A stretch of DNA of 63,632 nt, the filler included. It is 8 parts of 8 records of this genome, joined end to end, with 100 filler letters (N's around TTAATTAATTAA, not from the genome) between each part and the next. Parts side by side here need not be neighbours in the genome. Positions count along the whole stretch, not along the records: positions 39,011 to 46,817 come from SRR20825006_1420; 7 more parts are not named here. One strand, written 5' to 3'. Positions 1 to 63,632 of the stretch are shown here, one piece after another (position 1 is the stretch's first letter; each line of letters opens with the position of its first letter). The notes beneath the pieces were generated by a model that saw only the letters and a list, made by a program, of their open reading frames with translations, searched no databases and was not told the DNA's origin. The position numbers were made by a program, and so were the translations under genes.

Positions 1-276
1 GAACGCCTTGGGGTGGCCCATCTGGAAAGCGGGGGCATAGTCGAGTTCGCCGGCCTGCCGGGCGATGGCCTCGACGATGCGTGGCCGCGCGTGACCGGCA
101 TTGACGCACCACAGGCCCGCCGTGCCATCGAGCACCTGCCGGCCATCGGAGGTGGTGTAGTGCATGTCCCTGGCGGCCACGAACATGCGTGGCGCCTTCT
201 TGAACTGCCGGTTTGCCGTAAAGGGCATCCAGAACGCGCTGAGATCGTTTGGCGCAACATTGGACGAAGTGGACAC
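1..276 (-). CDS. omega-amino acid:pyruvate (beta-alanine) aminotransferase, class III PLP; 5' part, truncated at window edge
   Basis: My translation from GTG at 276: MSTSSNVAPNDLSAFWMPFTANRQFKKAPRMF...LDGTAGLWCVNAGH...FQMGHPKAF; not in ORF track; divergent from rutR. Confidence 0.9.
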   Translation of the reverse strand, partial: MSTSSNVAPNDLSAFWMPFTANRQFKKAPRMFVAARDMHYTTSDGRQVLDGTAGLWCVNAGHARPRIVEAIARQAGELDYAPAFQMGHPKAF

Positions 277-349
277 GAACGCTCGCTCCCGTTGAATTTG
301 GCCTGGCCTCGTTTTGGGTCTTGACGCGGCGGTCCGAACCCCGGAAATT

Positions 350-365
350 TTGACCAGTTGGAAAA
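350..365. promoter_or_regulatory. RutR operator
   Basis: TTGACCAGTTGGAAAA vs RutR consensus TTGACCAnnTGGTCAA (2 mismatches), in the aminotransferase/rutR divergent gap. Confidence 0.75.
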
Positions 366-400
366 ATGTTAGCATCCCTACACATTCCCGCAAGGCGAAA

Positions 401-1138
401 ATGTCCGGAAAAAAACTCAAAGCTGTCGAGCACCCCCCGGTCAGCGCCAAGCGCCAGCACAAGGCCGATGCCAAGGCGGCCGCGACCCATCCGCCACAAC
501 GGCAGCGCCCGCTGACCCGCATCCAGAAGGAAAAGCAGGACATCATTCTCGAAGCGGCGCTGGAAGTGTTTTCGGTGCATGGCTTCCGCGGTTCGACCAT
601 TGACCAGATCGCGGAAGTGGCCGGGATGAGCAAGCCGAACCTGCTCTATTATTTTCCGCGCAAGGAAGAGATTCACCGCCGGCTGATCGCCGCCCTGCTC
701 GACACCTGGCTGGCCCCGCTGCGCGACTTCGACGAGAATGGCGACCCGTTCACGGAAATCCGCTCCTATATCAGGCGCAAGCTGGAAATGGCGCGGGACT
801 TTCCGCGCGAAAGCCGACTGTTTGCCAATGAAATGCTGCAGGGCGCACCGCGCATCAGCGAGATGATCGAGATCGATCTCAAGGCATTGGTGGACGAAAA
901 GGCCAAAATTTTGTTGACCTGGATGGACCAGGGCAGGCTGGCCCGCACCGACCCGTATCATTTGATCTTTTCGATCTGGGCGACCACGCAGCATTATGCC
1001 GATTTCGACGTGCAGGTGCGGGCCGTCCTGGGCAAGGGGCGCAATGGTGAAGGGCGATTTGAGGATGCGGCGCGCTATCTCGAACAGCTGTTCATGCACG
1101 GCCTGTCGCCCAAGCCGCGCGTGAACGGATCAGCCTAG
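401..1138 (+). CDS. rutR: TetR-family pyrimidine utilization regulator RutR
   Basis: TetR HTH (GFRGSTIDQIAEVAGMSKPNLLYYF) plus RutR C-terminal motifs (ESRLFANE, IFSIWATTQHYADF); ATG 401 chosen. Confidence 0.88.
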   Translation: MSGKKLKAVEHPPVSAKRQHKADAKAAATHPPQRQRPLTRIQKEKQDIILEAALEVFSVHGFRGSTIDQIAEVAGMSKPNLLYYFPRKEEIHRRLIAALLDTWLAPLRDFDENGDPFTEIRSYIRRKLEMARDFPRESRLFANEMLQGAPRISEMIEIDLKALVDEKAKILLTWMDQGRLARTDPYHLIFSIWATTQHYADFDVQVRAVLGKGRNGEGRFEDAARYLEQLFMHGLSPKPRVNGSA

Positions 1139-1155
1139 ACCCGCCGCAACGGCAT

Positions 1156-2229
1156 TCAGGCGCTTTGCGCCAAATGTTCCGGCCGGGGACCGTCGCCCGC
1201 CAGACTGTCGCGCGGTTCGGGCCTGGTCTCGCCGGCAAAACAGAACGCGCCGCCATCGTGGCGCTTGGCTTCGTAGAGCGCCCGGTCGGCCTGTTTGAGC
1301 AGGGCCGCGGCCGGCTGGCCAAGACCATTCTGCACAATGCCCAGGCTCATGCCCACGCTGACATTCCAGCCCACCGAGGCGAGCGGCGCGCCGATGGCGG
1401 CGATGCAATCGCGCGCCAGGTGGACGAGATCCTTGCGGTGATTGCGATGCACGATGGCGACGAATTCGTCGCCGCCGATCCGGGCAAGAAATTCGCCCGG
1501 CAGCAATTGGGCGGCCAGTCTCTGAGCCACTTCGATCAGTGCCAGGTCGCCGGCATGGTGCCCGAACAGGTCATTGACCGGCTTGAACCGGTCAAGATCG
1601 AAAGCCAGCACCGAAAAGGTCCAGTCGCCAACGGCGAGCCTGGACAATTCGCCTTCGAGCGCCAGACGATTGGGCAGGCCGGTCAGGTGGTCGCGCAGCG
1701 CCTGGCGTTGCGCGGCGATGCGCTGATGTTCGATGCGCCGCACATGGCCCAGCATGGCCACGAGACACGCCAATACGCTGCAGATCAGCACCAGCATGAG
1801 CGGCACGCGCAGCGGAGCATAGGTATTGAACAGGTAGAGACCCGGCCGCTCGGCGGTCCAGGTCAGGAAATGGCTGCCCAGCGGGCCGGAGAGCAGCGGC
1901 AGGGATTGCTGATATTCGCCCGCTGCGGCAGCAGGCGAAAGTGCAAGATTGCGCAGCCCGGCCACCTGCCCCAGGCGCTCGACGGCGGGCGCCACCTGAT
2001 CTTGCGGCAATGCCACCAGGATATCGGCAATCTGCGCGGCCCGCGCGCGCTCTTCGGTCATGGAGATGGTGTCAGTGGTCTGCATGACATGCAGGGTCGA
2101 GGCGACCAGCACGGCCCCGGCCAGCAGGGCGCCCAGAAACGCGCCAAGCACAAGCCGCCGGATAGGCGCCAGTGCCTTGGCCGGGTCGGACTCCGGCAAA
2201 GTCAATAATTTGTTAATTTTCGCGTCCAC
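1156..2229 (-). CDS. membrane-bound diguanylate cyclase (GGDEF)
   Basis: Two TM segments around a short periplasmic region, DHLTGLPNR, DLDRFKPVNDLFGH, intact GGDEF; start uncertain (GTG 2229 or downstream). Confidence 0.85.
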   Translation of the reverse strand: MDAKINKLLTLPESDPAKALAPIRRLVLGAFLGALLAGAVLVASTLHVMQTTDTISMTEERARAAQIADILVALPQDQVAPAVERLGQVAGLRNLALSPAAAAGEYQQSLPLLSGPLGSHFLTWTAERPGLYLFNTYAPLRVPLMLVLICSVLACLVAMLGHVRRIEHQRIAAQRQALRDHLTGLPNRLALEGELSRLAVGDWTFSVLAFDLDRFKPVNDLFGHHAGDLALIEVAQRLAAQLLPGEFLARIGGDEFVAIVHRNHRKDLVHLARDCIAAIGAPLASVGWNVSVGMSLGIVQNGLGQPAAALLKQADRALYEAKRHDGGAFCFAGETRPEPRDSLAGDGPRPEHLAQSA

Positions 2230-2300
2230 TGCGCAGACCCTGCATCCAAGCCCATCCTGACCCGGCAATAGTTGGCAAGTGGTTAGCGCGACATGTCTTT

Positions 2301-2690
2301 TTACATGTTCGAAGTTTCGGGCCTCACCAGCGCCATCAGGGCCAGCGGCCGCTCTTCTGGATCGGCAAAGAACGCCAGCCATTCCTCCGCGCCATCGGCA
2401 TGCCGGTGCACAGCATGCGGCGGCTGGAGGAATGCGACCCCCTTGGCCACCAGATCGGCATGAGCCGCCTTGATATCGGCAACGCGGAAATAAAGGATCG
2501 ATTCGGCTCCGGCCTCCTCGCTTTGCTGCAAATAGAGCCTGGTGCCGCCGGCATCGAAAAACGCCATGCCCTGGGCCTCGACCAGCAGGGGCAGGCAGAG
2601 CACATCGCCATACCAGGCCTTGGCCGCGGCAATGTCCTTTACGGTGCGGGCGATCTGGCCGATGGGGCCCAGAAATGCCGCCTGGGTCAT
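2301..2690 (-). CDS. VOC/glyoxalase family protein
   Basis: C-terminal 129 aa of the track ORF: IGQIARTVKDIAAAKAWYGDVL...LYFRVADI...AFFADPE; GGAG RBS before ATG 2690. Confidence 0.85.
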   Translation of the reverse strand: MTQAAFLGPIGQIARTVKDIAAAKAWYGDVLCLPLLVEAQGMAFFDAGGTRLYLQQSEEAGAESILYFRVADIKAAHADLVAKGVAFLQPPHAVHRHADGAEEWLAFFADPEERPLALMALVRPETSNM

Positions 2691-2813
2691 GTCATGCTCC
2701 TCCATTTCTGCCACAGTATAGACCGGCTTCGCATTTGTGCCGCAACGGGCCCTGCACACGCCATTAACGCGTGCCGGGCCATGCTTGGCGCCAGGACGCA
2801 GAGAGAACCCATC

Positions 2814-4604
2814 ATGCCACAGCCGCGCACAAGCACACTGGGCCGCAAGGACTGGTTGTGGCTCGTGGGGGTCTGGGCGCTGGTCGCGACCACCCTGATC
2901 TGGCGCAGCGTAAACGGCCATGCCGGCATGCCGCTGTTTCTGGACACCGATGACGCCATGCGCATGGTGGTGGTGCGCGATTTTCTCGACGGACAGGGCT
3001 GGTACGATCTGGTCCAGCATCGGCTCAACACCCCATTTGGCGCCGAAATCCACTGGTCGCGACTGGTCGATCTGCCGCTGGCCGGGCTGGTCTGGCTGGC
3101 GCGCCAATTCACAGATCTGAGACAGGCCGAATGGGTGGCCGGAATGGCCTGGCCGCTCTTGCTGCTTGGCGTGCTGCTCTGGCTCAGCGCCCGCACGACG
3201 CTGGAGCTGGTGGGGCGGCCCGGCTTGCTGCCGGGGCTGGTGCTGCCGATCCTCAGCCCCGCGATTCTCTCCGAATTTTCGCCCGGCCGGGTCGACCACC
3301 ACAATGTCATCATCGTTTTGACCATGGCCACGCTGCTGGCGAGCCTCTTGGCGCTGCGCCGCTCCGGCGCTGCCTGGATCGCCGGGATGTGTGCGGCGCT
3401 GGCGCTGTCCATCGCGCTCGAAGCCGTGCCGGTCATGCTGGCCGCAATCCTGGCCTTTGGACTGAGCTATGTCGCTGACCCGGCTCGCGCCGGCAATCTG
3501 ATGCGGTTCGGGCTGGGCCTTGGCGGCGGGTTGGCGGGCATGCTGATGCTGGCCCGTCCGCCCGGACGCTGGCTGGAGGCGGCCTGCGACATGATCTCGC
3601 CGGTCTATGTGCTGGCGGGCGCGCTGGTGGGGCTGGTTTTTGTGGGTATTTCCCTGTTGCCGCCCCCGCGCCGCGCCTGGATGCGGCTGGCGCTGCTGGC
3701 CGGGCTCGGGCTTGCCGCCAGCGCGGTGGTGGTCCTGGCTTATCCGCAATGCCTGGGCGGGCCCTATGCGGCGCTCGATCCCTGGCTGCAGGACAACTGG
3801 ATCGGCGCCATTATCGAGGCCAAGCCCTGGCACGCCTCGCTGCCCGAATTGCCGGCCTATGCCATCACCGTGGCTGCACCAGTCTTTCTGGGGCTGATCG
3901 CGGCGGCACTGGCCTTTCGCGCGACACCGGAAAAGCGATTTGGCTGGCTGACGTTGCTGGTGTTTCTGGCGCTCACCACCTTGGTCATGCTGGCGCAAAT
4001 CCGGGGGGCGCGGCTGGCCATCCTGCCCACCATTCCGGCTGCGGCCTGGCTGATTGCGGTGGCGCAGCAGCGCTATCTGGCTCATCGCACACTGCTGCCC
4101 GGCCTGTCACTTGCCGGGGCCTGGTTGGTGTTTTCCGGGATGATCCTCAGCGTCGTGGTGTCCAGCGTCGTCAACTGGTTGCCCGACGGGCGGGCGCAAT
4201 TGGTCAGCGCGACACGGGCCAGCAAGCTGCCCTGCCTTGTCGGTGACGCCTTTGCCGATCTGCGCGGATTGCCGCCGGAACGCGTGATGACGCCGATCGA
4301 TCTGGGCGCCCATCTGCTGCTTGAAACGCCGCATGGCGTGGTGGCCGCACCCTATCATCGCAACCAAGAGGGCGTGCTGGACGCCTTCCGCTTCTTCAAT
4401 CAGCCGGTGGGCGAAGCCCGGCAGATTGCCACCGACCGTGGCCTGGGGCTGCTGGTCACCTGCCCGGCCATGCCGGAAATGCAGGGCACAGGGCTTGGTG
4501 AGCCCAATACCATTTTGAGCCTGCTGGCCGCCGGCACGCCGCCGGACTGGCTGGAAGACGTCTCGCTTGATGGGCCGCTAAAGGTCTATGCGATCCTGCC
4601 GTAA
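2814..4604 (+). CDS. polytopic GT-C membrane protein, STT3/AglB oligosaccharyltransferase-like
   Basis: Many hydrophobic segments; DTDDAMR, WYD...PFG..IHWSRLVD, GRVDHH, IIEAKP, soluble C-terminal domain with TPIDLG. Confidence 0.7.
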   Translation: MPQPRTSTLGRKDWLWLVGVWALVATTLIWRSVNGHAGMPLFLDTDDAMRMVVVRDFLDGQGWYDLVQHRLNTPFGAEIHWSRLVDLPLAGLVWLARQFTDLRQAEWVAGMAWPLLLLGVLLWLSARTTLELVGRPGLLPGLVLPILSPAILSEFSPGRVDHHNVIIVLTMATLLASLLALRRSGAAWIAGMCAALALSIALEAVPVMLAAILAFGLSYVADPARAGNLMRFGLGLGGGLAGMLMLARPPGRWLEAACDMISPVYVLAGALVGLVFVGISLLPPPRRAWMRLALLAGLGLAASAVVVLAYPQCLGGPYAALDPWLQDNWIGAIIEAKPWHASLPELPAYAITVAAPVFLGLIAAALAFRATPEKRFGWLTLLVFLALTTLVMLAQIRGARLAILPTIPAAAWLIAVAQQRYLAHRTLLPGLSLAGAWLVFSGMILSVVVSSVVNWLPDGRAQLVSATRASKLPCLVGDAFADLRGLPPERVMTPIDLGAHLLLETPHGVVAAPYHRNQEGVLDAFRFFNQPVGEARQIATDRGLGLLVTCPAMPEMQGTGLGEPNTILSLLAAGTPPDWLEDVSLDGPLKVYAILP

Positions 4605-4610
4605 AGGGCG

Positions 4611-4644
4611 AAAAAGGGCACCCCGGCAGGCCGGGGCGCCCTCT
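4611..4644 (-). terminator. intrinsic terminator after msrA, possibly bidirectional
   Basis: AAAAAGGGCACCCCGG-CAGG-CCGGGGCGCCCT hairpin between convergent genes. Confidence 0.7.
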
Positions 4645-4669
4645 GATAGATGGTGATCCTGACGGCGCG

Positions 4670-5326
4670 CTATTCTGCGGCCACCCCGGTGCCGATGGGG
4701 CAGCTCACGCCGGTGCCGGCCAGCCCGCAATAGCCATTGGGGTTCTTGGCCAGATATTGCTGGTGATAGGTCTCGGCAAAATAGAACGGTCCGGCCGGGG
4801 CGATTTCGGTGGTGATCTTCCCGAGTCCCCTTGCATCGAGCGCGCGTTGATAGGCGGCGCGACTGTTCGCCACGATGTCTGCCTGTTCGGGCGTGGTGGT
4901 ATAGATCGCCGAGCGATATTGGGTGCCCACATCATTGCCCTGGCGCATGCCCTGGGTCGGGTCATGCTCTTCCCAGAAGCTTTTGAGCAGGGTGTCGAGG
5001 CTGATGGCAGTCGGGTCATAGACCACCTTGACCGCCTCGGTATGGCCGGTGCGGCCCGAGCAGACCTCTTCATAGCTCGGATTGGGCGTATGCCCGCCCT
5101 GATAGCCCACGGCGGTGACATAGACGCCCGGCAGTTTCCAGAACAGGCGCTCGGCGCCCCAGAAACAGCCAAGGCCGAAATAGATGGTTTCAGCCCCGGC
5201 CGGATAAGGCCCCTCGAGCGCGTGGCCATTGACGAAATGGTCCGGCGCAACGGGCATCACCTCGTCGCGGCCCGGCAGGGCCTCGGCGGGGGTGGGGATC
5301 GTGGTCGGCTTTTGACGGAAGAACAT
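4670..5326 (-). CDS. msrA: peptide-methionine (S)-S-oxide reductase
   Basis: GCFWGAE catalytic motif, [31 protein letters not shown]. Confidence 0.97.
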
Positions 5327-5392
5327 GTGTTGCTCCTTTCAGCCCTCTATTCGGTGGCGACCGCAAAACGGTTACGCCGGCTCAGATATGGA

Positions 5393-5716
5393 TCAGATCT
5401 GCTCTTGGCGCAGAAAGCGTTCGCGGCGCGGCCGGCGACCGGCCAGCGCGATGACAATACCGGGAAGGCCCAGTACGGCAAAGGCGGGATAGGTCAGAAG
5501 CGCCTGCATGGTTGCATCGAGCAGATTGGCAAAAAAGCGGCTTTCGAAAAACCCGCTGACCGCCGCAAGACTTGGCGGGTGCAATTGGGTCCAGGCCTCG
5601 CCCAGGCTGGTGAAAACAATCGCATTGGCCGCCAATGACTTGGTGCCATCAACGACAAGAAGAACCAGCGCCAGGCCAATCAGCCAGGTGCCCAATATTC
5701 TCAAGACAAGCCGCAT
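5393..5716 (-). CDS. small membrane protein of unknown function
   Basis: 107 aa, two hydrophobic helices, basic tail, same strand as msrA. Confidence 0.75.
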   Translation of the reverse strand: MRLVLRILGTWLIGLALVLLVVDGTKSLAANAIVFTSLGEAWTQLHPPSLAAVSGFFESRFFANLLDATMQALLTYPAFAVLGLPGIVIALAGRRPRRERFLRQEQI

Positions 5717-5984
5717 CTATATTCCCTGTGCCTGACTTGACCAAGTCGAACCGGCCATGGTTCGTTCCACTGTCCGGCACAAACGCCTTGTGCCATGCAG
5801 AAGGGCGCACCACAAGCTGCCGGTTGTTTGGCCAATATCGTGATCGGGGCCGTCAAAAACAATCGGGGACGCGCCAAAGTGATCCCTTGCGCCGCAAACG
5901 ATGATGAGTATATTGCGCCTCGCTCGCTGCGGCCCCCAGGGGACCCGCGATCCCGGCCTTTCCAGACCGGGCATGAAGCGATGC

Positions 5985-6013
5985 GGAGAGGTGGCCGAGT
6001 GGTCGAAGGCGCA
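5985..6013 (+). tRNA. tRNA-Ser, 5' fragment truncated by contig end; anticodon not visible
   Basis: GGAGAGGTGGCCGAGTGGTCGAAGGCGCA is a tRNA-Ser-type acceptor/D arm; TTGCGC...TATATT promoter at 5887-5914. Confidence 0.8.
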
Positions 6014-6113
6014 NNNNNNNNNNNNNNNNNNNNNNNNNNNNNNNNNNNNNNNNNNNNTTAATTAATTAANNNNNNNNNNNNNNNNNNNNNNNNNNNNNNN
6101 NNNNNNNNNNNNN
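6014..6113. other. artificial contig spacer
   Basis: N44-TTAATTAATTAA-N44 (stops in all six frames). Confidence 0.99.
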
Positions 6114-6114
6114 T

Positions 6115-7110
<996 letters not shown>

Positions 7111-7155
7111 TCGGTGATACTGCGGTAATGGCTGGGTAGGAAGGTAAGGCAAGGA

Positions 7156-8097
7156 ATGGGGCGTAGACCGGCATCATTTTCCCGTGTCGCCCAGCCTGTG
7201 CGAACCCTTTGGCAGCGCTTTGCCTTTACCGCGCTCGTCCTCGCGGCTTTCGGGCTCATGTTGCTTGGAAAAGCGGACATCGTTGTCGTCAAGCGACTGC
7301 AGATCGCTGCTGTCGATGCTGTCACGCCTATCCTCGATGCGCTCTCCCATCCCGCCGCGGCTGTGTCGCAAGGTGTGGAAACGGCTCTCTCTCTAAGGGA
7401 TTTGCACGCGGAGAATGAGCGTCTGCGTGAAGAAAACGGCCGCCTGAAACAATGGCAGCATGTTGCCCACCTGCTGGAATCCGAGAACAAGGCCCTGAAG
7501 CGTCTGACCCATCATGTTGGGCCGCCGCCTGTCAGCTATATTTCCGCCCGCGTGATCGCTGAGGCGGGCGGCCCGTTCGTGCGCAGCGCCCTGTTGAATG
7601 CGGGGCGCCGCAGCGGTGTGCGACGAGGGCAGGGTGTGGTCTCGGAAGACGGTCTCGTCGGGACCGTCGTCGAGGTTGGCGAGCTGCATTCGCGCGTGCT
7701 TCTGGTAACGGACCTCAATGCCCAGATTCCGGTCCTGATCGGTGCGGCGCGGGAGCCGGGTATTCTGGTCGGGGACAACACGAACCATCCGCGCATTCTT
7801 TATCTGCCGCAGAACAACCGGGTATCTCCCGGCGATCTGGTGATCAGCTCCGGCCATGGTGGCATGCTGCCATCCGGCCTGCCCGTAGGCACTGTTTCCT
7901 CCGTCTCTGAAAGCGGTATTCGTGTTACGCCGGTGGTTGACTGGACCCATCTCGAGTTCGTTCGCATCGTCGATTACCGGATGCAGGGTGTGATCCCCGG
8001 TCCGATGGATCCGCCGCCCTTTACCGTTCTGGCACCGGACCCGGAGCCGACCCTGGTTGAGCGGCTGGGCGTGACCCGCGGGAAGACCGATAGATGA
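7156..8097 (+). CDS. mreC: rod shape-determining protein MreC
   Basis: N-terminal TM, coiled coil (ENERLREEN), GLVGTV, SSGHGGMLPSGLPVG; operon position. Confidence 0.95.
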   Translation: MGRRPASFSRVAQPVRTLWQRFAFTALVLAAFGLMLLGKADIVVVKRLQIAAVDAVTPILDALSHPAAAVSQGVETALSLRDLHAENERLREENGRLKQWQHVAHLLESENKALKRLTHHVGPPPVSYISARVIAEAGGPFVRSALLNAGRRSGVRRGQGVVSEDGLVGTVVEVGELHSRVLLVTDLNAQIPVLIGAAREPGILVGDNTNHPRILYLPQNNRVSPGDLVISSGHGGMLPSGLPVGTVSSVSESGIRVTPVVDWTHLEFVRIVDYRMQGVIPGPMDPPPFTVLAPDPEPTLVERLGVTRGKTDR

Positions 8098-8603
8098 AGA
8101 CGAGTTTCGTCCAAAGAATGGATCTTTGGGCGCGCCATCTGATGCCTGCCGTGACGACGTTGCTGCTGGTGCTGGTGAGCGCGGTGCCGCTGGGCATTCC
8201 GGGATATGCGCAGGTTTCGCCTGCCTTCACGCTGATGGCTGTCTTTTACTGGGCAGTCTACCGGCCCGACCTGACCCCTCCCTCCGTGGTCTTCCTGACC
8301 GGGCTGGCCGAGGATCTGGTGCATGGCTATCCGCTCGGTCTGACCGCTATTATCTTTCTTGCCGTCTATGGTGTGACGACGACCCAGCGACAGACATTCC
8401 TGACCAAACCCTTCTTCATTGCGTGGGGCGGCTTCGTCATTATTTCCTTCGGCGCGTTCCTGCTGGACTGGACGCTCATGTCCCTGTTTTCGCTGGCATG
8501 GATCATGCCGGACACGGTGTTGGTCCGTTTTGGCCTGACAGTGGCGCTTTTCCCGGCCATGGCATGGCTCTTCGTTCGCGTTCACCGCTATCTGGTGCGA
8601 TAA
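8094..8603 (+). CDS. mreD: rod shape-determining protein MreD
   Basis: Hydrophobic 169 aa, FYWAVYRP...GLAEDLVHGYPLG; ATGA overlap with mreC. Confidence 0.93.
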   Translation: MKTSFVQRMDLWARHLMPAVTTLLLVLVSAVPLGIPGYAQVSPAFTLMAVFYWAVYRPDLTPPSVVFLTGLAEDLVHGYPLGLTAIIFLAVYGVTTTQRQTFLTKPFFIAWGGFVIISFGAFLLDWTLMSLFSLAWIMPDTVLVRFGLTVALFPAMAWLFVRVHRYLVR

Positions 8604-8604
8604 T

Positions 8605-10617
8605 ATGCGGATGAAGAACCCAAAGGATCAGGATACCAAGCGGGCCTTCACGCGGCGCTCGTTGATACTCGGCGCAGGCCAGCTTGGCCTGGTGGGGGCT
8701 CTTGGCGCGCGGCTCTACTATCTCCAGGTGGTGGAAGCGGACCGGTACAAGACGCTTTCCGAGGAAAACCAGTTCAATCTGGAACTGCTGCCGCCGACCC
8801 GTGGTGTGATCCTGGATCGCAACGGTATTCAGGTTGCGTCGAACGAGGATAATTTCCGCGTCGATCTGGTGCCGGAGCAGACCAGCGATGTCCGTGCGAC
8901 GATCGATGCGCTGCGTCAGGTCGTCCCGGTCGATGACTGGAATGTGAAGCGGGTTCTGAAGGAAATTGCCCGCAAGCGCAGTTTCGTGCCGGTGACCGTG
9001 GTCGAGAACCTGACCCGGGAGGATATCAGCCGGGTTGCGGTCAACGCGCCTTATCTGCCCGGTATCCGGATCGAGGAGGGGCGCTCCCGGGTTTATCCGT
9101 TTGGTTCCAAGGCGGTGAATATCACCGGTTATGTCGCGGCGGTCTCTGATACTGAATTGACCGGCGATCCCGTGCTGGAGTTGCCAGACTTCCGCATCGG
9201 CAAGAGCGGCATCGAAAAGCTCTACGATCAGGAGATGCGTGGCTCCGCCGGCCGCCGTCAGGTCGAGGTGAACGCGCTTGGCCGAATCATCCGGAAGCTT
9301 CCGGGGGACGAGGGCCAGCCGGGCAAGAACATCCGCCTGACCCTGGATATGAGCCTGCAGGTCTTCGCCCATGAGCGGCTTGAGCGTGGCCACGCGGAAC
9401 GGGTTCCCATCGCGGATATCCGGGTGCAGGAAGCCCTCGCACGATCCGGTGTGCCGAAGCGCTATCTCGAAAATGACGACGGGACGGTGTTCCTCGACAA
9501 GGGCGGCAACATCGTGCAGGGCGAGAGTGGCGCCGCGATTGTCATGGACGTTCATACCGGTGAGGTTTTGACCATCGCCTCGACGCCCGGTTTCGATCCG
9601 AACAATTTCAACAAGGGGCTGAGTGCCCGGGACTGGGAAAACTTGCTTTCCAATCCCCGCCATCCATTGACCAACAAGGCGATTGCCGGAACCTATCCGC
9701 CCGGCTCGACCTTCAAGATGATCGTGGCGCTTGCCGCGCTTGAAGCGGGTGTGGTGGGGCCGGAAACCCAGGTCTACTGCAACGGTCATACGGATCTCGG
9801 CAATGCCCGCTTCCACTGCTGGAAGCGCTGGGGCCATGGCAAGATGGATGTCATGGATGCCCTTGAGCAGAGCTGCGATGTTTATTTCTACGAGGCGGCG
9901 AAACGTGTCGGTATCGACCGGATCGCGGAAATGGCGCGCCGTTTCGGTCTCGGCGAGACTCTGGAGATCGAGCTGCCGGGTGAGCGCAACGGTCTGATCC
10001 CGACGCGGGAATGGAAACTCGCGGTCCGTGGCGAGCGATGGCAGAAGGGGGAGACCCTGATTACCGGTATCGGACAGGGCTTCGTCCTGGTGACGCCGCT
10101 GCAGCTCGCGGTCATGACCGCGCGGCTGGTCAATGGCGGATATGCGGTGAAACCCACCCTGATCCGCCGCGAGGAAGGCGACGGGCCGGTTCCGAAGATG
10201 AATATTTCGCGCGGCCACCTTGCGTATGTGCTCGAAGGCATGCGGCGGGTGGTGAATGGCGCACACGGCTCGGCACGGAGTGCCAAGATCCCGGATTCCG
10301 GCTTTGAGGTCGGCGGCAAGACAGGAACCGCGCAGGTCCGGCGGATCACCAAGGCGGAACGTGCGACGGGCGTGATCAAGAACGAGGATCTTCCCTGGCG
10401 TGAGCGGGATCATGGATTGTTTGTCGGTTACGCACCGGCGGATGCGCCGCGCTATGCGGTTGCGGTCGTGCTGGAGCATGGCGGCGGTAGCAAGTACGCG
10501 GTGCCGATAGCCCGGGACATTCTTGCCCGGGCGATGACCGCCGACGGGTTCGAGGCTTCAGAAGCCGAGCCGGTGGAAATCCTGCCGCAAGCTCAACCTG
10601 AAACGGATCAGGGCTAA
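8605..10617 (+). CDS. mrdA: penicillin-binding protein 2
   Basis: RGVILDRNG, YPPGSTFK (SxxK), SCD, GKTGTAQ. Confidence 0.96.
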   Translation: MRMKNPKDQDTKRAFTRRSLILGAGQLGLVGALGARLYYLQVVEADRYKTLSEENQFNLELLPPTRGVILDRNGIQVASNEDNFRVDLVPEQTSDVRATIDALRQVVPVDDWNVKRVLKEIARKRSFVPVTVVENLTREDISRVAVNAPYLPGIRIEEGRSRVYPFGSKAVNITGYVAAVSDTELTGDPVLELPDFRIGKSGIEKLYDQEMRGSAGRRQVEVNALGRIIRKLPGDEGQPGKNIRLTLDMSLQVFAHERLERGHAERVPIADIRVQEALARSGVPKRYLENDDGTVFLDKGGNIVQGESGAAIVMDVHTGEVLTIASTPGFDPNNFNKGLSARDWENLLSNPRHPLTNKAIAGTYPPGSTFKMIVALAALEAGVVGPETQVYCNGHTDLGNARFHCWKRWGHGKMDVMDALEQSCDVYFYEAAKRVGIDRIAEMARRFGLGETLEIELPGERNGLIPTREWKLAVRGERWQKGETLITGIGQGFVLVTPLQLAVMTARLVNGGYAVKPTLIRREEGDGPVPKMNISRGHLAYVLEGMRRVVNGAHGSARSAKIPDSGFEVGGKTGTAQVRRITKAERATGVIKNEDLPWRERDHGLFVGYAPADAPRYAVAVVLEHGGGSKYAVPIARDILARAMTADGFEASEAEPVEILPQAQPETDQG

Positions 10618-10620
10618 GCC

Positions 10621-11781
10621 ATGGCGACCGGCATGCACTCAAACTCCCTCAATCCGCCGGAGCTGACGCTCGGCATCAAGCTGCAGCAGATCAACTGGGG
10701 GCTCATCCTGCTCCTGACCCTGATCGCTTCTGTCGGCTTCGCCATGCTCTACTCGGCCGCCAATGGCAGCTGGACGCCCTGGGCCATGCGCCAGGCCATC
10801 CGGTTCGGTGTCGGTCTGGTGATCACGCTGGGTATCGCGCTGATCGACCTGCGGTTCCTGATGCGCTGGTCCTACGCCTTCTATTTTCTGTCTCTGGGAC
10901 TGTTGGGGGTTGTGGAAATCGCGGGTGAAATCGGCATGGGCGCGCAGCGCTGGATCGATCTCGGTGTCTTCCGTCTGCAACCGTCCGAGTTGATGAAGCT
11001 GGCATTGGTGCTGGCACTGGCGCGGTATTTCCATCGCCAGACTTTCGAGGAAGTCGGCCGTATTCGCAGTCTGTTCGTGCCGCTGGTTCTGGTTTTCTCT
11101 CCGGCAATCCTGGTGTTGCGTCAGCCGGATCTGGGCACGGCGGGCATGATTATTCTCGGCGGTGGGGCAATATTCTTCCTTGCCGGAGTGCGGATCTGGA
11201 AATTCGTCACCGTTCTGGTGCTCGGCCTGTCCGCGATCCCGATCGGCTGGCAGTTCCTGCATAATTATCAGAAGAACCGGATACTGACCTTCCTCAACCC
11301 GGAGAACGACCCTCTCGGCGCGGGGTATCACATCCTGCAATCCAAGATCGCGCTCGGCTCCGGAGGGTTGTTTGGTAAGGGCTTCCTGCAAGGCTCCCAG
11401 AGCCATCTGAACTTCCTGCCGGAAAAGCAGACCGACTTCATTTTCACCATGCTGGCCGAAGAACTGGGGCTGGCGGGGGCATTGTTCCTGCTGCTGCTTT
11501 ATGTCCTGGCACTTGGATATGGCTTTGCCATCGCGTTGCGTTGCTCCAGCCAGTTTGGCCGCCTTCTGGCGCTGGGGACAACGACGACGCTGTTTCTCTA
11601 CATGTTCATCAACATTGCCATGGTGATGGGGCTTATCCCGGTTGTCGGTGTGCCGTTGCCTCTGATCTCCTATGGTGGAACAGCCATGCTGACGGCAATG
11701 ATCGGCTTTGGCCTGATCATCAATTGCTATGTTCATCGTGATATCGAGATTGGCCGGCAAAGCTTCGAGGATGAGGATTGA
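10621..11781 (+). CDS. rodA: SEDS peptidoglycan polymerase RodA
   Basis: GAQRWI, LQPSELMK, QPDLGT, GAGYHILQS, LPEKQTDFIF, LISYGG. Confidence 0.97.
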   Translation: MATGMHSNSLNPPELTLGIKLQQINWGLILLLTLIASVGFAMLYSAANGSWTPWAMRQAIRFGVGLVITLGIALIDLRFLMRWSYAFYFLSLGLLGVVEIAGEIGMGAQRWIDLGVFRLQPSELMKLALVLALARYFHRQTFEEVGRIRSLFVPLVLVFSPAILVLRQPDLGTAGMIILGGGAIFFLAGVRIWKFVTVLVLGLSAIPIGWQFLHNYQKNRILTFLNPENDPLGAGYHILQSKIALGSGGLFGKGFLQGSQSHLNFLPEKQTDFIFTMLAEELGLAGALFLLLLYVLALGYGFAIALRCSSQFGRLLALGTTTTLFLYMFINIAMVMGLIPVVGVPLPLISYGGTAMLTAMIGFGLIINCYVHRDIEIGRQSFEDED

Positions 11782-11823
11782 AACTGTTTCTCCTCACTGC
11801 GCCAGCGCTGAAATGTCTTATGG

Positions 11824-11877
11824 TTGAGTTTTTCTTAAACAGAAAAGCACTTTAATAGACTTTTAAATGGTTTTTAC
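11824..11877. promoter_or_regulatory. cluster of CtrA-like boxes
   Basis: Perfect TTAA-N7-TTAA at 11852-11866, overlapping TTAA-N7-TTAC at 11863-11877, TTGA-N7-TTAA at 11824-11838. Confidence 0.6.
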
Positions 11878-11957
11878 GGTAAACTGGCGTCGACAAGCGT
11901 TTTATTATGTAAAACTGCCTGCTGGTTTCAGTGCAGGGGCGAACGGGTTGGTGATCC

Positions 11958-12524
11958 TTGGATAATATCGAACGCAAGAGCCTGAAAATTCTCGCTGACT
12001 CCACGCGTGAGAGCCAGGGTGAGAACGACCTTACACGCAATCTCGATGCAGCAGCCGAAACCGGCGATCGGGAAGAATACGACCGGGCCAGGGACAGTTT
12101 TGATTCCCTGCCGCCGGAAGAACGGCGCAGTATCGGGAGCGGCGCTATCGAGCATGCGGAAACCGTCCGGATAGAAGCCAAGCTTTCCAAAGCGACCAGT
12201 GGCCGGCCGACACCGCCAGATCAACAGGCCGAGGAAGAGCGCGACATGCTCGGGTTGGATTGGGTGCTGGGAAAGCCTGAGGGCACTCCGGTGCCAAGAA
12301 GCAACAAGAAGACTCAGATGCGCGCCCCTAAATCCCCCCGCCCAACGGCCCAGGCGCCATTGCCGGACGACGGGGAAGGGAACTGGAATTGGCAGGCGCT
12401 GCCGGACGACCCAACCCTGCGAAACGGGAAGAAAATGAAGGACCCCTTGCAGGAGCTGCGCGAGCAGATGCTTGGACCGGACTCAGGCCACACCTGGCGG
12501 CGATCCTCGCCTTCCGGCGAATAA
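11958..12524 (+). CDS. hypothetical protein (helical N-terminus, Pro/charge-rich C-terminus)
   Basis: 188-aa ORF filling the rodA-tRNA gap; TTG start; no family recognised. Confidence 0.65.
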   Translation: MDNIERKSLKILADSTRESQGENDLTRNLDAAAETGDREEYDRARDSFDSLPPEERRSIGSGAIEHAETVRIEAKLSKATSGRPTPPDQQAEEERDMLGLDWVLGKPEGTPVPRSNKKTQMRAPKSPRPTAQAPLPDDGEGNWNWQALPDDPTLRNGKKMKDPLQELREQMLGPDSGHTWRRSSPSGE

Positions 12525-12583
12525 TTCAAAACCCCCTTGCAATAGGATCACGCCTTTAGTATCAATCCGCTCCTTCGACGGGC

Positions 12584-12612
12584 GGGCGCATAGCTCAGTT
12601 GGTAGAGCAGCT
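12584..12612 (+). tRNA. tRNA, probably Lys, 5' fragment truncated by contig end
   Basis: GGGCGCATAGCTCAGTTGGTAGAGCAGCT; TTGCAA-N17-TATCAA promoter at 12537-12565. Confidence 0.8.
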
Positions 12613-12712
12613 NNNNNNNNNNNNNNNNNNNNNNNNNNNNNNNNNNNNNNNNNNNNTTAATTAATTAANNNNNNNNNNNNNNNNNNNNNNNNNNNNNNNN
12701 NNNNNNNNNNNN
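12613..12712. other. artificial contig spacer
   Basis: N44-TTAATTAATTAA-N44. Confidence 0.99.
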
Positions 12713-13790
12713 TTTCAACACCGGCGACAACGAAGGCGTGGGATATTTCCGCGTCAATCAACGAAACGGCTGGCGTATGAACACGGCCAAGGCGTTTCTG
12801 CGCACCGCCACCGGCCAGACGCTGAAGGTTGAAACACAGGCGCACACCCGCCGTATCCTGATCGAAGACGGGCGCGCCGTGGGCGTGGAATACGACCGCG
12901 CCGGCGTGCCCCGTCAGGCGCGGGCCGGGGCCGAGGTGATCCTGTGCGCCGGTGCGGTCAACAGTCCGCAAATTCTGCAACTGTCGGGCATCGGTCCGGG
13001 CGAACTGCTGCAAGAGCATGGGATCGCCGTTCAGCATGATGCGCCACAGGTGGGTGCCAATCTGCAAGACCATCTGCAACTGCGCTGCGCGTGGCGGCTG
13101 ACACAGGCCAAGACGTTGAACACCATGGCCAACAGCCTGTGGGGCAAGGCGTTGATCGGCATGGAATATGCCATGCGCCGCAGCGGTCCGATGTCGATGG
13201 CCCCCAGCCAGTTGGGCGCATTCAGCAAATCGCGCCCCGATCTGGCAACGGCGGATCTGGAATATCACGTGCAGCCGCTGTCGCTCGAGGCGTTTGGCCA
13301 GCCCTTGCACAATTTCCCCGCCATCACCGCCAGCGTCTGCAACCTGCGCCCCGAAAGCCGTGGAACGGTGCAGATTGCATCGGCGGATCCGCATCAGGCA
13401 CCTGTGATCGCGCCCAACTACCTGTCAACCGAAGGCGACCGTCAAGTCGCGCGCGATGCCATCCGGCAGGTGCGTGCGATCATGGCGCAGGCCCCGATGC
13501 AGCGCTATGCACCAGAAGAATTGAAGCCGGGTGCGCAGGCGCGGACCGATGCGGAACTGGCCCAGGCGGCGGGGGATGTGGGCACGACAATCTTTCACCC
13601 CACCTGCACGGTGCGGATGGGGGGCGATGATGCGCCGCTGGACGGTGAAATGCGCCTGCGCGGGGTCGGCGGCCTGCGTGTGGTGGATGCCAGCGCCATG
13701 CCTGCCATCCCCAGCGGCAACACCAATGCACCGACGATCATGATGGCGGAAAAGGCCAGCGACATGATCCTGGCCGCCGCACGCGGCTAA
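12713..13790 (+). CDS. GMC (choline dehydrogenase-like) oxidoreductase, 5' truncated
   Basis: LCAGAVNSPQILQLSGIG, VGANLQDH, TIFHP, LRVVDASAMP, GNTNAPT. Confidence 0.92.
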
Positions 13791-13809
13791 GGGCGATTCG
13801 CCAGACCCC

Positions 13810-13848
13810 AAAAACAACAAACCCCCGCAGGCACTGCCATGCGGGGGT
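13810..13848 (-). terminator. intrinsic terminator after rpsU
   Basis: ACCCCCGCA...TGCGGGGGT hairpin with A-rich flank (U-tract on minus strand). Confidence 0.65.
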
Positions 13849-13882
13849 CCGTAATCTTAAAGCAGCTTACGCCGGGGATGAC

Positions 13883-14089
13883 TTACATCATACCTTCGCG
13901 TTGAGCCTTTTTGCGTGCCAGCTTGCGGGCACGGCGGATCGCTTCGGCTTTCTCGCGTGCTTTTTTCTCGGAGGGTTTCTCGAAATGCTGCTTGAGCTTC
14001 ATTTCACGGAACACACCTTCGCGCTGAAGTTTTTTCTTCAGGGCGCGCAGCGCTTGATCGACGTTGTTGTCGCGAACACTAACCTGCAT
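13883..14089 (-). CDS. rpsU: 30S ribosomal protein S21
   Basis: [25 protein letters not shown]...FEKPSEK. Confidence 0.98.
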
Positions 14090-14205
14090 GTGGTTTTCAC
14101 CACCTTTCTAAGTTGAGTTGCAAGGATTTGCAGGAAGTGGGCATATAGCAACTGTGACCTAGTTTGTCCAGTACCCGGACGCACCCGCCACAAGGAGGTA
14201 TCGAG

Positions 14206-14898
14206 ATGAACGCGAACTATGCCGAAACCAAAGAGGCGCTGTTGCAGGCCGCCCTGAGCCACGTGGCATTCGACGGCTGGACCGATGCGACGTTTCAGGC
14301 CGCCATCCGCGACGCGGACGTGGCTCCGGCGGTTGCACGCGCTGTGTGCCCGCGTGGTGCGGTCGATCTGGCGCTGGCCTATCACGCGGCGGGCGATCAG
14401 GCGATGGTCGCGCGGTTGCAGTCCGAAGACCTGAGCGCCCTGCGCTTTCGTGACCGTATCGCTGCGGCTGTCCGTTACCGGCTTGAGGCGGTCGGGGACA
14501 AGGAAGCCGTGCGCCGTGGCACCACGCTGTTTGCGCTGCCGAACCATGCCGCTGACGGGGCCAAGGCGATCTGGGGCACCGCCGACGCCATCTGGACCGC
14601 GCTGGGTGACACCTCGGACGATGTGAACTGGTACACCAAGCGGGCCACGCTGTCGGGTGTCTATGGTTCAACCGTTCTGTATTGGCTGGGGGATGACAGT
14701 GTCGACCATCAGGCGACATGGGCGTTTCTGGACCGGCGCATCGACAACGTCATGCAGATCGAAAAGGTCAAGGCGCAGGTGCGGGACAATCCTGTTCTGT
14801 CCAGGCTGATGGCAGGCCCGAACAAGTTGATGGAGACGATCAGACGCCCTTCGGACAGGGGCGGATTTCCCGGTCGTTGGAGCAAGCCCCGCAATTGA
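14206..14898 (+). CDS. COQ9-family (rpsU-divergent) protein
   Basis: HVAFDGW, IWTALGDTSDDVNWYTKRATL, FLDRRIDNVM; AGGAGG RBS. Confidence 0.9.
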   Translation: MNANYAETKEALLQAALSHVAFDGWTDATFQAAIRDADVAPAVARAVCPRGAVDLALAYHAAGDQAMVARLQSEDLSALRFRDRIAAAVRYRLEAVGDKEAVRRGTTLFALPNHAADGAKAIWGTADAIWTALGDTSDDVNWYTKRATLSGVYGSTVLYWLGDDSVDHQATWAFLDRRIDNVMQIEKVKAQVRDNPVLSRLMAGPNKLMETIRRPSDRGGFPGRWSKPRN

Positions 14899-14991
14899 CG
14901 CCACGTGCCGTGTCTGCCGCGTGATGTGGTGTCGGTTCCGTCCCGGCCTGCGCCCTGCTAGGCATGTGAAAATGACATTCAGGAGTTCCCC

Positions 14992-15981
14992 ATGACACAG
15001 ACCATGCGCGCGATTGAGATCACCAAGCCCGGCGGGCCGGACGTATTGCAACCCACCGAACGCCCCATGCCGCAGGCCGGGCACGGTCAGGTTGTCATCA
15101 AGGTGGCCTTTGCCGGTGTGAACCGCCCCGACGCCCTGCAACGTGCCGGCATGTACGCGCCGCCGAAGACCGCCAGTGATCTGCCGGGGCTGGAAGCGTC
15201 GGGCGTGATTGCGGAAGTTGGCGCAGGCGTGACCGATTGGGCTGTGGGCGACAAGGTATGTGCCCTGCTGCCCGGCGGTGGCTATGCCGAATATGTGGCA
15301 ACACCCGCCGCGCATTGCCTGCCCGTGCCCGAAGGCATGGACATGAAACAGGCGGCCTGCTTGCCCGAAACCTTCTTCACCGTCTGGTCCAACGTGTTCA
15401 CGCGGGGCGGGCTGAAAGGCGGCGAGCGGTTCCTGATCCACGGCGGGTCCAGCGGGATCGGCACGACCGCGATCCAGCTGGCCCAGCACTTTGGCGCGCG
15501 GGTCTTTGTCACCGCAGGGTCGGCAGAAAAATGTGCGGCCTGCGTCGAACTGGGCGCAGAGCGGGCGATCAACTACAAGGACGAGGATTTCGTCGAGATC
15601 ATGAAAGAGGCAGGCGGCGCCGATCTGATTCTGGACATGGTGGGCGGCGATTACATCCCGCGCAACCTGTCGGCACTGGCCGATGACGGACGGCTGGTGC
15701 AGATTGCATTTCTGCAAGGTCCCAAGGTCGAGATGAACTTTGCCCAGTTGATGACGCGCCGGCTGACGATGACGGGCAGCACGCTGCGCCCCCAAAGCGA
15801 TCTGGCCAAGGCGCGCATTGCGCAGGACCTGCGCGAAGCGGTTTGGCCGCTTCTGGCGGCGGGCAAGATTGCACCGGTGATGGACAGCACCTTTGCCTTC
15901 GAGCAGGCTTGTGACGCGCACGCGCGCATGGAAACCAGCACTCATATCGGTAAGATCGTTCTTGAAATCGGCGGCGCATAA
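14992..15981 (+). CDS. NAD(P)H-quinone oxidoreductase, PIG3-type MDR
   Basis: GVNRPD, LPETFFTVW, HGGSSGIG, GSTLRPQ, HIGKIVL. Confidence 0.92.
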   Translation: MTQTMRAIEITKPGGPDVLQPTERPMPQAGHGQVVIKVAFAGVNRPDALQRAGMYAPPKTASDLPGLEASGVIAEVGAGVTDWAVGDKVCALLPGGGYAEYVATPAAHCLPVPEGMDMKQAACLPETFFTVWSNVFTRGGLKGGERFLIHGGSSGIGTTAIQLAQHFGARVFVTAGSAEKCAACVELGAERAINYKDEDFVEIMKEAGGADLILDMVGGDYIPRNLSALADDGRLVQIAFLQGPKVEMNFAQLMTRRLTMTGSTLRPQSDLAKARIAQDLREAVWPLLAAGKIAPVMDSTFAFEQACDAHARMETSTHIGKIVLEIGGA

Positions 15982-15994
15982 GGGGACCCCTGAC

Positions 15995-16969
15995 ATGGCA
16001 CTGACAGCAATCATCAAGGAAAACGGCGGGCCCGAGAATTTTGTTCTCGAAGATCGCCCCGTTGGAGATCCCGGCCCCGGTGAAGTGCGTATCGCGCACA
16101 AGGCGGTGGGGCTGAATTTTATCGACGTGTATCAGCGCACCGGCCTTTACCCGATGGAACTGCCCCACGCGCTGGGGATGGAAGCCGCCGGGATCATCGA
16201 GGCGGTGGGCGAGGGGGTCACACACCTCAGGGTTGGTGACCGTGCGGCCTATGCTGCGCAACCGCCCGGTGCCTATTGCGAGGCGCGGGTGATGCCTGCT
16301 GCACAGGTCTGCCCGCTGCCGGACGACATCAGCTTTGAACAGGGCGCGGCGATGATGCTGAAAGGCATGACGGCGGAGTACCTGCTGCACCGCACAACGC
16401 CATTGCAAATGAACGACACGGTGCTGTTCCACGCAGCCGCCGGCGGTGTGGGTTTGATCGCCTGTCAATGGGCGCGGTCGGAAGGGATCAAGCTGATCGG
16501 CACCGCTGGTACGGACGAAAAATGCGCGCTGGCGCGAGAGCATGGGGCCGCGCATTGCATCAACTATCGCACCGAGGACTGGGTCGCGCGGGTGCGTGAA
16601 CTGACCGACGGCAAGGGCGTTGAAGCGGTGATGGACGCCGTGGGCAAGGACACGTTCGACGGATCGCTGAATTGCCTGAAACCTTTGGGCATGATGATCT
16701 CTTTCGGGAATGCTTCGGGGCCGGTGCCGCCGTTCGATCTGGGAATTCTTGGCCCCAAGGGGTCGTTGAAAATCACCCGACCGTCGATCTTTACCCATAT
16801 CGCCGACCACAAAACCTGTCAGCAAATGGCGCAACACCTGTTCGACAAGGTGCTGTCTGGTGATGTGGAGATTCGCATCGACCAACGGTTCGCGCTGAAA
16901 GATGTGGCCGAAGCGCACCGCGCGCTGGAAGCCCGCAAGACGACAGGCAGCACCATTCTGACGCTGTAG
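15995..16969 (+). CDS. qor: quinone oxidoreductase, zeta-crystallin type
   Basis: GLNFIDVYQRTGLYP, HAAAGGVG, FGNASG, RKTTGSTIL; ATG 15995. Confidence 0.88.
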   Translation: MALTAIIKENGGPENFVLEDRPVGDPGPGEVRIAHKAVGLNFIDVYQRTGLYPMELPHALGMEAAGIIEAVGEGVTHLRVGDRAAYAAQPPGAYCEARVMPAAQVCPLPDDISFEQGAAMMLKGMTAEYLLHRTTPLQMNDTVLFHAAAGGVGLIACQWARSEGIKLIGTAGTDEKCALAREHGAAHCINYRTEDWVARVRELTDGKGVEAVMDAVGKDTFDGSLNCLKPLGMMISFGNASGPVPPFDLGILGPKGSLKITRPSIFTHIADHKTCQQMAQHLFDKVLSGDVEIRIDQRFALKDVAEAHRALEARKTTGSTILTL

Positions 16970-16977
16970 CGACTGCC

Positions 16978-17008
16978 GCCCCTTCGGAAGCGTCCGGCGG
17001 GGCTTTTT
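16978..17008 (+). terminator. intrinsic terminator after qor
   Basis: GCCCCTTCGGA-AGCG-TCCGGCGGGGC followed by TTTTT. Confidence 0.6.
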
Positions 17009-17117
17009 GAGCCAGAGAAGATGGGGCGGACACTGTGGTGATCCGCCCCTTTTTCGGTCCGGGCGGGTGGTTCTTTTGGCCCCCGGATACCTTCGTCGCA
17101 GGCTTCTGCCTTCTCGG

Positions 17118-17747
17118 CTAGCGCACCGGATCGAAAACGGCGTCTTTCATCCGGCAATCGCGCACCACGTCTTGCCCGCAGGGCACCGGTTTCAGGTCAC
17201 GCGAGAGGCAGATGCGGGCTTCTTGTATCATGCCGTCCTGACAGGTGATGGTGATGCCATCACGCACGAATCCGGGATTGGCTTGCAGGAATGCCTCTTC
17301 GACGACGGAGGCAGGCAGCTTCATCCGCTTGGTGATCTGGCGAAAGACGGGCGGGCGCACGACCGAGGCATAGGCCTCGCGCGACAGGGCATAATAGTCG
17401 GCGGCGCTCAGGCCGGTGCAGGTGCCATGTTTCTTCCATTGGTGCCATGCCAGGCCGGATGTGCCCATGATATCCGCCATTTGCGCAGTCATACCGCGCG
17501 ATGGCGGGCGTTGGGACGTGTTGCAATAGGAGGGATAGCCGCGATGGTATTGCGGCCAGAGACCGTGCAATATCCAGCCGTGATCCTGGCTGGCGTCACA
17601 TTGCGGAGAGCGGCGGGCGTCGCCTTCGCGCGCGCACCAGTTGGGCGACCATGACAGCGACATCACGTAATAGTCGAACACTCCCGCACGGTCGTTTTCC
17701 GCCCAAACGGGCAAGGCCATACAAAGCCAGATCAGTGCTGCGCGCAT
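17118..17747 (-). CDS. secreted ribonuclease T2
   Basis: Signal peptide, FDYYVMSLSWSPNWC, ILHGLWPQ, WHQWKKHGTC. Confidence 0.93.
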   Translation of the reverse strand: MRAALIWLCMALPVWAENDRAGVFDYYVMSLSWSPNWCAREGDARRSPQCDASQDHGWILHGLWPQYHRGYPSYCNTSQRPPSRGMTAQMADIMGTSGLAWHQWKKHGTCTGLSAADYYALSREAYASVVRPPVFRQITKRMKLPASVVEEAFLQANPGFVRDGITITCQDGMIQEARICLSRDLKPVPCGQDVVRDCRMKDAVFDPVR

Positions 17748-17873
17748 TCGCCTCTTTCCTTATGCCCCTTGGAACAGTATATAGCCGCCAAGTTCCCCGA
17801 CAATGGAAACCGTTCTGCCCCGCAGGACAGCCCTTTCAGGCGACGGGAAAGTTATGCTTAAAGGAGCGAGACA

Positions 17874-18635
17874 ATGGCAAAACCGATCATGGCCAAGGCG
17901 ACAGCCGTCTGGCTGGTGGACAACACGACAATCAGCTTCAAGCAGATTGCCGACTTCGTCGAAATGCATGAACTCGAAGTGCAGGGCATCGCCGACGGTG
18001 ACGTGGCAACAGGCGTCAAAGGATTTGACCCCGTTGCCAACAACCAGTTGACGCAGGACGAAATCGACGCGGCGGAAAAGAACCCCGCGCACAAGCTGAA
18101 GCTGAAATTCAACGCGGCTGCCCAGGGCGAGGAAAAACGCCGTGGTCCGCGTTACACGCCGCTGTCGAAACGTCAGGACCGTCCCGCCGCGATCTATTGG
18201 CTGGTCAAGTTCCACCCCGAACTGGCGGACAGCCAGATTTCGAAGCTGGTGGGCACGACCAAGCCGACCATTCAGGCGATTCGCGAGCGCACGCATTGGA
18301 ACATTGCCAATATCCAGCCTGTTGATCCCGTCGCTCTGGGGTTGACCAAACAGTCCGAACTGGACGCCGCCGTCCAGAAGGCCGCCGCCAAGAAAGCGGC
18401 CGAAGGTGCCGTGATGACCGACGACGAGCGTCGCAAGCTGGTCAGCACCGAGCAAAGCCTTGGCATGGAGACCGAGCCCAAGATCCCCACGGCGATCGAA
18501 GGTCTGGAGACATTCAGCCTGTCGGGCCGTGATGAGGATGAAGACGAACACAAGAAAAGCGCGCATCTGGACGCGGGCAACCTGTTCAATCTGCCCGAGG
18601 GCGGTGACGACGACGACGAAGACGACGACATCTGA
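17874..18635 (+). CDS. trcR: DUF1013 / cell-cycle transcriptional regulator TrcR
   Basis: MAKATAVWLVDNT.ISFKQIADF, RGPRYTPLSKRQDRP, LVGTTKPTI, RTHWN; acidic tail. Confidence 0.85.
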   Translation: MAKPIMAKATAVWLVDNTTISFKQIADFVEMHELEVQGIADGDVATGVKGFDPVANNQLTQDEIDAAEKNPAHKLKLKFNAAAQGEEKRRGPRYTPLSKRQDRPAAIYWLVKFHPELADSQISKLVGTTKPTIQAIRERTHWNIANIQPVDPVALGLTKQSELDAAVQKAAAKKAAEGAVMTDDERRKLVSTEQSLGMETEPKIPTAIEGLETFSLSGRDEDEDEHKKSAHLDAGNLFNLPEGGDDDDEDDDI

Positions 18636-18657
18636 TTGCAGGCAAGGCAGACCTTGG

Positions 18658-18690
18658 AAAGGGCGGTGGGGACAACCTCGCCGCCCTTTT
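18658..18690 (+). terminator. intrinsic terminator after trcR
   Basis: AAAGGGCGGTGGGG-ACAA-CCTCGCCGCCCTTTT. Confidence 0.8.
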
Positions 18691-18789
18691 GCACGGGCCG
18701 AGCATATGACGCGCAAATGTTTGAATTTCGAGAAAATGGGTCCGGCTGCATTTTGCATCTTGTACGAATCCACAATGCATATAAATGCG

Positions 18790-18919
18790 GATTTACAGAC
18801 GCCAACGCACGCGCCTCTGGCCGGTCAGCTTCACTGACTGACCCGCGTTTATGTAGCGACGGTAACGTCTCTGATACTCAACCCCGCCCTTCGATGGGTG
18901 GTTGTCATTGGAGATGACC
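18790..18919 (+). promoter_or_regulatory. structured 5' leader of ornithine decarboxylase (candidate cis-regulatory RNA)
   Basis: Consecutive hairpins including GACG-GTAA-CGTC (GNRA loop) and one enclosing the GGAG RBS. Confidence 0.45.
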
Positions 18920-20092
18920 ATGAACGTTACAACACGCGGCATTGCCCGCGCCGCTGATGCTGTTTCACATGACCGTGCGGCTGCTTATATCGCCAGCCGC
19001 CAATTTGAACGCCCCACACTGGTGCTGGACCCCATGCGTGTGGCCGCGCAGTACGATGCGCTGGCCGAGGGCCTGTCCGGTGCCCGCATCCACTATGCCG
19101 TGAAGGCAAACCCGCAACCCGAAATTATCGGCACCCTCGTGGCCCGTGGATCGCGCTTTGACGCGGCAAGCCGGGCGGAAATCGAACTGTGCCTGAGCCA
19201 GGGCGCCGAAGCCTGTGACATTTCGTTCGGCAACACCATCAAGAAAGTGTCGGACATCGCCTTTGCCTATGGCGTGGGGATCGACCTTTACGCCGCTGAC
19301 GCGGAAGAAGAGCTGTTGAAGCTGGCCGAGCACGCCCCCGGCGCGCGTGTCTATATCCGTGTGATCGTGGAGCATTCGCAAGCCGACTGGCCGCTGAGCC
19401 GGAAATTCGGCTGCTCTGCGGCGAAAGTTGTTCCGCTGATGGACATGGCTGTTGAACTGGGCCTGCGCCCTGTGGGCATTTCGTTCCACGTCGGCAGCCA
19501 GACCCGCCGCGCGGCCTTCTGGAACCCTGTTCTGGATGAAATGGCCAAAGTCTGGACCACGGCGAAAGAGGCCGGTCACGACCTGAATGTTCTGAACCTG
19601 GGCGGCGGTTTCCCCGCCTTCTATGGCGAAACCATCGACGCGCCGCGCAGCTATGCCTCGGACGTGATGCATGCCGTACGCGCCCGTTTCGGTGCTGTGG
19701 ACTACATAATGGCAGAACCGGGCCGTGGTCTGGTGGCCGAAGCAGGTCACATCGCAGCCGAAGTTCTTCTGGTGTCGCGCAAGTCGGATGATGACATGCA
19801 CCGTTGGGTTTACCTGGACATCGGCAAGTTCTCGGGCCTGGCTGAAACCATGGACGAAGCGATCCGTTACCAGTTCACCACAGCGCGTGATGACGAGGAA
19901 ATGGGCCCCTGCGTTCTGGCCGGTCCGTCGTGCGACAGTGCAGATGTACTTTACGAAAAGCGCCCAATGTTGTTGCCTGTGGGTCTGAGTGCCGGAGACA
20001 AGGTGATGATTCGCAACTGTGGGGCCTATACCACCACGTATGCGAGCATCGGGTTCAACGGATTTCCGCCGCTGGATGTGATCGTTCTCTGA
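18920..20092 (+). CDS. ornithine/lysine decarboxylase, fold-type III PLP
   Basis: HYAVKANP, FDAAS..E, LSRKFG, SFHVGSQ, NLGGGF, AEPGR, GPSCDSAD, GAYT. Confidence 0.94.
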   Translation: MNVTTRGIARAADAVSHDRAAAYIASRQFERPTLVLDPMRVAAQYDALAEGLSGARIHYAVKANPQPEIIGTLVARGSRFDAASRAEIELCLSQGAEACDISFGNTIKKVSDIAFAYGVGIDLYAADAEEELLKLAEHAPGARVYIRVIVEHSQADWPLSRKFGCSAAKVVPLMDMAVELGLRPVGISFHVGSQTRRAAFWNPVLDEMAKVWTTAKEAGHDLNVLNLGGGFPAFYGETIDAPRSYASDVMHAVRARFGAVDYIMAEPGRGLVAEAGHIAAEVLLVSRKSDDDMHRWVYLDIGKFSGLAETMDEAIRYQFTTARDDEEMGPCVLAGPSCDSADVLYEKRPMLLPVGLSAGDKVMIRNCGAYTTTYASIGFNGFPPLDVIVL

Positions 20093-20111
20093 ACGATAGA
20101 TCGCGCGGAAT

Positions 20112-20149
20112 AGGGTCGTCTGCTTTGGGAGGAGCAGGCGACCTTTTTT
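20112..20149 (+). terminator. intrinsic terminator
   Basis: AGGGTCGTCTGCTT...GGAGCAGGCGACC followed by TTTTTT. Confidence 0.8.
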
Positions 20150-20166
20150 ATTGTTTTACAACGGGT

Positions 20167-20760
20167 TCAGACCGGTTTGCGGGCGCGTAGCGCGGCCGTG
20201 ATCGTGCCATCATCAAGGTAATCCAGCTCCCCGCCGACGGGCACGCCCTGGGCCAATGTGGTCATCGTCACACGGCCTTCAAGCTGGTCCGCGATATAGT
20301 GGGCGGTGGTCTGGCCGTCGATGGTGGCGTTCAGCGCCAGGATGACTTCGCGCACGTCTTCGGCCTCGATCCGGTCGATCAGGCGCGGAATGCGCAGTTC
20401 TTCGGGGCCCACGGCATCCAGCGCCGACAAAGTGCCGCCCAGCACGTGATAGCGCCCCTTGAACATGCCCGAGCGTTCCATGGCCCACAGGTCGGCCACG
20501 TCCTCGACCACGCAAAGTTCACCGTTCTGGCGTTTGTTCGACGTGCAGATATCGCAGACATCCGTGGTGCCGACATTGCCGCAGTTCAGACATTCGCGTG
20601 CGGTGGCGGCGACGGTCTGCATCACATCGGCCAACGGGGTCAGCAGCAGGGCGCGTTTGCGGATCAGGTGCAACACCGCGCGCCGCGCCGACCGGGGGCC
20701 AAGGCCCGGCAATTTCGCCATCATCTCGATCAGGGCATCGATGTCGTCGGTCGAACTCAC
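20167..20760 (-). CDS. recR: recombination mediator RecR
   Basis: [11 protein letters not shown] HhH, C4 zinc finger, Toprim ([19 protein letters not shown]). Confidence 0.97.
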
Positions 20761-20811
20761 GCGGGGTCCTTGGGTTGCATTCCTGCCCGGTGGGGGCCTT
20801 TGGCAGGCCGA

Positions 20812-20844
20812 CCCTCCGGGGGGAGTTTAAGGGGCAAGATGAAG
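20812..20844 (+). repeat. short intergenic Rhodobacterales-type repeat; related copies at ~16990-17023 (+) and ~17070-17104 (-)
   Basis: CCTCCGGGGGGAGTTTAAGGGGCAAGATGAAG resembles CGTCCGGCGGGGCTTTTTGAGCCAGAGAAG and reverse-complement CCTGCGACGAAGGTATCCGGGGCCAAAAGAA. Confidence 0.5.
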
Positions 20845-20849
20845 CCCGT

Positions 20850-21194
20850 TCAGAATGGCAGTTTCATGCCTGCGGGCAGGCCCAGACCTTCGGTCATCTT
20901 GGACAGTTCTTCCTGCGACTTCGCGGCGGCCTTGGCTTGGGCGTCCTTGATGGCGGCCAGGATCAGATCCTCGACCACTTCCTTGTCGTCGCTGTTGAAA
21001 ATGCTGGGGTCGATGTCCAGTGCGGTCAGGTCGCCCTTGGCGGTGGCGGTTGCCTTGACCAGACCGGCGCCGGATTCGCCGGTGACCATGACGTTTTGCA
21101 GGTCGTCCTGCATCTGCGCCATCTTGTCCTGCATTTCCTTGGCTTTTTTCATCATGCCGGCCATGTCGCCCAGCCCGCCCAGTCCTTTAAGCAT
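20850..21194 (-). CDS. ybaB: YbaB/EbfC nucleoid-associated protein
   Basis: MMKKAKEMQ..., GESGAGLV, IDP, EDLILAA; dnaX-ybaB-recR synteny. Confidence 0.95.
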   Translation of the reverse strand: MLKGLGGLGDMAGMMKKAKEMQDKMAQMQDDLQNVMVTGESGAGLVKATATAKGDLTALDIDPSIFNSDDKEVVEDLILAAIKDAQAKAAAKSQEELSKMTEGLGLPAGMKLPF

Positions 21195-21257
21195 CGTCGT
21201 CTCCTTGGGTGTGTCTTTGATCTGATATGTGATGTCGCGTGCCCGTCAGGGCAAGGG

Positions 21258-22530
21258 TCAGTCTTCTTCGAAGGGGTCCCATTCGTCCTCGACCTCGGGC
21301 AGGGCTTCGACCTGGGCCGATGCTGCGATCTCTTCGGGCGTGCGGATGCCGGTGATCCGTGCCTTGGGGAATTGGGCCATGACGGCCATGACCAGCGGGT
21401 GCGCTTCGGCCTCGGCGCGTTGTTCCAGCTCGGCAGCATCGCGGACCTCGGCGATGGTCTTGCCGCCGCCGTCGTTGACGATTGTCACAGCCCAGCGGTT
21501 GCCGGTCCATGTTTGCAGGCGCGCGCCCAGACGCTGTGCCAGATCGTGCGGGGCGCCGTCGGCGGGCACGAACTCGATGCGCCCCGGTTGGTAGGCGGCC
21601 AGCTTCAGCGTTGTTTCCACATCGATCAGCAGTTTTCCGTCGCGATTGGTTCGGATCAGCTCGACGACATGCTCGAAGGTGGGAAAGCGGGCCAGCGCGC
21701 TGTCAGCGTTGACCGCCAGTGCCGCCGTGGGGCCGCCACCGCTGTGGGCTGCGGGACGCGCGGCCTGGGCGTAGGCTTGCGTGGCGCCACCCGACGCAGC
21801 GCCACCGACCGTGCCGCCATTACCGCCGGGGGCAGGGGGCGGTGTGCTGTTGAGTTTGCGCACCAGTTCCTCGGGGGTCGGCAGGTCAGCCACATGGGTC
21901 AGGCGGATGATCGCCATTTCGGCGGCCATCATCGCATTGGGGGCGGCTGCGACCTCGTCCAAGGCTTTCAGCAGCATCTGCCACAGGCGCGTCAGCACCC
22001 GCATCGGCAGGTTCTCGGCCATGGTCTGGCCGCGCTGCCGCTCGTCTGGTGATACGGTGGGGTCTTCGGAGGCTTCGGGCGTGATTTTGACCACGCTGAC
22101 CCAGTGGGTGATCTCGGCCAGATCGCGCAGCACCGCCATGGGGTCGGCCCCGTCGGCATATTGCGCACCCAGTTCGGTCAGCGCCGCTGCTGCATCGCCG
22201 CGCAGGATCATGTCCAGCAGGTCCAGCACGCGGCCCCGGTCGGCCAGCCCCAGCATGGCGCGGACCTGTTCGGCGGTGGTTTCACCCGCACCGTGTGAAA
22301 TCGCCTGATCCAGCAGCGATGTCGCATCGCGCGCCGAGCCTTCGGCGGCGCGGGTGATCAGGGCCAGCGCGTCGTCGGCAATTTGGGCGTTTTCGGCGCT
22401 GGCAATCTTGCGCATCAGCGTGATCATCACCTCGGGTTCGATCCGGCGCAGGTCGAACCGCTGGCAGCGCGACAGCACCGTCACAGGCACCTTGCGAATC
22501 TCGGTGGTGGCAAAGATGAATTTGACGTGG
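21258..22530 (-). CDS. dnaX: DNA polymerase III subunit gamma/tau (5' truncated)
   Basis: HVKFIFATTE, VPVTVLSRCQRFDLRRI, AEGSARDATSLLDQAI. Confidence 0.96.
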
Positions 22531-22630
22531 NNNNNNNNNNNNNNNNNNNNNNNNNNNNNNNNNNNNNNNNNNNNTTAATTAATTAANNNNNNNNNNNNNN
22601 NNNNNNNNNNNNNNNNNNNNNNNNNNNNNN
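22531..22630. other. artificial contig spacer
   Basis: N44-TTAATTAATTAA-N44. Confidence 0.99.
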
Positions 22631-22632
22631 AC

Positions 22633-23232
22633 TACAACCAGTTGATCCCGCGCGAAGAGGTCGATGAGATGGGCGTCTATTCCATCGCCGACCCCAATTA
22701 TGAGCCGTCCGCCGGTTCGGGTTCGCATGGCTCGATCAGCCCGCAGGCCGAAGCGCCCTATGGCATTCGCGTCAATGCCGGCTGGCGGGTGCCGTTTACG
22801 GGTCTGCTGTGCAAGGAGCCGCCCTATGGCGGGATCGCGGCGATCGACCTCAACACTCGCGAAATGCTGTGGGATCGCCCCTTCGGCACCGCCCGCAAGA
22901 ACGGCCCCTTCGGCATTCCCTCCATGCTGCCGGTCGATATCGGCACGCCCAATAATGGTGGCGGCTTCATTACCGCTTCTGGCCTGTTCTTCATCGGCGC
23001 GGCCACGGACGATCTGTTCCGGGCCGTCGACATCGAGACCGGCGAGCGGGTTTGGGAAGTGGAACTCCCGGCCGGCGGCCAGGCAACCCCGATGACCTAT
23101 GAGTCCCAGGGGCGGCAGATCGTGGTCATCAATGCCGGTGGCCATGACTTCATGGAAACGCCCATTGGCGACTACTTTATCGCCTATGCACTGCCGGGTG
23201 GCGAGACAGCCGCGAGCGACGAGCAGCCTTAG
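22633..23232 (+). CDS. membrane PQQ-dependent glucose/quinate/shikimate-type dehydrogenase, C-terminal part
   Basis: CKEPPYGGIAAIDL, GTPNNGG, TASGLFFIGA, LPAGGQATPMTY, AGGH...GDY.IAYALP. Confidence 0.9.
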   Translation, partial: YNQLIPREEVDEMGVYSIADPNYEPSAGSGSHGSISPQAEAPYGIRVNAGWRVPFTGLLCKEPPYGGIAAIDLNTREMLWDRPFGTARKNGPFGIPSMLPVDIGTPNNGGGFITASGLFFIGAATDDLFRAVDIETGERVWEVELPAGGQATPMTYESQGRQIVVINAGGHDFMETPIGDYFIAYALPGGETAASDEQP

Positions 23233-23243
23233 GTCTCAACGCC

Positions 23244-23282
23244 CCCGACACGGCCTCCCCAGCCAGAGGAGGCCGTGTCGGG
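23244..23282. other. 15-bp perfect inverted repeat without U-tract
   Basis: CCCGACACGGCCTCC / GGAGGCCGTGTCGGG between the PQQ dehydrogenase and ctaG. Confidence 0.7.
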
Positions 23283-23301
23283 ATAACCTCCAACATCCGG
23301 A

Positions 23302-24060
23302 ATGGAAATGGACCCAGCGTCAGCCTTTTCCTTCGACATGAGCTATTGCGGATCGCCACCGACCCTGGAGACACTCTGGGGCCGGTGGAATTTCGAGCCC
23401 GGACTGCTCAGTGTCCTTGTCCTCACGGCCCTTGCCGGATTTGTCCTGTTGCGGCGGGCGGGGCAGCAGCGCCAGCTTGCCTTTGCCGGTGCGTGGCTGC
23501 TGGCCGTCATACTGTTTGTGTCCCCCGTCTGCGCGCTTAGCGTGGCACTGTTCTCGGTACGGGTCGGCCACCATGTCGTGCTGACCATGATGCTGGCGCC
23601 GCTCGTCGCGCTGGCCCTGCCGGACAGATGGGGACGCGGGTTGGTCCTGTTGCCGCCGCTGGTCATCTCGACCCTGGCGCTCTGGCTCTGGCATGCGCCG
23701 GACTTCTACACATCCGCTTTCACCCATCCCGCGCTTTACTGGCTCATGCAGGCGAGCCTGATTGCCAGTTTCACCTGGCTCTGGCTGGGTCTGTTGCGCA
23801 GTCCTGCCGCGATGGCCGCAGGCATTTCGGCTTTGTCCAGCGCTATCCAGATGGGGCTGCTTGGCGCGCTGCTGGTGTTTGCACCGGGCGCGCTCTATCT
23901 GCCGCACCTGGGCAGCACCCTCAATTTCGGCCTTTCGCCGCTGGAGGACCAGCAGCTTGCGGGGCTGATCATGTGGGTCCCGGCCAATCTTCCACTGATG
24001 GCACTGGTGCTGTGGCGGTTGCTGCGTGCCCTGCAGCCAGACCGGGCGGTGGCCGAATGA
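23302..24060 (+). CDS. caa3-type CtaG cytochrome c oxidase assembly factor
   Basis: LFSVRVGHH...APLV, LWLWHAP, LSPLEDQQLAGLIMWVP. Confidence 0.88.
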   Translation: MEMDPASAFSFDMSYCGSPPTLETLWGRWNFEPGLLSVLVLTALAGFVLLRRAGQQRQLAFAGAWLLAVILFVSPVCALSVALFSVRVGHHVVLTMMLAPLVALALPDRWGRGLVLLPPLVISTLALWLWHAPDFYTSAFTHPALYWLMQASLIASFTWLWLGLLRSPAAMAAGISALSSAIQMGLLGALLVFAPGALYLPHLGSTLNFGLSPLEDQQLAGLIMWVPANLPLMALVLWRLLRALQPDRAVAE

Positions 24061-24569
24061 GCCTTGATTTGCTCGTCACCTGGCTCAAATTCATCCATGT
24101 CGCCACCATTGCCGGATGGTCGGCCGGGCTGGTCGCCCTGCCGTTCCTTTATCGCCAGCGTCAGGGGCTGGAGGGGCAGAAGCTGCACCGGCTGCATGCC
24201 TTCACCCGCTTTCTCTATGTGGCGCTGGTATCGCCGACCGCCTTTGCCGCCATCGCCTCGGGTACGGCGCTGATCCTGTTGCAGGGTACTTATGAAAACT
24301 GGTTCTCGGCCAAGCTGGTGGGCGTTTCGGTGCTGACCGGCGTGCACATCTTTTCCGGGCTGATGATCCTGAGGCTGTTCGAGCCGGGCAGGGCCTATCC
24401 GCTCGGGCGCTTCATCCTGGTGCTGGCGCTGACCCTTTCGGCCATAGCCGCCATTCTGGTGCTGGTGTTGGGCAAACCCGACATCGAATGGCCGGCGGTG
24501 CTGGCCGGTTTGTTTGCGCCCGGAGCGCTTTCAGAGCTGTTCGAGCAGCTTATTGGCGAGGCGAAATGA
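24057..24569 (+). CDS. HemJ/CopD-family membrane protein
   Basis: WLKFIHV...WSAGL.ALP, WFSAKL...H, LVLGKP; ATGA overlap with ctaG. Confidence 0.75.
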   Translation: MSLDLLVTWLKFIHVATIAGWSAGLVALPFLYRQRQGLEGQKLHRLHAFTRFLYVALVSPTAFAAIASGTALILLQGTYENWFSAKLVGVSVLTGVHIFSGLMILRLFEPGRAYPLGRFILVLALTLSAIAAILVLVLGKPDIEWPAVLAGLFAPGALSELFEQLIGEAK

Positions 24570-25107
24570 TGAGGCCGACGCCGTGATCGAACACCAGCTT
24601 GCCGCCATGCCAACCCGCAAAGCCGGCCGCCATGGTCGCCAATACCGAGAGCATCAGCCCGCTGGGCAGGACCATCTCGGGCCAATAGATGCGCAGGCCC
24701 GCATTGGCGCCGACAATGGCGAGCATCACCATGGCCGCGATGGCGTGGTTCCAGCTGGCCACGCGCACGCGAATGCCGGGCACCGCCAGCAGCTCCAGCG
24801 TACCGGCAATGGCCGCGAGCAGACCGAACGCAAAGGCGGCGCCGGCGGCCCATTTGCCGACCTCGAGCCAGAACGGATCTGCGTTCCACCAGTAGAAAAT
24901 ATCGACGCCCAATGTGGCAACCACAAAGGCGATGGGGAAATGCACCAGCATGGCATGGATGGGGTGCCCCGCCACGGCGATTGCCGAGCCGATATCCTTG
25001 CCTGCCACGGCACGAATGGCCGGATTGGGGTGATCGGACCGGGCCTCTGGCGGCGTCTCCTCGTCGCGGATTTCGCTTTCTTCGTCCTCGCGCGGAATAT
25101 CGGTCAT
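24550..25107 (-). CDS. DUF2231 membrane protein
   Basis: GHPIHAMLVHFPIA, WNHA, GWHGGKLVFDHGVG; AAGGGG RBS. Confidence 0.88.
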   Translation of the reverse strand: MTDIPREDEESEIRDEETPPEARSDHPNPAIRAVAGKDIGSAIAVAGHPIHAMLVHFPIAFVVATLGVDIFYWWNADPFWLEVGKWAAGAAFAFGLLAAIAGTLELLAVPGIRVRVASWNHAIAAMVMLAIVGANAGLRIYWPEMVLPSGLMLSVLATMAAGFAGWHGGKLVFDHGVGLIISPRQ

Positions 25108-25119
25108 CTGGTTCGCCCC

Positions 25120-25782
25120 TTGTTCAAGCCCGTTGCACTAGGTGCAACGCCGCTGCTGCTGGCCGGTTGCACGGGCGAACTTTCAGCCCTTGATCCGGCA
25201 GGCCCGCGCGCGGCCAATCTGGCCACGCTCTGGTGGGTGATGTTCTACGGTTCCACTCTCCTGTTCGCGCTGGTCATCGCGCTGTTCGCCATGGCCTATC
25301 TACGGCCTGCATGGGTGTCGCGCATCTCTCCCGTCCAATGGATCGTTGGCGGCGGGCTGGTGCTGCCTGTCCCGATCCTGATCTTGCTCACCGGCACGGC
25401 GCTGGTGCTGGGCGAACAATTGCTCCCAAGGGGCGATGCCCCGTTGCGCTTTGGCGCCCATGCCGAGCGCTGGCAATGGAATTTCATCTATCCGGACGGA
25501 GAACGCATGAGCGACGACGTGCTGCATATTCCCGCCGGTCAGCCCATCGATGTCGCGGTGACCTCCGCCGATGTGATCCATTCATTCTGGGTGCCCAGGC
25601 TGGGCGGCAAGATCGACGCCATTCCGGGCCACGAGAACCTGATCCGCCTGGAGGCCGACGAACCCGGCATTTATTGGGGCCAATGCGCCGAATATTGCGG
25701 ACCGGGGCATGATGGCATGTGGTTCCGTATCGAGGCGCACACGGTCGAGGACTTCTCGGCCCTGATGGAGGGCGGCCAATGA
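25120..25782 (+). CDS. cytochrome c oxidase subunit II (CuA), lipoprotein; start approximate
   Basis: LLLAGC lipobox, two TMs, RWQW, DVIHSFWVP, CAEYCGPGHDGM CuA motif. Confidence 0.92.
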   Translation: MFKPVALGATPLLLAGCTGELSALDPAGPRAANLATLWWVMFYGSTLLFALVIALFAMAYLRPAWVSRISPVQWIVGGGLVLPVPILILLTGTALVLGEQLLPRGDAPLRFGAHAERWQWNFIYPDGERMSDDVLHIPAGQPIDVAVTSADVIHSFWVPRLGGKIDAIPGHENLIRLEADEPGIYWGQCAEYCGPGHDGMWFRIEAHTVEDFSALMEGGQ

Positions 25783-28280
25783 GCCAGACGCCCTCCCCCA
25801 TTGGCCTCCACAAGCAGCTCGACGCGATCTGGCGCACGCCCCCCGGACTGGCCCGGCTCTCCAGCGTCAATCACACCATTTTGGGTAAGCGCTTCATGGC
25901 GCTGGCTCTGCTGTTCTTCGCTAATGGCGGCCTGTTGTCCATGCTGATCCGGGCGCAACTGGCCACGCCCAACAGCGCGTTTCTCGGTCCGGAACTCTAC
26001 AACCAGATCTTCACCATGCATGGCACGGTGATGATGTTCCTGTTCGCCATTCCCATGTTCGAGGGCTTTGCCATCTATATGCTGCCCAAGCTGCTGGGCG
26101 CGCGTGACCTCGCCTTTCCCCGGCTCACCGCCTATGGCTTCTGGTGCTATCTGTTTGGCGGGTCGATCCTGATCATCGCCATGCTGGCGGGCGTAGCGCC
26201 CAATGGCGGCTGGTTCATGTACACGCCGCTCTCCTCGAAACCCTATACGCCGGGCATCAATGCCGATGTCTGGCTCCTGGGCATCACCTTTGTCGAAATC
26301 TCGGCGGTGACGGCAGCAGTCGAAATCTTCGTCACCATCCTCAAGATGCGGGCGCCGGGCATGGCCCTTACGCGCATGCCGCTGTTTGCCTGGTACATGC
26401 TGGTGACCGCGGGGATGATGATCATCGGCTTTCCGCCATTGATCCTGGGGTCCATCCTGCTTGAGATGGAGCGCGCCTTCGACCTGCCGTTCTTCGATCC
26501 GACACGCGGTGGCGATCCGCTCTTGTGGCAGCACCTGTTCTGGCTGTTCGGGCATCCGGAGGTTTATATCATCTTCCTGCCCGCCGCCGGGGCGCTTTCG
26601 ACCATTATTCCGGTGTTCGCGCAGCGTCCGATCCTGGGCTATCGCGCCATCATCGCGGCCATTGTCGCCATGGCGTTTCTCAGCTTCGGGCTCTGGGTGC
26701 ACCACATGTTCACCGTGGGCATTCCGCATCTTGCGCTGGCGTTCTTTTCTGCGGCCAGCGCAATGGTGGCGATCCCCACGGCAGTGCAGATCTTTGCCTG
26801 GATCGGCACGCTGGCGTCGGGCAGGCCGCGTTGGGACATTCCCATGCTCTATGTCTTCGGCTTCTTCGTGGTCTTCGTCTGCGGCGGGCTGACCGGGGTG
26901 ATGCTGGCCATGGTGCCCTTCAACACCCAGGCGCATGACAGCTATTTCGTGGTGGCGCATCTGCACTATGTGCTGGTGGGCGGCTTCGTCTTCCCCATGC
27001 TGGCCGCGATCTATTATTGGCTGCCCCATATTTCGGGGCGCCAAAGTCTCTACCGGCTCTCAATCCCCGCCTTCTGGCTGATCCTGATCGGCTTCAACCT
27101 CACCTTTTTCCTGATGCATCTGACCGGGCTGATGGGCATGCCGCGCCGCATCTCCACCTACCCCTCCAATTGGGGCTGGGACTGGCTCAACCTGCTCTCC
27201 TCGGTGGGCGGCTTTATCCTCACAATGGGCTTTGCGCTGGTCCTGGCCGACATGGTGCTGCAGTTCCGTTTCGGCGCCCGCTTCCGCCGCGATCCCTGGC
27301 AGAGCGGGACGCTGGAATGGGCCACGGCGACCCCGCCGCCGAGCTATAATTTTGCCGCCATTCCGCATATCGAGACCCGCGCCGACCAGTTGCGGCCAGC
27401 GCTCATCGGTCCGGTGCTGGCGGGCGGTGACGGCTATCTCGGCTTTGCCCGCAATGGCGAACAGGAAACCCTGGCAGTCGACCTGACGAGTGGCGAAGCC
27501 GAGCAGTTGATCGTCCTGCCGCGCCGCTCCTACCTGCCGCTCTGGACGGCCCTTGCGACGGCCAGCTTTTTCCTCGCGCTGTTGTTCAAGCTCTATTGGC
27601 TGGCCCCGTTCGGGGCACTGGCGACGCTCGTGCTGTTCCTGTTCTGGCCCAGAAGCCTCGGATCAAAGTCGGACCGCGGACTGATCGATATCGGCCGCGG
27701 CCTTGCCGTTCCGCCCGATGTGGAAGCACCGGACAATGTGACCGTGCTGGCCAATCGCACGGCGCTGGTGATGAATGGGACGCTGTTCGCCTCGCTATTG
27801 TTTGGTGGCTTGTTCCTGCTGGTGGTGGCACCGGGCTGGCAGGGCTCAAGCGCGCCGAACCTGCCGCTCTGGGCCGGAGCATTGGCCATGGTTGCCAGCC
27901 TTTCGGCTGCGGGCGTGACCGCCCTGACCGGCCGCCATCCTGCTGCGGCCATGCCGCTTCGCGCCGGCCTTCTGGCAGCAATCGTGCTGCAAATCCTCGC
28001 CCTGATCCTCCTCGCGCTGATCATGTCTGCGCTGGGCGACCCGACCAGACATGCGCGCCAGGCCGTGCCCTTTGTCACCCTTGGTTATGCCGCGCTGCAT
28101 TGTGGCCTGGGCGCTCTCCTGGCCGCGCATGCGCTCTGGCGGCATGTGCAGGGCTATGTCTCCGCGCGCCGACGCACCGAGCTGGTGCTGGCCACATTGT
28201 GGAATGGCTATGCCGGCGGCGTGGTGGTCCTGGCCCTTGGCCTTGTGGCGCTACTGAGCCTTAACGGGAGTGCGCCATGA
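25779..28280 (+). CDS. heme-copper oxidase subunit I fused to a degenerate subunit III
   Basis: TMHGT, WLFGHPEVY, WVHHMF, VAHLHYV, GMPRR, plus a long multi-TM C-terminal extension; ATG 25779 overlaps the coxII stop. Confidence 0.95.
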   Translation: MSQTPSPIGLHKQLDAIWRTPPGLARLSSVNHTILGKRFMALALLFFANGGLLSMLIRAQLATPNSAFLGPELYNQIFTMHGTVMMFLFAIPMFEGFAIYMLPKLLGARDLAFPRLTAYGFWCYLFGGSILIIAMLAGVAPNGGWFMYTPLSSKPYTPGINADVWLLGITFVEISAVTAAVEIFVTILKMRAPGMALTRMPLFAWYMLVTAGMMIIGFPPLILGSILLEMERAFDLPFFDPTRGGDPLLWQHLFWLFGHPEVYIIFLPAAGALSTIIPVFAQRPILGYRAIIAAIVAMAFLSFGLWVHHMFTVGIPHLALAFFSAASAMVAIPTAVQIFAWIGTLASGRPRWDIPMLYVFGFFVVFVCGGLTGVMLAMVPFNTQAHDSYFVVAHLHYVLVGGFVFPMLAAIYYWLPHISGRQSLYRLSIPAFWLILIGFNLTFFLMHLTGLMGMPRRISTYPSNWGWDWLNLLSSVGGFILTMGFALVLADMVLQFRFGARFRRDPWQSGTLEWATATPPPSYNFAAIPHIETRADQLRPALIGPVLAGGDGYLGFARNGEQETLAVDLTSGEAEQLIVLPRRSYLPLWTALATASFFLALLFKLYWLAPFGALATLVLFLFWPRSLGSKSDRGLIDIGRGLAVPPDVEAPDNVTVLANRTALVMNGTLFASLLFGGLFLLVVAPGWQGSSAPNLPLWAGALAMVASLSAAGVTALTGRHPAAAMPLRAGLLAAIVLQILALILLALIMSALGDPTRHARQAVPFVTLGYAALHCGLGALLAAHALWRHVQGYVSARRRTELVLATLWNGYAGGVVVLALGLVALLSLNGSAP

Positions 28281-28585
28281 CGGTGATGATGCGGACACCC
28301 CTGGTCCGGCTGATTGCCGGTTTTGTCATCTGGTCGGTGGGCTTTGTCGCGCTCTATGCCGTCCAGGCGCTGGGTTGCGCTTATGGCTGGGGCGACTGGC
28401 ACCGACCGGTGTTGATCGGCCTATACGTGCTTGCACTCGCGCCACTCGTCTGGCTGGCCATGCCCGCCCCTGCCGGCGCGGAGGAAGGTCCACTGCACTT
28501 CGCCGCACTCTGGGCCAACCGGGCCGCGCTTTTCGCCGCCGCGCTGATCTTCATGCCGGTGACTTTTGCCAGTCTCTGCGTCTAG
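28277..28585 (+). CDS. small 3-TM protein coupled to coxI, possible accessory subunit
   Basis: ATGA overlap with coxI; GFVIWSVGFVALYAVQALGC. Confidence 0.75.
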   Translation: MTVMMRTPLVRLIAGFVIWSVGFVALYAVQALGCAYGWGDWHRPVLIGLYVLALAPLVWLAMPAPAGAEEGPLHFAALWANRAALFAAALIFMPVTFASLCV

Positions 28586-28594
28586 GTCAGGCGG

Positions 28595-29638
28595 TTACGC
28601 CTGCCGCGCGACGATCCCCGAGCCGACATAGGCGCACAAGAGCCGCGCCAACGCGGACAGCGAACTCATATGCGTGCGCTCCCAGCCATGCGAGCTGTCG
28701 AGCGAAAAGCACACCAGCCCGACCCTGATATCCCACCCCGCCTCGACGGCCGCGGCACTATCGGAGCGATAGTGGCGGAAGGTATCGCGGACATGCGGAA
28801 TGTCATTCTCGGCGCAGAGCGCCAGCATCTGCCGGGTCATCCGTTCATCGAACGGCCCCTGCCGGTCGCGCATGGCAATGGTCACCGCATCATCGCGGCT
28901 GGCCTGGTTGGGCGCGGTGACCGCATTGTCGATGGCGAGCAATTCCTCCACCTCGGGGCCGAAACCGTGCGTGCCGCCAATGCCGATCTCCTCGGCAATG
29001 GTGAACATGGCCTGGAACGGCGTTGCCACCCTGGTATGGCCATCGGCGATGGATTTGAGCACGGCGAGCAGTGTGGCACAGCCCGCCTTGTCGTCGAGAT
29101 GGCGGGAGACGATGAACCCGTCGACGATCTCGGGTTGGGCATCGATGGCGACCATGTCGCCGATATTGAACCCGGCAGCGACCAGTGCGGCCTTGTCGGG
29201 CAGCACGGCATCGATACGGATTTCGAGATTGTCCCAATCGGCCGGCTGGGTGTCCACTGCGGTATTGAAGCGATGCCCCGAGGCCTTGAGCGGCAGAATA
29301 GTGCCGCGATGCGTCGTCTGATCAGAGAACACCGTGACCCGTGCGCCCTCGGCAAAGCGGGCCGCCCAGGTGCCGGTATTGCGCAGGGCGAGCCTGCCAT
29401 TGGGCTTGAGTTCGGTGACCATGGCCCCGAGCGTGTCGAGATGGGCGGCCAGCGCCCGACGCGGCACACCTTCGCCAATCTCGACATAGAGCACGCCGCG
29501 ACGGGTGTATTGCGGCGTGTAGCCCAGTGCGCGCAGCCAGCCATCGACCAACGCCACGGCCCGGCCGGTCATCCCGACGGGGCTGGGGGTCTGCACCAGT
29601 TCGAGCAGGCAATCGCGCAGATAGTCGGTATCGATCAT
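28595..29638 (-). CDS. M42 family peptidase, NAGGN-system type
   Basis: AHLDTLG, WAARFAEGAR, GTILPLKASGH, SRHLDDKAG, EEIG, SHGWERTH. Confidence 0.88.
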   Translation of the reverse strand: MIDTDYLRDCLLELVQTPSPVGMTGRAVALVDGWLRALGYTPQYTRRGVLYVEIGEGVPRRALAAHLDTLGAMVTELKPNGRLALRNTGTWAARFAEGARVTVFSDQTTHRGTILPLKASGHRFNTAVDTQPADWDNLEIRIDAVLPDKAALVAAGFNIGDMVAIDAQPEIVDGFIVSRHLDDKAGCATLLAVLKSIADGHTRVATPFQAMFTIAEEIGIGGTHGFGPEVEELLAIDNAVTAPNQASRDDAVTIAMRDRQGPFDERMTRQMLALCAENDIPHVRDTFRHYRSDSAAAVEAGWDIRVGLVCFSLDSSHGWERTHMSSLSALARLLCAYVGSGIVARQA

Positions 29639-30438
29639 GGGGCGCGGCGCCTTCTCACCCGGCGCGGGGCGGTCTCCTCGCTCAGGAATCGATCCATCAG
29701 ACTGGCCTGCAGGCCCAGCATATGCTGTTCGGCCTCGGCCATGTGTTCGGCCAGGATCGCGGCGGCCGCATCAGCGTCGCGGCGGCGCATGGCGGCAATC
29801 AGGTCGCGCTGATGCTCGATGCCGGACTGACGCAGCACCGGTTCGGGCTGGACATAGATGTCCTGGGCAATCGCGAGATCCTTGAGCAGGCGCTGCAGAA
29901 ACCGGCAGGTGAAGGCGAGGATGGGGTTGTCGGCATATTCGGCAACCACGCCATGGAAATCGAGCTCGGCCATACGCTGGTTCCAGCGCTCGGTGGCGTC
30001 GGCAGGTTCGTGGTCATAGACCGAAATGATGGCTTCGAGACGTTTGATCCCGGCCTCGTCAATATGCGGGGTGGCGCTGGCGGCCACCAGCGGTTCGAGC
30101 GCCTTGCGCATCTCGTAGATATTGGCGATCGAGAGGTTCTTGGCGAACAGGAAATTGGACAGCAGGCTCATCGCCCGCCCTTCGGACATGCGCTCGATAA
30201 AAGCGCCGCCACCGGGGCCCGTGCGCACCGAGATCAGCCCCTGCACCTCGAGCGCCTTGAGCGCTTCGCGCACCGTGCCCTTGCTGGCGGCGAACTGGGT
30301 GATGAGGTCGCGTTCCTGCGGCAGGCGGTCACCGGGGGCCAGCCCGTGCTCGACAATCATGCGCTTGATGGCATCGACAATCTCGTCCGTCCGCTTGCGG
30401 CGGGGCAGGTCGGTCAGCGCCGGGTCGATCTCGTTCAT
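29635..30438 (-). CDS. GntR/FadR family regulator
   Basis: PGDRLPQERDL..., VREALKALE..G, FCD domain (DFH, EHQ, EHM). Confidence 0.92.
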   Translation of the reverse strand: MNEIDPALTDLPRRKRTDEIVDAIKRMIVEHGLAPGDRLPQERDLITQFAASKGTVREALKALEVQGLISVRTGPGGGAFIERMSEGRAMSLLSNFLFAKNLSIANIYEMRKALEPLVAASATPHIDEAGIKRLEAIISVYDHEPADATERWNQRMAELDFHGVVAEYADNPILAFTCRFLQRLLKDLAIAQDIYVQPEPVLRQSGIEHQRDLIAAMRRRDADAAAAILAEHMAEAEQHMLGLQASLMDRFLSEETAPRRVRRRRAP

Positions 30439-31237
30439 GCAATATCCGGTGAAGTCAGGCGCGGCGCACTGGAGATGAGCGCCCGCGTATAGTCATGTTG
30501 CGGGGTGGCAAAGAGGCGGGCGGCCGGGCCAACCTCCACCACCTCTCCCAGATACATGACCGCGACCCGATCGGAAATCGATTCGACCACCGCCAGGTCG
30601 TGACTGATGAACAAATAAGACAGCCCCAGATCGTAGCGCAATTGCTGGAGCAGGAGGAGGACCTGGGCCTGCACCGACACGTCGAGCGCGCTGACCGGCT
30701 CGTCCAGCACCAGGATCCGCGCCTCGGCCGCGAGGGCCCGGGCAATGGCAATGCGCTGAGCCTGGCCGCCGGAGAATTCGTGCGGGAAGCGCTCGAGCGT
30801 ATCGATCGGCATCTGCACGGCGTCGATGAGTTCCTTTTTGCGGCTGGCGCGCTTGCCGGCATCATAGCCGCAGAGAAGACGCAGCGGGACGTCGAGGATT
30901 TCGCCAATGGTCTTGCGCGGGTTGAGCGAGGCCACCGGGTCCTGAAACACATATTGAATGGTGCGGCCAAAGGCACGGGAGCCGGTTGCGGCCAGTTCCG
31001 CCCAGGGCTTGCCATCGATCTGCATCGTGCCCGAGGTCGGGGCTTCAAGACCCACCAGCATGCGTGCCAGGGTGGATTTGCCCGAGCCGCTTTCCCCAAC
31101 AATGCCCAGGGTCTCGCCGCGCTTGAGATCGAGTGTGATCCCCTTGACCGCCTGGACCTCGCTGGCCATCCGTCCGAACAGGCTGCGCCCGCCGCCGAAG
31201 GTCTTGATCAGGTCGCGCATTTCAACAGCGTTGTCGC

Positions 31238-31241
<4 letters not shown>
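30435..31241 (-). CDS. peptide ABC transporter ATPase (DppF/OppF-like)
   Basis: GESGSGKS, FQDP, FSGGQAQR, LDEPVSALDVSVQAQ. Confidence 0.94.
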
Positions 31242-33018
<1,777 letters not shown>

Positions 33019-33022
<4 letters not shown>

Positions 33023-33331
33023 GCCTTGAGCCTCGGATCGAGCATGGCCTGGGCGACATCGGCCAAAAGGTTGACGAGCACATAGAGGGTGGCGGCGACG
33101 AGCACGCCGCCCTGCACCAGCAGCAGGTCGCGGGTGGAGACGGCCTTGACCAGCATCTGCCCCAGCCCCGGCCACTGGAATACGGTTTCGATATAGACGG
33201 CGCCGCCGAGCACGAAGCCGGTCTGAATGCCGATGACCGGGATGATCGAGACCAGAGCGGCGCGAAAGGCGTGGCGGTAGATCACCGCGTTCTCGCTCAA
33301 CCCCTTGGCGCGGGCGGTGCGGATGAAATCC
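33019..33331 (-). CDS. peptide ABC permease DppB/OppB, C-terminal part
   Basis: FIRTARAKGL, ETVFQWPGLG, LDPRL. Confidence 0.9.
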
Positions 33332-33431
33332 NNNNNNNNNNNNNNNNNNNNNNNNNNNNNNNNNNNNNNNNNNNNTTAATTAATTAANNNNNNNNNNNNN
33401 NNNNNNNNNNNNNNNNNNNNNNNNNNNNNNN
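33332..33431. other. artificial contig spacer
   Basis: N44-TTAATTAATTAA-N44. Confidence 0.99.
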
Positions 33432-34316
33432 TATCAGGATTGGCGGCAACGGATGCTCCGGGTGCTCGGCCATATTGAGGCGCTGGTCGATTTTCCGGAC
33501 GAAGATCTGCCTCAAGAGGTCTGGGATGGGATCCGAGGCCAGGTGTATGACCTCGATGCATCAATTTCGGCCCACCTGGACGATGGCGGGCGGGGAGAGC
33601 GCCTCCGTGACGGCTTGCGTATGGCCATAATAGGCCCCCCGAACGCCGGTAAGTCTTCTCTCCTGAACTGGCTCTCCAAAAGGGATGCAGCGATAGTGTC
33701 CGAGGTAGCGGGTACAACACGTGACATCATCGAGATCCATCTGGACATATTTGGGTATCCCATCCTGGTAGCGGATACGGCAGGACTCCGTGAAGGGGCT
33801 GACTTTATCGAGTCCGAGGGCATTCGCAGGGCACGCGCCTGGGCTGAGACGGCTGATCTGGTCCTTGATCTGGCGGACGCGCGGTTTGCCGGGGAGAGGC
33901 AGGGGGCGGTCTCTGGAAATGCCGAACGGATCTTGATCGCGACTAAAGCTGATTTGCTTTCCGACGCTGAACGAGACCCGCTCAATAAAGACCGCATCAC
34001 CGTTTCCGTGGCGACGGGGGAGGGCATGGACCGGCTTCTGGCGATGATTGCCGATAAAGCAGCGGCCTTGATGGATCTGGGCGAAGCGCCGGCGATTACA
34101 CGGGCCCGGCATCGCGATGGGTTGACGGAATCCCTGGAGCATTTGCGGCGCGCGCTCGCACAATGCGCTTTCGAAGCGGAAGAGTTTGGTGTGGAATATG
34201 GGCTCGTGGCTGAGGATCTGCGCCTCGCGGCGCGGGCGCTGGGACGTGTGACCGGGGCCGTTGATATCGAGGAAATCCTCGATCTTGTGTTCTCGGAGTT
34301 CTGCATCGGCAAATAG
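33432..34316 (+). CDS. mnmE: tRNA modification GTPase MnmE (5' truncated)
   Basis: DFPDED, GPPNAGKSS, GTTRD, DTAG, C-terminal FCIGK. Confidence 0.97.
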   Translation, partial: YQDWRQRMLRVLGHIEALVDFPDEDLPQEVWDGIRGQVYDLDASISAHLDDGGRGERLRDGLRMAIIGPPNAGKSSLLNWLSKRDAAIVSEVAGTTRDIIEIHLDIFGYPILVADTAGLREGADFIESEGIRRARAWAETADLVLDLADARFAGERQGAVSGNAERILIATKADLLSDAERDPLNKDRITVSVATGEGMDRLLAMIADKAAALMDLGEAPAITRARHRDGLTESLEHLRRALAQCAFEAEEFGVEYGLVAEDLRLAARALGRVTGAVDIEEILDLVFSEFCIGK

Positions 34317-34322
34317 AGCCTC

Positions 34323-34338
34323 CGTTTCACGTGAAACA
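34323..34338. promoter_or_regulatory. parS centromere site
   Basis: CGTTTCACGTGAAACA, 1 mismatch to TGTTTCACGTGAAACA. Confidence 0.92.
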
Positions 34339-34433
34339 TGCAGAGCGGATATCGCGAAACAGAGATTGCCTTTTGCCGGATGCCACAGCATTTTGGGCCA
34401 CATATTTTCCGCACTGATCCGGAGACGGACGCG

Positions 34434-36296
34434 ATGTACGACGTGATAGTCGTTGGCGGCGGCCACGCAGGCTGTGAAGCGGCCGCAGCGGCGGCCCGGA
34501 TGGGCGCTCGCACGCTTCTCGCCACCCATAAGATCGAGACCATCGGTGAGATGTCCTGCAACCCGGCAATCGGGGGACTCGGCAAGGGCCACCTCGTGCG
34601 CGAAGTGGATGCACTGGACGGCATCATGGGCCGGGCCATTGACCGGGCGGGCATCCAGTTCCGCATGCTGAACCGGAGCAAGGGCCCGGCCGTGCGTGGC
34701 CCGCGGGCCCAGGCGGACAGGGCACTCTATCGCGCGGCGATCCGGGACCTGCTTGAAAATCAGGACAACCTGACGATCGAAGCGGCGTCCGTTGAAGATC
34801 TGCTGCTGGACCAGTCCGGTGCGATTATCGGGATCGTTGTCGATGGCGGCCGGGAGATCAAAGCCGGTGCCGTTGTACTGACGACCGGCACGTTCCTGCG
34901 CGGCGAGATTCATCTGGGGGAAGAGCGACGCCCCGCTGGCCGGGTCGGTGACGCACCGTCCGTCGCGTTGGCCGAAACCCTGGCGCGCTTTGGTTTCAAG
35001 CTCGGCCGTCTCAAGACAGGAACCCCGGCTCGGCTGGATGGAACGACAATCGACTGGTCCGGCTTGCAGGAGCAGAAGGCGGACGATCCGCCTGAGCCGT
35101 TTTCCTATCTGACGGACCGCATCACGGTGCCGCAGATCAGCTGCCACATCACCTATACGAACCCTGAAACCCATCAGGTGATCCGGGACAATCTGCATCG
35201 CTCGGCGATGTATGGCGGACGGATCGAAGGGGTCGGGCCGCGCTACTGTCCGTCGATCGAGGACAAGGTGGTTCGGTTCGAAGATCGCTCTCAACATCAG
35301 ATCTTTCTTGAACCTGAAGGACTTGATGATCCGACGGTCTATCCGAACGGGATATCGACGTCGCTACCGGCCGATGTGCAGGCGGAAATGTTCAAGACCA
35401 TCCCCGGTCTGGAAAACGCCCGGATCATCCGCCCCGGATATGCGATCGAATATGATTACGTGGATCCGCGCGAGCTCTCCCACACGCTGGCGACCAAGAA
35501 GATCCCCGGGCTTTATTTCGCCGGGCAGATCAATGGCACGACGGGATACGAAGAAGCTGCGGCACAGGGTCTGATGGCCGGTGTGAATGCCGCGCTTCAA
35601 ACCGGTGGCCAGGAGCGTGACTTCGTGCTGGACCGCGCGGATGCCTATATCGGCGTTCTGATCGACGATCTGGTGACCAAGGGGGTGAGTGAGCCCTATC
35701 GCATGCTGACCTCCCGGGCTGAGTACCGGCTGCGACTGCGGGCCGATAACGCGGATCAGCGGCTTACGCATAAAGGCATGGAAATAGGCTGTGTCGGTGT
35801 GGAGCGGGCCGGGGTGTTTGAGGTCAAGCTTGGCGCAATCCAGCAGGGAAGAGCTCTTGCCCTGAAGCTCGGCGATACACCCAACGCGCTGCAGAAGGCC
35901 GGGATCAAGATCAACCAGGATGGCGTCTGGCGGAGTGCCTACGACCTGCTTGGCTATCGTACGGTCAGCTGGGATGCGCTCGTCGCGCTCTGGCCTGATC
36001 TTGGCGGTCTGGAGCCGGCGGTGGCTGAGCAGATACAGATCGATGCACAATATGCCGGCTATATAGAGCGGCAGGAGGTAGACGTTGCGGCGTATCGCCG
36101 GGACGAGGGGCTCGAAATCCCGGCAGGCCTCGACTATGCGGCTATCTCCGGCCTCTCTACCGAGGTGCGGGAGAAGTTCACCAAGGTGGCGCCGCGTACC
36201 ATCGGGCAAGCCGCCAGGATCGATGGGGTCACGCCCGCGGCCGTCATTCTGCTCCTGCGGTATGTCCGGCGGCAGGCCAAACAAGACGCCGCCTGA
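34434..36296 (+). CDS. mnmG: tRNA modification enzyme MnmG (GidA)
   Basis: [52 protein letters not shown] 34434. Confidence 0.98.
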
Positions 36297-36339
36297 AGGC
36301 CCGCGCCCAAAAGACGAAGCCCCTGAGGACGGAGACACC

Positions 36340-36966
36340 GTGAATCCTGAAGAATTTACCGCCCGTGCCGGCGTTTCACGTGAAACGCTGGAGAGGCTGA
36401 AAATCTATGCCGAGATGGTCGAGCGGTATCAGCGGGCCATTAATCTGGTGTCCAAAAACACACTCGGCGATATCTGGCGCCGGCACTTTCTGGATTCCGC
36501 GCAGGTCTTTCCCGAACTGCCCAAGAATCATGAACGCATTCTCGACCTTGGAAGCGGCGCCGGCTTCCCCGGCATGGTCCTCGCGATCATGGGCGCAAGG
36601 GGTGTCCATCTGTGTGAATCAGATCAGCGCAAATCGGTCTTTCTGCGTGAGGTTGCGCGGGCCTGCGGCGCCGAGGCGACGGTTCACTCTTGTAGAATTG
36701 AAGAGTTAGAGCCACTAGATGTAGATGTAGTCTCTGCGCGTGCTCTCGCGACTGTCGATGTATTACTCGACTACTCCAGGCCACACCTCAAGAATGACGG
36801 GTGTTGTCTCTTCCTGAAGGGTAGGGCCGTTCAGAAGGAATTGACTACTGCACGGGAAAGGTGGAATATGGCGGAAACCCTCACCCCGAGCTGGTCGGAC
36901 CCCGAGGGATGTCTCTTGCGCTTGGAGGGCATATCATATGTCAGAAGCAATGGTGCTGAGGGGTGA
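36340..36966 (+). CDS. rsmG: 16S rRNA m7G527 methyltransferase RsmG (GidB)
   Basis: INLV, WRRHFLDS, DLGSGAGFPG, SARALA; GTG 36340 with GGAG RBS. Confidence 0.95.
   Translation: MNPEEFTARAGVSRETLERLKIYAEMVERYQRAINLVSKNTLGDIWRRHFLDSAQVFPELPKNHERILDLGSGAGFPGMVLAIMGARGVHLCESDQRKSVFLREVARACGAEATVHSCRIEELEPLDVDVVSARALATVDVLLDYSRPHLKNDGCCLFLKGRAVQKELTTARERWNMAETLTPSWSDPEGCLLRLEGISYVRSNGAEG
36372..36387. promoter_or_regulatory. parS site inside rsmG (encodes VSRET)
   Basis: Perfect palindrome CGTTTCACGTGAAACG. Confidence 0.9.
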
Positions 36967-37765
36967 TGCAGCCGTAGCGCCCCGGATTTTGGCGGTTGTT
37001 AATCAAAAAGGCGGGGTTGGCAAGACCACAACAGCCATCAACCTCGCAACTGCGCTTGCGGCCTGTCAGAAAAAAGTCCTGGTGATCGATCTCGATCCAC
37101 AGGGCAATGCGAGCACCGGCCTCGGCGTGCCGCGCAATAATCGCGAGAATGACTCCTACTCGGTTCTGATCGGTGCCTCGCCAATTACCGAAGCGATCAC
37201 CGCAACCGATGTTCCCCGCCTCTCCATCGTGCCGTCCTCCGTCCACCTGTCCGGCGCGGAGATCGAACTGGTCACCATGGAAGACCGGGAGTTTCGTCTG
37301 CGTGAGGCTCTGGTCCGGCATCTCGCCGCTGGCCGGAACACATATGACTATATCCTGATCGATTGTCCGCCTTCGCTCGGTCTGCTGACCCTGAACGCGC
37401 TGGTCGCGGCCGACGCGGTGCTGGTGCCGCTGCAATGCGAGTTCTATGCGCTCGAAGGTCTCAGCCAGCTGATGCGGACCATCGAGCGGATCCGCGTTGC
37501 CTTCAACCCGGATCTGGAAATCCAGGGTGTGGTGCTGACCATGTTCGACCGCCGCAACAATCTCTCCCTTGCGGTCGCAGAGGATGTGCGGGAGCATTTC
37601 GGGGACAAGGTTTACCGGACGGTGATCCCGCGCAACGTGCGGATCTCGGAAGCGCCGTCTCACGGCTTGCCGGTGATTGTCTATGATATGCGCTGCACCG
37701 GCTCGCAGGCTTATATCCATCTGGCCAGCGAAGTGATGAAGCGCGAAAGGAGCATTGCCGCGTGA
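36938..37765 (+). CDS. parA: chromosome partitioning ATPase ParA
   Basis: NQKGGVGKTTT, DLDPQGNA, IDCPPSLG, IPRNVRISEAPS. Confidence 0.96.
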   Translation: MSEAMVLRGDAAVAPRILAVVNQKGGVGKTTTAINLATALAACQKKVLVIDLDPQGNASTGLGVPRNNRENDSYSVLIGASPITEAITATDVPRLSIVPSSVHLSGAEIELVTMEDREFRLREALVRHLAAGRNTYDYILIDCPPSLGLLTLNALVAADAVLVPLQCEFYALEGLSQLMRTIERIRVAFNPDLEIQGVVLTMFDRRNNLSLAVAEDVREHFGDKVYRTVIPRNVRISEAPSHGLPVIVYDMRCTGSQAYIHLASEVMKRERSIAA

Positions 37766-38826
37766 GTACGGAAGAGGGCAGCGCAAAGAAACGCCGCCTC
37801 GGACGGGGGCTTGCCTCTCTGCTTGGCGAAGACGGTTCGGAGACCGGCTCGGTCGACCGGATGCAGCAAAGCCGGACGGTGCCGATCGAGCACGTCCATC
37901 CGGGCCGTTTCCAGCCGCGCCGCATTTTCAACGAAGACGAGCTCGAGGCGCTTGCCGAGAGCATTCGCGAGAAGGGTGTCATCCAGCCGATCCTGCTGCG
38001 GCGGGACCCGGACCGTGATGGCACCTTCGAGATTATCGCCGGCGAACGCCGCTGGCGGGCGGCCCAGCGCGCGCAGCTGCATGAGATCCCGGCACAGATC
38101 CGCGAGTTCAATGACCGCGAAGCGCTTGAGATCGCGATCATCGAGAATGTGCAGCGCGAGGATCTCAGCCCGTTGGAAGAAGCGGAGGGCTACCAACGCC
38201 TGGTGGACGGTCACGGCCACTCCCAGTCCGATGTTGCACAAGCCGTTGGAAAGAGCCGCAGCCACGTCGCCAACATGATGCGCCTCCTGGCACTACCTGC
38301 GGAGGTCAGAACGCATCTTGAGTCGGGGGATATCTCTGCCGGCCACGCCCGGGCCCTGCTGACGGCGGAGCATCCGGCGGCACTGGTTTCGGAAGTTGTC
38401 CGGCGTCATCTCAATGTGCGCGAGACCGAGCGTCTGGTGCAGAAGGAGAAGCAGCCGGTCTCGCCTTCGGCGCCGCGTCAGGCCCGGCAGAAAAAGTCGG
38501 TCGAGAAAGATGCGGACACGAAGGCGCTCGAAAAGGATCTCTCGGACAAGCTCGGGTTGCATGTGGAAATCGCCGCAGGCGTCGACGGACAGTCGGGCGC
38601 GGTGATGATCCAGTATGAGTCTCTGGAGCAACTGGACTCTCTGCTGGCGATCATGAGTGCGCCGCGCACGGTCTCGGCCGATATGAGCGCGCCGGCCATG
38701 TCCGGGTTTCTGGCCGACGTTCCGGACTATGATCAGGAGACGGCGGATGAGATTGCCGACGCAGATGGCAATTCCATCGACTTTAGCGACCTGATGAAAG
38801 AGGACGATACTGTAAAACCGGCCTGA
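37762..38826 (+). CDS. parB: chromosome partitioning protein ParB with acidic C-terminal extension
   Basis: RRLGRGLASLL, QPRR, IIAGERRWRAA, ENVQREDL, GKSRSHVAN, SAGHARAL. Confidence 0.96.
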   Translation: MSTEEGSAKKRRLGRGLASLLGEDGSETGSVDRMQQSRTVPIEHVHPGRFQPRRIFNEDELEALAESIREKGVIQPILLRRDPDRDGTFEIIAGERRWRAAQRAQLHEIPAQIREFNDREALEIAIIENVQREDLSPLEEAEGYQRLVDGHGHSQSDVAQAVGKSRSHVANMMRLLALPAEVRTHLESGDISAGHARALLTAEHPAALVSEVVRRHLNVRETERLVQKEKQPVSPSAPRQARQKKSVEKDADTKALEKDLSDKLGLHVEIAAGVDGQSGAVMIQYESLEQLDSLLAIMSAPRTVSADMSAPAMSGFLADVPDYDQETADEIADADGNSIDFSDLMKEDDTVKPA

Positions 38827-38910
38827 GCCGGTTTATCGCGACCCTCTAGGACGCCCTCTGGCGGCACTGTAAGCAAGTCCCAGCAGGGTCTGCCCCGCAA
38901 CAGAGAGATC

Positions 38911-39010
38911 NNNNNNNNNNNNNNNNNNNNNNNNNNNNNNNNNNNNNNNNNNNNTTAATTAATTAANNNNNNNNNNNNNNNNNNNNNNNNNNNNNNNNNN
39001 NNNNNNNNNN
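38911..39010. other. artificial contig spacer
   Basis: N44-TTAATTAATTAA-N44. Confidence 0.99.
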
Positions 39011-40250
39011 CTCCGATCCCTGCATCGCCTACCTGATGGAGGAAAACAACATCACCATGCAAGCGCTGGTCATCGCCCATGCCAGCTATGGCCATAATTC
39101 ATTCTTCAAGAACAACTATCTTTTCAAAACCTGGACGGATGCCTCGTCCATCATTGATTACCTGGTGTTCGCCCGAAACTATATTGCGGACTGTGAGCAA
39201 CGCCATGGCGTCAAGGCCGTGGAGGAAACCCTGGACTCCTGCCATGCGCTGATGAACTACGGGGTGGACCGCTACAAGCGCCCTTCGCCCATTTCCGCCG
39301 TGGAGGAAAAGCGCCGGCAACGGGAACGGGAAGCGTCACTGCAGAAACAGATTTCAGAGCTTTGGCGCACTTTTCCGCAGTTACAGCCTGCCGTTCAATT
39401 ACGCGAGGAGGCCCCAAACTTTCCGGCTGAGCCCCAGGAAAACCTGCTCTACTTCCTCGAAAAAAACGCCCCCTTACTGGCTCCCTGGCAGCGGGAAATC
39501 ATCCGTATCGTGCGAAAGATGGCCCAGTACTTTTACCCCCAGCGCCAGACCAAGGTAATGAACGAAGGCTGGGCCTGCCTGTGGCATTACACCCTGCTGA
39601 ACGATCTTTATGATCAGGGGAAAGTCACGGATGGCTTCATGCTCGAATTTCTCCAGAACCATAGCCAGGTGATTTACCAGCCACCGTTCACTGCGCCCTT
39701 TTACAGCGGCATGAATCCCTACGCTCTAGGCTTCAACATGTTCCAGGACATCCGCCGCATCTGCGAAACCCCGGACGACGAAGACCGAGAATGGTTCCCG
39801 GAAATTGCCGGCTCGGATTGGTTGAGTACGGTGAAATTCGCCATGGAAAGCTTCAAGGATGAAAGCTTTATTCAGCAGTTCCTATCGCCACGTCTGATCC
39901 GTTATTTCAAGTTTTTCCAGATCGCCGACGATGACCGTAACGACTACGTGGAAGTGGGCGCCATTCATAACGAACAGGGCTACCGAAAAGTCCGTGACGC
40001 GCTGGCTGAGCAATACAACCTGAGCATTCAGGAACCCAACATCCAGGTGGTCAACGCCAATGTGCACGGTGATCGCACGCTGACCTTGCGCCACCAACGC
40101 AACAGCGGCCGGCCACTGGATGAAAACAGTGCCCGGGAGGTACTACGCCATCTGCACCGCTTGTGGAAGTTTGAGGTCCGCCTGGAGAGTGTTGAGCACG
40201 GCAGCGTACTGAACGAATTCAGCATGCCACCGCCCACCGTTATTTCCTGA
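39011..40250 (+). CDS. SpoVR family protein (YcgB-like), 5' truncated
   Basis: AHASYGHNSFFKNNY, QYFYPQRQTKVMNEGWA, NPYALGF, FKDESFI. Confidence 0.94.
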
Positions 40251-40267
40251 TCCGGACACGACCGACA

Positions 40268-41212
40268 TCATGGCACCGGATCCAGGGTAGCGGCTGCTTC
40301 AGACTCTGCCATTTGCTTCAGCTGGCGGCGTACCTTGTGATCCCCCAGCAAGAAAAGCGACAACGCGAGCACAATCAATGCGGCGCCCGCCAGCACCAGA
40401 GCTCCAAGGCTTTCGCCGTTGAACAGGCTACCCAGCGACAGCGCCAACACCGGTGTTATCAGCGTCACCAGCGCCACGGTGGCCGCAGGCAAGCGCGCCA
40501 GTACCTGGTAGTAACAGTAAAAACCCAACAGCGAGCCGAACACCGCCAGATACAGGATGGCGGACAGGCCCCGATAGTCACCGCTAAAACTCAACGTCTG
40601 CCCGGTAATCACCATGCCGACGGCATAGCAGGGTAATGACAACAGCAAGCCGCCCACGGTCTGCTGCATGGGCTGCAGCCCGGCGGCCACACGTTGCACG
40701 GCGATGCCACTGCCGGCAAACAGGGTCACCGCGCTGAGCATCCACAGTAAGCCGACACCCCGGTCCCCCATGCCTTGCCCGGCGACCAGCACGTGCAGGC
40801 TGTCATCAAAGACCAGTGCCAATCCGGCCAGGCCGATCAGGCAGGCACTCCAGTGCCAGCGATTGAGGCGCGTCCCACCCGGCAAACCTTGCAGCATCAA
40901 CCCCGAGAGCAACGGCGCCAGGCCAAAGATCACCGAGATCAACCCGGAAGGCAGGTGCGCTGCTGCCATATAGCTACAGCCCATGGCACCGAAAATACCG
41001 GGCAGGGACGCCAGATAGCTAAGCCGCGCCCGGCGATGCAGCGGCAACGGCTGACGTTTCATCCACAACCAGCCCAGCCCCAGCAGCGCGGCGATGCCCA
41101 TGCGCACACCGGCTGCCGCCAGCGGCGCCATGGCCTCACCACTCCATTTAATCCCCAACGGCGTGGTTGCCCACACCGCCACCACGATCAAATACGCTGC
41201 CAGGGTTGGCAT
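40268..41212 (-). CDS. EamA/DMT family transporter
   Basis: About 10 TMs in two repeats; VWATTPLGIK, YLAVFGSLLGF, TLITPV...E. Confidence 0.92.
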   Translation of the reverse strand: MPTLAAYLIVVAVWATTPLGIKWSGEAMAPLAAAGVRMGIAALLGLGWLWMKRQPLPLHRRARLSYLASLPGIFGAMGCSYMAAAHLPSGLISVIFGLAPLLSGLMLQGLPGGTRLNRWHWSACLIGLAGLALVFDDSLHVLVAGQGMGDRGVGLLWMLSAVTLFAGSGIAVQRVAAGLQPMQQTVGGLLLSLPCYAVGMVITGQTLSFSGDYRGLSAILYLAVFGSLLGFYCYYQVLARLPAATVALVTLITPVLALSLGSLFNGESLGALVLAGAALIVLALSLFLLGDHKVRRQLKQMAESEAAATLDPVP

Positions 41213-41220
41213 GATTTTCT

Positions 41221-41378
41221 CCGCTTCAAGCTACACGCAACACGCATCAACGCGCTCATCGTTGCCTTTTGATTTACCACCTCACTGCCCGCGCTCAAAC
41301 ATTTGTGCGCGGGCAGTGCCTCAGGACTCCGGCTTGCGTTGATTCGCGTTGTTGCATGGAGCCTGTTGCGTGAAGCGG
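41221..41378. repeat. MITE/REP-doublet-like element: 34-bp imperfect terminal inverted repeats plus a central 12-bp hairpin
   Basis: 41221-41254 vs reverse complement of 41345-41378 match 27/34; CACTGCCCGCGC/GCGCGGGCAGTG at 41283-41318; related arm at 44934-44965. Confidence 0.65.
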
Positions 41379-41384
41379 CCCCAT

Positions 41385-41423
41385 AAAAAAAGGCCGCAGG
41401 TCGGGGACGCTGCGGCCTTTTTT
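41385..41423 (-). terminator. intrinsic terminator in the 5' leader of the EamA gene (attenuator)
   Basis: Minus strand AAAAAAGGCCGCAG-CGTCCCCGAC-CTGCGGCC-TTTTTTT, lying between divergent genes. Confidence 0.85.
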
Positions 41424-41437
41424 AAGAACTGAAACTT

Positions 41438-41533
41438 TCAGTCACACAGCCGTCGTCCCTGCGCACGCCATTTGCGTGCACAGCGGTCGACGACCAGCAT
41501 CAAAGAGTTCAGTTTCAGTACGATAGAAAGCAT
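41438..41533 (-). CDS. putative 31-aa leader peptide [31 protein letters not shown]
   Basis: My translation; stop 14 nt before the terminator; TTGTTT-N17-CAGAAT promoter ends 6 nt before the ATG. Confidence 0.55.
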
Positions 41534-41569
41534 GCGACCATTCTGCTCAAGAACTCACAGGTAAACAAG

Positions 41570-42802
41570 ATGAAAGTGTATCTGGTGGGCGGTGCGGTGC
41601 GGGATTCCCTGCTCGGCCTCCCCGTGACGGAAAAGGACTGGGTCGTGGTTGGCGCCGCGCCGGAAGAAATGCAAGCCAACGGATTCCGTCCCGTGGGTAA
41701 GGATTTCCCGGTATTCCTGCACCCCGACACCCAGGAAGAATACGCCCTGGCCCGTACCGAACGAAAATCCGGCCACGGCTATGGCGGCTTTACCTTCCAT
41801 GCCGCCAGCGACGTTTCCCTGGAAGAGGACCTGATTCGCCGCGACCTGACCATCAATGCCATGGCGCGTTCAGAAGGTGGCGAGGTGGTCGACCCTTTCA
41901 GCGGCAAAGTCGACCTGAAAGCTCGCCTGCTACGACATGTCTCCCCGGCTTTTGCCGAAGACCCGCTGCGAGTATTGCGTGTGGCACGATTCGCTGCCCG
42001 TTATCACTGGCTTGGTTTCCGCGTCGCGGACGACACCCTGGCACTGATGCGCCAGCTTAGTGACAGCGGCGAACTGGATTACCTGGTGCCTGAGCGGGTC
42101 TGGAAAGAAACCAGCCGGGCACTCATGGAACCGGCCCCCCAGGTCTTTTTCCAGGTGCTGCATGCCTGCGGCGCACTGGAAAAACTATTCCCCGAATTGG
42201 CCGCACTGGATGGCGTCCCCCAACCGCAAGCCCACCACCCGGAAGTGGATACCCTGGTGCATCAATGGCTATGCCTGGAAATGGCCGCAACACTCAAGCT
42301 GCCGTTGACGGCCCGCTACGCTGTGCTGTGCCACGATCTGGGCAAAGCCAAGACCCCACAGGCAGAGTGGCCCCGGCATATCGCCCATGAAATTCGCAGC
42401 GCGCGACTGTCACGCGCCTTGTCGAAACGGCTGCGCGTCCCCCGGGACGCCGCCGACACCGCCGCGCTGGTGGCCGAATACCACACCCACTGCCACCGCG
42501 CTCTGGAGCTGAAACCGCAAACCGTGTGGAAACTGTTCAAGGCACTGGATGTGATCCGCCGGCCCGAACGGTTGGAAGATTTTCTGGGCGCCTGCGAAGC
42601 CGATGCCCGCGGCCGCACCGGTTTCGAAGACCGTGCCTACCCCCAGGCAAACTACCTGCGCGGTGCGGCCCAGGCGCTCCAGTCTGTGGACGTGGCCGCC
42701 TTGCGCGCTGAGGGTATTGAAGGGCCCGCCCTGGGCGACGCCATCGAAAAAGCCCGCATCCAGGCCATCACCACTTTCAAACAACAGGAGCTCAATCCCT
42801 GA
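41570..42802 (+). CDS. cca: multifunctional CCA tRNA nucleotidyltransferase
   Basis: [39 protein letters not shown] domain (HDLGK). Confidence 0.97.
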
Positions 42803-43539
42803 TGACAACCCCCGTCGCCCTGGTTACCGGCAGCGCCCGCCGTATCGGCGCCCAGATCGTTCGTACCCTGCATCAACATGGTATGCGGGTGATCATTCAC
42901 TACCGGGGCAGCCAGCAGGAAGCCGAAAGCCTGGCCACAGATCTCAATCAAACCCGCCCGAACAGTGCCGCCGTGCTACAAGCCGATCTGGACCAGCCGA
43001 CCGCAGTACGCCAGCTGGCCAGCGATGCGCTGGCCTGTTTCGGCCAACTGGACCTGCTGGTGAATAATGCCTCCAGTTTTTACCCCACGCCCATTGATCA
43101 GGCCGACGACGCCGACTGGGAAAAATTGATTCACAGCAACCTGCGCGCCCCCTTTATTCTCAGCCAGCAACTGACGCCGGCCCTGCGCCAACAACACGGC
43201 TGCATTATCAACATAGTCGATGTCTACGCAGAAAAACCGCTGCAAACCCACACCCTGTATTGCATGGCCAAGGCAGGACTTGCGATGATGACAAAAAGCC
43301 TGGCTCGGGAGCTGGGGCCGGAGATTCGCGTGAACGGCGTATCCCCGGGGCCAATCCTGTGGCCGGAGGCGGGGCAAATGAACCAGCAGGCGATTCAGGA
43401 TGCCACCGCGCTCAAGCGCAGCGGTGAACCGGATGACATCGCCAACACGGTTTACTGGTTGGCCACTGCCGCACCGTTTATTACTGGGCAAATATTGGCC
43501 GTGGACGGGGGACGTTCACTGGCCTTGCAGGGAAGCTAA
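42802..43539 (+). CDS. pteridine reductase (FolM/PTR1-like SDR)
   Basis: TGSARRIG, NNASSF, YCMAK, VDGG; folate-gene context. Confidence 0.88.
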   Translation: MTTPVALVTGSARRIGAQIVRTLHQHGMRVIIHYRGSQQEAESLATDLNQTRPNSAAVLQADLDQPTAVRQLASDALACFGQLDLLVNNASSFYPTPIDQADDADWEKLIHSNLRAPFILSQQLTPALRQQHGCIINIVDVYAEKPLQTHTLYCMAKAGLAMMTKSLARELGPEIRVNGVSPGPILWPEAGQMNQQAIQDATALKRSGEPDDIANTVYWLATAAPFITGQILAVDGGRSLALQGS

Positions 43540-43570
43540 AAACAAAACACGGGAAGGACTCTCGAGGAAA

Positions 43571-44011
43571 ATGATGAGATTAATCGGGGGAATAATTCTG
43601 TCGCTGACGGTCATGTCTGCCAGTGCAGAAATCTATCGCTGGAAAGACGCCAACGGAAATTGGCAATTCGGGGACAAGGCGCCAAAAGAACAACATGACA
43701 CTCTCGACGTGAAAGCTCCCCCCAAAATTGGTCAGGAGGATGCACGCGATATTCATGCCCGCACCCAGCGCCTGCTGGAAAGCCAGCGTACCCAGGCCCG
43801 AGAAAAAGCCCAGGCCGAAGAAGCCGCCCGAAGACAACACCAGGAACGTTTTGCCAAACCCTGCGCGGAAGCACAAGACCGCCTGAAAATGCTCAAAGGC
43901 CCTTTCGAATACATTGAAGAAGACGGCTCACGGCGCGGCGCAACAGCAGACGAAGTTGCCGCAGACCAGAAAAAAACCCGCAAATGGATTGACGAACATT
44001 GCGACTTCTAG
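43571..44011 (+). CDS. secreted DUF4124 protein
   Basis: Signal peptide then AEIYRWKDANG.WQFGDKAP, coiled coil, two Cys. Confidence 0.85.
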   Translation: MMRLIGGIILSLTVMSASAEIYRWKDANGNWQFGDKAPKEQHDTLDVKAPPKIGQEDARDIHARTQRLLESQRTQAREKAQAEEAARRQHQERFAKPCAEAQDRLKMLKGPFEYIEEDGSRRGATADEVAADQKKTRKWIDEHCDF

Positions 44012-44925
44012 CGCTTGCTCTCACCCTCAGTCTCCTGCTCGGCGACATCGCCCGGGCAGAAATTTTCCAGTGGCGTGACGCCAACGGTAAATTGCACTTT
44101 GGTGACCGGCCACCGGAAGACGTACAAACCCAAACCATCACCCCGAACATCAGCCCACAACTCAAAGAACTCGAAATCCAGATTAAACGTCAGGACTTCA
44201 CCCTCTCCGGCGACCTGCAACAACAAACGCTGGATAACATCCACAACATTTACCAGCGCTACCGCCGGGATTTCGGCCTGGACCTGCATGGCACCGCGGA
44301 AGTCAATTTATACCTGATTGAAAAACAGGACGACTTCCAGCAATGGATGGTTGACCGCATAGGCTCCAGCAGCCGCCACTATGCCGGCGTCTTTATTCCT
44401 GCCACCAATGAAGTGGCAGTGTGGCGATGGGCCGATGATGAACGGCAAGTTGCCCAGACCATCCTGCATGAATCCAGCCACGTTCTGCTCTACCAGTTAT
44501 CACCCTCGGCCCCGGTCTGGTTGCAAGAAGGCCTGGCACAGTATTTCCAGACACTGGAAACACAACCGGACGGTCGCCTGAAAATCAGTGCGCTGCCGGA
44601 TGCGCAGGAGCGGGTTCAGACCTGGATTGAACAGCAACGGCTGATTACTCTGCGGCAGTATCTGTCCCTGGACGATGCGCAATGGCGAAAAATGGCCCAC
44701 CAGCTAAACGCCATTCCCTATACGGTTGCCTGGGCCACTACCGCTTTTCTCATGTCCAAACCCGTGGGCCGCGCCACCCTGCGACAAATGCTTCAGGACC
44801 TGGAGAAAACCCACCAGCGCCCAACACTTCAGCGTATCGAGCACCTCTACCCCGGTGGCATTTCACGGCTGGAATACGATTTCTTTCGTTGGGCCCAAAG
44901 CGATATGGCACCGCATTGGTATTAA
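43999..44925 (+). CDS. secreted DUF4124 plus gluzincin-like metallopeptidase domain protein
   Basis: EIFQWRDANGKLHFGDRPP; HESSH followed by WLQEGLAQY. Confidence 0.82.
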   Translation: MRLLALALTLSLLLGDIARAEIFQWRDANGKLHFGDRPPEDVQTQTITPNISPQLKELEIQIKRQDFTLSGDLQQQTLDNIHNIYQRYRRDFGLDLHGTAEVNLYLIEKQDDFQQWMVDRIGSSSRHYAGVFIPATNEVAVWRWADDERQVAQTILHESSHVLLYQLSPSAPVWLQEGLAQYFQTLETQPDGRLKISALPDAQERVQTWIEQQRLITLRQYLSLDDAQWRKMAHQLNAIPYTVAWATTAFLMSKPVGRATLRQMLQDLEKTHQRPTLQRIEHLYPGGISRLEYDFFRWAQSDMAPHWY

Positions 44926-45020
44926 AAAGAGACGCGGCACGCTTCACGCCACACGCTGCAACGCGGGCGATACTGGGTGCCGAACGGTGGCTGCGCTGCC
45001 CGCGAAACGGTTCGTCTCCA

Positions 45021-45052
45021 GTAGGTCGAATAGCCTAAAGGCGTAATCCGAC
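45021..45052 (+). repeat. GTAG-type REP element
   Basis: GTAG-GTCGAATA-GCC-TAAA-GGC-GTAATCCGAC imperfect palindrome between convergent genes. Confidence 0.7.
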
Positions 45053-45097
45053 ATGCTGCGTTCCGAGGCCCATAGCCGGGACCGACGAACCGCGCCG

Positions 45098-45619
45098 TTA
45101 TTTATCCTCGAACGGCACCACCCACAACTTCTGATCGCTGAAATTCGCTGTTTCCAAAAGCGTGCGGTAAGAGGTTTTTGTTTCGGGGTGCTGGGCATCC
45201 GGGGCCAGATCCACCAGGGGTTTCAACACAAAAGCGTGTTTGAGAATTTCATCGCGGGGCAGCTGCACCCCATCCACTTCCCCCACACAGTCGTCGTAGG
45301 TAAGAATATCGATATCCAGGGTTCGGCTGGAAAACTTCTTCTCGCCACGTACCCGGCCATGGTCTTTTTCGATGTCCTTCAGGCAAGCCGCCAGGTCCCC
45401 GACACTCAGGGTCGTCTTCAGCCCTACCACCAGGTTATAAAAAGCATCGCCGTCAAAACCCACCGCTTCACTTTCATACACCGGACTGATTGCCAGCGGT
45501 GAAAATAGCGGGGCCAGCGCTTTCAGCCCAGAGCGGATATTGTGCTCACGGTCTATATTGGAGCCCAGGCTAAGGAATACCTGAGCCTGAGACGCGTCAC
45601 CTTCCAGCGCTTCACCCAT
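45098..45619 (-). CDS. folK: 2-amino-4-hydroxy-6-hydroxymethyldihydropteridine diphosphokinase
   Basis: LSLGSNI, FYNLV, IE..GR, RTLDIDIL, FVLKPL. Confidence 0.94.
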   Translation of the reverse strand: MGEALEGDASQAQVFLSLGSNIDREHNIRSGLKALAPLFSPLAISPVYESEAVGFDGDAFYNLVVGLKTTLSVGDLAACLKDIEKDHGRVRGEKKFSSRTLDIDILTYDDCVGEVDGVQLPRDEILKHAFVLKPLVDLAPDAQHPETKTSYRTLLETANFSDQKLWVVPFEDK

Positions 45620-45974
45620 CGGGACGTTCACCCCGCTCAATGATCACACCCACATCCCGCGCACCACGCAGGGCGCCCGGTTTGCTGAGCCGCAGCTTCA
45701 ACCACGGCACCTGAAATTCGTTGAGCACCAGCTGCGCCACGTTCTCGGCCAGCGTCTCAACCAGCTGAAACTCGCTGCTTTCGATAAAGGCAATCAACCG
45801 CTTGCCGATAGCCTTGTAGTCCAGGGCATCGTCGATGTGATCCGATGCTGCCCCTCTGCGAATGTCCGCCGCCATCTCCAGATCCAGACTGACGGTCTGG
45901 CGAATACGGCGCTCCCAGTCAAAAATGCCGATCACGGTATCCACTTTCAAATCATTGATATAAACAATATCCAT
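45612..45974 (-). CDS. folB: dihydroneopterin aldolase
   Basis: MDIVYI..L.V.T.IG.FDWER...Q, LDY, LVETLAE, KPGA. Confidence 0.95.
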   Translation of the reverse strand: MDIVYINDLKVDTVIGIFDWERRIRQTVSLDLEMAADIRRGAASDHIDDALDYKAIGKRLIAFIESSEFQLVETLAENVAQLVLNEFQVPWLKLRLSKPGALRGARDVGVIIERGERPDG

Positions 45975-46165
45975 ACTCGATCTCTTGGCGTGGCATTCAC
46001 CGGCACCTACGCTGACACAGGGCCTCTGGCGGATGAATCCCATTTCAGGTAATCAGATGTTACGCTTGCAGCGCAGGCAATAACGCCCTGCTGTGTACAA
46101 TGTCACCCCATGTATTACAGGGCGCAAATTTCGCTGCCTCAGCGATTGAAGGGAGATTATAGCCG

Positions 46166-46780
46166 GTGCAAGCAGGGACATTACAGGACGTCTGGTTTTG
46201 GCTAGTGCCATTGTGCATAGCCGGCTATCTGATGGGCTCTATTTCCAGCGCCATTCTGGTGTGTCGATTGTTCGGTTACTCGGACCCTCGCACCGAGGGC
46301 TCCAACAACCCCGGGGCCACCAATGTATTGCGCATTGGCGGCAAACCGGCGGCCGCGCTCACCCTGCTCGGTGACGTACTTAAAGGGGTCATTCCGGTGA
46401 TATTGGCCCGCTCTCTCGACATGGGCCCCTTTGTCGCCGCCCTGGTGGGCACCTTCGCCTTTCTGGGCCACCTGTACCCGGTGTTCTTCCATTTTCAGGG
46501 TGGTAAGGGCGTGGCCACAGCTTTCGGGCTGTTGTTCGCCCTGCACTGGCCCAGCGGGCTGCTTGCCGGTGGCACCTGGCTGCTGGTCTTTGCCCTCAAC
46601 CGCATTTCTTCCATCGCCTCACTCAGCGCTTTTGTAGTAGCACCGGCGTGTATCTTTGCCTGGCTGCCCCAGGCTTTCTGGCCCATGCTAGCTCTGTCTC
46701 TGGTGATGATCGCCCGGCACCGCAGCAATCTGCAGAAAATCCTGCGTGGAGAAGAACTGGGGTTCCGGAAGAAGGATTGA
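46166..46780 (+). CDS. plsY: glycerol-3-phosphate acyltransferase
   Basis: GYLMGSI, GSNNPGATNVLR, DVLKG, GHLYP.FF.F.GGKGVATA, RHRSN. Confidence 0.96.
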   Translation: MQAGTLQDVWFWLVPLCIAGYLMGSISSAILVCRLFGYSDPRTEGSNNPGATNVLRIGGKPAAALTLLGDVLKGVIPVILARSLDMGPFVAALVGTFAFLGHLYPVFFHFQGGKGVATAFGLLFALHWPSGLLAGGTWLLVFALNRISSIASLSAFVVAPACIFAWLPQAFWPMLALSLVMIARHRSNLQKILRGEELGFRKKD

Positions 46781-46790
46781 GCCCTCAGCC

Positions 46791-46814
46791 GTAGGAGCGT
46801 CGCTGGCGGCGCGA
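46791..46814 (+). repeat. GTAG-type REP element at contig end
   Basis: GTAGGA-GCGTCGC-TG-GCGGCGC-GA. Confidence 0.65.
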
Positions 46815-46817
46815 TTC

Positions 46818-46917
46818 NNNNNNNNNNNNNNNNNNNNNNNNNNNNNNNNNNNNNNNNNNNNTTAATTAATTAANNNNNNNNNNNNNNNNNNNNNNNNNNN
46901 NNNNNNNNNNNNNNNNN
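46818..46917. other. artificial contig spacer
   Basis: N44-TTAATTAATTAA-N44. Confidence 0.99.
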
Positions 46918-46981
46918 ATCAGAATGTTTCCGCGGCCTTCTTTTTGCTCGGCACCGACGCATCGATGCCAACCCCCACAAC

Positions 46982-49354
46982 CTATCCCTTCTTGATCCGA
47001 TCCTTGTCGTAGATGTCGATCAGGAAGTTCGCGCGTCCTTTGTCATCAGGTCGCACCGTGAAGTACTCGACGTGCACGGGGACGCGATGCTTGAGGAAGA
47101 TCGGCATATAGGTCGTCTCGGCCAGGTACTTCTTGATCGTCCTCTCGTCATACTGACCGTCGTTCTCGAGCAGCCACGCGGCGAAGTCGAGCGGCTCGTG
47201 CATCCTCATGCAGCCGTGGCTGTAGGCGCGAATCTCGCGGCTGAACAGGCCCTTGTGCGGCGTGTCGTGGAGGTACACGTCGTGCAGGTTCGGGAAGATG
47301 ATCTTGACGCGTCCGAGCGAGTTATCATCGCCATTGAGTTGGCGCACGTACTCCCAGCTCTTCCCGGCGTACATCACCTCGTAGCCGTTGGCCGCGTACC
47401 ATGGCGGGATGTTCTCGGGGTCGGTCGTCGAGACATCCACCAGGCCAGTCTCGGGCACGACGTAGGGGAACAGCGCGGCGACATCGGGCTCGGCGCCATG
47501 CTTCTTCAGGTAGGCTGCCTTGAACCCGGCGATATCGAGCTGCCAGCCCTCGGCGGTCTTGCTGTAGACCTTGGGCGGTGGCGTGTTCTTGACGCCGAGC
47601 AGGTTTCCTAACCCCGCGCCGCCTTGCAGCCCTGCGGGGCTCGGAGAGCCGCCGCCTTGCGCGCCACCCTGAGCGCCGCCTTGAGCACCACCTTCGGGTG
47701 TCGCCGGTTTTGGAGCACCTGCGGGCGCGCCGATCAGCTTGTCGACCTTTGCCTGGTAGCGCCCCTCGAGATCCTTGCGCACGTCGACGAGCGTCTCCTC
47801 CTCGCGGATACGCGACGTGACGTTCCAGTAGGGGTTGTAGATCACGCGGTCGATGTACGCGGACACCGTGGGCGTGCGGTTCGGGTGCTCGAGCTCGCCG
47901 GTCTCCTCATCCTTCTCGCGGTCGTTGTTTCCGACCACGACGCGCATGCGCTTGGCGCGTTTCTGATCCTTCCAGATCTCGGCGTGGAAGTCGGGGATGT
48001 TGACCACGACATACACGGGGTGGTCGTGGTGATTGACGTTGGAGTTGCGCCAGCGCTCCATGTTGAGCTCGATCTGAGCCAGGCGGCGCTCGGCCGAGAC
48101 GTTCACGCTGCGCCAGAAGGACCTGCCAGGTTTCCCATCCACGTCCATCTGGTGCGTGCGCTGGTACTCCTTGACCGCGTCATACAGGTTGTCGTCGAAG
48201 AGGTCGGTGAACTCCTTCTCCTGGCCCGTGTAATAGCCCTCGATCTTCAGGCGTTTCTTGAGCTGCTTGACCACCGGAGCGCGCTGACCCTTGCGGATCT
48301 TGGTCTTCTCGGGGAGCTCTTCCCAGCCACCCTTGGCGACGATCTCGCGGTAGCGCACGTACTCCTTGCGGAGCGCGTCGTACTGCGGTCCTGGCGAGAA
48401 GGACGCGAGCAATGGCGCGATATCCTTCTCCTTCAAGTCGAGCGCTTCGTTCAACACCTGCGAGAGCTTCTCGTGGAACAGCCCTGCGCCTTCCTTTTTG
48501 GCGATCGCCTCGGCGGCAAAGACCGCCTGACGCCAGCGCACACCAGCGGTGTAGGCGCCCAATGCATCGGTGGGGCGTTTCCCGCGGGTCTCCGGGTTGT
48601 TGTAGTAGTCGTCGTGGCGAGGGTGGACAAAGATCTCTTTGTTGCGGAAGTAGCGCATGTTTCGCGCGTATCGCATCAACCCTTGCGCCAGCGTCGCCTC
48701 GATGTCCGCCTGGAGCTCGGCCATCTTGGCGCTGGTCGTCTGGTATTGCTCGAGCTGCTTGTTGAGCGCCTCTCCGGCGCCCGATTCGAGCAGCGCCTCG
48801 TTGGCCGCCTCATTGCTCGATGCGTCGAGCTTGATCTCATCAGGCTTCTTGGCCAGCACCCACTCGCGCACGAACTTGCGCTCGGCGTCTCCTGGCGCGA
48901 ACTCGCCGAGTGATGCGAACTCCTCCTGCAACTTCTCGAGCTTCTCGAGGTTCTCGTGCACGCTCGCGGCGCCGTAGTCGCGCGCGTCGAAGCCGTCGTG
49001 ATCGACCTTCTCGAGCATCGCCAGGATCTTGTCGCCGTTGGGCGTCAACTTCCCGGATTTGACGAACGTGGTCTTGTACTCGCGCGCCTTGTAGACCTCC
49101 TCGGCGAGCTTGCCGTAGGGAGGTTCGCTCGGCTTGAGCCTCTTGGCGTCGGCCTCGCGCGCGGCGAGGAGCTTTGCCTTGAGTGATTCGCTCGCCGCAG
49201 CGGCGGATGCTTGCTCCTTGACCGTGGGACCGATCTGTTCAGCCCACTGGCTGACAAAAGGTTCGGCCTGCTCGGGCGTGATCTTTGGCTCTTCACAGCC
49301 AAGCGTCGCCACGAGAAGAGAGGAGAGGAGAATGTAGAAGAGTTTCTGTCGCAT
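46982..49354 (-). CDS. LdtD/YcbB-like L,D-transpeptidase lipoprotein
   Basis: ATLGC lipobox, PG-binding domain (AVKEYQRTHQMDVDGKPG), VVNIPDF, NPYWNV, VYLHDTP, SHGCMR. Confidence 0.9.
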   Translation of the reverse strand: MRQKLFYILLSSLLVATLGCEEPKITPEQAEPFVSQWAEQIGPTVKEQASAAAASESLKAKLLAAREADAKRLKPSEPPYGKLAEEVYKAREYKTTFVKSGKLTPNGDKILAMLEKVDHDGFDARDYGAASVHENLEKLEKLQEEFASLGEFAPGDAERKFVREWVLAKKPDEIKLDASSNEAANEALLESGAGEALNKQLEQYQTTSAKMAELQADIEATLAQGLMRYARNMRYFRNKEIFVHPRHDDYYNNPETRGKRPTDALGAYTAGVRWRQAVFAAEAIAKKEGAGLFHEKLSQVLNEALDLKEKDIAPLLASFSPGPQYDALRKEYVRYREIVAKGGWEELPEKTKIRKGQRAPVVKQLKKRLKIEGYYTGQEKEFTDLFDDNLYDAVKEYQRTHQMDVDGKPGRSFWRSVNVSAERRLAQIELNMERWRNSNVNHHDHPVYVVVNIPDFHAEIWKDQKRAKRMRVVVGNNDREKDEETGELEHPNRTPTVSAYIDRVIYNPYWNVTSRIREEETLVDVRKDLEGRYQAKVDKLIGAPAGAPKPATPEGGAQGGAQGGAQGGGSPSPAGLQGGAGLGNLLGVKNTPPPKVYSKTAEGWQLDIAGFKAAYLKKHGAEPDVAALFPYVVPETGLVDVSTTDPENIPPWYAANGYEVMYAGKSWEYVRQLNGDDNSLGRVKIIFPNLHDVYLHDTPHKGLFSREIRAYSHGCMRMHEPLDFAAWLLENDGQYDERTIKKYLAETTYMPIFLKHRVPVHVEYFTVRPDDKGRANFLIDIYDKDRIKKG

Positions 49355-49645
49355 CGCTTCGATCCTTGTGCGAGACGGCTTCGAGGTGGTTTCGAGATGC
49401 GAGCGTTCCGTGCTCGCTTCGCGATTATGGAGCAAGATTCGCCTTGCCGCAAAAACCTCGCGCCGCCGCTCGAATTTCGATGTCTTTACCAGGCGAGAGC
49501 GGAGTTCGCCAACCTGACTCTCGCCGCAGCCCCTACTAAATCAAGGATCGAAACGAGGGCAAAAATTCCAGGCGAGCGTGCGACTTATAGAGGCGGCCTC
49601 GCCGCGGGCATCGAGCAGCCGCAGCGAGGCCGGAGACAAATCGCT

Positions 49646-50725
49646 TTAGCCGCCACAGGAGCCGCTCACGCGGCGCCAGTTCGACTTGGGCATCGACGTG
49701 CTCGGCGCAGGCTTGGCGTTACCCAGCAAATAGAGCGCGCGTCGGTTGGCGGCTTCATCCACGTTGTCCGCGGTCTTGACCTTGAGCACCGACTCGCCAA
49801 ACCCCTGATAGTAGACCGGCATGTCGATCCCGTTCTTCTGGAACCATCGCGCGATGGAGCACGCGCGTTGCGCGCTCAGTTTCTGGTTCGATCCCGCCGG
49901 GCCGACCGTGTCCGTGTAACCGGCGACATACAGACGCATCCCCGCGCGGTGCTTCTCGTTGCGCTTCATCTGCTCGCGGATCTCCTTCAGGGAGTCCTCG
50001 AGCTTCTTCTCCTCGGCGCCATCCTTGATCGCGTACTTGCCCGAGTCGAAGTTCACATCCTTGTGCTCGATCTCGATCCACCACGGCTCGAGCAGCACGC
50101 TCGTCCAGAACTCGTCGACATCGTAGACGCGGATCTCGATCGATCCGATCGCTCCAGCGGCTGGCCAGCTCGCCTTGAGGTTGCCATACGCGCCACCATA
50201 GTTTTGCGTGTGCACGCCCAGGTCGCGCCCCTTGGGGTCCTTGAACGCCATCTCCACGCGATCCACCGGGCGATTGACCTTGAACGGGATCTCGCGTGAA
50301 TCCATGTCCACGCCGTCCGGATCGATCACGAGCGTGATCGGCTCCACGCGCACCACGTCGAACTCGAAGGCTGGAATCTCGACCTTCTGCCCACCCGCTC
50401 CCTCGGCGGAGATCTTGACCGTGAAGGTGTGCGCGCCCTTGCCCACTCTCAGTGGGATCGCCTTGGTCGCGCCCGGGTTCATGCGCCCGACCTTGACGGT
50501 CTTGTTCTTGGCCGACGAGCTCTTGAGCTCGATCTTTGCCGAGTTCACGATATCGGTCGCCTGCAGCACGAGCGTCGGGGGTTCCCCGTCGGTCTGCGAT
50601 TTCTTGTTCACGAGCTTGTACTCGAACCCCGTAGCGAACGCGCTCGTCGAGATCAACATCGCGCAAGTCACCAGCGCTGCACACAGCGCTCCCTGTCCCC
50701 ACTTGTTGGATCGATCCTTTCTCAT
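49646..50725 (-). CDS. secreted protein with C-terminal OmpA-like peptidoglycan-binding domain
   Basis: Signal peptide; VNFDSGK, GYTDTVG, NQKLSAQRA, GFGE, NRRA. Confidence 0.88.
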   Translation of the reverse strand: MRKDRSNKWGQGALCAALVTCAMLISTSAFATGFEYKLVNKKSQTDGEPPTLVLQATDIVNSAKIELKSSSAKNKTVKVGRMNPGATKAIPLRVGKGAHTFTVKISAEGAGGQKVEIPAFEFDVVRVEPITLVIDPDGVDMDSREIPFKVNRPVDRVEMAFKDPKGRDLGVHTQNYGGAYGNLKASWPAAGAIGSIEIRVYDVDEFWTSVLLEPWWIEIEHKDVNFDSGKYAIKDGAEEKKLEDSLKEIREQMKRNEKHRAGMRLYVAGYTDTVGPAGSNQKLSAQRACSIARWFQKNGIDMPVYYQGFGESVLKVKTADNVDEAANRRALYLLGNAKPAPSTSMPKSNWRRVSGSCGG

Positions 50726-51023
50726 CCTCGGCTCTCCTCACGCTGGTCTTGCTGACCCAGGTTAATTCGTGCGCGTCGTTTGCTGTGAACCTCACCACAC
50801 ACGACGTGCTTCTTATCACTCTGGAGACGTTGACATCAGGCACACATTCAATGTTCCCTCCACGATCGCCCACCCTATGCGATGCCGCTTGCCAGAAGCA
50901 AGGCGCAGCGCGTCATCATCGCTCTAAAACGGGTCGTGAGCCTTGCGTCACCACCGTAAACGAATTAACCAATAAGCTGCTCGCGCCGCTCGCTCGTGAT
51001 GACCGCTGATACCGAGGCAATGG

Positions 51024-51323
51024 ATGTTGCTCCTGGCCCAGATGAACCTCGCCCTCCCTGCTCCCTGGAACTGGATCGGACTCGCTGTCTCCGGCACGAT
51101 CTTTCTCGGGATCCTCGGCGCCATTTGGGGGATCTACGCCAAGCTCGGCCTGCGTCCTCCTCACAAGCTCTTTCCCTTGCCAAAGAGCGAGAAGTACCCC
51201 GCGCTCCCACAGTCCAAAAGCACGCTCGCCGAGCAGGCCGATCGACGCTTGCTCGAATCCAAAGAGCAACAGGAGGGCGCCAAACTGTTGACCTCGACGG
51301 TTGCGAAAGAGGAAGAAGAGTGA
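51024..51323 (+). CDS. small single-TM hypothetical protein
   Basis: 99 aa; stop overlaps the NUDIX start (GTGA). Confidence 0.6.
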   Translation: MLLLAQMNLALPAPWNWIGLAVSGTIFLGILGAIWGIYAKLGLRPPHKLFPLPKSEKYPALPQSKSTLAEQADRRLLESKEQQEGAKLLTSTVAKEEEE

Positions 51324-52234
51324 GCTCGAAGATCCCTGCCTTGCGTGATGCCGCGACCATCATCGTCGTCAGACCCGATGCCACAGATGGCTTCGAGATC
51401 TTCATGGTCAAGCGCCACGCCAGAAGCTCCTTTATGCCCGATGTTCACGTCTATCCTGGCGGCGCGCTCGACCCGCAAGACTGCGTGCCGCGCGCCAGAG
51501 AGGGCGTCGAGGGGTTGACCGCCGATGCGGCGAGAGCGCGCCTCGATGAAGCCATCTCGCCGGAGAAAGCGCTCGGGTTATTTCTGGCCGGGGTTCGCGA
51601 AACCTTCGAGGAGGCGGGTCTCTTGCTCGCCAGAAGACGCGGCGAGCAAAAGTTTATCGACCTCACCAGCGACGAGGACGTCGCCAGCGCTTTTGCTGTC
51701 TATCGAAAGCAACTCCGCAGCGGCGAGATCTCGCTGACCGAGGTCCTGCTCGCCGAGGATCTCGTCGTCCCGCTCGATCGCCTCGGTTACTTCGCGCACT
51801 GGATCACTCCCTATATCGAGAACAAACGCTTCGATACGCGGTTCTTTGTCGTCCGCGCGCCTGAGAATCAGATCCCGCTCCATGACGAGGTCGAGACCTC
51901 TGACAGTGATTGGTTGAGCCCGAAAGCCGCGCTCGATGCCTACCTCGATGGCAAGATCGCGCTCTCTCCTCCGACGCTCTCCACGCTCGTTCGCCTGACT
52001 GGATACGAGAGCGTCGAGGCGCTCGTCACCGCCTGCAAGACGATCTCTCCGCCGACCCTGCTGCCTCACTTTGGCAACGTCGACGGCATCCCCGAGATCT
52101 ACCTCCCAGGCCACGAACTCTATCCTGGCGATGACCCGCGCTACATCCAGTCGACCACCACGCCTGACTGGCTCACGCTGCGCCTCATCGATGGCATCTG
52201 GCATATCCCGGGTCACTTCCCCTCGGATCGATAA
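51320..52234 (+). CDS. NUDIX hydrolase, NUDT19/acyl-CoA diphosphatase-like
   Basis: DAATII, FMPDVHVYPGG, VRETFEEAG, HWITP...RFDTRFF, PPT. Confidence 0.85.
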   Translation: MSSKIPALRDAATIIVVRPDATDGFEIFMVKRHARSSFMPDVHVYPGGALDPQDCVPRAREGVEGLTADAARARLDEAISPEKALGLFLAGVRETFEEAGLLLARRRGEQKFIDLTSDEDVASAFAVYRKQLRSGEISLTEVLLAEDLVVPLDRLGYFAHWITPYIENKRFDTRFFVVRAPENQIPLHDEVETSDSDWLSPKAALDAYLDGKIALSPPTLSTLVRLTGYESVEALVTACKTISPPTLLPHFGNVDGIPEIYLPGHELYPGDDPRYIQSTTTPDWLTLRLIDGIWHIPGHFPSDR

Positions 52235-52235
52235 G

Positions 52236-53447
52236 TCAGATCTCGGACGCGCAGATCCTCACGAAGTCCATCGCGTTTGGCCAGCCATCATGCGCCCATG
52301 AAGGGGATGGGGTTTGCAGATGCCCCGGCGCACAGATCCGATTGACGCCGAGCCTCGCCAACTCTTCGGCCCAGGCGCGCCTGACTGGCCCCGGCGCTCG
52401 CGTCCAGAGCGCTGCCCCCTGGAGTTGATGCCGCGGCACCTTGATCACGTGGCGAAGCTCTTCGATGCTGTTCGTGTGATGCAATGTCACCGTGTGCGCC
52501 GAGACGGTGTCTCCGAGCCACGGGCTGCTGGTCAATTGCACCCAGCCAAGCCCATCTCCCCAACAGTGCCCCAGAAACTCAGCCACGCCTCTGGCCTGCA
52601 CACGCCTGGCGAGCCTGTCCTCTCCCAACGTCGTCGCCCCGAGGTTCTTCTCGCGCTCCTCGATCGCCTCGCCGAGCAGGTGCCCGAAGCGCTCCATTCG
52701 ATCGCGCGTTCCGTTAAAGACAACCGCGCGCGCTGACAAACACCCGAGCTGGTGCCAGAGCACGATGTCCGTGGCCAGCGCCATGGCGATCTCGGCGAGG
52801 TTGCTCTCGCCATCATCGACCACCGCGCCAAAGCTCACGCGGTGACCATACGTCAGGAAGGTTGGCTTGCCGCGGTGGTGGCCATGCCCGATGAAATCGC
52901 GCAGCGCGTCGATCGCCTCGTCAGAGCCGCTCATGATGATCGCGTCCACGTCGCGCCAGGAATCATTGGGCGCGCCGAACTCCAGCGAGAGCAGCGCGCG
53001 ACCCTGGCTCGAGACATGCCACGCCTTGTGAAAGCGGTGCGCGAAGTACACCCCGCGCGAGGATGGGCGAACGATCTGTGCTGCGCCGAGCAACCACCCG
53101 AACAACACCGGCGTCACACCCGCGCCAGGGAGCGAGGGCCACAAGTGCACGATCTGCTCTGGAGCAATGATCCTCGCGCCGATATGCTCGTGGGCGTCGC
53201 GCGTCGAGCTAAAGCGCTCGAGCGCGGCGACACCTCCGTAGCCATGGAGCTCGCGGTCGAGCGCTTCCACCAACCCGTCCACATCCCATGTGCGGCGGTG
53301 AAGCATCAAACCTTCGCGCGCCATTTGCTCGGGCCAACCGTCGGCGACGACCGCGCGCACGGTCTCGTCGAAGTCATCGAAGAGTTCTCCGATGGCTGCT
53401 CTCAGGAACTCGACCCTCTCCCAAAATGGTGGAAACTTGATGGACAT
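52236..53447 (-). CDS. LuxC-like acyl-CoA reductase (ALDH superfamily)
   Basis: IVRPSS, MSGSDEAI, YGHRVSF, HQLGCLS (catalytic Cys), GVNRICAPG.LQ.P...HDG. Confidence 0.75.
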   Translation of the reverse strand: MSIKFPPFWERVEFLRAAIGELFDDFDETVRAVVADGWPEQMAREGLMLHRRTWDVDGLVEALDRELHGYGGVAALERFSSTRDAHEHIGARIIAPEQIVHLWPSLPGAGVTPVLFGWLLGAAQIVRPSSRGVYFAHRFHKAWHVSSQGRALLSLEFGAPNDSWRDVDAIIMSGSDEAIDALRDFIGHGHHRGKPTFLTYGHRVSFGAVVDDGESNLAEIAMALATDIVLWHQLGCLSARAVVFNGTRDRMERFGHLLGEAIEEREKNLGATTLGEDRLARRVQARGVAEFLGHCWGDGLGWVQLTSSPWLGDTVSAHTVTLHHTNSIEELRHVIKVPRHQLQGAALWTRAPGPVRRAWAEELARLGVNRICAPGHLQTPSPSWAHDGWPNAMDFVRICASEI

Positions 53448-53532
53448 CTCCTCCGCCTCGACAACGCTGGCTCGAAATCGCTCTCTCTCGAGGCATCATC
53501 ACGCCAGAGGCGCGGCTGCGCAAGCGCGGCGA

Positions 53533-55332
53533 GTGATTGTTCTCGGCTTGCTGCTGGCGCTGGCAGCGCCTGGCGTTTCCTTCGCTCAGGAGGTGGACGC
53601 CGAGGAGGCGCGCGAAGCCGAGATGTTCGGCTCCGAAGAGCCCACGGCAAAGCCCGAGGACGCGACGGATAAAGACGAGGATCCGAGCGACGAGGAAGAG
53701 CAGGAGGGCGAGGACGAAGACACAGACCCCGAGGCCGCGCGCGAGGCCGAGATGTTTGGTGGCTCCGAGGACGATGACGACGAAACCATGTTGGAGACCA
53801 TCGGGGGAGGGGCTGACGACGAAGGGCTGTTGGAGACTCTCGAGGGGGGAGGTGGCGAGGAGTCTCGAGAGGACGCCATGTTTGGCGGTGACGATGAGAG
53901 CAGCGAGACAGAGACCTTCACCTCATCGCGAGATCGCATCCTCGAAAAGATCGAGGACGCCGAGGACGAGCTCGCCATCGGCGGCCTGCTGTTCATGCAG
54001 CTCAACTACAACATCCCCGAAGGATACAATTTCGAGGATCAGCGCTTCTCCGCACCGAATCTGGTCGATCTCTACTTTGACGCCAGGCCAAATCCGCGCA
54101 TTCGCGCCTACCTCAGAGGTCGACTGACCTACGATTACACGCGCCCCAGGCAGTCCGCCAATGGCGGTACGCCCTCGCTGTTTCCATCTTCTGATACGGA
54201 AGAGGAGACCTCGACGGAGACGCAGCTCCCATTGGGATTTAGCACCGGAACACTCGGCGCATCGGGTGGGCAAAACCTCCAGGTTCAGCTCGATCAGCTC
54301 TGGCTCAAGTTCGACGTCGCGCGCACCGTCTACGTCACGCTCGGGCGCCAGCGCATCCGCTGGGGGGCAGGGCGCTTCTGGAACCCCACTGATTTCTTGA
54401 ACGCGACCCAGATCAACCCGATCGCGATCTTTGATCAAAGGCTCGGCGTGGATTTGGTCAAGCTGCACATCCCGATCGAGACGCTCGGGTGGAACTTCTA
54501 CGCGGTCGGCGCGCTGGGAGAGGCGGACACGCTCGATGATGTGGGAGGCGCACTGCGCGCAGAGATTTTGTTCTCCAACGCCGAGCTCTCGCTCTCGTTC
54601 GCCACGAGGCGCCAGACCGTCCAGGGACCACAGCCGATCCCATCACCCGTGGGGGATGATAACCTCTACGAGCCCACGCTCGAGTGGCCACAGACCGGCA
54701 CTCCGATGAGGCTTGGCGCGGACCTCTCCGCAGGGCTCGGCCCCTTCGATGTGCGGCTCGAAGGCGCGCTGGTTCGCGGCCTGATCCAGCCCTTTTACCG
54801 AGGGGAGCTGAACCTCGATCTGGCAAACCTCGCCTTCCCCGAGGATTACTCGCGCGGCGATGAGTGGGTCCCGCAGCTCGTCGCCAGCGCGGACATCATC
54901 CTGAACTATGGGAGCGGTGATTCGCTGATCCTTGGCGCCGAGTACTTCTACAACGGGCAGGGCTACGGCGCCGACCAACTCGAGGACCCGAACTTCCTGC
55001 TCTGGCTCGCGCTCCAGGGCGGGCTGCGGCCATTGTATCTGGGGCGACACTACGGCGCGCTCGCCATCGTGTTGCCGTCACCGGGGAGCCTCGATGATAG
55101 CTCGTTCACGTTTAGCACCATCGGCAACCTCTCGGATGGGAGCTTCCTCTCGAGGCTCGATTACAGCTATCGGTTGCTCCAGGATCTGAACATCAACGCG
55201 TTCGCGATGTATCAGTTCGGCGCCCCCGGTGAGCTCAATTACAGCAACACCATCGAGGTTCCGGGGCAGGACCCGTTGGTGATTCCAGGGCCGGAGTTCA
55301 CGCTGGGCGCGGCGTTTCGCATGAACTTCTGA
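53533..55332 (+). CDS. predicted outer-membrane beta-barrel protein with acidic repetitive N-terminus; start uncertain
   Basis: Signal peptide ending VSFA|Q, TLGRQRIRWGAGRFWNPTDFL, AEYFYNG.GY, terminal AFRMNF. Confidence 0.75.
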   Translation: MIVLGLLLALAAPGVSFAQEVDAEEAREAEMFGSEEPTAKPEDATDKDEDPSDEEEQEGEDEDTDPEAAREAEMFGGSEDDDDETMLETIGGGADDEGLLETLEGGGGEESREDAMFGGDDESSETETFTSSRDRILEKIEDAEDELAIGGLLFMQLNYNIPEGYNFEDQRFSAPNLVDLYFDARPNPRIRAYLRGRLTYDYTRPRQSANGGTPSLFPSSDTEEETSTETQLPLGFSTGTLGASGGQNLQVQLDQLWLKFDVARTVYVTLGRQRIRWGAGRFWNPTDFLNATQINPIAIFDQRLGVDLVKLHIPIETLGWNFYAVGALGEADTLDDVGGALRAEILFSNAELSLSFATRRQTVQGPQPIPSPVGDDNLYEPTLEWPQTGTPMRLGADLSAGLGPFDVRLEGALVRGLIQPFYRGELNLDLANLAFPEDYSRGDEWVPQLVASADIILNYGSGDSLILGAEYFYNGQGYGADQLEDPNFLLWLALQGGLRPLYLGRHYGALAIVLPSPGSLDDSSFTFSTIGNLSDGSFLSRLDYSYRLLQDLNINAFAMYQFGAPGELNYSNTIEVPGQDPLVIPGPEFTLGAAFRMNF

Positions 55333-55395
55333 GCGCGAACCACCAGCCTCTGGCACGCGACCGATGCCGCGGAAACATTGCCCGACCTGGGTGTC

Positions 55396-55495
55396 NNNNN
55401 NNNNNNNNNNNNNNNNNNNNNNNNNNNNNNNNNNNNNNNTTAATTAATTAANNNNNNNNNNNNNNNNNNNNNNNNNNNNNNNNNNNNNNNNNNNN
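55396..55495. other. artificial contig spacer
   Basis: N44-TTAATTAATTAA-N44. Confidence 0.99.
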
Positions 55496-56107
55496 GCCCA
55501 GATCGCCCATCGGCATGACCTCGATAAAGGTCAGGTCCATATCCTCGCGGGCGCACCAGTCGGTGAGGCTGAACAACTCGTCTTCGTTAAAGCCCTTGAG
55601 CGCCACGGTGTTGATCTTGACTCTGAGCCCTGCCTTGCGTGCGGCGTCGATGCCGGAAAGCACTTTATCGAGCTTGCCCCAGCGCGTCACACGTTCAAAT
55701 TTCGCCGCATCCAATGTGTCGAGCGAGACGTTGATGCGCCGCACCCCCGCGGCATAAAGGTCGGTGGCGAAACGGTCGAGCTGTGAGCCATTGGTGGTGA
55801 CGGTCAGTTCCTTCAATGCGCCGCTGTCCAAATGCCGCGACATCGCGTCGAAAAACGTCATGATCCCGCGCCGCACCAAAGGTTCGCCGCCGGTGATCCG
55901 TAGTTTTTCGACCCCCAAGCCGATGAAGGTCGAACACATCCGGTCCAATTCTTCAAGCGTGAGCAATTCTTTTTTCGGCAGAAACGTCATGTTTTCCGAC
56001 ATGCAATAGACACAGCGGAAATCGCACCGATCCGTCACCGACACCCGCAGATAGGTGATCGCGCGGGCAAATGGGTCGATGAGGCGTGGGGCGAGGGTGT
56101 TGGACAT
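55496..56107 (-). CDS. moaA: GTP 3',8-cyclase MoaA (3' truncated)
   Basis: [43 protein letters not shown]. Confidence 0.96.
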
Positions 56108-56148
56108 GTCAGACTATTTAGGGCGCGCGCCGGGTTCTGCCAAGGGCA

Positions 56149-56793
56149 TTAGCTGTCGCTCGCGCGGCTTTGAACCACACGCCGCACCATCTTCGCCCGT
56201 TTGACATCGTGTTTGCCAAGGCTTTTCAGCCATGTTTCGGCGGTGCGCGATACATCTTTGTCGGCATCTTGCAGCGCATAGGTCAGCCAAAACAGCACGT
56301 CATCAATGGCCAGTTTCTCGGCATCCGTCGGGTGGGCCAGTTTCGCCAAGGGCATGGACAACATCAAAGCGGCGCGGCGATCCAGGCCACGCTCGGATTG
56401 GACCAAGGCATGCACCTTGTCCATTTTGGACAGATCCACCGCGATGCGACGGCCGCCAGCGGCAGACAGCGCGTCTATGATCGGCCATGTCGCAGCTTGC
56501 TCTAACCAGTCGCAAATCTGCGCCCAAATCTCAGCATCGTCTTTGATCCGGGCCTGTGTCAAAAGCTTGGCCGCCATCAGTTGCGCATCAAACACGCCCG
56601 TGGCCCAAAGCGCGCGCGCGAGGTCAAGCCGTTCGGGAAAGGCCACCATTTGACGCCAATCGCGCGCCATCTCTTCGAGGGCGGCGGGGGCCACGCCAAG
56701 GTAATCCCCATCCCCAAATCGCGTGGCCAAATCGGCGGCGCGGGTGGGGTCCGCGGCGGCGTTCAGCGCGCTGATCGCGTCCTGTGGCGTCAT
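56149..56793 (-). CDS. DNA alkylation repair (AlkD-like HEAT-repeat) protein
   Basis: YLGV, LARALW...FDA..AAKLL, W..ID, WL.SLGKHD. Confidence 0.75.
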   Translation of the reverse strand: MTPQDAISALNAAADPTRAADLATRFGDGDYLGVAPAALEEMARDWRQMVAFPERLDLARALWATGVFDAQLMAAKLLTQARIKDDAEIWAQICDWLEQAATWPIIDALSAAGGRRIAVDLSKMDKVHALVQSERGLDRRAALMLSMPLAKLAHPTDAEKLAIDDVLFWLTYALQDADKDVSRTAETWLKSLGKHDVKRAKMVRRVVQSRASDS

Positions 56794-57353
56794 TGATCTT
56801 CTCCCAAATTGAGGCGCAGAATGTCGGTGTCAAACCCGTCAAGCGTCTGCATGTTTTTGCGACGCCAATAGTCATGAATATAGTCTTCGCCCCGCGTCTG
56901 TCCCCATTGGCTCAGCACCGGACGGTCTTTGTCAAATGTCATATAGGGCACGGCAAAACCACAGGAGCTTTGCACCAAATCGACCGTCATGTCATAGAAC
57001 TGCCGCGTGTGTGGTTCCACCGTAAAGAGTGCGGCCATTTCGTCCCAATCGGGGTCGGTCATATGCACGGAGCGGGCGGTGCCATAGGCGCGCAGGATCA
57101 GCGGCTTTTTGTCAAACGAACACCACATGAGCGTCATCCGGTTCGCGCGCGGCAGATGCCCCGCGGTCTCATTGCCAGACCCTGTGTAATTCATCCAAAC
57201 GATCCGGTTTGGTCCCATAACGCGCAGGCTGTCCATGCCCTTGGGAGAGACATTAACCCGGCCCTCAGGCGCCGCTGTGCCGACGAAATACATGTGTTGC
57301 GCTTCGATAAAGGCGCGGTGCTCGTCACTGATGTTGGGAAACTGATCCGACAT
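56790..57353 (-). CDS. pyridoxamine 5'-phosphate oxidase family FMN-binding protein
   Basis: FVGTA...VNVSPKG, TGSGNET.GH, LILRAYG, QSSCGFAVP. Confidence 0.88.
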   Translation of the reverse strand: MSDQFPNISDEHRAFIEAQHMYFVGTAAPEGRVNVSPKGMDSLRVMGPNRIVWMNYTGSGNETAGHLPRANRMTLMWCSFDKKPLILRAYGTARSVHMTDPDWDEMAALFTVEPHTRQFYDMTVDLVQSSCGFAVPYMTFDKDRPVLSQWGQTRGEDYIHDYWRRKNMQTLDGFDTDILRLNLGEDQ

Positions 57354-57360
57354 TTTGCGG

Positions 57361-59184
57361 TTACTCCACGGTCACAGATTTCGCCAAATTGCGCGGCTGA
57401 TCCACATCCGTGCCCTTGGCCACCGCCGTGTGATAGGCGATCAATTGCGCCGGGATGGCATAGAGGATCGGGGCAAAAAGGTCCGGCACTTCGGGCATTT
57501 GAACAGTTTGCCAGACGCCCTCGCGGGCCACTTCAAGCCCCTTTTTATCCGAGACCAACAACACTTTGCCACCGCGCGCCATGACCTCTTGCATGTTCGA
57601 CACGGTCTTGTCGAACAAGGCGTCATGTGGGGCAAAAACGATCACCGGGGTGTGGCTGTCGATGAGCGCGATGGGGCCGTGTTTCAATTCGCCGGACGCA
57701 TAACCTTCGGCGTGAATGTAGCTGATTTCTTTGAGTTTTAATGCGCCCTCCAGAGCCAGAGGGAACATCATCCCGCGCCCCAGGAACAACACGTCTTTTG
57801 CCTCGGACAGTTCGTTTGACACCGCGTTCAGCGTTTCATCAAGGTCAAGTGCACGGGTCAAAAGCCCCGGCAATGTGCGTAGTTCTGACAGGCGCGTAGC
57901 CAGCGTGTCCGCACTCATTTCGCCACGTGCGCACGCCGCCTCAAGCGCCAAAAGTGCGAGGACCGTCAACTGGCACGAAAACGCTTTGGTCGAGGCCACG
58001 CCGACCTCGACACCGGCCAGGATCGGCAGCGCCATATCGCTTTCGCGCGCAATCGAACTTTCTGCCACGTTGACCACCGACAGGATGGTTTTGGCCTTGC
58101 CCTTCATATAGCGCAGAGCCGCCAAAGTGTCAGCGGTCTCACCTGATTGGCTGACGAAAATTGCCAAAGTGTTGGCGGAGACGGGCGGTTCGCGATAGCG
58201 GAACTCGGACGCCACGTCGATCTCGACGGGAATACGGGCCACCTGTTCGAACCAATATTTCGCTGTGTAACAGGCATAAAACGCCGTACCACAGGCGACC
58301 ATGGTGATGCGATCAAAAGCGGAGAAATCAATGCCCGGATCGGGGAGGATGATCCCCGCACCGTCATTGGCCAGATAATAGGCCAGCGCCTCGGAAATCA
58401 CCGTCGGTTGTTCGGCAATTTCCTTGGCCATGAAATGTTTGTGCCCGGCTTTTTCGATCCGGGCGGAATCCATGCGGATTTCGCGACGCTCGCGCTGGAC
58501 CTGTGCGCCGGTTTCGTCGAAAATCTCGACGCTCACGCGACTGAGCACGGCCCGGTCGCCATCTGCGAGATAGGTGATCTGATGGGTCATGGGGGCAAGC
58601 GCGATGGCGTCTGAGCCAACGAACATCTCGCCGTCACCGTAACCGATGGCCAGCGGCGCGCCTTTGCGGGCCGCGATCAAAAGATCCTCCTCGCCGTCGA
58701 ACATGAAACAGAGCGCAAAGGCGCCTTCAAGCCGGTCCACCGTCGCCATGGCGGCTTCCACCGGCGTTTTGCCCGCATCCATGAAGCTATGACACAAAAG
58801 CGCAACCGGCTCGGTGTCGGTGTCGGTGTTGTGGGGATAGCCCTTTTCGGCCAGCTCTGCGCGCAATTCGCGGAAATTCTCGATGATGCCATTGTGGACC
58901 ACGCTGACAGGCCCGGATTTATGCGGGTGGGCGTTGGTCACGGAGGGGGCGCCATGGGTGGCCCAGCGGGTTTGGCCTACGCCGGTTTTCCCCGCCAGAG
59001 GTTCATGCACCAACAAATCCGACAGGTTCGCCAACTTGCCGACGGCGCGGCGACGCTCGATCTTGCCTTCGTGAACCGTGGCGATCCCGGCGCTATCATA
59101 GCCGCGATATTCCAACCGTTTAAGCGCCTCGACAAGGATCGGGGCGGCTTCATGATTTCCCAAGATACCGACAATACCACACAT
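57361..59184 (-). CDS. glmS: glutamine-fructose-6-phosphate aminotransferase
   Basis: MCGIVG, LEYRGYDSAG, SQSGETADT, ELKHGP, PRNLAKSVTVE. Confidence 0.97.
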   Translation of the reverse strand: MCGIVGILGNHEAAPILVEALKRLEYRGYDSAGIATVHEGKIERRRAVGKLANLSDLLVHEPLAGKTGVGQTRWATHGAPSVTNAHPHKSGPVSVVHNGIIENFRELRAELAEKGYPHNTDTDTEPVALLCHSFMDAGKTPVEAAMATVDRLEGAFALCFMFDGEEDLLIAARKGAPLAIGYGDGEMFVGSDAIALAPMTHQITYLADGDRAVLSRVSVEIFDETGAQVQRERREIRMDSARIEKAGHKHFMAKEIAEQPTVISEALAYYLANDGAGIILPDPGIDFSAFDRITMVACGTAFYACYTAKYWFEQVARIPVEIDVASEFRYREPPVSANTLAIFVSQSGETADTLAALRYMKGKAKTILSVVNVAESSIARESDMALPILAGVEVGVASTKAFSCQLTVLALLALEAACARGEMSADTLATRLSELRTLPGLLTRALDLDETLNAVSNELSEAKDVLFLGRGMMFPLALEGALKLKEISYIHAEGYASGELKHGPIALIDSHTPVIVFAPHDALFDKTVSNMQEVMARGGKVLLVSDKKGLEVAREGVWQTVQMPEVPDLFAPILYAIPAQLIAYHTAVAKGTDVDQPRNLAKSVTVE

Positions 59185-59185
59185 T

Positions 59186-60538
59186 TTACTGCCCTTTTTG
59201 CTTTTTAGCTTTGAGAGACTTTAACTTTTCGAACATTCGCACCGCCAACATAGGTTTGTTCACTTGCTTGGCGCGTCCAATTGCCAAGGCGCCGTTTGGC
59301 ACGTCAGAGGTGATCACAGATCCGCTCGCGGTCATCGCCTCATGGCCCACGGTGACCGGGGCGACCAGCATTGTGTTGGAGCCGATAAAGGCATCGCGTC
59401 CCACCGTGGTGCGGTGTTTGAAGACGCCGTCATAGTTACATGTGATCGTGCCCGCGCCGATATTGGTGCCATCGCCGATGTCGGCGTCGCCGATATAGCT
59501 GAGGTGATTGACCTTGGTGCCTTCGCCGATCTGAGCGTTTTTGACCTCGACGAAATTGCCGATATGGGCGTTGTTCGCCAGTTCCGCGCCGGGGCGCAGC
59601 CGTGCAAAGGGACCGACGGTCGATCCCATCGACACATGACAGCCTTCAAGGTGGCTGAACGCCCGGATGCGTGCGGTGCTTTCCACCGTCACACCGGGGC
59701 CAAAGATCACATTCGGTTCAATCACCGCATCCCGGCCCAGATAGGTGTCGAGCGAGAAAAACACCGTCTCAGGGGCCATCAACGTGACACCATTCTCCAT
59801 CGCCTCGGCGCGTTTGGCGGCTTGGAAAATGCCATCGGCGCGGGCCAGTTCCGCGCGGGTGTTGACGCCTAAGGTTTCGGTTTCGGCGCAAGAGACCGCC
59901 GTCGCTGTCCATCCCGATTTCCAAGCGATTTCAATAATGTCGGGCAGGTAATATTCCCCCGCCGCATTGTCATTTCCGACTTGGTCCAACAGGTCAAACA
60001 ATACGTTAGCGTCTGCGGCGACCAGCCCGGAGTTACACAGGGTGATCGCGCGTTCGGCTTCCGTGGCGTCTTTATATTCTACAATGCGGGTCAGTTTGTC
60101 ACCGACCATCACCAAGCGTCCGTAGCGGCCCGGATCAGCGGCCTCAAAGCCCAGCACCACCACGTCATGGGTCCGGCGAGCTTCGGCCATGCGCAAGATC
60201 GTATCTTCAGACACAAAAGGCGTGTCGCCATAGAGGATGAAGACGTCGCCCTCGAACCCATCCAAAGCCTCCTTTGCCTGCAACACCGCATGGGCGGTCC
60301 CCAGTTGTTCGTCTTGGCGGGCGATGAGGATGTCCTCGTCAATCTTATGCGCTTCGCGCGCCACAAGATCGCCGCCGTGCCCAACCACGACCACCGTGCG
60401 GGCAGGGTCCAATGCGGCACCGGAGGCCAGCGCATGGGCAAACATCGGCGCGTTGCCGATGGGGTGCAACACCTTGGGGAGGTCGGAGTTCATCCGCGTG
60501 CCTTGGCCTGCGGCCAAAAGAATGAGGGCTGTGGCCAT
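59186..60538 (-). CDS. glmU: bifunctional UDP-GlcNAc pyrophosphorylase/acetyltransferase
   Basis: LAAGQGTRM.S..PKVLH, QLGTAHAV, GPFARLRPG, NHLSYIGD, CNYDG. Confidence 0.97.
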   Translation of the reverse strand: MATALILLAAGQGTRMNSDLPKVLHPIGNAPMFAHALASGAALDPARTVVVVGHGGDLVAREAHKIDEDILIARQDEQLGTAHAVLQAKEALDGFEGDVFILYGDTPFVSEDTILRMAEARRTHDVVVLGFEAADPGRYGRLVMVGDKLTRIVEYKDATEAERAITLCNSGLVAADANVLFDLLDQVGNDNAAGEYYLPDIIEIAWKSGWTATAVSCAETETLGVNTRAELARADGIFQAAKRAEAMENGVTLMAPETVFFSLDTYLGRDAVIEPNVIFGPGVTVESTARIRAFSHLEGCHVSMGSTVGPFARLRPGAELANNAHIGNFVEVKNAQIGEGTKVNHLSYIGDADIGDGTNIGAGTITCNYDGVFKHRTTVGRDAFIGSNTMLVAPVTVGHEAMTASGSVITSDVPNGALAIGRAKQVNKPMLAVRMFEKLKSLKAKKQKGQ

Positions 60539-60732
60539 GTGATTTGGGTCCCGATCTGCTCTTTTCTTTATCTGTCTGTCGTTTTACCCATGGGAGAGAG
60601 GGCCGCAAGGCCAGTTGCGGTGAAACCGCTTCACTTATTTTGACGCCACATTACAGCAATGCGCGACAGTTTGCCAAAGCTGGGTGACCGGGTCGGAGTT
60701 GCGACAGCGAAGAAGAGGCATAGGGAGAGACC

Positions 60733-61398
60733 ATGCGCACGGTGATTTTCGATCTCGATGGCACGTTGGCGGACACTTCCGCCGATCTGATCGCCTCCGC
60801 CAATGCCTGTTTTCGTGGGCTTGGCTATGGTGATGTGTTGGACCCGGTCGCGGACGCGTCCACCGCCTTTCATGGCGGGCGGGCGATGTTGACGCTTGGG
60901 TTTTCAAAGGTGCAGCCGGGGTTTTCCGAGGCCGACGTGATGGCGCAATATCCGCTTTTGCTGGCAGCATATGGCGAGGCGATTGATATCCACACACAGC
61001 TTTATCCCGGCGCGGTTGCCGCGATTGAGGGTTTGAAATCAAAGGGCTATGCGGTGGGCATCTGCACCAACAAACCCGAAGATCTGGCGGATCGTTTGCT
61101 CACCCGTTTGGGCGTGCGCGATTTGTTTGCCTCGATGATTGGTGCCAAAACCGTGGGTGTCTCGAAGCCTGATCCCAAACCGTATCTGGCCGCTGTGTCA
61201 GAGGCGGGCGGGGTGGTGGCGCAGAGCTTTTTGGTGGGGGACACCGACACGGACCGCAAAACGGCGCGGGCGGCGGGCGTACCTTGTGCGTTGGTGACCT
61301 TTGGCCCGGATGGCGAGGGCGTGCGTGATTTGTCCCCCGAGGCGCTGTTGCATCATTATGATGATCTGGCCCGCGTGACACAGGAGTTGATCGGATGA
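60733..61398 (+). CDS. HAD family phosphatase (phosphoglycolate phosphatase-like)
   Basis: FDLDGTLAD, CTNK, KPDP, VGDTDTD. Confidence 0.9.
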   Translation: MRTVIFDLDGTLADTSADLIASANACFRGLGYGDVLDPVADASTAFHGGRAMLTLGFSKVQPGFSEADVMAQYPLLLAAYGEAIDIHTQLYPGAVAAIEGLKSKGYAVGICTNKPEDLADRLLTRLGVRDLFASMIGAKTVGVSKPDPKPYLAAVSEAGGVVAQSFLVGDTDTDRKTARAAGVPCALVTFGPDGEGVRDLSPEALLHHYDDLARVTQELIG

Positions 61399-62597
61399 CA
61401 TCTGAGGTCTTCACCGGAAATTTCACGCAACAAGAGCCAATCCCGGAGGCGGCGATTGAGGCCGCCGTGGCGGTGATGCGCTCGGGGCGGCTGCACCGGT
61501 ATAACACTTTGCCGGGGGAAAAAGGCGAGGTTGCGCTTTTGGAGGAGGAGTTTGCCGCCGTCACCGGGGCGAAATATTGCCTCGCCGTGGCCTCGGGCGG
61601 CTATGCGTTGGGCTGTGCTCTGCGCGCGCTTGAGGTGCAGCCGGGGGAGCCGGTTTTGACCAATGCCTTTACCTTGGCCCCCGTGCCGGGCGCGATTGCC
61701 TCTGTTGGGGCGCGCCCGGTGTTTGTTGGGGTGACCGAGGGGCTGGTGATTGATCTCGATGATCTTCAGGTGAAAATCTCCGAGAGCGGGGCCAAGGTTT
61801 TGATGCTGTCGCATATGCGTGGGCATATCGCGGATATGGATGCGCTGATGTATATCTGTAACGGCGCGGGTGTGGCGGTGATCGAAGATTGCGCGCATAC
61901 GATGGGTGCGGCTTGGGATGGTGTGCCCTCGGGGCGGCACGGGATCATCGGCTGCTATTCGACCCAGACCTATAAACACATCAATTCGGGGGAGGGCGGG
62001 TTGCTCGTCACCGATGAGGATGAAATCGCGGCGCGCGCCATCATGTTGTCCGGTTCGTACATGTTATACCCCAAACACACCGCCGGACCGGCCCCGGAAG
62101 TGTTCGAAAAGATCAAATATGACACGCCAAATGTGTCGGGTCGGATGGATCATTTGCGGGCGGCGATCCTGCGGGTGCAGTTGCAAAACCTGACCTCTCA
62201 GGTGGACAATTGGAACGCGCGTTACCGGATGGTTGAGGAGGGGCTGGCAGATGTGCCGGGGCTGACGCGCATTGTGCGTCCGCAACAAGAACGCTTTGTT
62301 GGCTCGTCGATTCAGTTCCTTTTACTCGATTGGCCGGACGAAAAAATCGAAGCGGTGGTGGCGGGCTGCGGCAAGCGCGGTGTGGATTTGAAATGGTTTG
62401 GCGCGGCGGAGCCGGTGGCCTTTACCTCGCGCTATGATTCTTGGCGCTACGCTGATCCTCAGCCTTTGCCCGACAGTGACCGGGTGTTGCGGGCGATTGT
62501 CGATATGCGCCTGCCCTTGACCTTTTCGCTTGAGGACTGTGCGACACTGGCGCGGATCATTCGCGATGAGGTGGCGGCGGTCGCAGAGTGCGCTTAG
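61395..62597 (+). CDS. DegT/DnrJ/EryC1/StrS PLP aminotransferase
   Basis: SHMRG, IEDCAH, STQTYKHINSGEGG. Confidence 0.88.
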   Translation: MTSEVFTGNFTQQEPIPEAAIEAAVAVMRSGRLHRYNTLPGEKGEVALLEEEFAAVTGAKYCLAVASGGYALGCALRALEVQPGEPVLTNAFTLAPVPGAIASVGARPVFVGVTEGLVIDLDDLQVKISESGAKVLMLSHMRGHIADMDALMYICNGAGVAVIEDCAHTMGAAWDGVPSGRHGIIGCYSTQTYKHINSGEGGLLVTDEDEIAARAIMLSGSYMLYPKHTAGPAPEVFEKIKYDTPNVSGRMDHLRAAILRVQLQNLTSQVDNWNARYRMVEEGLADVPGLTRIVRPQQERFVGSSIQFLLLDWPDEKIEAVVAGCGKRGVDLKWFGAAEPVAFTSRYDSWRYADPQPLPDSDRVLRAIVDMRLPLTFSLEDCATLARIIRDEVAAVAECA

Positions 62598-62904
62598 GCG
62601 GTCACATCATATATCGGCGGGGTACCCTATATCTTCTGGAGGGGACGTGTCCCTATATCCGAGTGAAACGATAGGGTAAAGCGCTTCGAATCGCGTCAAA
62701 GCTGAATTTCACGGCACAATCCGCTCCAAGTCGCATTTCGATCAAAAAAACTTGTCAGCGGCCTCGAAACAAAGGGCTTTCTCCACCTCGGTTCGGTTGA
62801 CCCCTCTGCCACAGAGGGCTAAACCACGACAAGCTAGCATTGCCGCGCGCCTAAGGTCGCTTCTCTTTCAGAGACCCGCACGCGCGCCTATCAAGGAGCC
62901 GCAC

Positions 62905-63270
62905 GTGGACGTTTTGCTTCGGGACTACCTCCCCATCGTCATCTTCCTTGGCCTCGCCATTGCGCTGGGTCTTGTGTTTATTTTCGCCGCCCTCATCATT
63001 GCCGTACGCAACCCGGATCCGGAAAAAGTGTCGGCCTATGAATGTGGCTTTAACGCCTTTGACGACGCGCGGATGAAGTTCGACGTCAGGTTCTACCTTG
63101 TGTCGATCCTGTTCATCATTTTTGACCTCGAAATCGCCTTTCTCTTTCCTTGGGCCGTCGCCTTTAAGGACCTGAGCATGACCGGATTTTGGTCGATGAT
63201 GGTGTTCTTGGGCGTTCTGACCGTAGGTTTTGCCTACGAATGGAAGAAAGGGGCGCTGGAATGGGCGTGA
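62905..63270 (+). CDS. nuoA: NADH-quinone oxidoreductase subunit A
   Basis: [37 protein letters not shown] with AAGGAG RBS. Confidence 0.97.
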
Positions 63271-63632
63271 TGACCTCTGCAAATACTGCGGGCGTGGACA
63301 AAGAGAATTCCACTCAAGTGCTGAACAAAGAGCTTCAGGACAAAGGCTTTCTGTTGACCTCGACCGAGGATCTCATCAACTGGGCGCGCACCGGCTCGTT
63401 GCACTGGATGACCTTTGGTTTGGCCTGCTGCGCCGTCGAGATGATGCACACCTCGATGCCGCGCTATGATCTTGAGCGCTACGGCACAGCGCCGCGCGCC
63501 TCTCCGCGTCAGTCCGATTTGATGATCGTTGCGGGCACCCTGACCAATAAAATGGCCCCGGCTCTGCGCAAGGTATATGACCAGATGCCAGAACCGCGCT
63601 ATGTGATCTCGATGGGGTCCTGCGCCAATGGC
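63261..63632 (+). CDS. nuoB: NADH-quinone oxidoreductase subunit B (3' truncated)
   Basis: My translation: [21 protein letters not shown]...[13 protein letters not shown]...SMGSCANG. Confidence 0.96.

Follow-up and report, generated by a model that had tools for sequence, protein, structure and literature searches.

A fused heme-copper oxidase with glutamine in place of the K-channel lysine and three clade-wide glutamates along a predicted D pathway

The roles assigned to the K and D channels of A-type heme-copper oxidases, as well as to the asparagine "neck" of the latter in gating the pump, derive almost wholly from site-directed mutagenesis of three or four model enzymes, in which the loss of K362 kills turnover. 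How, then, should a natural oxidase be read that has its catalytic center intact and yet lacks this lysine? The question is raised by a Devosia locus at positions 25,120 to 28,280 of the window (the whole stretch of DNA that was analyzed, 63,632 nucleotides from eight parts of eight records of one genome, joined end to end with filler). The first-pass annotation had described it as a heme-copper oxidase with no K-channel lysine and a rebuilt D-channel, in which a concerted pattern of substitutions suggested different ion coupling rather than decay. The genes of the locus and its surroundings are the following.

22642..23232, plus strand: PQQ-dependent dehydrogenase, C-terminal 196 aa, cut by the contig end (PF01011)
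23302..24060, plus strand: Caa3_CtaG-type copper assembly factor (PF09678, 78.6 bits against a cut-off of 27.7)
24057..24569, plus strand: 170-aa UPF0093 (HemJ/CopD-like) membrane protein (PF03653, 48.4 bits against 34.2)
24550..25107, minus strand: DUF2231 membrane protein, divergent from coxB (PF09990, 109 bits)
25120..25782, plus strand: subunit II (CoxB), a lipoprotein with two transmembrane (TM) helices and a CuA cupredoxin domain, without a cytochrome c domain (TIGR02866)
25779..27398, plus strand: subunit I (COX1) domain with 12 TM helices (TIGR02891, PF00115, AF2 model)
27399..28280, plus strand: fused, diverged subunit III (COX3-like) domain with two linker TM helices and five TM helices (clade profile, Foldseek)
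28277..28585, plus strand: 102-aa membrane ORF, putative small subunit, in ATGA overlap with the subunit I+III gene

Subunit I scores 701.7 bits against TIGR02891 (cut-off 670.75) and matches PF00115 with an E of 5.5e-146, and its AF2 model has a mean pLDDT of 94.1; by family models and fold the protein is A-type and not of the B family. The gene contains no frame breaks, and its start ATG overlaps the coxB stop codon (ATGA). Residues are given in R. sphaeroides numbering, assigned by way of short motifs together with a set of canonical sequences; the R. sphaeroides chain itself (1M56 chain A) matches the window's subunit I with an E of 3e-104. All six His ligands are kept (H102, H284, H333, H334, H419, and H421), that is, two for the low-spin heme, one for the high-spin heme, and three for CuB, as are E286, Y288, D132, S299, T359, and S200, and the invariant alignment columns include the His-Asp pair of the Mg site and an Arg pair. 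In the Pereira classification the A1 subtype is defined by the Glu of the helix VI motif HPEVY, and E286 is present here. Y288 is found in 41/41 diverse members of the clade described below, and its covalent cross-link is predicted from the sequence. The positions on which the argument turns were read codon by codon.

26061..26063, plus strand: Glu at position 117 (MFEGF, helix II; canonical G, A, or S)
26073..26075, plus strand: Ile at the N121 position
26106..26108, plus strand: Asp 132 (D-channel entrance), kept, with Arg 131 directly before it
26127..26129, plus strand: Thr at the N139 position
26295..26297, plus strand: Glu at position 198 (FVEIS, helix IV, mid-membrane; canonical Gly)
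26322..26324, plus strand: Glu at the N207 position (D-channel neck)
26553..26567, plus strand: HPEVY, with the CuB ligand His 284, Glu 286, and the cross-link Tyr 288
26787..26789, plus strand: Gln at the K362 position (helix VIII; also read from the alignment)

The residues that had been noted at first pass (Q at 26787, T at 26127, I at 26073, E at 26322, and the extra Glu in MFEGF and FVEIS) were thus all confirmed at their codons, and the His ligands, HPEVY, D132, and CuA that had been called intact were all present on re-reading. When aligned with the solved actinobacterial CtaD, the canonical motifs PTGIK, RLNA, GFAN, and GAVNM correspond to PTAVQ, RLTA, GFAI, and AAVEI in the window.

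Subunit II reaches 155.5 bits against TIGR02866 (cut-off 147.7). It starts with a TTG codon at 25120, carries a lipobox Cys at 25168, and retains the CuA ligands (H 25579, C 25684, E 25690, C 25696, H 25708, and M 25717). COX2 is the sole domain found in this 220-aa protein and a CxxCH motif is absent from it, so that the cytochrome c domain that marks subunit II of caa3-type oxidases is missing. In a W-anchored alignment to E. coli CyoA, Ser 25327 (ISPVQW) takes the place of the Glu at the K-channel entry (VEAVVW), in agreement with the earlier observation that TM2 of subunit II lacks an E101 equivalent.

Recognition of the C-terminal extension of subunit I as a subunit III called for a profile search. 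Pfam COX3 matched 3/21 C-termini of the clade and gave no match to that of the window, whereas a profile built from the 21 sequences finds P. denitrificans subunit III with an E of 7.8e-11 and the Thermus I+III fusion, over its residues 549-784, with an E of 1.2e-10. The best Foldseek match of the subunit I+III protein is 2yev_A, with a TMq of 0.84 over 821 columns.

Among the neighboring genes, the dehydrogenase fragment matches PF01011 at profile positions 458-595 of 595 (E 9.6e-43) and lies beside a contig end marked by the linker at 22531-22630 (N44-TTAATTAATTAA-N44); a PQQ dehydrogenase gene is located upstream in 12/80 metagenome loci. Homologues of Caa3_CtaG were detected by tblastn in 52/80 metagenome loci and also occur in many genome loci. 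The UPF0093 gene is syntenic in 65/80 metagenome loci; its assignment as the HemJ equivalog was rejected, as TIGR00701 gave only 30.9 against a cut-off of 138. The DUF2231 gene is syntenic in 71/80 metagenome loci plus the genome loci L001-L010, L012, L014, and L023, and an Atlas look-up of this partner led to DUF2231 clusters only. The 102-aa ORF, for which no Pfam or NCBIfam family was found, is matched downstream in 40/80 metagenome loci (tblastn) and in L001 and L002, and may be a translationally coupled small oxidase subunit. The operon partners are conserved and translationally coupled.

Is the residue pattern a peculiarity of this genome? The pattern is invariant in 120/120 close homologues and was recovered in 80/80 metagenome loci, where E117, E198, and Q362 are each present in all 80 and position 207 is E in 77 and D in 3. 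Canonical sequences carry G (34), A (12), or S (6 of 61) at position 117 and G at position 198 in 60/61. Together, E117, E198, E207, and Q362 mark out a deep clade of subunit I+III fusions that spans several phyla; the clade groups were set by these trait residues, so that their 100% values (for example for E117) arise by construction. When the trait columns were removed from a tree of 56 rows, the clade with the Glu ladder still fell on one side of a branch with an SH-aLRT of 98, and the canonical group and a basal group with only the Gln obtained 100 and 99, respectively. A FastTree of 120 rows agrees with this topology. A further 11 rows have Q362 without the full Glu set, and in both trees the loss of the Lys appears to precede the Glu ladder. 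The pattern lies far beyond chance and is the signature of a multi-phylum clade.

The other D-path positions vary. Across the 41 diverse clade members, position 121 is I (22), V (9), M (4), T (2), L (2), or N (1), and position 132 is D (34), E (6), or N (1). Position 139 is T in 111/120 close homologues and S (23), G (7), T (5), N (5), or A (1) among the 41 diverse members; N139T is lineage-specific and lies outside the clade-defining set. The concerted set of the first-pass annotation therefore stands clade-wide for E117, E198, E207, and Q362 and had to be relinquished for N139T. The COX1 domain evolves with a dN/dS of 0.038-0.063 relative to homologues of 85-94% identity, and the COX3-like domain with 0.22-0.26 relative to its closest relatives. 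The alignment and tree of subunit I with dN/dS, which had been put forward as a check, hence show that homologues carry the same substitutions and that purifying selection is strong. Judging from record titles, the taxa of the clade come from soil, fresh water, the sea, and plants, and show no bias toward halophiles or alkaliphiles. A canonical, better-scoring COX1 is also encoded in 5/5 checked genomes of relatives with the fused form, and for that reason the window oxidase is considered an accessory oxidase.

Of the canonical K channel (K362, T359, S299, and the Glu of subunit II), the window protein keeps T359 and S299. The subunit II Glu (E..W[TS] motif) is present in 9/9 loci of the K type and in 0/51 loci of the Q type, and K362Q thus co-varies perfectly with the loss of this Glu. 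Within the clade, S365 is replaced by A, V, or C in 37/41 diverse members (Ala in the window protein), S299 is Ala in 12/41, position 359 is T or S in 40/41, and M or T at position 300 replaces E, H, D, or Q. A compensating Lys elsewhere was ruled out: the comparison of clade and canonical columns revealed no clade-conserved gain of Lys, Arg, or His, and helices VI-IX of the window protein contain neither a Lys nor any new polar residue. The first-pass statement that there is no K-channel lysine is consequently upheld, with Q362 in its place, the subunit II Glu lost, and no substitute Lys found. These sequence comparisons indicate that the K pathway has been taken apart in subunit I as well as in subunit II, and it would presumably be non-conducting. 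In model A-type enzymes, exchange of K362 for Gln, Met, or Leu leaves hardly any activity.

The D pathway is altered in a different manner. N121I, N139T, N207E, and S201A depart from the canonical channel, of which D132, S200, and E286 remain. Polar residues gained specifically in the clade are limited to E117, E198, E207, and a Glu on the P-side at query residue 229. The hydroxyls of the path are relaxed (S142 is G in 28/41 and S201 is A in 24/41), and the three Glu are fixed. The description of a rebuilt D-channel is therefore apt, given that the Asn/Ser lining is replaced and the Glu at 117, 198, and 207 are invariant in 120/120 close homologues. Measured from the N-side ends of their helices, E182, E95, E173, and E261 in query numbering (E207, E117, E198, and E286) lie at depths of about 10, 16, 24, and 30 Å, as calculated at 1.5 Å per residue from the helix limits of the AF2 model. 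On this model the three Glu would line the D path at successive depths between D132 and E286. Glu198 may pack against another helix because its helix phase is about 180° from that of 207; it is 60-100° from S201 and S197.

How does this architecture relate to known oxidases? The canonical A1 aa3 enzymes (R. sphaeroides 1M56, P. denitrificans 1AR1/1QLE, and actinobacterial CtaD) share the six His, HPEVY, D132, and CuA with the window protein, which is 35-42% identical to their solved chains. It differs from them by K362Q, the Glu to Ser exchange in subunit II, N121I, N139T, N207E, G117E, G198E, S201A, and S365A, as well as by its fused subunit III and the Caa3_CtaG type of its assembly factor. 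The caa3 oxidase of Thermus is an A2-type enzyme (a Tyr-Ser motif replaces E286) with a K-channel Lys, an Asn-lined D channel, and a cytochrome c domain on subunit II. Like the window protein, the T. thermophilus enzyme (PDB 2YEV) is an A-family O2 reductase with a I+III fusion and CuA; at 31% identity, however, the window protein has HPEVY, lacks the Lys and the Asn triad, and has a subunit II without CxxCH.

A described group that resembles it is the "A1 subtype a COX13 fused" or "COX operon type a" of Degli Esposti. Its COX1-COX3 fusions measure about 840 aa, occur in Proteobacteria and a small number of other phyla, are associated with Caa3_CtaG, and form fast-evolving long branches (portions covered of PMC4013037 and PMC8239418). 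The window has both the subunit III fusion and the Caa3_CtaG gene in the cluster. The K-channel of the fused subtype a is, however, given as "yes" in Table S1 of PMC8239418, and Gln362 was found in every clade member examined. Either this table entry is imprecise or the group of Degli Esposti differs from the clade of the window; the residue table for Fig. S7 of the same paper contains neither a row for proteobacterial COX13 nor a Gln at K354. Glu at 117, 198, or 207 is not mentioned in the covered portions of PMC4013037 and PMC8239418.

A-family oxidases without a K channel do occur naturally in acidophilic iron oxidizers and Thioclava, according to the parts covered of 10.1101/2020.03.01.968255 and PMC8239418. 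Like the window protein, they have lost the Lys and the subunit II Glu in an otherwise intact A-family enzyme; in contrast to the invariant Gln of the clade, they carry I, L, V, M, F, or A at the Lys position, and they have up to two additional N-terminal TM helices and a canonical D channel, where the window protein has neither and shows a three-Glu D channel instead. The B-family ba3 oxidases also appear to use a single input channel without a channel lysine (PMC11214002, portions covered), yet the one channel they have is the K analogue and they lack a D channel, so that the window enzyme appears to be the reverse. In the open-access literature, no description of Gln362 together with Glu 117, 198, and 207 was found and no biochemistry of the fused proteobacterial clade or any clade member. 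The fused lineage is thus already known, and its channel signature is one for which this literature yielded no description. The proton-input architecture of the clade is unlike that of every studied A-type oxidase.

Taken from its sequence, the locus fairly probably specifies a functional accessory cytochrome c:O2 oxidoreductase of the A family with a single carboxylate-lined D-type input path. The complex would comprise the CuA subunit II, the fusion of subunit I with a diverged subunit III, and likely a small subunit, with copper or heme handling partners. Electrons from cytochrome c would pass through CuA to the canonical heme-CuB-Tyr site, where O2 would be reduced. All substrate protons, plus any that are pumped, would enter via one carboxylate-lined path that retains the end points D132 and E286 and in which the invariant Glu 207, 117, and 198 would replace the Asn/Ser lining. 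Charge separation across the membrane would still be expected since all protons would enter by this single path, and the pumping stoichiometry would perhaps be lowered; everything about the energy coupling of the enzyme we infer from sequence. By analogy, reduced pumping is plausible because Asp at the 139 or 207 position uncouples the enzymes of R. sphaeroides, P. denitrificans, and yeast at near-normal or even raised turnover (PMC7196763, portions covered).

The same observation raises the thought of an intrinsically uncoupled, non-pumping oxidase, a natural counterpart of N139D/N207D that would serve as a fast low-yield sink for periplasmic dehydrogenases. We regard this as possible though somewhat doubtful: an acidic residue at 207 or 139 abolishes pumping in model enzymes, the enzyme is an accessory one next to a canonical COX1, and the gene immediately upstream, here and in 12/80 relatives, encodes a PQQ dehydrogenase, but a second change can restore pumping in model enzymes (D132N/N139D; PMC7196763, portions covered), the clade has so many co-adapted changes that single-mutant phenotypes may not transfer, and the dehydrogenase adjacency is confined to a Devosia-like subset. 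More speculative, and rather doubtful in our judgment, is the elaborated proposal that a carboxylate ladder of D132, E207, E117, E198, and E286 replaces both textbook channels, that the enzyme is uncoupled or has an altered H+/e- ratio, and that in Devosia it acts as a low-yield sink for electrons of the adjacent PQQ dehydrogenase. It also seems unlikely that two channels operate, with a K-type path that still brings in protons while the active site is being reduced, via Gln362, Thr359, Ser299, Tyr288, and bound water as in the lysine-free B- and C-family oxidases, and with the Glu only tuning the D channel. The invariance of Q362 in 120/120 close homologues and 80/80 metagenome loci, the T or S at 359 in 40/41, the retained Y288, and the Lys-less K-type channel of B-family oxidases (PMC11214002, portions covered) would fit such a path, but it conflicts with the entry Glu being present in 0/51 Q-type loci, with the erosion of S365 (A/V/C in 37/41), S299 (Ala in 12/41), and position 300 (M or T), and with the absence of a new polar residue in helices VI-IX. 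The near inactivity of the K362Q/M/L variants of model enzymes also speaks against it.

The remaining readings concern the nature of the ion, the chemistry, and the integrity of the gene. A series of three buried carboxylates is reminiscent of the cation sites of other transporters, an analogy that might suggest conduction of another cation such as Na+ instead of or besides H+; this is very unlikely, as E286 and D132 are kept, the active-site chemistry needs protons, the clade taxa show no halophile or alkaliphile bias in their record titles, and to our knowledge no A-family Na+ pump exists. The different coupling ion envisaged at first pass accordingly finds no support, and nothing points to Na+. 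New families of nitric oxide reductases (NORs) have repeatedly arisen from O2 reductases with altered channels (PMC11214002, portions covered), and yet NO reduction or other non-O2 chemistry is highly improbable here: NORs (cNOR, qNOR, eNOR, sNOR, and others) have lost the cross-link Tyr and have altered metal-B ligands (for the Tyr, PMC11214002, portions covered), whereas the window protein keeps the three CuB His and Tyr288 and has no Glu ligands for FeB. As for a decaying paralogue, the accessory status, the faster COX3-like domain (dN/dS 0.22-0.26), and the clade members that lack metal ligands altogether (P0198, P0238, P0160, and P0218) could be cited in its favor, but with the COX1 domain at a dN/dS of 0.04-0.06, intact ligands, no frame breaks, and conserved, translationally coupled operon partners it deserves next to no credence. 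The substitutions are concerted, shared by homologues (120/120 and 80/80), and under strong purifying selection, and therefore do not reflect decay, in line with the first-pass annotation.

For the field, the enzyme matters as a natural oxidase that strong selection has kept in several phyla and that combines changes that count as "forbidden" with three compensating Glu. Since this selected multi-phylum oxidase has culturable hosts (Devosia, Agrobacterium larrymoorei, Achromobacter insolitus, Pseudomonas, and Halopseudomonas), the necessity of the Lys and the determinants of the H+/e- ratio become directly testable in a natural enzyme. Annotation gives such genes the ordinary label "cytochrome c oxidase subunit I," and models of energy yield follow suit. 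If the ladder reading holds true, the clade would add a third wiring scheme for oxygen reductases.

The oxidase in the window belongs to a clade that is a natural A-type oxidase lineage with rewired proton input, namely the fused subunit I+III proteins defined by glutamates at positions 117, 198, and 207 (the Glu ladder) together with Gln at K362. Residue numbers are those of Rhodobacter sphaeroides subunit I, which were transferred to the window protein through short motifs. The window chains its contigs by N44-TTAATTAATTAA-N44 linkers; as the contigs are separate, genes on opposite sides of a linker, for example dnaX and the fragment of the PQQ dehydrogenase, only look like neighbors. Close homologues carry Devosia as their source name. 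The relevant features are as follows.

6014-6113, 12613-12712, 22531-22630, 33332-33431, 38911-39010, 46818-46917, and 55396-55495: linkers, all seven of the same sequence (44 N, TTAATTAATTAA, 44 N)
22631-33331: piece carrying the oxidase locus
22642-23232, plus strand: C-terminal end of a PQQ-dependent dehydrogenase (PF01011), truncated at the contig end
23302-24060, plus strand: Caa3_CtaG assembly factor
24057-24569, plus strand: UPF0093 (HemJ/CopD-like) membrane protein, far under the HemJ cut-off
24550-25107, minus strand: DUF2231 membrane protein
25120-25782, plus strand: subunit II (coxB)
25779-28280, plus strand: subunit I, 833 aa
28277-28585, plus strand: 102-aa membrane ORF with three helices, without known family

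ATGA stop/start overlaps connect subunit II to subunit I and subunit I to the 102-aa ORF, which is thus translationally coupled to subunit I+III and possibly encodes a small fourth subunit. The 3' ends of the UPF0093 and DUF2231 genes overlap convergently, and only 12 bases lie between the DUF2231 and coxB starts.

Both the O2-reducing site and CuA are intact. As the first-pass annotation had read them, the six His ligands, E286, Y288, and D132 are present in subunit I, joined by S299 and T359, and subunit II holds all CuA ligands along with a lipobox and the Trp of the cytochrome c entry site. The substituted codons were likewise read correctly: Gln at K362 (26787), Thr at N139 (26127), Ile at N121 (26073), Glu at N207 (26322), and two extra Glu (26061 and 26295). 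A solved actinobacterial CtaD aligned to the protein has the canonical residues opposite the substituted positions. The reported loss of the subunit II entry Glu holds as well, with Ser (25327) aligned to it in a Trp-anchored alignment to Escherichia coli CyoA.

Dismantling of the K pathway extends to both subunits. Scorable loci carry the motif E..W[TS] in the second transmembrane helix of subunit II in 9/9 cases when position 362 is Lys and in 0/51 when it is Gln, the window being one of the latter. The motif is also missing from seven loci that are gapped at 362; two loci were too short for scoring. Among 41 diverse clade members, 37 have A, V, or C in place of S365 and 12 have Ala in place of S299; M or T occupies position 300, 40 members have T or S at 359, and Y288 is kept. 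A Lys elsewhere that could fill the site was sought: helices VI-IX of the window protein contain none, and comparison of the groups among 253 rows revealed no clade-specific gain of Lys, Arg, or His.

The D pathway is rebuilt, with three fixed glutamates carried by helices II and IV. In the same 41 members, Glu stands throughout at 117, 198, and 207, where canonical enzymes have G, A, or S, Gly (60/61), and Asn, respectively. D132 remains D or E in 40 and E286 remains E or D in all 41; N121 has become hydrophobic, position 139 may be S, G, T, N, or A, and 28 members have G in place of S142 and 24 have A in place of S201. Helix limits were taken from an AF2 model (pLDDT 94.1), and arithmetic on its helix positions, which is not measured geometry, places the carboxylates of residues 207, 117, 198, and 286 at about 10, 16, 24, and 30 Å from the N-side helix ends. 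On this arithmetic the carboxylates resemble the rungs of a ladder leading from D132 up to E286; residue 198, by helix phase, may not face the lumen.

This pattern reflects neither decay nor a local quirk. E117, R131, D132, E198, E207, E286, Y288, Q362, and the six His ligands occur in 120/120 of the best 120 homologues (66-95% identity), which at position 139 carry T (111), A (7), S (1), or G (1). All 80 metagenome loci carry E117, E198, and Q362, and position 207 is E in 77 and D in 3. The COX1 domain is under strong selection, with dN/dS of 0.038-0.063 against relatives of 85-94% identity.

Searches of 1.84 billion representatives and GTDB genomes recovered the signature in fused proteins that are about 840 aa long and as little as about 40% identical. 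Hosts are alpha-, beta-, and gammaproteobacteria (including Agrobacterium, Loktanella, Azoarcus, Achromobacter, Variovorax, Pseudomonas, Halopseudomonas, and Legionella nagasakiensis) as well as Planctomycetota, Gemmatimonadota, Acidobacteriota, and others. Of 253 rows spanning the COX1 domain, 160 combine E117, E198, E207, and Q362, 11 have Q362 with an incomplete Glu set, 61 are canonical (N121, N139, N207, K362), and 21 show other combinations. Trees built after taking out the trait columns resolve the canonical sequences, a small group at the base, and the Glu-ladder clade, with supports of 100, 99, and 98, respectively, in FastTree (120 rows) and identical SH-aLRT values in a quick IQ-TREE run (56 rows). 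In the basal sister group, K362 is replaced by Gln, Ala, or Val, the D channel is fully canonical with its Asn lining, and a fused Glu ladder is absent; the trees, which are unrooted, would fit a history in which the Lys was lost first and the ladder arose later. Members of this group are mostly Actinomycetota and Thermoleophilia MAGs (loci L037, L042, L056, L060, L067; proteins P0137, P0157, P0189), some of which carry Trp or Asp in place of E286. Four proteins nested in the Glu-ladder clade (P0198, P0238, P0160, P0218) have neither the CuB and heme His ligands nor Tyr288; judged by these residues they are predicted to be catalytically dead COX1-like proteins, and they recall the 'deranged COX1-like' gene reported for Acetobacter (PMC10715153).

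The C-terminal 290 residues of the window protein form a diverged subunit III (profile E-values of 7.8e-11 against P. denitrificans subunit III and 1.2e-10 against the Thermus I+III fusion; best fold match 2yev_A, TMq 0.84). Against the relatives of 85-94% identity, dN/dS of this domain is 0.22-0.26; by this measure the fused domain (27399-28280) evolves 4-6x faster than the COX1 domain, and in the alignment the Devosia protein has lost motifs kept in relatives, among them the WWG and HAY stretches.

The order CtaG, UPF0093, DUF2231 (minus strand), coxB, coxA/C is shared by homologous loci L001-L010, L012, L014, and L023. Across the 80 metagenome loci, DUF2231 accompanies the oxidase in 71, UPF0093 in 65, CtaG in 52, and the small ORF, located downstream, in 40; UPF0093 and DUF2231 are conserved partners of the clade. 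Immediately upstream of ctaG, the window and 12 of these relatives (68-97% identity; such loci include L081, L082, L083-L086, L089-L091, L093, and L100) have a PQQ dehydrogenase gene, which hints at a dedicated dehydrogenase-to-cytochrome c-to-oxidase route in the Devosia-like subset. The five relatives' genomes searched each have 2-6 PF00115 matches and in every case a higher-scoring canonical COX1; the clade enzyme is therefore an accessory oxidase.

Mechanistically, protons would all enter via a single carboxylate-lined D-type path. In model enzymes, an Asp placed at 139 or 207 stops proton pumping, whereas turnover stays normal or even rises, and a second change can bring pumping back (PMC7196763); lowered coupling is therefore plausible here. 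The main rival is that protons would use a Lys-less K-type path, as described for B-family enzymes (PMC11214002). The first-pass interpretation is supported in part: its proposal of a concerted pattern rather than decay withstands the conservation and dN/dS data, and decay, like Na+ coupling and NO reduction, has little or no support.

A COX1-COX3 fused proteobacterial lineage with Caa3_CtaG has already been described by Degli Esposti (PMC4013037 and PMC6431628), and natural K-channel loss in which a hydrophobic residue takes the place of the Lys is on record for other A-family lineages (10.1101/2020.03.01.968255 and PMC8239418). The supplementary table for Fig. S7 of PMC8239418 contains neither Gln at K354 nor a proteobacterial fused row. 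Its supplementary Table S1 gives K-channel 'yes' for the proteobacterial 'subtype a COX13 fused', which conflicts with the invariant Gln here if the groups are the same. Searches of the open-access full-text literature found neither a description of the Gln plus three-Glu signature nor any biochemistry. To the clade the window contributes an example from a culturable genus and a connection with a PQQ dehydrogenase.

Follow-up and report, generated by a model that had tools for sequence, protein, structure and literature searches.

The site lies within a window of 63,632 nt (the whole stretch of DNA analysed, eight joined records), positions 39,011–46,817 of which correspond to record SRR20825006_1420, and the host of the element is Alcanivorax, an oil-degrading marine bacterium. 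Direct inspection of the window sequence confirmed that, on the minus strand between 41385 and 41568, each of the features listed by the original prediction was present where claimed. In ascending order of position, the locus is laid out as follows:

40268–41212, minus strand: EamA-family (DMT) transporter gene (Pfam PF00892), the presumed regulated gene
41221–41378, minus strand: long imperfect palindrome, a REP-like insert between the proposed attenuator and the EamA ribosome-binding site
41375–41382, minus strand: post-terminator box GGGGCCGC ("segment 5"), complement of the terminator 3' arm
41385–41423, minus strand: intrinsic terminator (segments 3:4), comprising A6 (41418–41423), a stem (41392–41417) of GGCCGCAG and CTGCGGCC around a 10-nt loop, and T7 (41385–41391)
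41428–41436, minus strand: 3' arm of P1, AGTTTCAGT, which could alternatively form a small local hairpin with 41437–41443
41438–41533, minus strand: leader ORF of 31 codons (31 aa) plus TGA
about 41447–41496, minus strand: P2 hairpin (segments 1:2), the putative anti-antiterminator
41448–41459, minus strand: segment 2, GGGACGACGGCT, complement of the terminator 5' arm and loop
41468–41470, minus strand: invariant Trp codon TGG at the hairpin apex
41511–41519, minus strand: 5' arm of P1, ACTGAAACT, in 9-bp long-range pairing with 41428–41436
41540–41545, minus strand: -10-like hexamer CAGAAT, 6 nt from the ATG at 41533
41563–41568, minus strand: -35-like hexamer TTGTTT (TTGTNN in relatives), 17 nt from the -10-like hexamer
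41570–42802, plus strand: divergent cca gene for a multifunctional CCA-adding enzyme (NF008137)

The protein product of the minus-strand gene contains two PF00892 stretches (E 9.8e-29, Pfam), and the corresponding proteins of L063 and L078 likewise possess two EamA-domain stretches. It had originally been described as an EamA exporter: membership of the EamA/DMT family was upheld, whereas its role as an exporter was an assumption, no equivalog cut-off being reached in comparison with NCBIfam, where the best sub-threshold match was YedA. The product of the divergent gene scored 640.7 bits against NF008137 (cut-off 451), and the 5' region of cca overlaps the leader promoter. The leader ORF itself was not predicted by gene callers.

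A survey was conducted on 80 cca loci, with EamA scored only as the divergent neighbour of cca. Such a neighbour was recorded in 25 loci, each of which also carried the element (25/25), compared with 1/55 of the loci lacking EamA; the single exception, L003, harbours an IS3-type element after the terminator and no EamA homologue. In L011, L064 and 52 more loci the element was gone along with eamA while cca remained. Carriers comprised members of the Alcanivoracaceae, Marinimicrobium and two MAGs, and the element spans the Oceanospirillales and Cellvibrionales; the cultured strains Alcanivorax jadensis T9 (L019) and A. hongdengensis A-11-3 (L008) are among them. The cca neighbour in A. dieselolei is a nitropropane-dioxygenase-family gene rather than eamA, and no matching sRNA was present among the entries listed in the supplementary tables of a dRNA-seq study of A. 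dieselolei B-5 (PMC9788540).

The RNA corresponding to 41380–41545 folded at -74.9 kcal/mol, as against -49.2 ± 3.5 kcal/mol for 200 dinucleotide shuffles, none of which was as stable (z = -7.3). An ortholog alignment of 17 sequences (A1), used for the counting of pairing and covariation, revealed the stem covariation looked for by the original prediction in P1, P2 and the terminator: taken together, these were 95.3% paired across A1 and both partners had changed in 12 pairs, a level of compensation matched by 0/500 shuffles, while slid controls paired to the extent of 34–47%. P1 was 90.8% paired, with both-sided changes in four of its nine pairs, and L016, L021 and the distant loci achieve its pairing with different sequences; P2, which lies wholly inside the leader ORF, comprises 20 pairs that were 95% paired, six of them showing compensatory change. 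In all 17 sequences the hairpins were more stable on the minus strand than as their complement, by 3.9–18.7 kcal/mol, a strand specificity that stems from G-U pairs, and the RNA is therefore assigned to the minus strand; a plus-strand RNA (the cca 5' UTR) was considered and rejected, the structure being the weaker on that strand in 17/17. Between the cca start and the terminator, Alcanivorax-group loci were 75–99% identical by blastn (86–90% in most), the cca proteins of the same loci being only about 80–84% identical.

No member of a known family was recognised, as had been supposed at the outset: searches against Rfam 15 at gathering thresholds gave no match in the whole window or in eight related loci. 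In E-value mode around the site the best sub-threshold score was that of Thr_leader (25.2 bits against a threshold of 55), covering the terminator alone, and the sub-threshold hits were terminator look-alikes. The possibility of a repeated element was also rejected, neither the window nor the 80 loci containing a second copy of the hairpin and terminator beyond the orthologous sites.

The leader ORF was uninterrupted in 17/17 sequences of A1 and in 6/6 distant loci, with five lengths (84, 87, 90, 93 and 96 nt) each a multiple of three, and the alternative frames of the region contained stops in most rows of A1. Stop codons had been exchanged for other stops, from TGA to TAA in L016 and from TAG to TAA between L063 and L067. 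The search for peptide conservation among orthologs gave a divided answer: the frame was open throughout A1 and W22, the sole invariant column, was present in 21/21 peptides, but identity between clades reached no more than 23–33%. In favour of the ORF, synonymous changes made up a share of 0.238 of the differing codons when read in frame, the out-of-frame shares being 0.143 and 0.176. Selection at the amino-acid level was weak: changed residues had a mean BLOSUM62 score of -0.95 in the ORF frame, and of -1.41 and -0.61 in the other two. Four loci (L003, L004, L005 and L018) carry a 268-nt insert that interrupts the ORF behind codon 9, and three of the four retain a full-length eamA; the insert folds on itself, and P1 and P2 can still form.

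The claim that the ORF contains no run of a single codon proved correct, the conspicuous residues instead being the one invariant Trp and Arg at two near-invariant positions. A ribosome stall near MLVVDRC, as originally envisaged, would fit the geometry of the element; by contrast, the lineages have a single invariant residue in common, the Trp after this stretch, and Cys is not universal, being missing from the peptides of Marinimicrobium and L039. The invariant loop bases of the hairpin are exactly those of the Trp codon, the adjacent loop codon being variable, and in nine of ten representatives the terminator 5' arm had its best partner 11–23 nt 3' of TGG. Between Trp and the C-terminus the distance varied from 8 to 15 residues. 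Searches of Pfam and NCBIfam with the leader peptide gave no match, and a profile search of 1.84 billion representatives returned one relevant entry only, corresponding to the same ORF read through its TGA. A type I toxin or functional small protein was rejected on the combined grounds of no family match, the low inter-clade identity and the lack of a hydrophobic stretch in L016.

The promoter-like pair TTGTNN-17-CAGAAT scored 7–8 of 12 and was identically placed in each Alcanivorax locus scanned. CAGAAT was unchanged in 16/17 rows of A1, the remaining row, L021, reading CATCAT within the pair TTGCCC-17-CATCAT; the equivalent pair in L078 was TTGACC-18-TATAGT (10 of 12). A simple, stricter promoter scan of the window did not call the proposed leader promoter because its -35 hexamer matches at 3 of 6 positions only. 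The -10 hexamer ended 8 nt before the ATG in L078 and 6 nt before it in L021 and in Alcanivorax, and since CAGAAT ends so close to the start codon the leader mRNA is predicted, from promoter spacing, to be leaderless. Leaderless geometry was lacking in Marinimicrobium and L039, where the best promoter match was situated 30–55 nt upstream and no Shine-Dalgarno sequence preceded the leader ATG. A 35-nt block around the leader ATG was invariant at every codon position; as it probably doubles as part of the divergent cca promoter, its conservation is uninformative with respect to the peptide. A candidate cca -10 hexamer, TACGAT, was located on the plus strand within this block, although the search for a cca promoter yielded weak candidates only.

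The terminator, present in 25/25 of the eamA-linked loci, has a hairpin stability of -23.1 kcal/mol in the window, and its core stem GCCGCAG/CTGCGGC recurred throughout the 17 rows of A1 and again in the six distant loci, where EamA identity is just 34–43%; in L004, C replaces T in the 3' arm. The scan that had failed to call the leader promoter also missed the terminator, the loop of which exceeds the limit of the scan. Being symmetrical (A6-stem-T7), it could potentially act in both directions.

Among 132 stretches of 12 nt, segment 2 offered the strongest pairing to the 5' half of the terminator (-18.7 kcal/mol in the window), and the equivalent positional scan of 120–171 windows in each of ten representatives placed the best 12-nt partner at a start 17–43 nt before the end of the ORF in 10/10. 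When the P2 5' arm was masked and the terminator 3' arm had yet to be made, the minimum free energy (MFE) structure of the nascent RNA was the 2:3 pairing in 17/17, with duplex energies of -19.4 to -27.2 kcal/mol compared with -18.5 to -25.8 kcal/mol for the terminator across the 17 sequences. Removal of the P2 5' arm alone left the terminator as the MFE structure in 14/17, and any switch would therefore have to be kinetic. In register, the 2:3 helix contained no pair with compensatory change across A1; exchange of segments 2 and 3 among nine lineages gave -20.9 kcal/mol for cognate and -20.1 kcal/mol for non-cognate combinations, a difference short of significance (2710 of 20,000 permutations as good), and relative to shuffled versions of segment 2 the duplex was unremarkable both in the window (55/300) and in four of six distant loci (94–234 of 500). 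The complementarity of the post-terminator box bettered at least 97% of shuffles in 15/25 loci, the window not being among them (78/300). A translational lock, in which the post-terminator box would couple the state of the terminator to exposure of the eamA ribosome-binding site, was rejected, predicted accessibility being altered in only 2/17 loci.

The distance between the terminator and the start of eamA was 42–79 nt in eight loci, within which the best sigma-70 match was 3–7 of 12, and 134–239 nt, with REP-like palindromes, in the window (172 nt) and most Alcanivorax. The eight short spacers and the co-occurrence of element and eamA offer indirect support for possible co-transcription of the two. 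These long, palindrome-bearing spacers make a separate eamA promoter possible in the window and in most Alcanivorax; their promoter matches of 5–8 of 12 occupied non-conserved places, and an independent eamA promoter was set aside after scans gave no conserved candidate.

The comparative data point to a cis-acting transcription attenuator and, probably, to its dependence on the ribosome. We accordingly favour, with a probability of roughly 0.6, the reading that the element attenuates transcription of the EamA-family gene in cis, most likely under the control of ribosome position on the leader ORF. The proposal that a leader ORF and alternative 1:2, 2:3 and 3:4 pairings control EamA thus gained from the conservation, the co-occurrence, the open ORF and the position of the 2:3 partner, but found no corresponding covariation in the 2:3 helix. 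From this pattern we infer a transcription start, translation of the ORF, a switch and its signal along the following lines. Transcription would begin at or adjoining the ATG at 41533 and give a leaderless mRNA. Were the ORF to remain untranslated, P1 and P2 would fold, segment 2 would be locked and the 3:4 terminator would form, yielding a transcript of ~150 nt ending in the T7 run; a ribosome reaching the stop codon would cover segment 2 (the last 6–14 codons) and again permit termination. Should a ribosome instead be held at the apex of P2 or within its 5' arm (roughly codons 10–22, as far as the invariant Trp codon), segment 2 would be free to pair with the terminator 5' arm and loop, whereupon RNA polymerase would continue into eamA. 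As to the signal, our best guess is that translation slows, whether generally (as with ribosome-targeting compounds) or at the Trp codon. The narrower suggestion that the invariant apex Trp codon is itself the sensor, a ribosome held there switching on the DMT transporter, is a tentative and somewhat doubtful one; the hold might arise from scarce Trp-tRNA, or from a small molecule or antibiotic that the nascent chain contacts, in a Trp-dependent manner, within the exit tunnel.

The choice between terminator and antiterminator might also be set in cis with the ORF incidental, by a small molecule, RNA-binding protein or trans-acting RNA binding the P1/P2 rod. Nucleotide conservation in excess of that of the peptide, compensatory stem changes that alter the peptide (e.g., Ala to Val twice in L008), the combination in Marinimicrobium and L039 of neither Shine-Dalgarno sequence nor leaderless geometry, and toleration of the ORF-breaking insert in four loci with P1/P2 still formable would each accord with attenuation of that type. 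We nevertheless judge it unlikely, given a frame that stays open over at least four length changes, each a multiple of three, the replacement of stops by stops, and a loop in which the invariant bases coincide with the Trp codon beside a variable neighbour; moreover, the rod is a plain irregular hairpin with no obvious ligand pocket, and no Rfam riboswitch or protein-binding leader was matched.

It is similarly improbable that the site represents an independent small gene (for a ~150-nt sRNA, a 31-aa protein or both) that has a promoter and a terminator to itself, eamA being served by a promoter in the spacer and its linkage mirroring shared function or regulation in trans. Many Hfq-type sRNAs possess a U-tailed terminator preceded by an A/U-rich stretch, and the strong terminator here, with its U7 tail and A/U-rich stretch ahead, the 172-nt spacer of the window, the TTGCAG box after the terminator in many Alcanivorax and the terminator as the most stable fold in 14/17 would be in keeping with a gene of that kind; set against them are the eight loci with spacers of 42–79 nt, where no promoter-like match exceeds 7 of 12, the nature of the long spacers as lineage-specific palindromic inserts, the co-occurrence of element and eamA (25/25 versus 1/55), the fixed place inside the ORF of the sequence that complements the terminator 5' arm, and an inter-clade peptide identity that is poor for a functional protein. 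A complete absence of regulation, with a bidirectional insulator terminator between divergent genes and a hairpin accounted for by a REP-like palindrome together with the promoter region of cca, would draw on the A6-stem-T7 symmetry, the many palindromic inserts in the region and the candidate cca -10 hexamer within the invariant block, yet is highly improbable in view of the strand-specific structure conferred by G-U pairs, the loss of the element with eamA from loci in which cca remains, the maintenance of the ORF, and the lack of any further copy of the element in the window or loci.

On the favoured reading of ribosome-dependent attenuation, the element would be a further leader-peptide attenuator of known logic, of a family missing from Rfam. 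In attenuators of the trpL type, the ribosome on a short leader ORF selects among 1:2, 2:3 and 3:4 pairings. Like that of E. coli, the element has a promoter-proximal short ORF overlapping segment 1, a proposed set of mutually exclusive 1:2, 2:3 and 3:4 pairings (2:3 being a putative antiterminator), an intrinsic terminator ahead of the regulated gene and a stop codon so positioned that a terminating ribosome would cover segment 2; it differs in having a single invariant Trp in place of a regulatory codon run, a predicted leaderless start, a transporter gene rather than a biosynthetic operon downstream, and the additional closing helix P1 and post-terminator box. It likewise differs from Thr_leader (RF00506) and other Rfam leaders in falling below every model threshold. 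TnaC is a Trp-containing arrest peptide that arrests at its own stop codon and blocks Rho. Common to both are a short peptide, a Trp that is essential or invariant, and a position before a transport or catabolic gene; in the element, unlike TnaC, the distance from Trp to the C-terminus is variable, and a ribosome held at its stop codon would favour termination over read-through.

The BmrB leader and that of the MexXY regulator reportedly lack an amino-acid run and respond to disturbed translation with terminator read-through, the inducer being known. As far as the sources describe them, the former is a ribosome-stalling attenuator of the efflux genes bmrCD in Bacillus subtilis (PMC4191407) and the latter a leader peptide of Pseudomonas aeruginosa encoded ahead of the MexXY regulator (review PMC12057347). 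To the extent of those descriptions, both share with the element a run-less leader peptide before a transporter or efflux function and terminator read-through, the latter being proposed here, and differ from it in organism, in transporter class (DMT/EamA here) and in having no sequence relation to it. An attenuator role is also described for leaderless short ORFs of Actinobacteria and of Deinococcus (bioRxiv 10.1101/834739; PMC4007540). Within what is set out there, a leaderless short first cistron controls downstream genes, as is predicted here; those examples, however, involve poly-Cys or other codon runs in phyla rich in leaderless mRNAs, unlike the present element from the Gammaproteobacteria with its canonical intrinsic terminator.

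A conserved attenuator before an EamA gene would provide an experimental handle on the transporter, and the factor relieving termination probably has to do with either the transporter's substrate or the stress to which it responds. EamA/DMT transporters are very numerous and, to our knowledge, most have neither a known substrate nor known regulation. The leader-peptide attenuators known in the Gammaproteobacteria belong mainly to amino-acid operons and contain codon runs; the element, if correctly interpreted, would add to the class a leaderless attenuator with a single invariant codon. Should the Trp codon indeed act as sensor, it would constitute a new single-codon leaderless sensing peptide common to two orders of marine Gammaproteobacteria, and a pointer to the transporter's substrate.

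A minor observation concerns the spacer palindromes. That at 41221–41378 was conserved in L001 and L002 only, the remaining Alcanivorax carrying other palindrome types in the same spacer position, and for one of these types a further copy was present at another site in both L014 and L009.

Each feature of the original prediction, namely the promoter-like pair, open reading frame (ORF), hairpin, long-range helix and terminator, was recovered at its predicted position on the minus strand before the EamA-family transporter gene (eamA), and the element is thus confirmed as observed in the window. The window also contains seven N-run linkers with TTAATTAATTAA at the centre of each (6014-6113, 12613-12712, 22531-22630, 33332-33431, 38911-39010, 46818-46917 and 55396-55495); they mark the places where separate contigs of a draft Alcanivorax assembly were strung together to form the window, so that no real gene order extends across them. 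The focal contig (39011-46817) has its best public match in an Alcanivorax sp. MAG (locus L001), in which the divergent CCA-adding enzyme gene (cca) is 100% identical. The relevant features, set around a 357 nt intergenic region between eamA and cca, are as follows.

39036-40250, plus strand: SpoVR-like gene, truncated by the contig start
40268-41212, minus strand: eamA, with two PF00892 domains
41385-41423, minus strand: terminator (3:4), A6-GGCCGCAG-loop-CTGCGGCC-T7
41511-41519 with 41428-41436, minus strand: P1, a 9 bp long-range helix closing P2
41448-41459, minus strand: segment 2, complementary to the terminator 5' arm and loop
about 41447-41496, minus strand: P2, the long hairpin (1:2)
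ATG at 41533, minus strand: leader ORF of 31 codons
3' end 6 nt before the ATG at 41533, minus strand: promoter-like pair TTGTTT-17-CAGAAT
41570-42802, plus strand: cca
beyond cca in gene order: pteridine reductase gene

The EamA protein of the window reached no NCBIfam model at equivalog level, and its scores with the YedA, YddG and O-acetylserine/cysteine exporter models were far under the cut-offs. Folding of the 41380-41545 RNA gave -74.9 kcal/mol vs -49.2 +/- 3.5 for shuffled sequences (z -7.3). Comparison with Rfam, by which the element might have proved a known family, gave no match at threshold in the whole window or around the site; the best sub-threshold scores, Thr_leader (25.2 bits vs 55) and STnc40, both rest on the terminator.

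Relatives were drawn from 80 loci obtained by one cca-protein scan of a collection of species-representative genomes. Searches with blastn and an nhmmer profile located the element in 20 Alcanivoracaceae loci, where it lies upstream of cca and on the other strand, and gave weaker matches in six distant loci: four from Marinimicrobium (L034, L056, L063, L067), which belongs to a different order of Gammaproteobacteria from Alcanivorax, one from a Cellvibrionaceae MAG (L039) and one from a MAG labelled Dongiaceae (L078). The nhmmer match in L039, L056, L063 and L067 was mainly to the terminator, and the ORF and hairpin were located there by inspection and folding. Within Alcanivorax, blastn identity between the cca start and the terminator ranged over 75-99% and was 86-90% in most loci, and DNA beyond the terminator was kept only in the two closest relatives. 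With the window protein as tblastn query, 25 of the 80 loci proved to have an EamA homologue divergent from cca, at 34-99.7% identity, and all 25 carried the element, 23 through the terminator pattern and two (L004 and L017), missed by single differences, through nhmmer. By way of contrast, the element was present in only one of the 55 loci without EamA, L003, in which an IS3-type element (3-1207, minus strand of the locus), comprising a 131-aa HTH_28 protein and then an rve integrase, directly follows the terminator at the usual place of eamA. Loci that keep cca without eamA, such as L011 and L064, are also without the element, which therefore travels with eamA and not with cca.

On a 17-row alignment of the element (A1), P1, P2 and the terminator were 95.3% paired, and the covariation anticipated for these stems was borne out by 12 pairs with changes on both sides, a result matched by none of 500 column shuffles; slid controls gave 34-47% pairing. 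RNAalifold recovered P2 and the terminator, and replaced P1 by a local hairpin using the P1 3' arm; in single folds, the segment after the ATG paired with that after the stop codon in all 17 rows, even with the differing sequences of L016 and L021, and the same rod-plus-terminator shape was obtained for the six distant loci. In every one of the 17 rows the rod was, through its many G-U pairs, 3.9-18.7 kcal/mol more stable on the minus strand than as its complement, by which the RNA is assigned to the minus strand; the lower stability of the complement opposes a reading of the structure as the 5' UTR of cca. The terminator core stem GCCGCAG/CTGCGGC recurred in all 17 rows and, despite EamA identities of only 34-43%, in the six distant loci, a recurrence that fits a sequence constrained by more than one pairing partner; the terminator 3' arm of L004 has C in place of T.

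The frame from the conserved ATG to the conserved stop was open in 17/17 rows, with lengths of 84, 87, 90, 93 or 96 nt, every length change being a multiple of three; stop was exchanged for stop in L016 (TGA to TAA) and, among the distant loci, between L063 and L067 (TAG to TAA); stops interrupted both other frames in most rows. The six distant loci each had an ORF of 30-43 codons that spans the hairpin and stops shortly ahead of the closing helix. In an alignment of 21 peptides Trp was the only invariant residue and two Arg were at least 90% conserved, while in the A1 loop the variable bases form exactly one codon (Lys, His, Gln or Val) and the invariant bases exactly TGG. Third codon positions were slightly more variable (entropy 0.63 vs 0.45 and 0.49) and the synonymous share was 0.238 in frame vs 0.143 and 0.176 in the other two frames; substitutions were no more conservative than in one of these wrong frames. 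Conservation of the peptide, proposed as a check on the leader, thus held for the open frame and the invariant Trp, but selection at the amino-acid level, judged from these sequences, is weak beyond Trp and Arg. An open frame under little sequence constraint would be expected if the act of translation outweighs its product. A profile of the 21 peptides had one relevant match among 1.84 billion representative proteins, a 70-aa entry (P0001) whose N-terminal part is identical to the leader peptide and which extends beyond it because TGA was read as Trp; it is an artefact of gene calling with a TGA-sense code in a close relative and represents no genuine longer protein.

All Alcanivorax loci scanned have TTGTNN-17-CAGAAT (7-8 of 12) with its end 6 nt upstream of the ATG, L021 has TTGCCC-17-CATCAT at the same distance, and L078 has TTGACC-18-TATAGT (10 of 12) at 8 nt, spacings that place the predicted mRNA start at or beside the AUG; a stricter promoter scan made no call on either strand of the window intergenic region. 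A Shine-Dalgarno sequence before the ATG was absent from the loci with these spacings, and likewise from Marinimicrobium and L039. Since the best promoter match of the latter two (TTGTGC-17-TATCGT and similar) is 30-55 nt upstream, translation of their leaders is less certain. A 35-nt block around the ATG (41511-41545) shows no variation at any codon position in 15 of 17 sequences, and a candidate cca -10, TACGAT, lies inside it on the opposite strand. The block probably also carries divergent cca promoter signals, so its invariance is no evidence for the peptide, and the leader and cca transcripts may start almost back to back or overlap.

Folds of a nascent state, with the P2 5' arm masked and the terminator 3' arm omitted to represent a ribosome on segment 1 and polymerase inside the terminator, had the antiterminator (2:3) pairing as minimum free energy (MFE) structure in 17/17 rows, at -19.4 to -27.2 kcal/mol vs -18.5 to -25.8 for the terminator. 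A scan of 12-nt windows across the whole leader of ten representatives placed the strongest pairing with the terminator 5' half in the hairpin 3' arm every time, with its start 17-43 nt before the ORF end. Against shuffled segment 2, the 2:3 duplex stood out in 8/17 Alcanivorax rows (at most 4/300) and in L034 (6/500), more weakly in L078 (39/500), and not in the window (55/300) or the other four distant loci (94-234/500). No compensatory change was found in register in the 2:3 helix on A1, and swapping segments 2 and 3 among nine lineages gave -20.9 kcal/mol for cognate vs -20.1 for non-cognate pairs (2710/20000 permutations, not significant). The predicted complementarity of segment 2 and terminator is thus present and kept in position in 10/10 representatives, but lacks covariation and a significant swap effect. 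With segment 1 alone removed from the whole transcript, the terminator was still the MFE structure in 14/17 rows, so that a switch here could only be kinetic, which is also how classical attenuators work.

An attenuator is the best explanation of the element, to which we give a probability of roughly 0.6; its ribosome dependence and sensed signal constitute a proposal. Without translation, P1 and P2 would fold and the terminator would form; a ribosome at the stop codon would cover segment 2, with the same outcome; a ribosome held on the P2 5' arm or apex would allow segment 2 to pair with segment 3 and polymerase to read into eamA. In 9/10 representatives the segment-2 core follows the invariant TGG by 11-23 nt; given the ribosome footprint, a spacing of about this size would leave segment 2 exposed while the codon is decoded. 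Candidate signals would be a general slowing of translation, as with antibiotic-responsive efflux attenuators, the supply of Trp-tRNA, or a nascent-chain effect. The closest known systems are leader attenuators of the trp type, attenuators of efflux genes that act by ribosome stalling, and the leaderless regulatory ORFs known from Actinobacteria, all of similar working and all distinct from the element by sequence or Rfam model. No published description was found in literature on Alcanivorax sRNA, EamA/DMT leader peptides, leaderless attenuation and ribosome stalling; the one Alcanivorax small-RNA map concerns A. dieselolei B-5 (PMC9788540), in which the cca neighbour is B5T_00972, a nitropropane-dioxygenase-family oxidoreductase, and the tables in one supplementary file of that study do not contain a 20-nt core sequence of the element. 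The element would thus be new, yet work like known kinds of attenuator.

In L008, L016, L034, L039, L056, L063, L067 and L078, eamA begins just 42-79 nt after the U-tract, and the best sigma-70-like match in this interval is 3-7 of 12. The spacer is longer, at 134-239 nt, in the window and most Alcanivorax, and an eamA promoter of its own is possible within the palindromes found there. In the window, a separate long imperfect palindrome (about 41221-41378) makes up the remainder of the intergenic region. This and the extra DNA of the other long spacers (e.g. L006 2596-2801, L009 2626-2796, L023 2701-2801, L014 6414-6512) are long imperfect palindromes that differ by lineage and fall into at least four sequence types, with heptad-like arm repeats and arms that stay complementary; they follow the terminator, ahead of the eamA ribosome-binding site. 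In L014 and L009 one type occurs a second time elsewhere, and these palindromes are probably dispersed REP-like inserts.

A different, 268-nt palindromic MITE-like insert follows ORF codon 9 at the same site in four species, L003, L004 (2671-2941, fold -179 kcal/mol), L005 and L018; neither the window nor the loci contain a further copy. Identity between the copies of L004 and L018 is 99.3% although their hosts are divergent, a sign of spread that was recent or site-specific. The interrupted ORF is 10 codons long in three loci and 33 in L003, and full-length eamA is retained in three of the four, a tolerance that suggests recent insertions or a mechanism not needing the full ORF.

A box after the U-tract (41375-41382 in the window; also in L006, L010, L014, L023, L034, L056, L063 and others) either duplicates the sequence of the 5' arm or is complementary to the loop and 3' arm; it reads GGGGCCGCAG in Marinimicrobium and GCAGGTCG in Alcanivorax. 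Its complementarity to the terminator 3' half beat at least 97% of shuffles in 15/25 loci, that of the window not being significant, and the predicted exposure of the eamA ribosome-binding site did not change with it in any consistent way. In full-length folds of L056 and L067, the resultant 4:5 hairpin out-competes the terminator.
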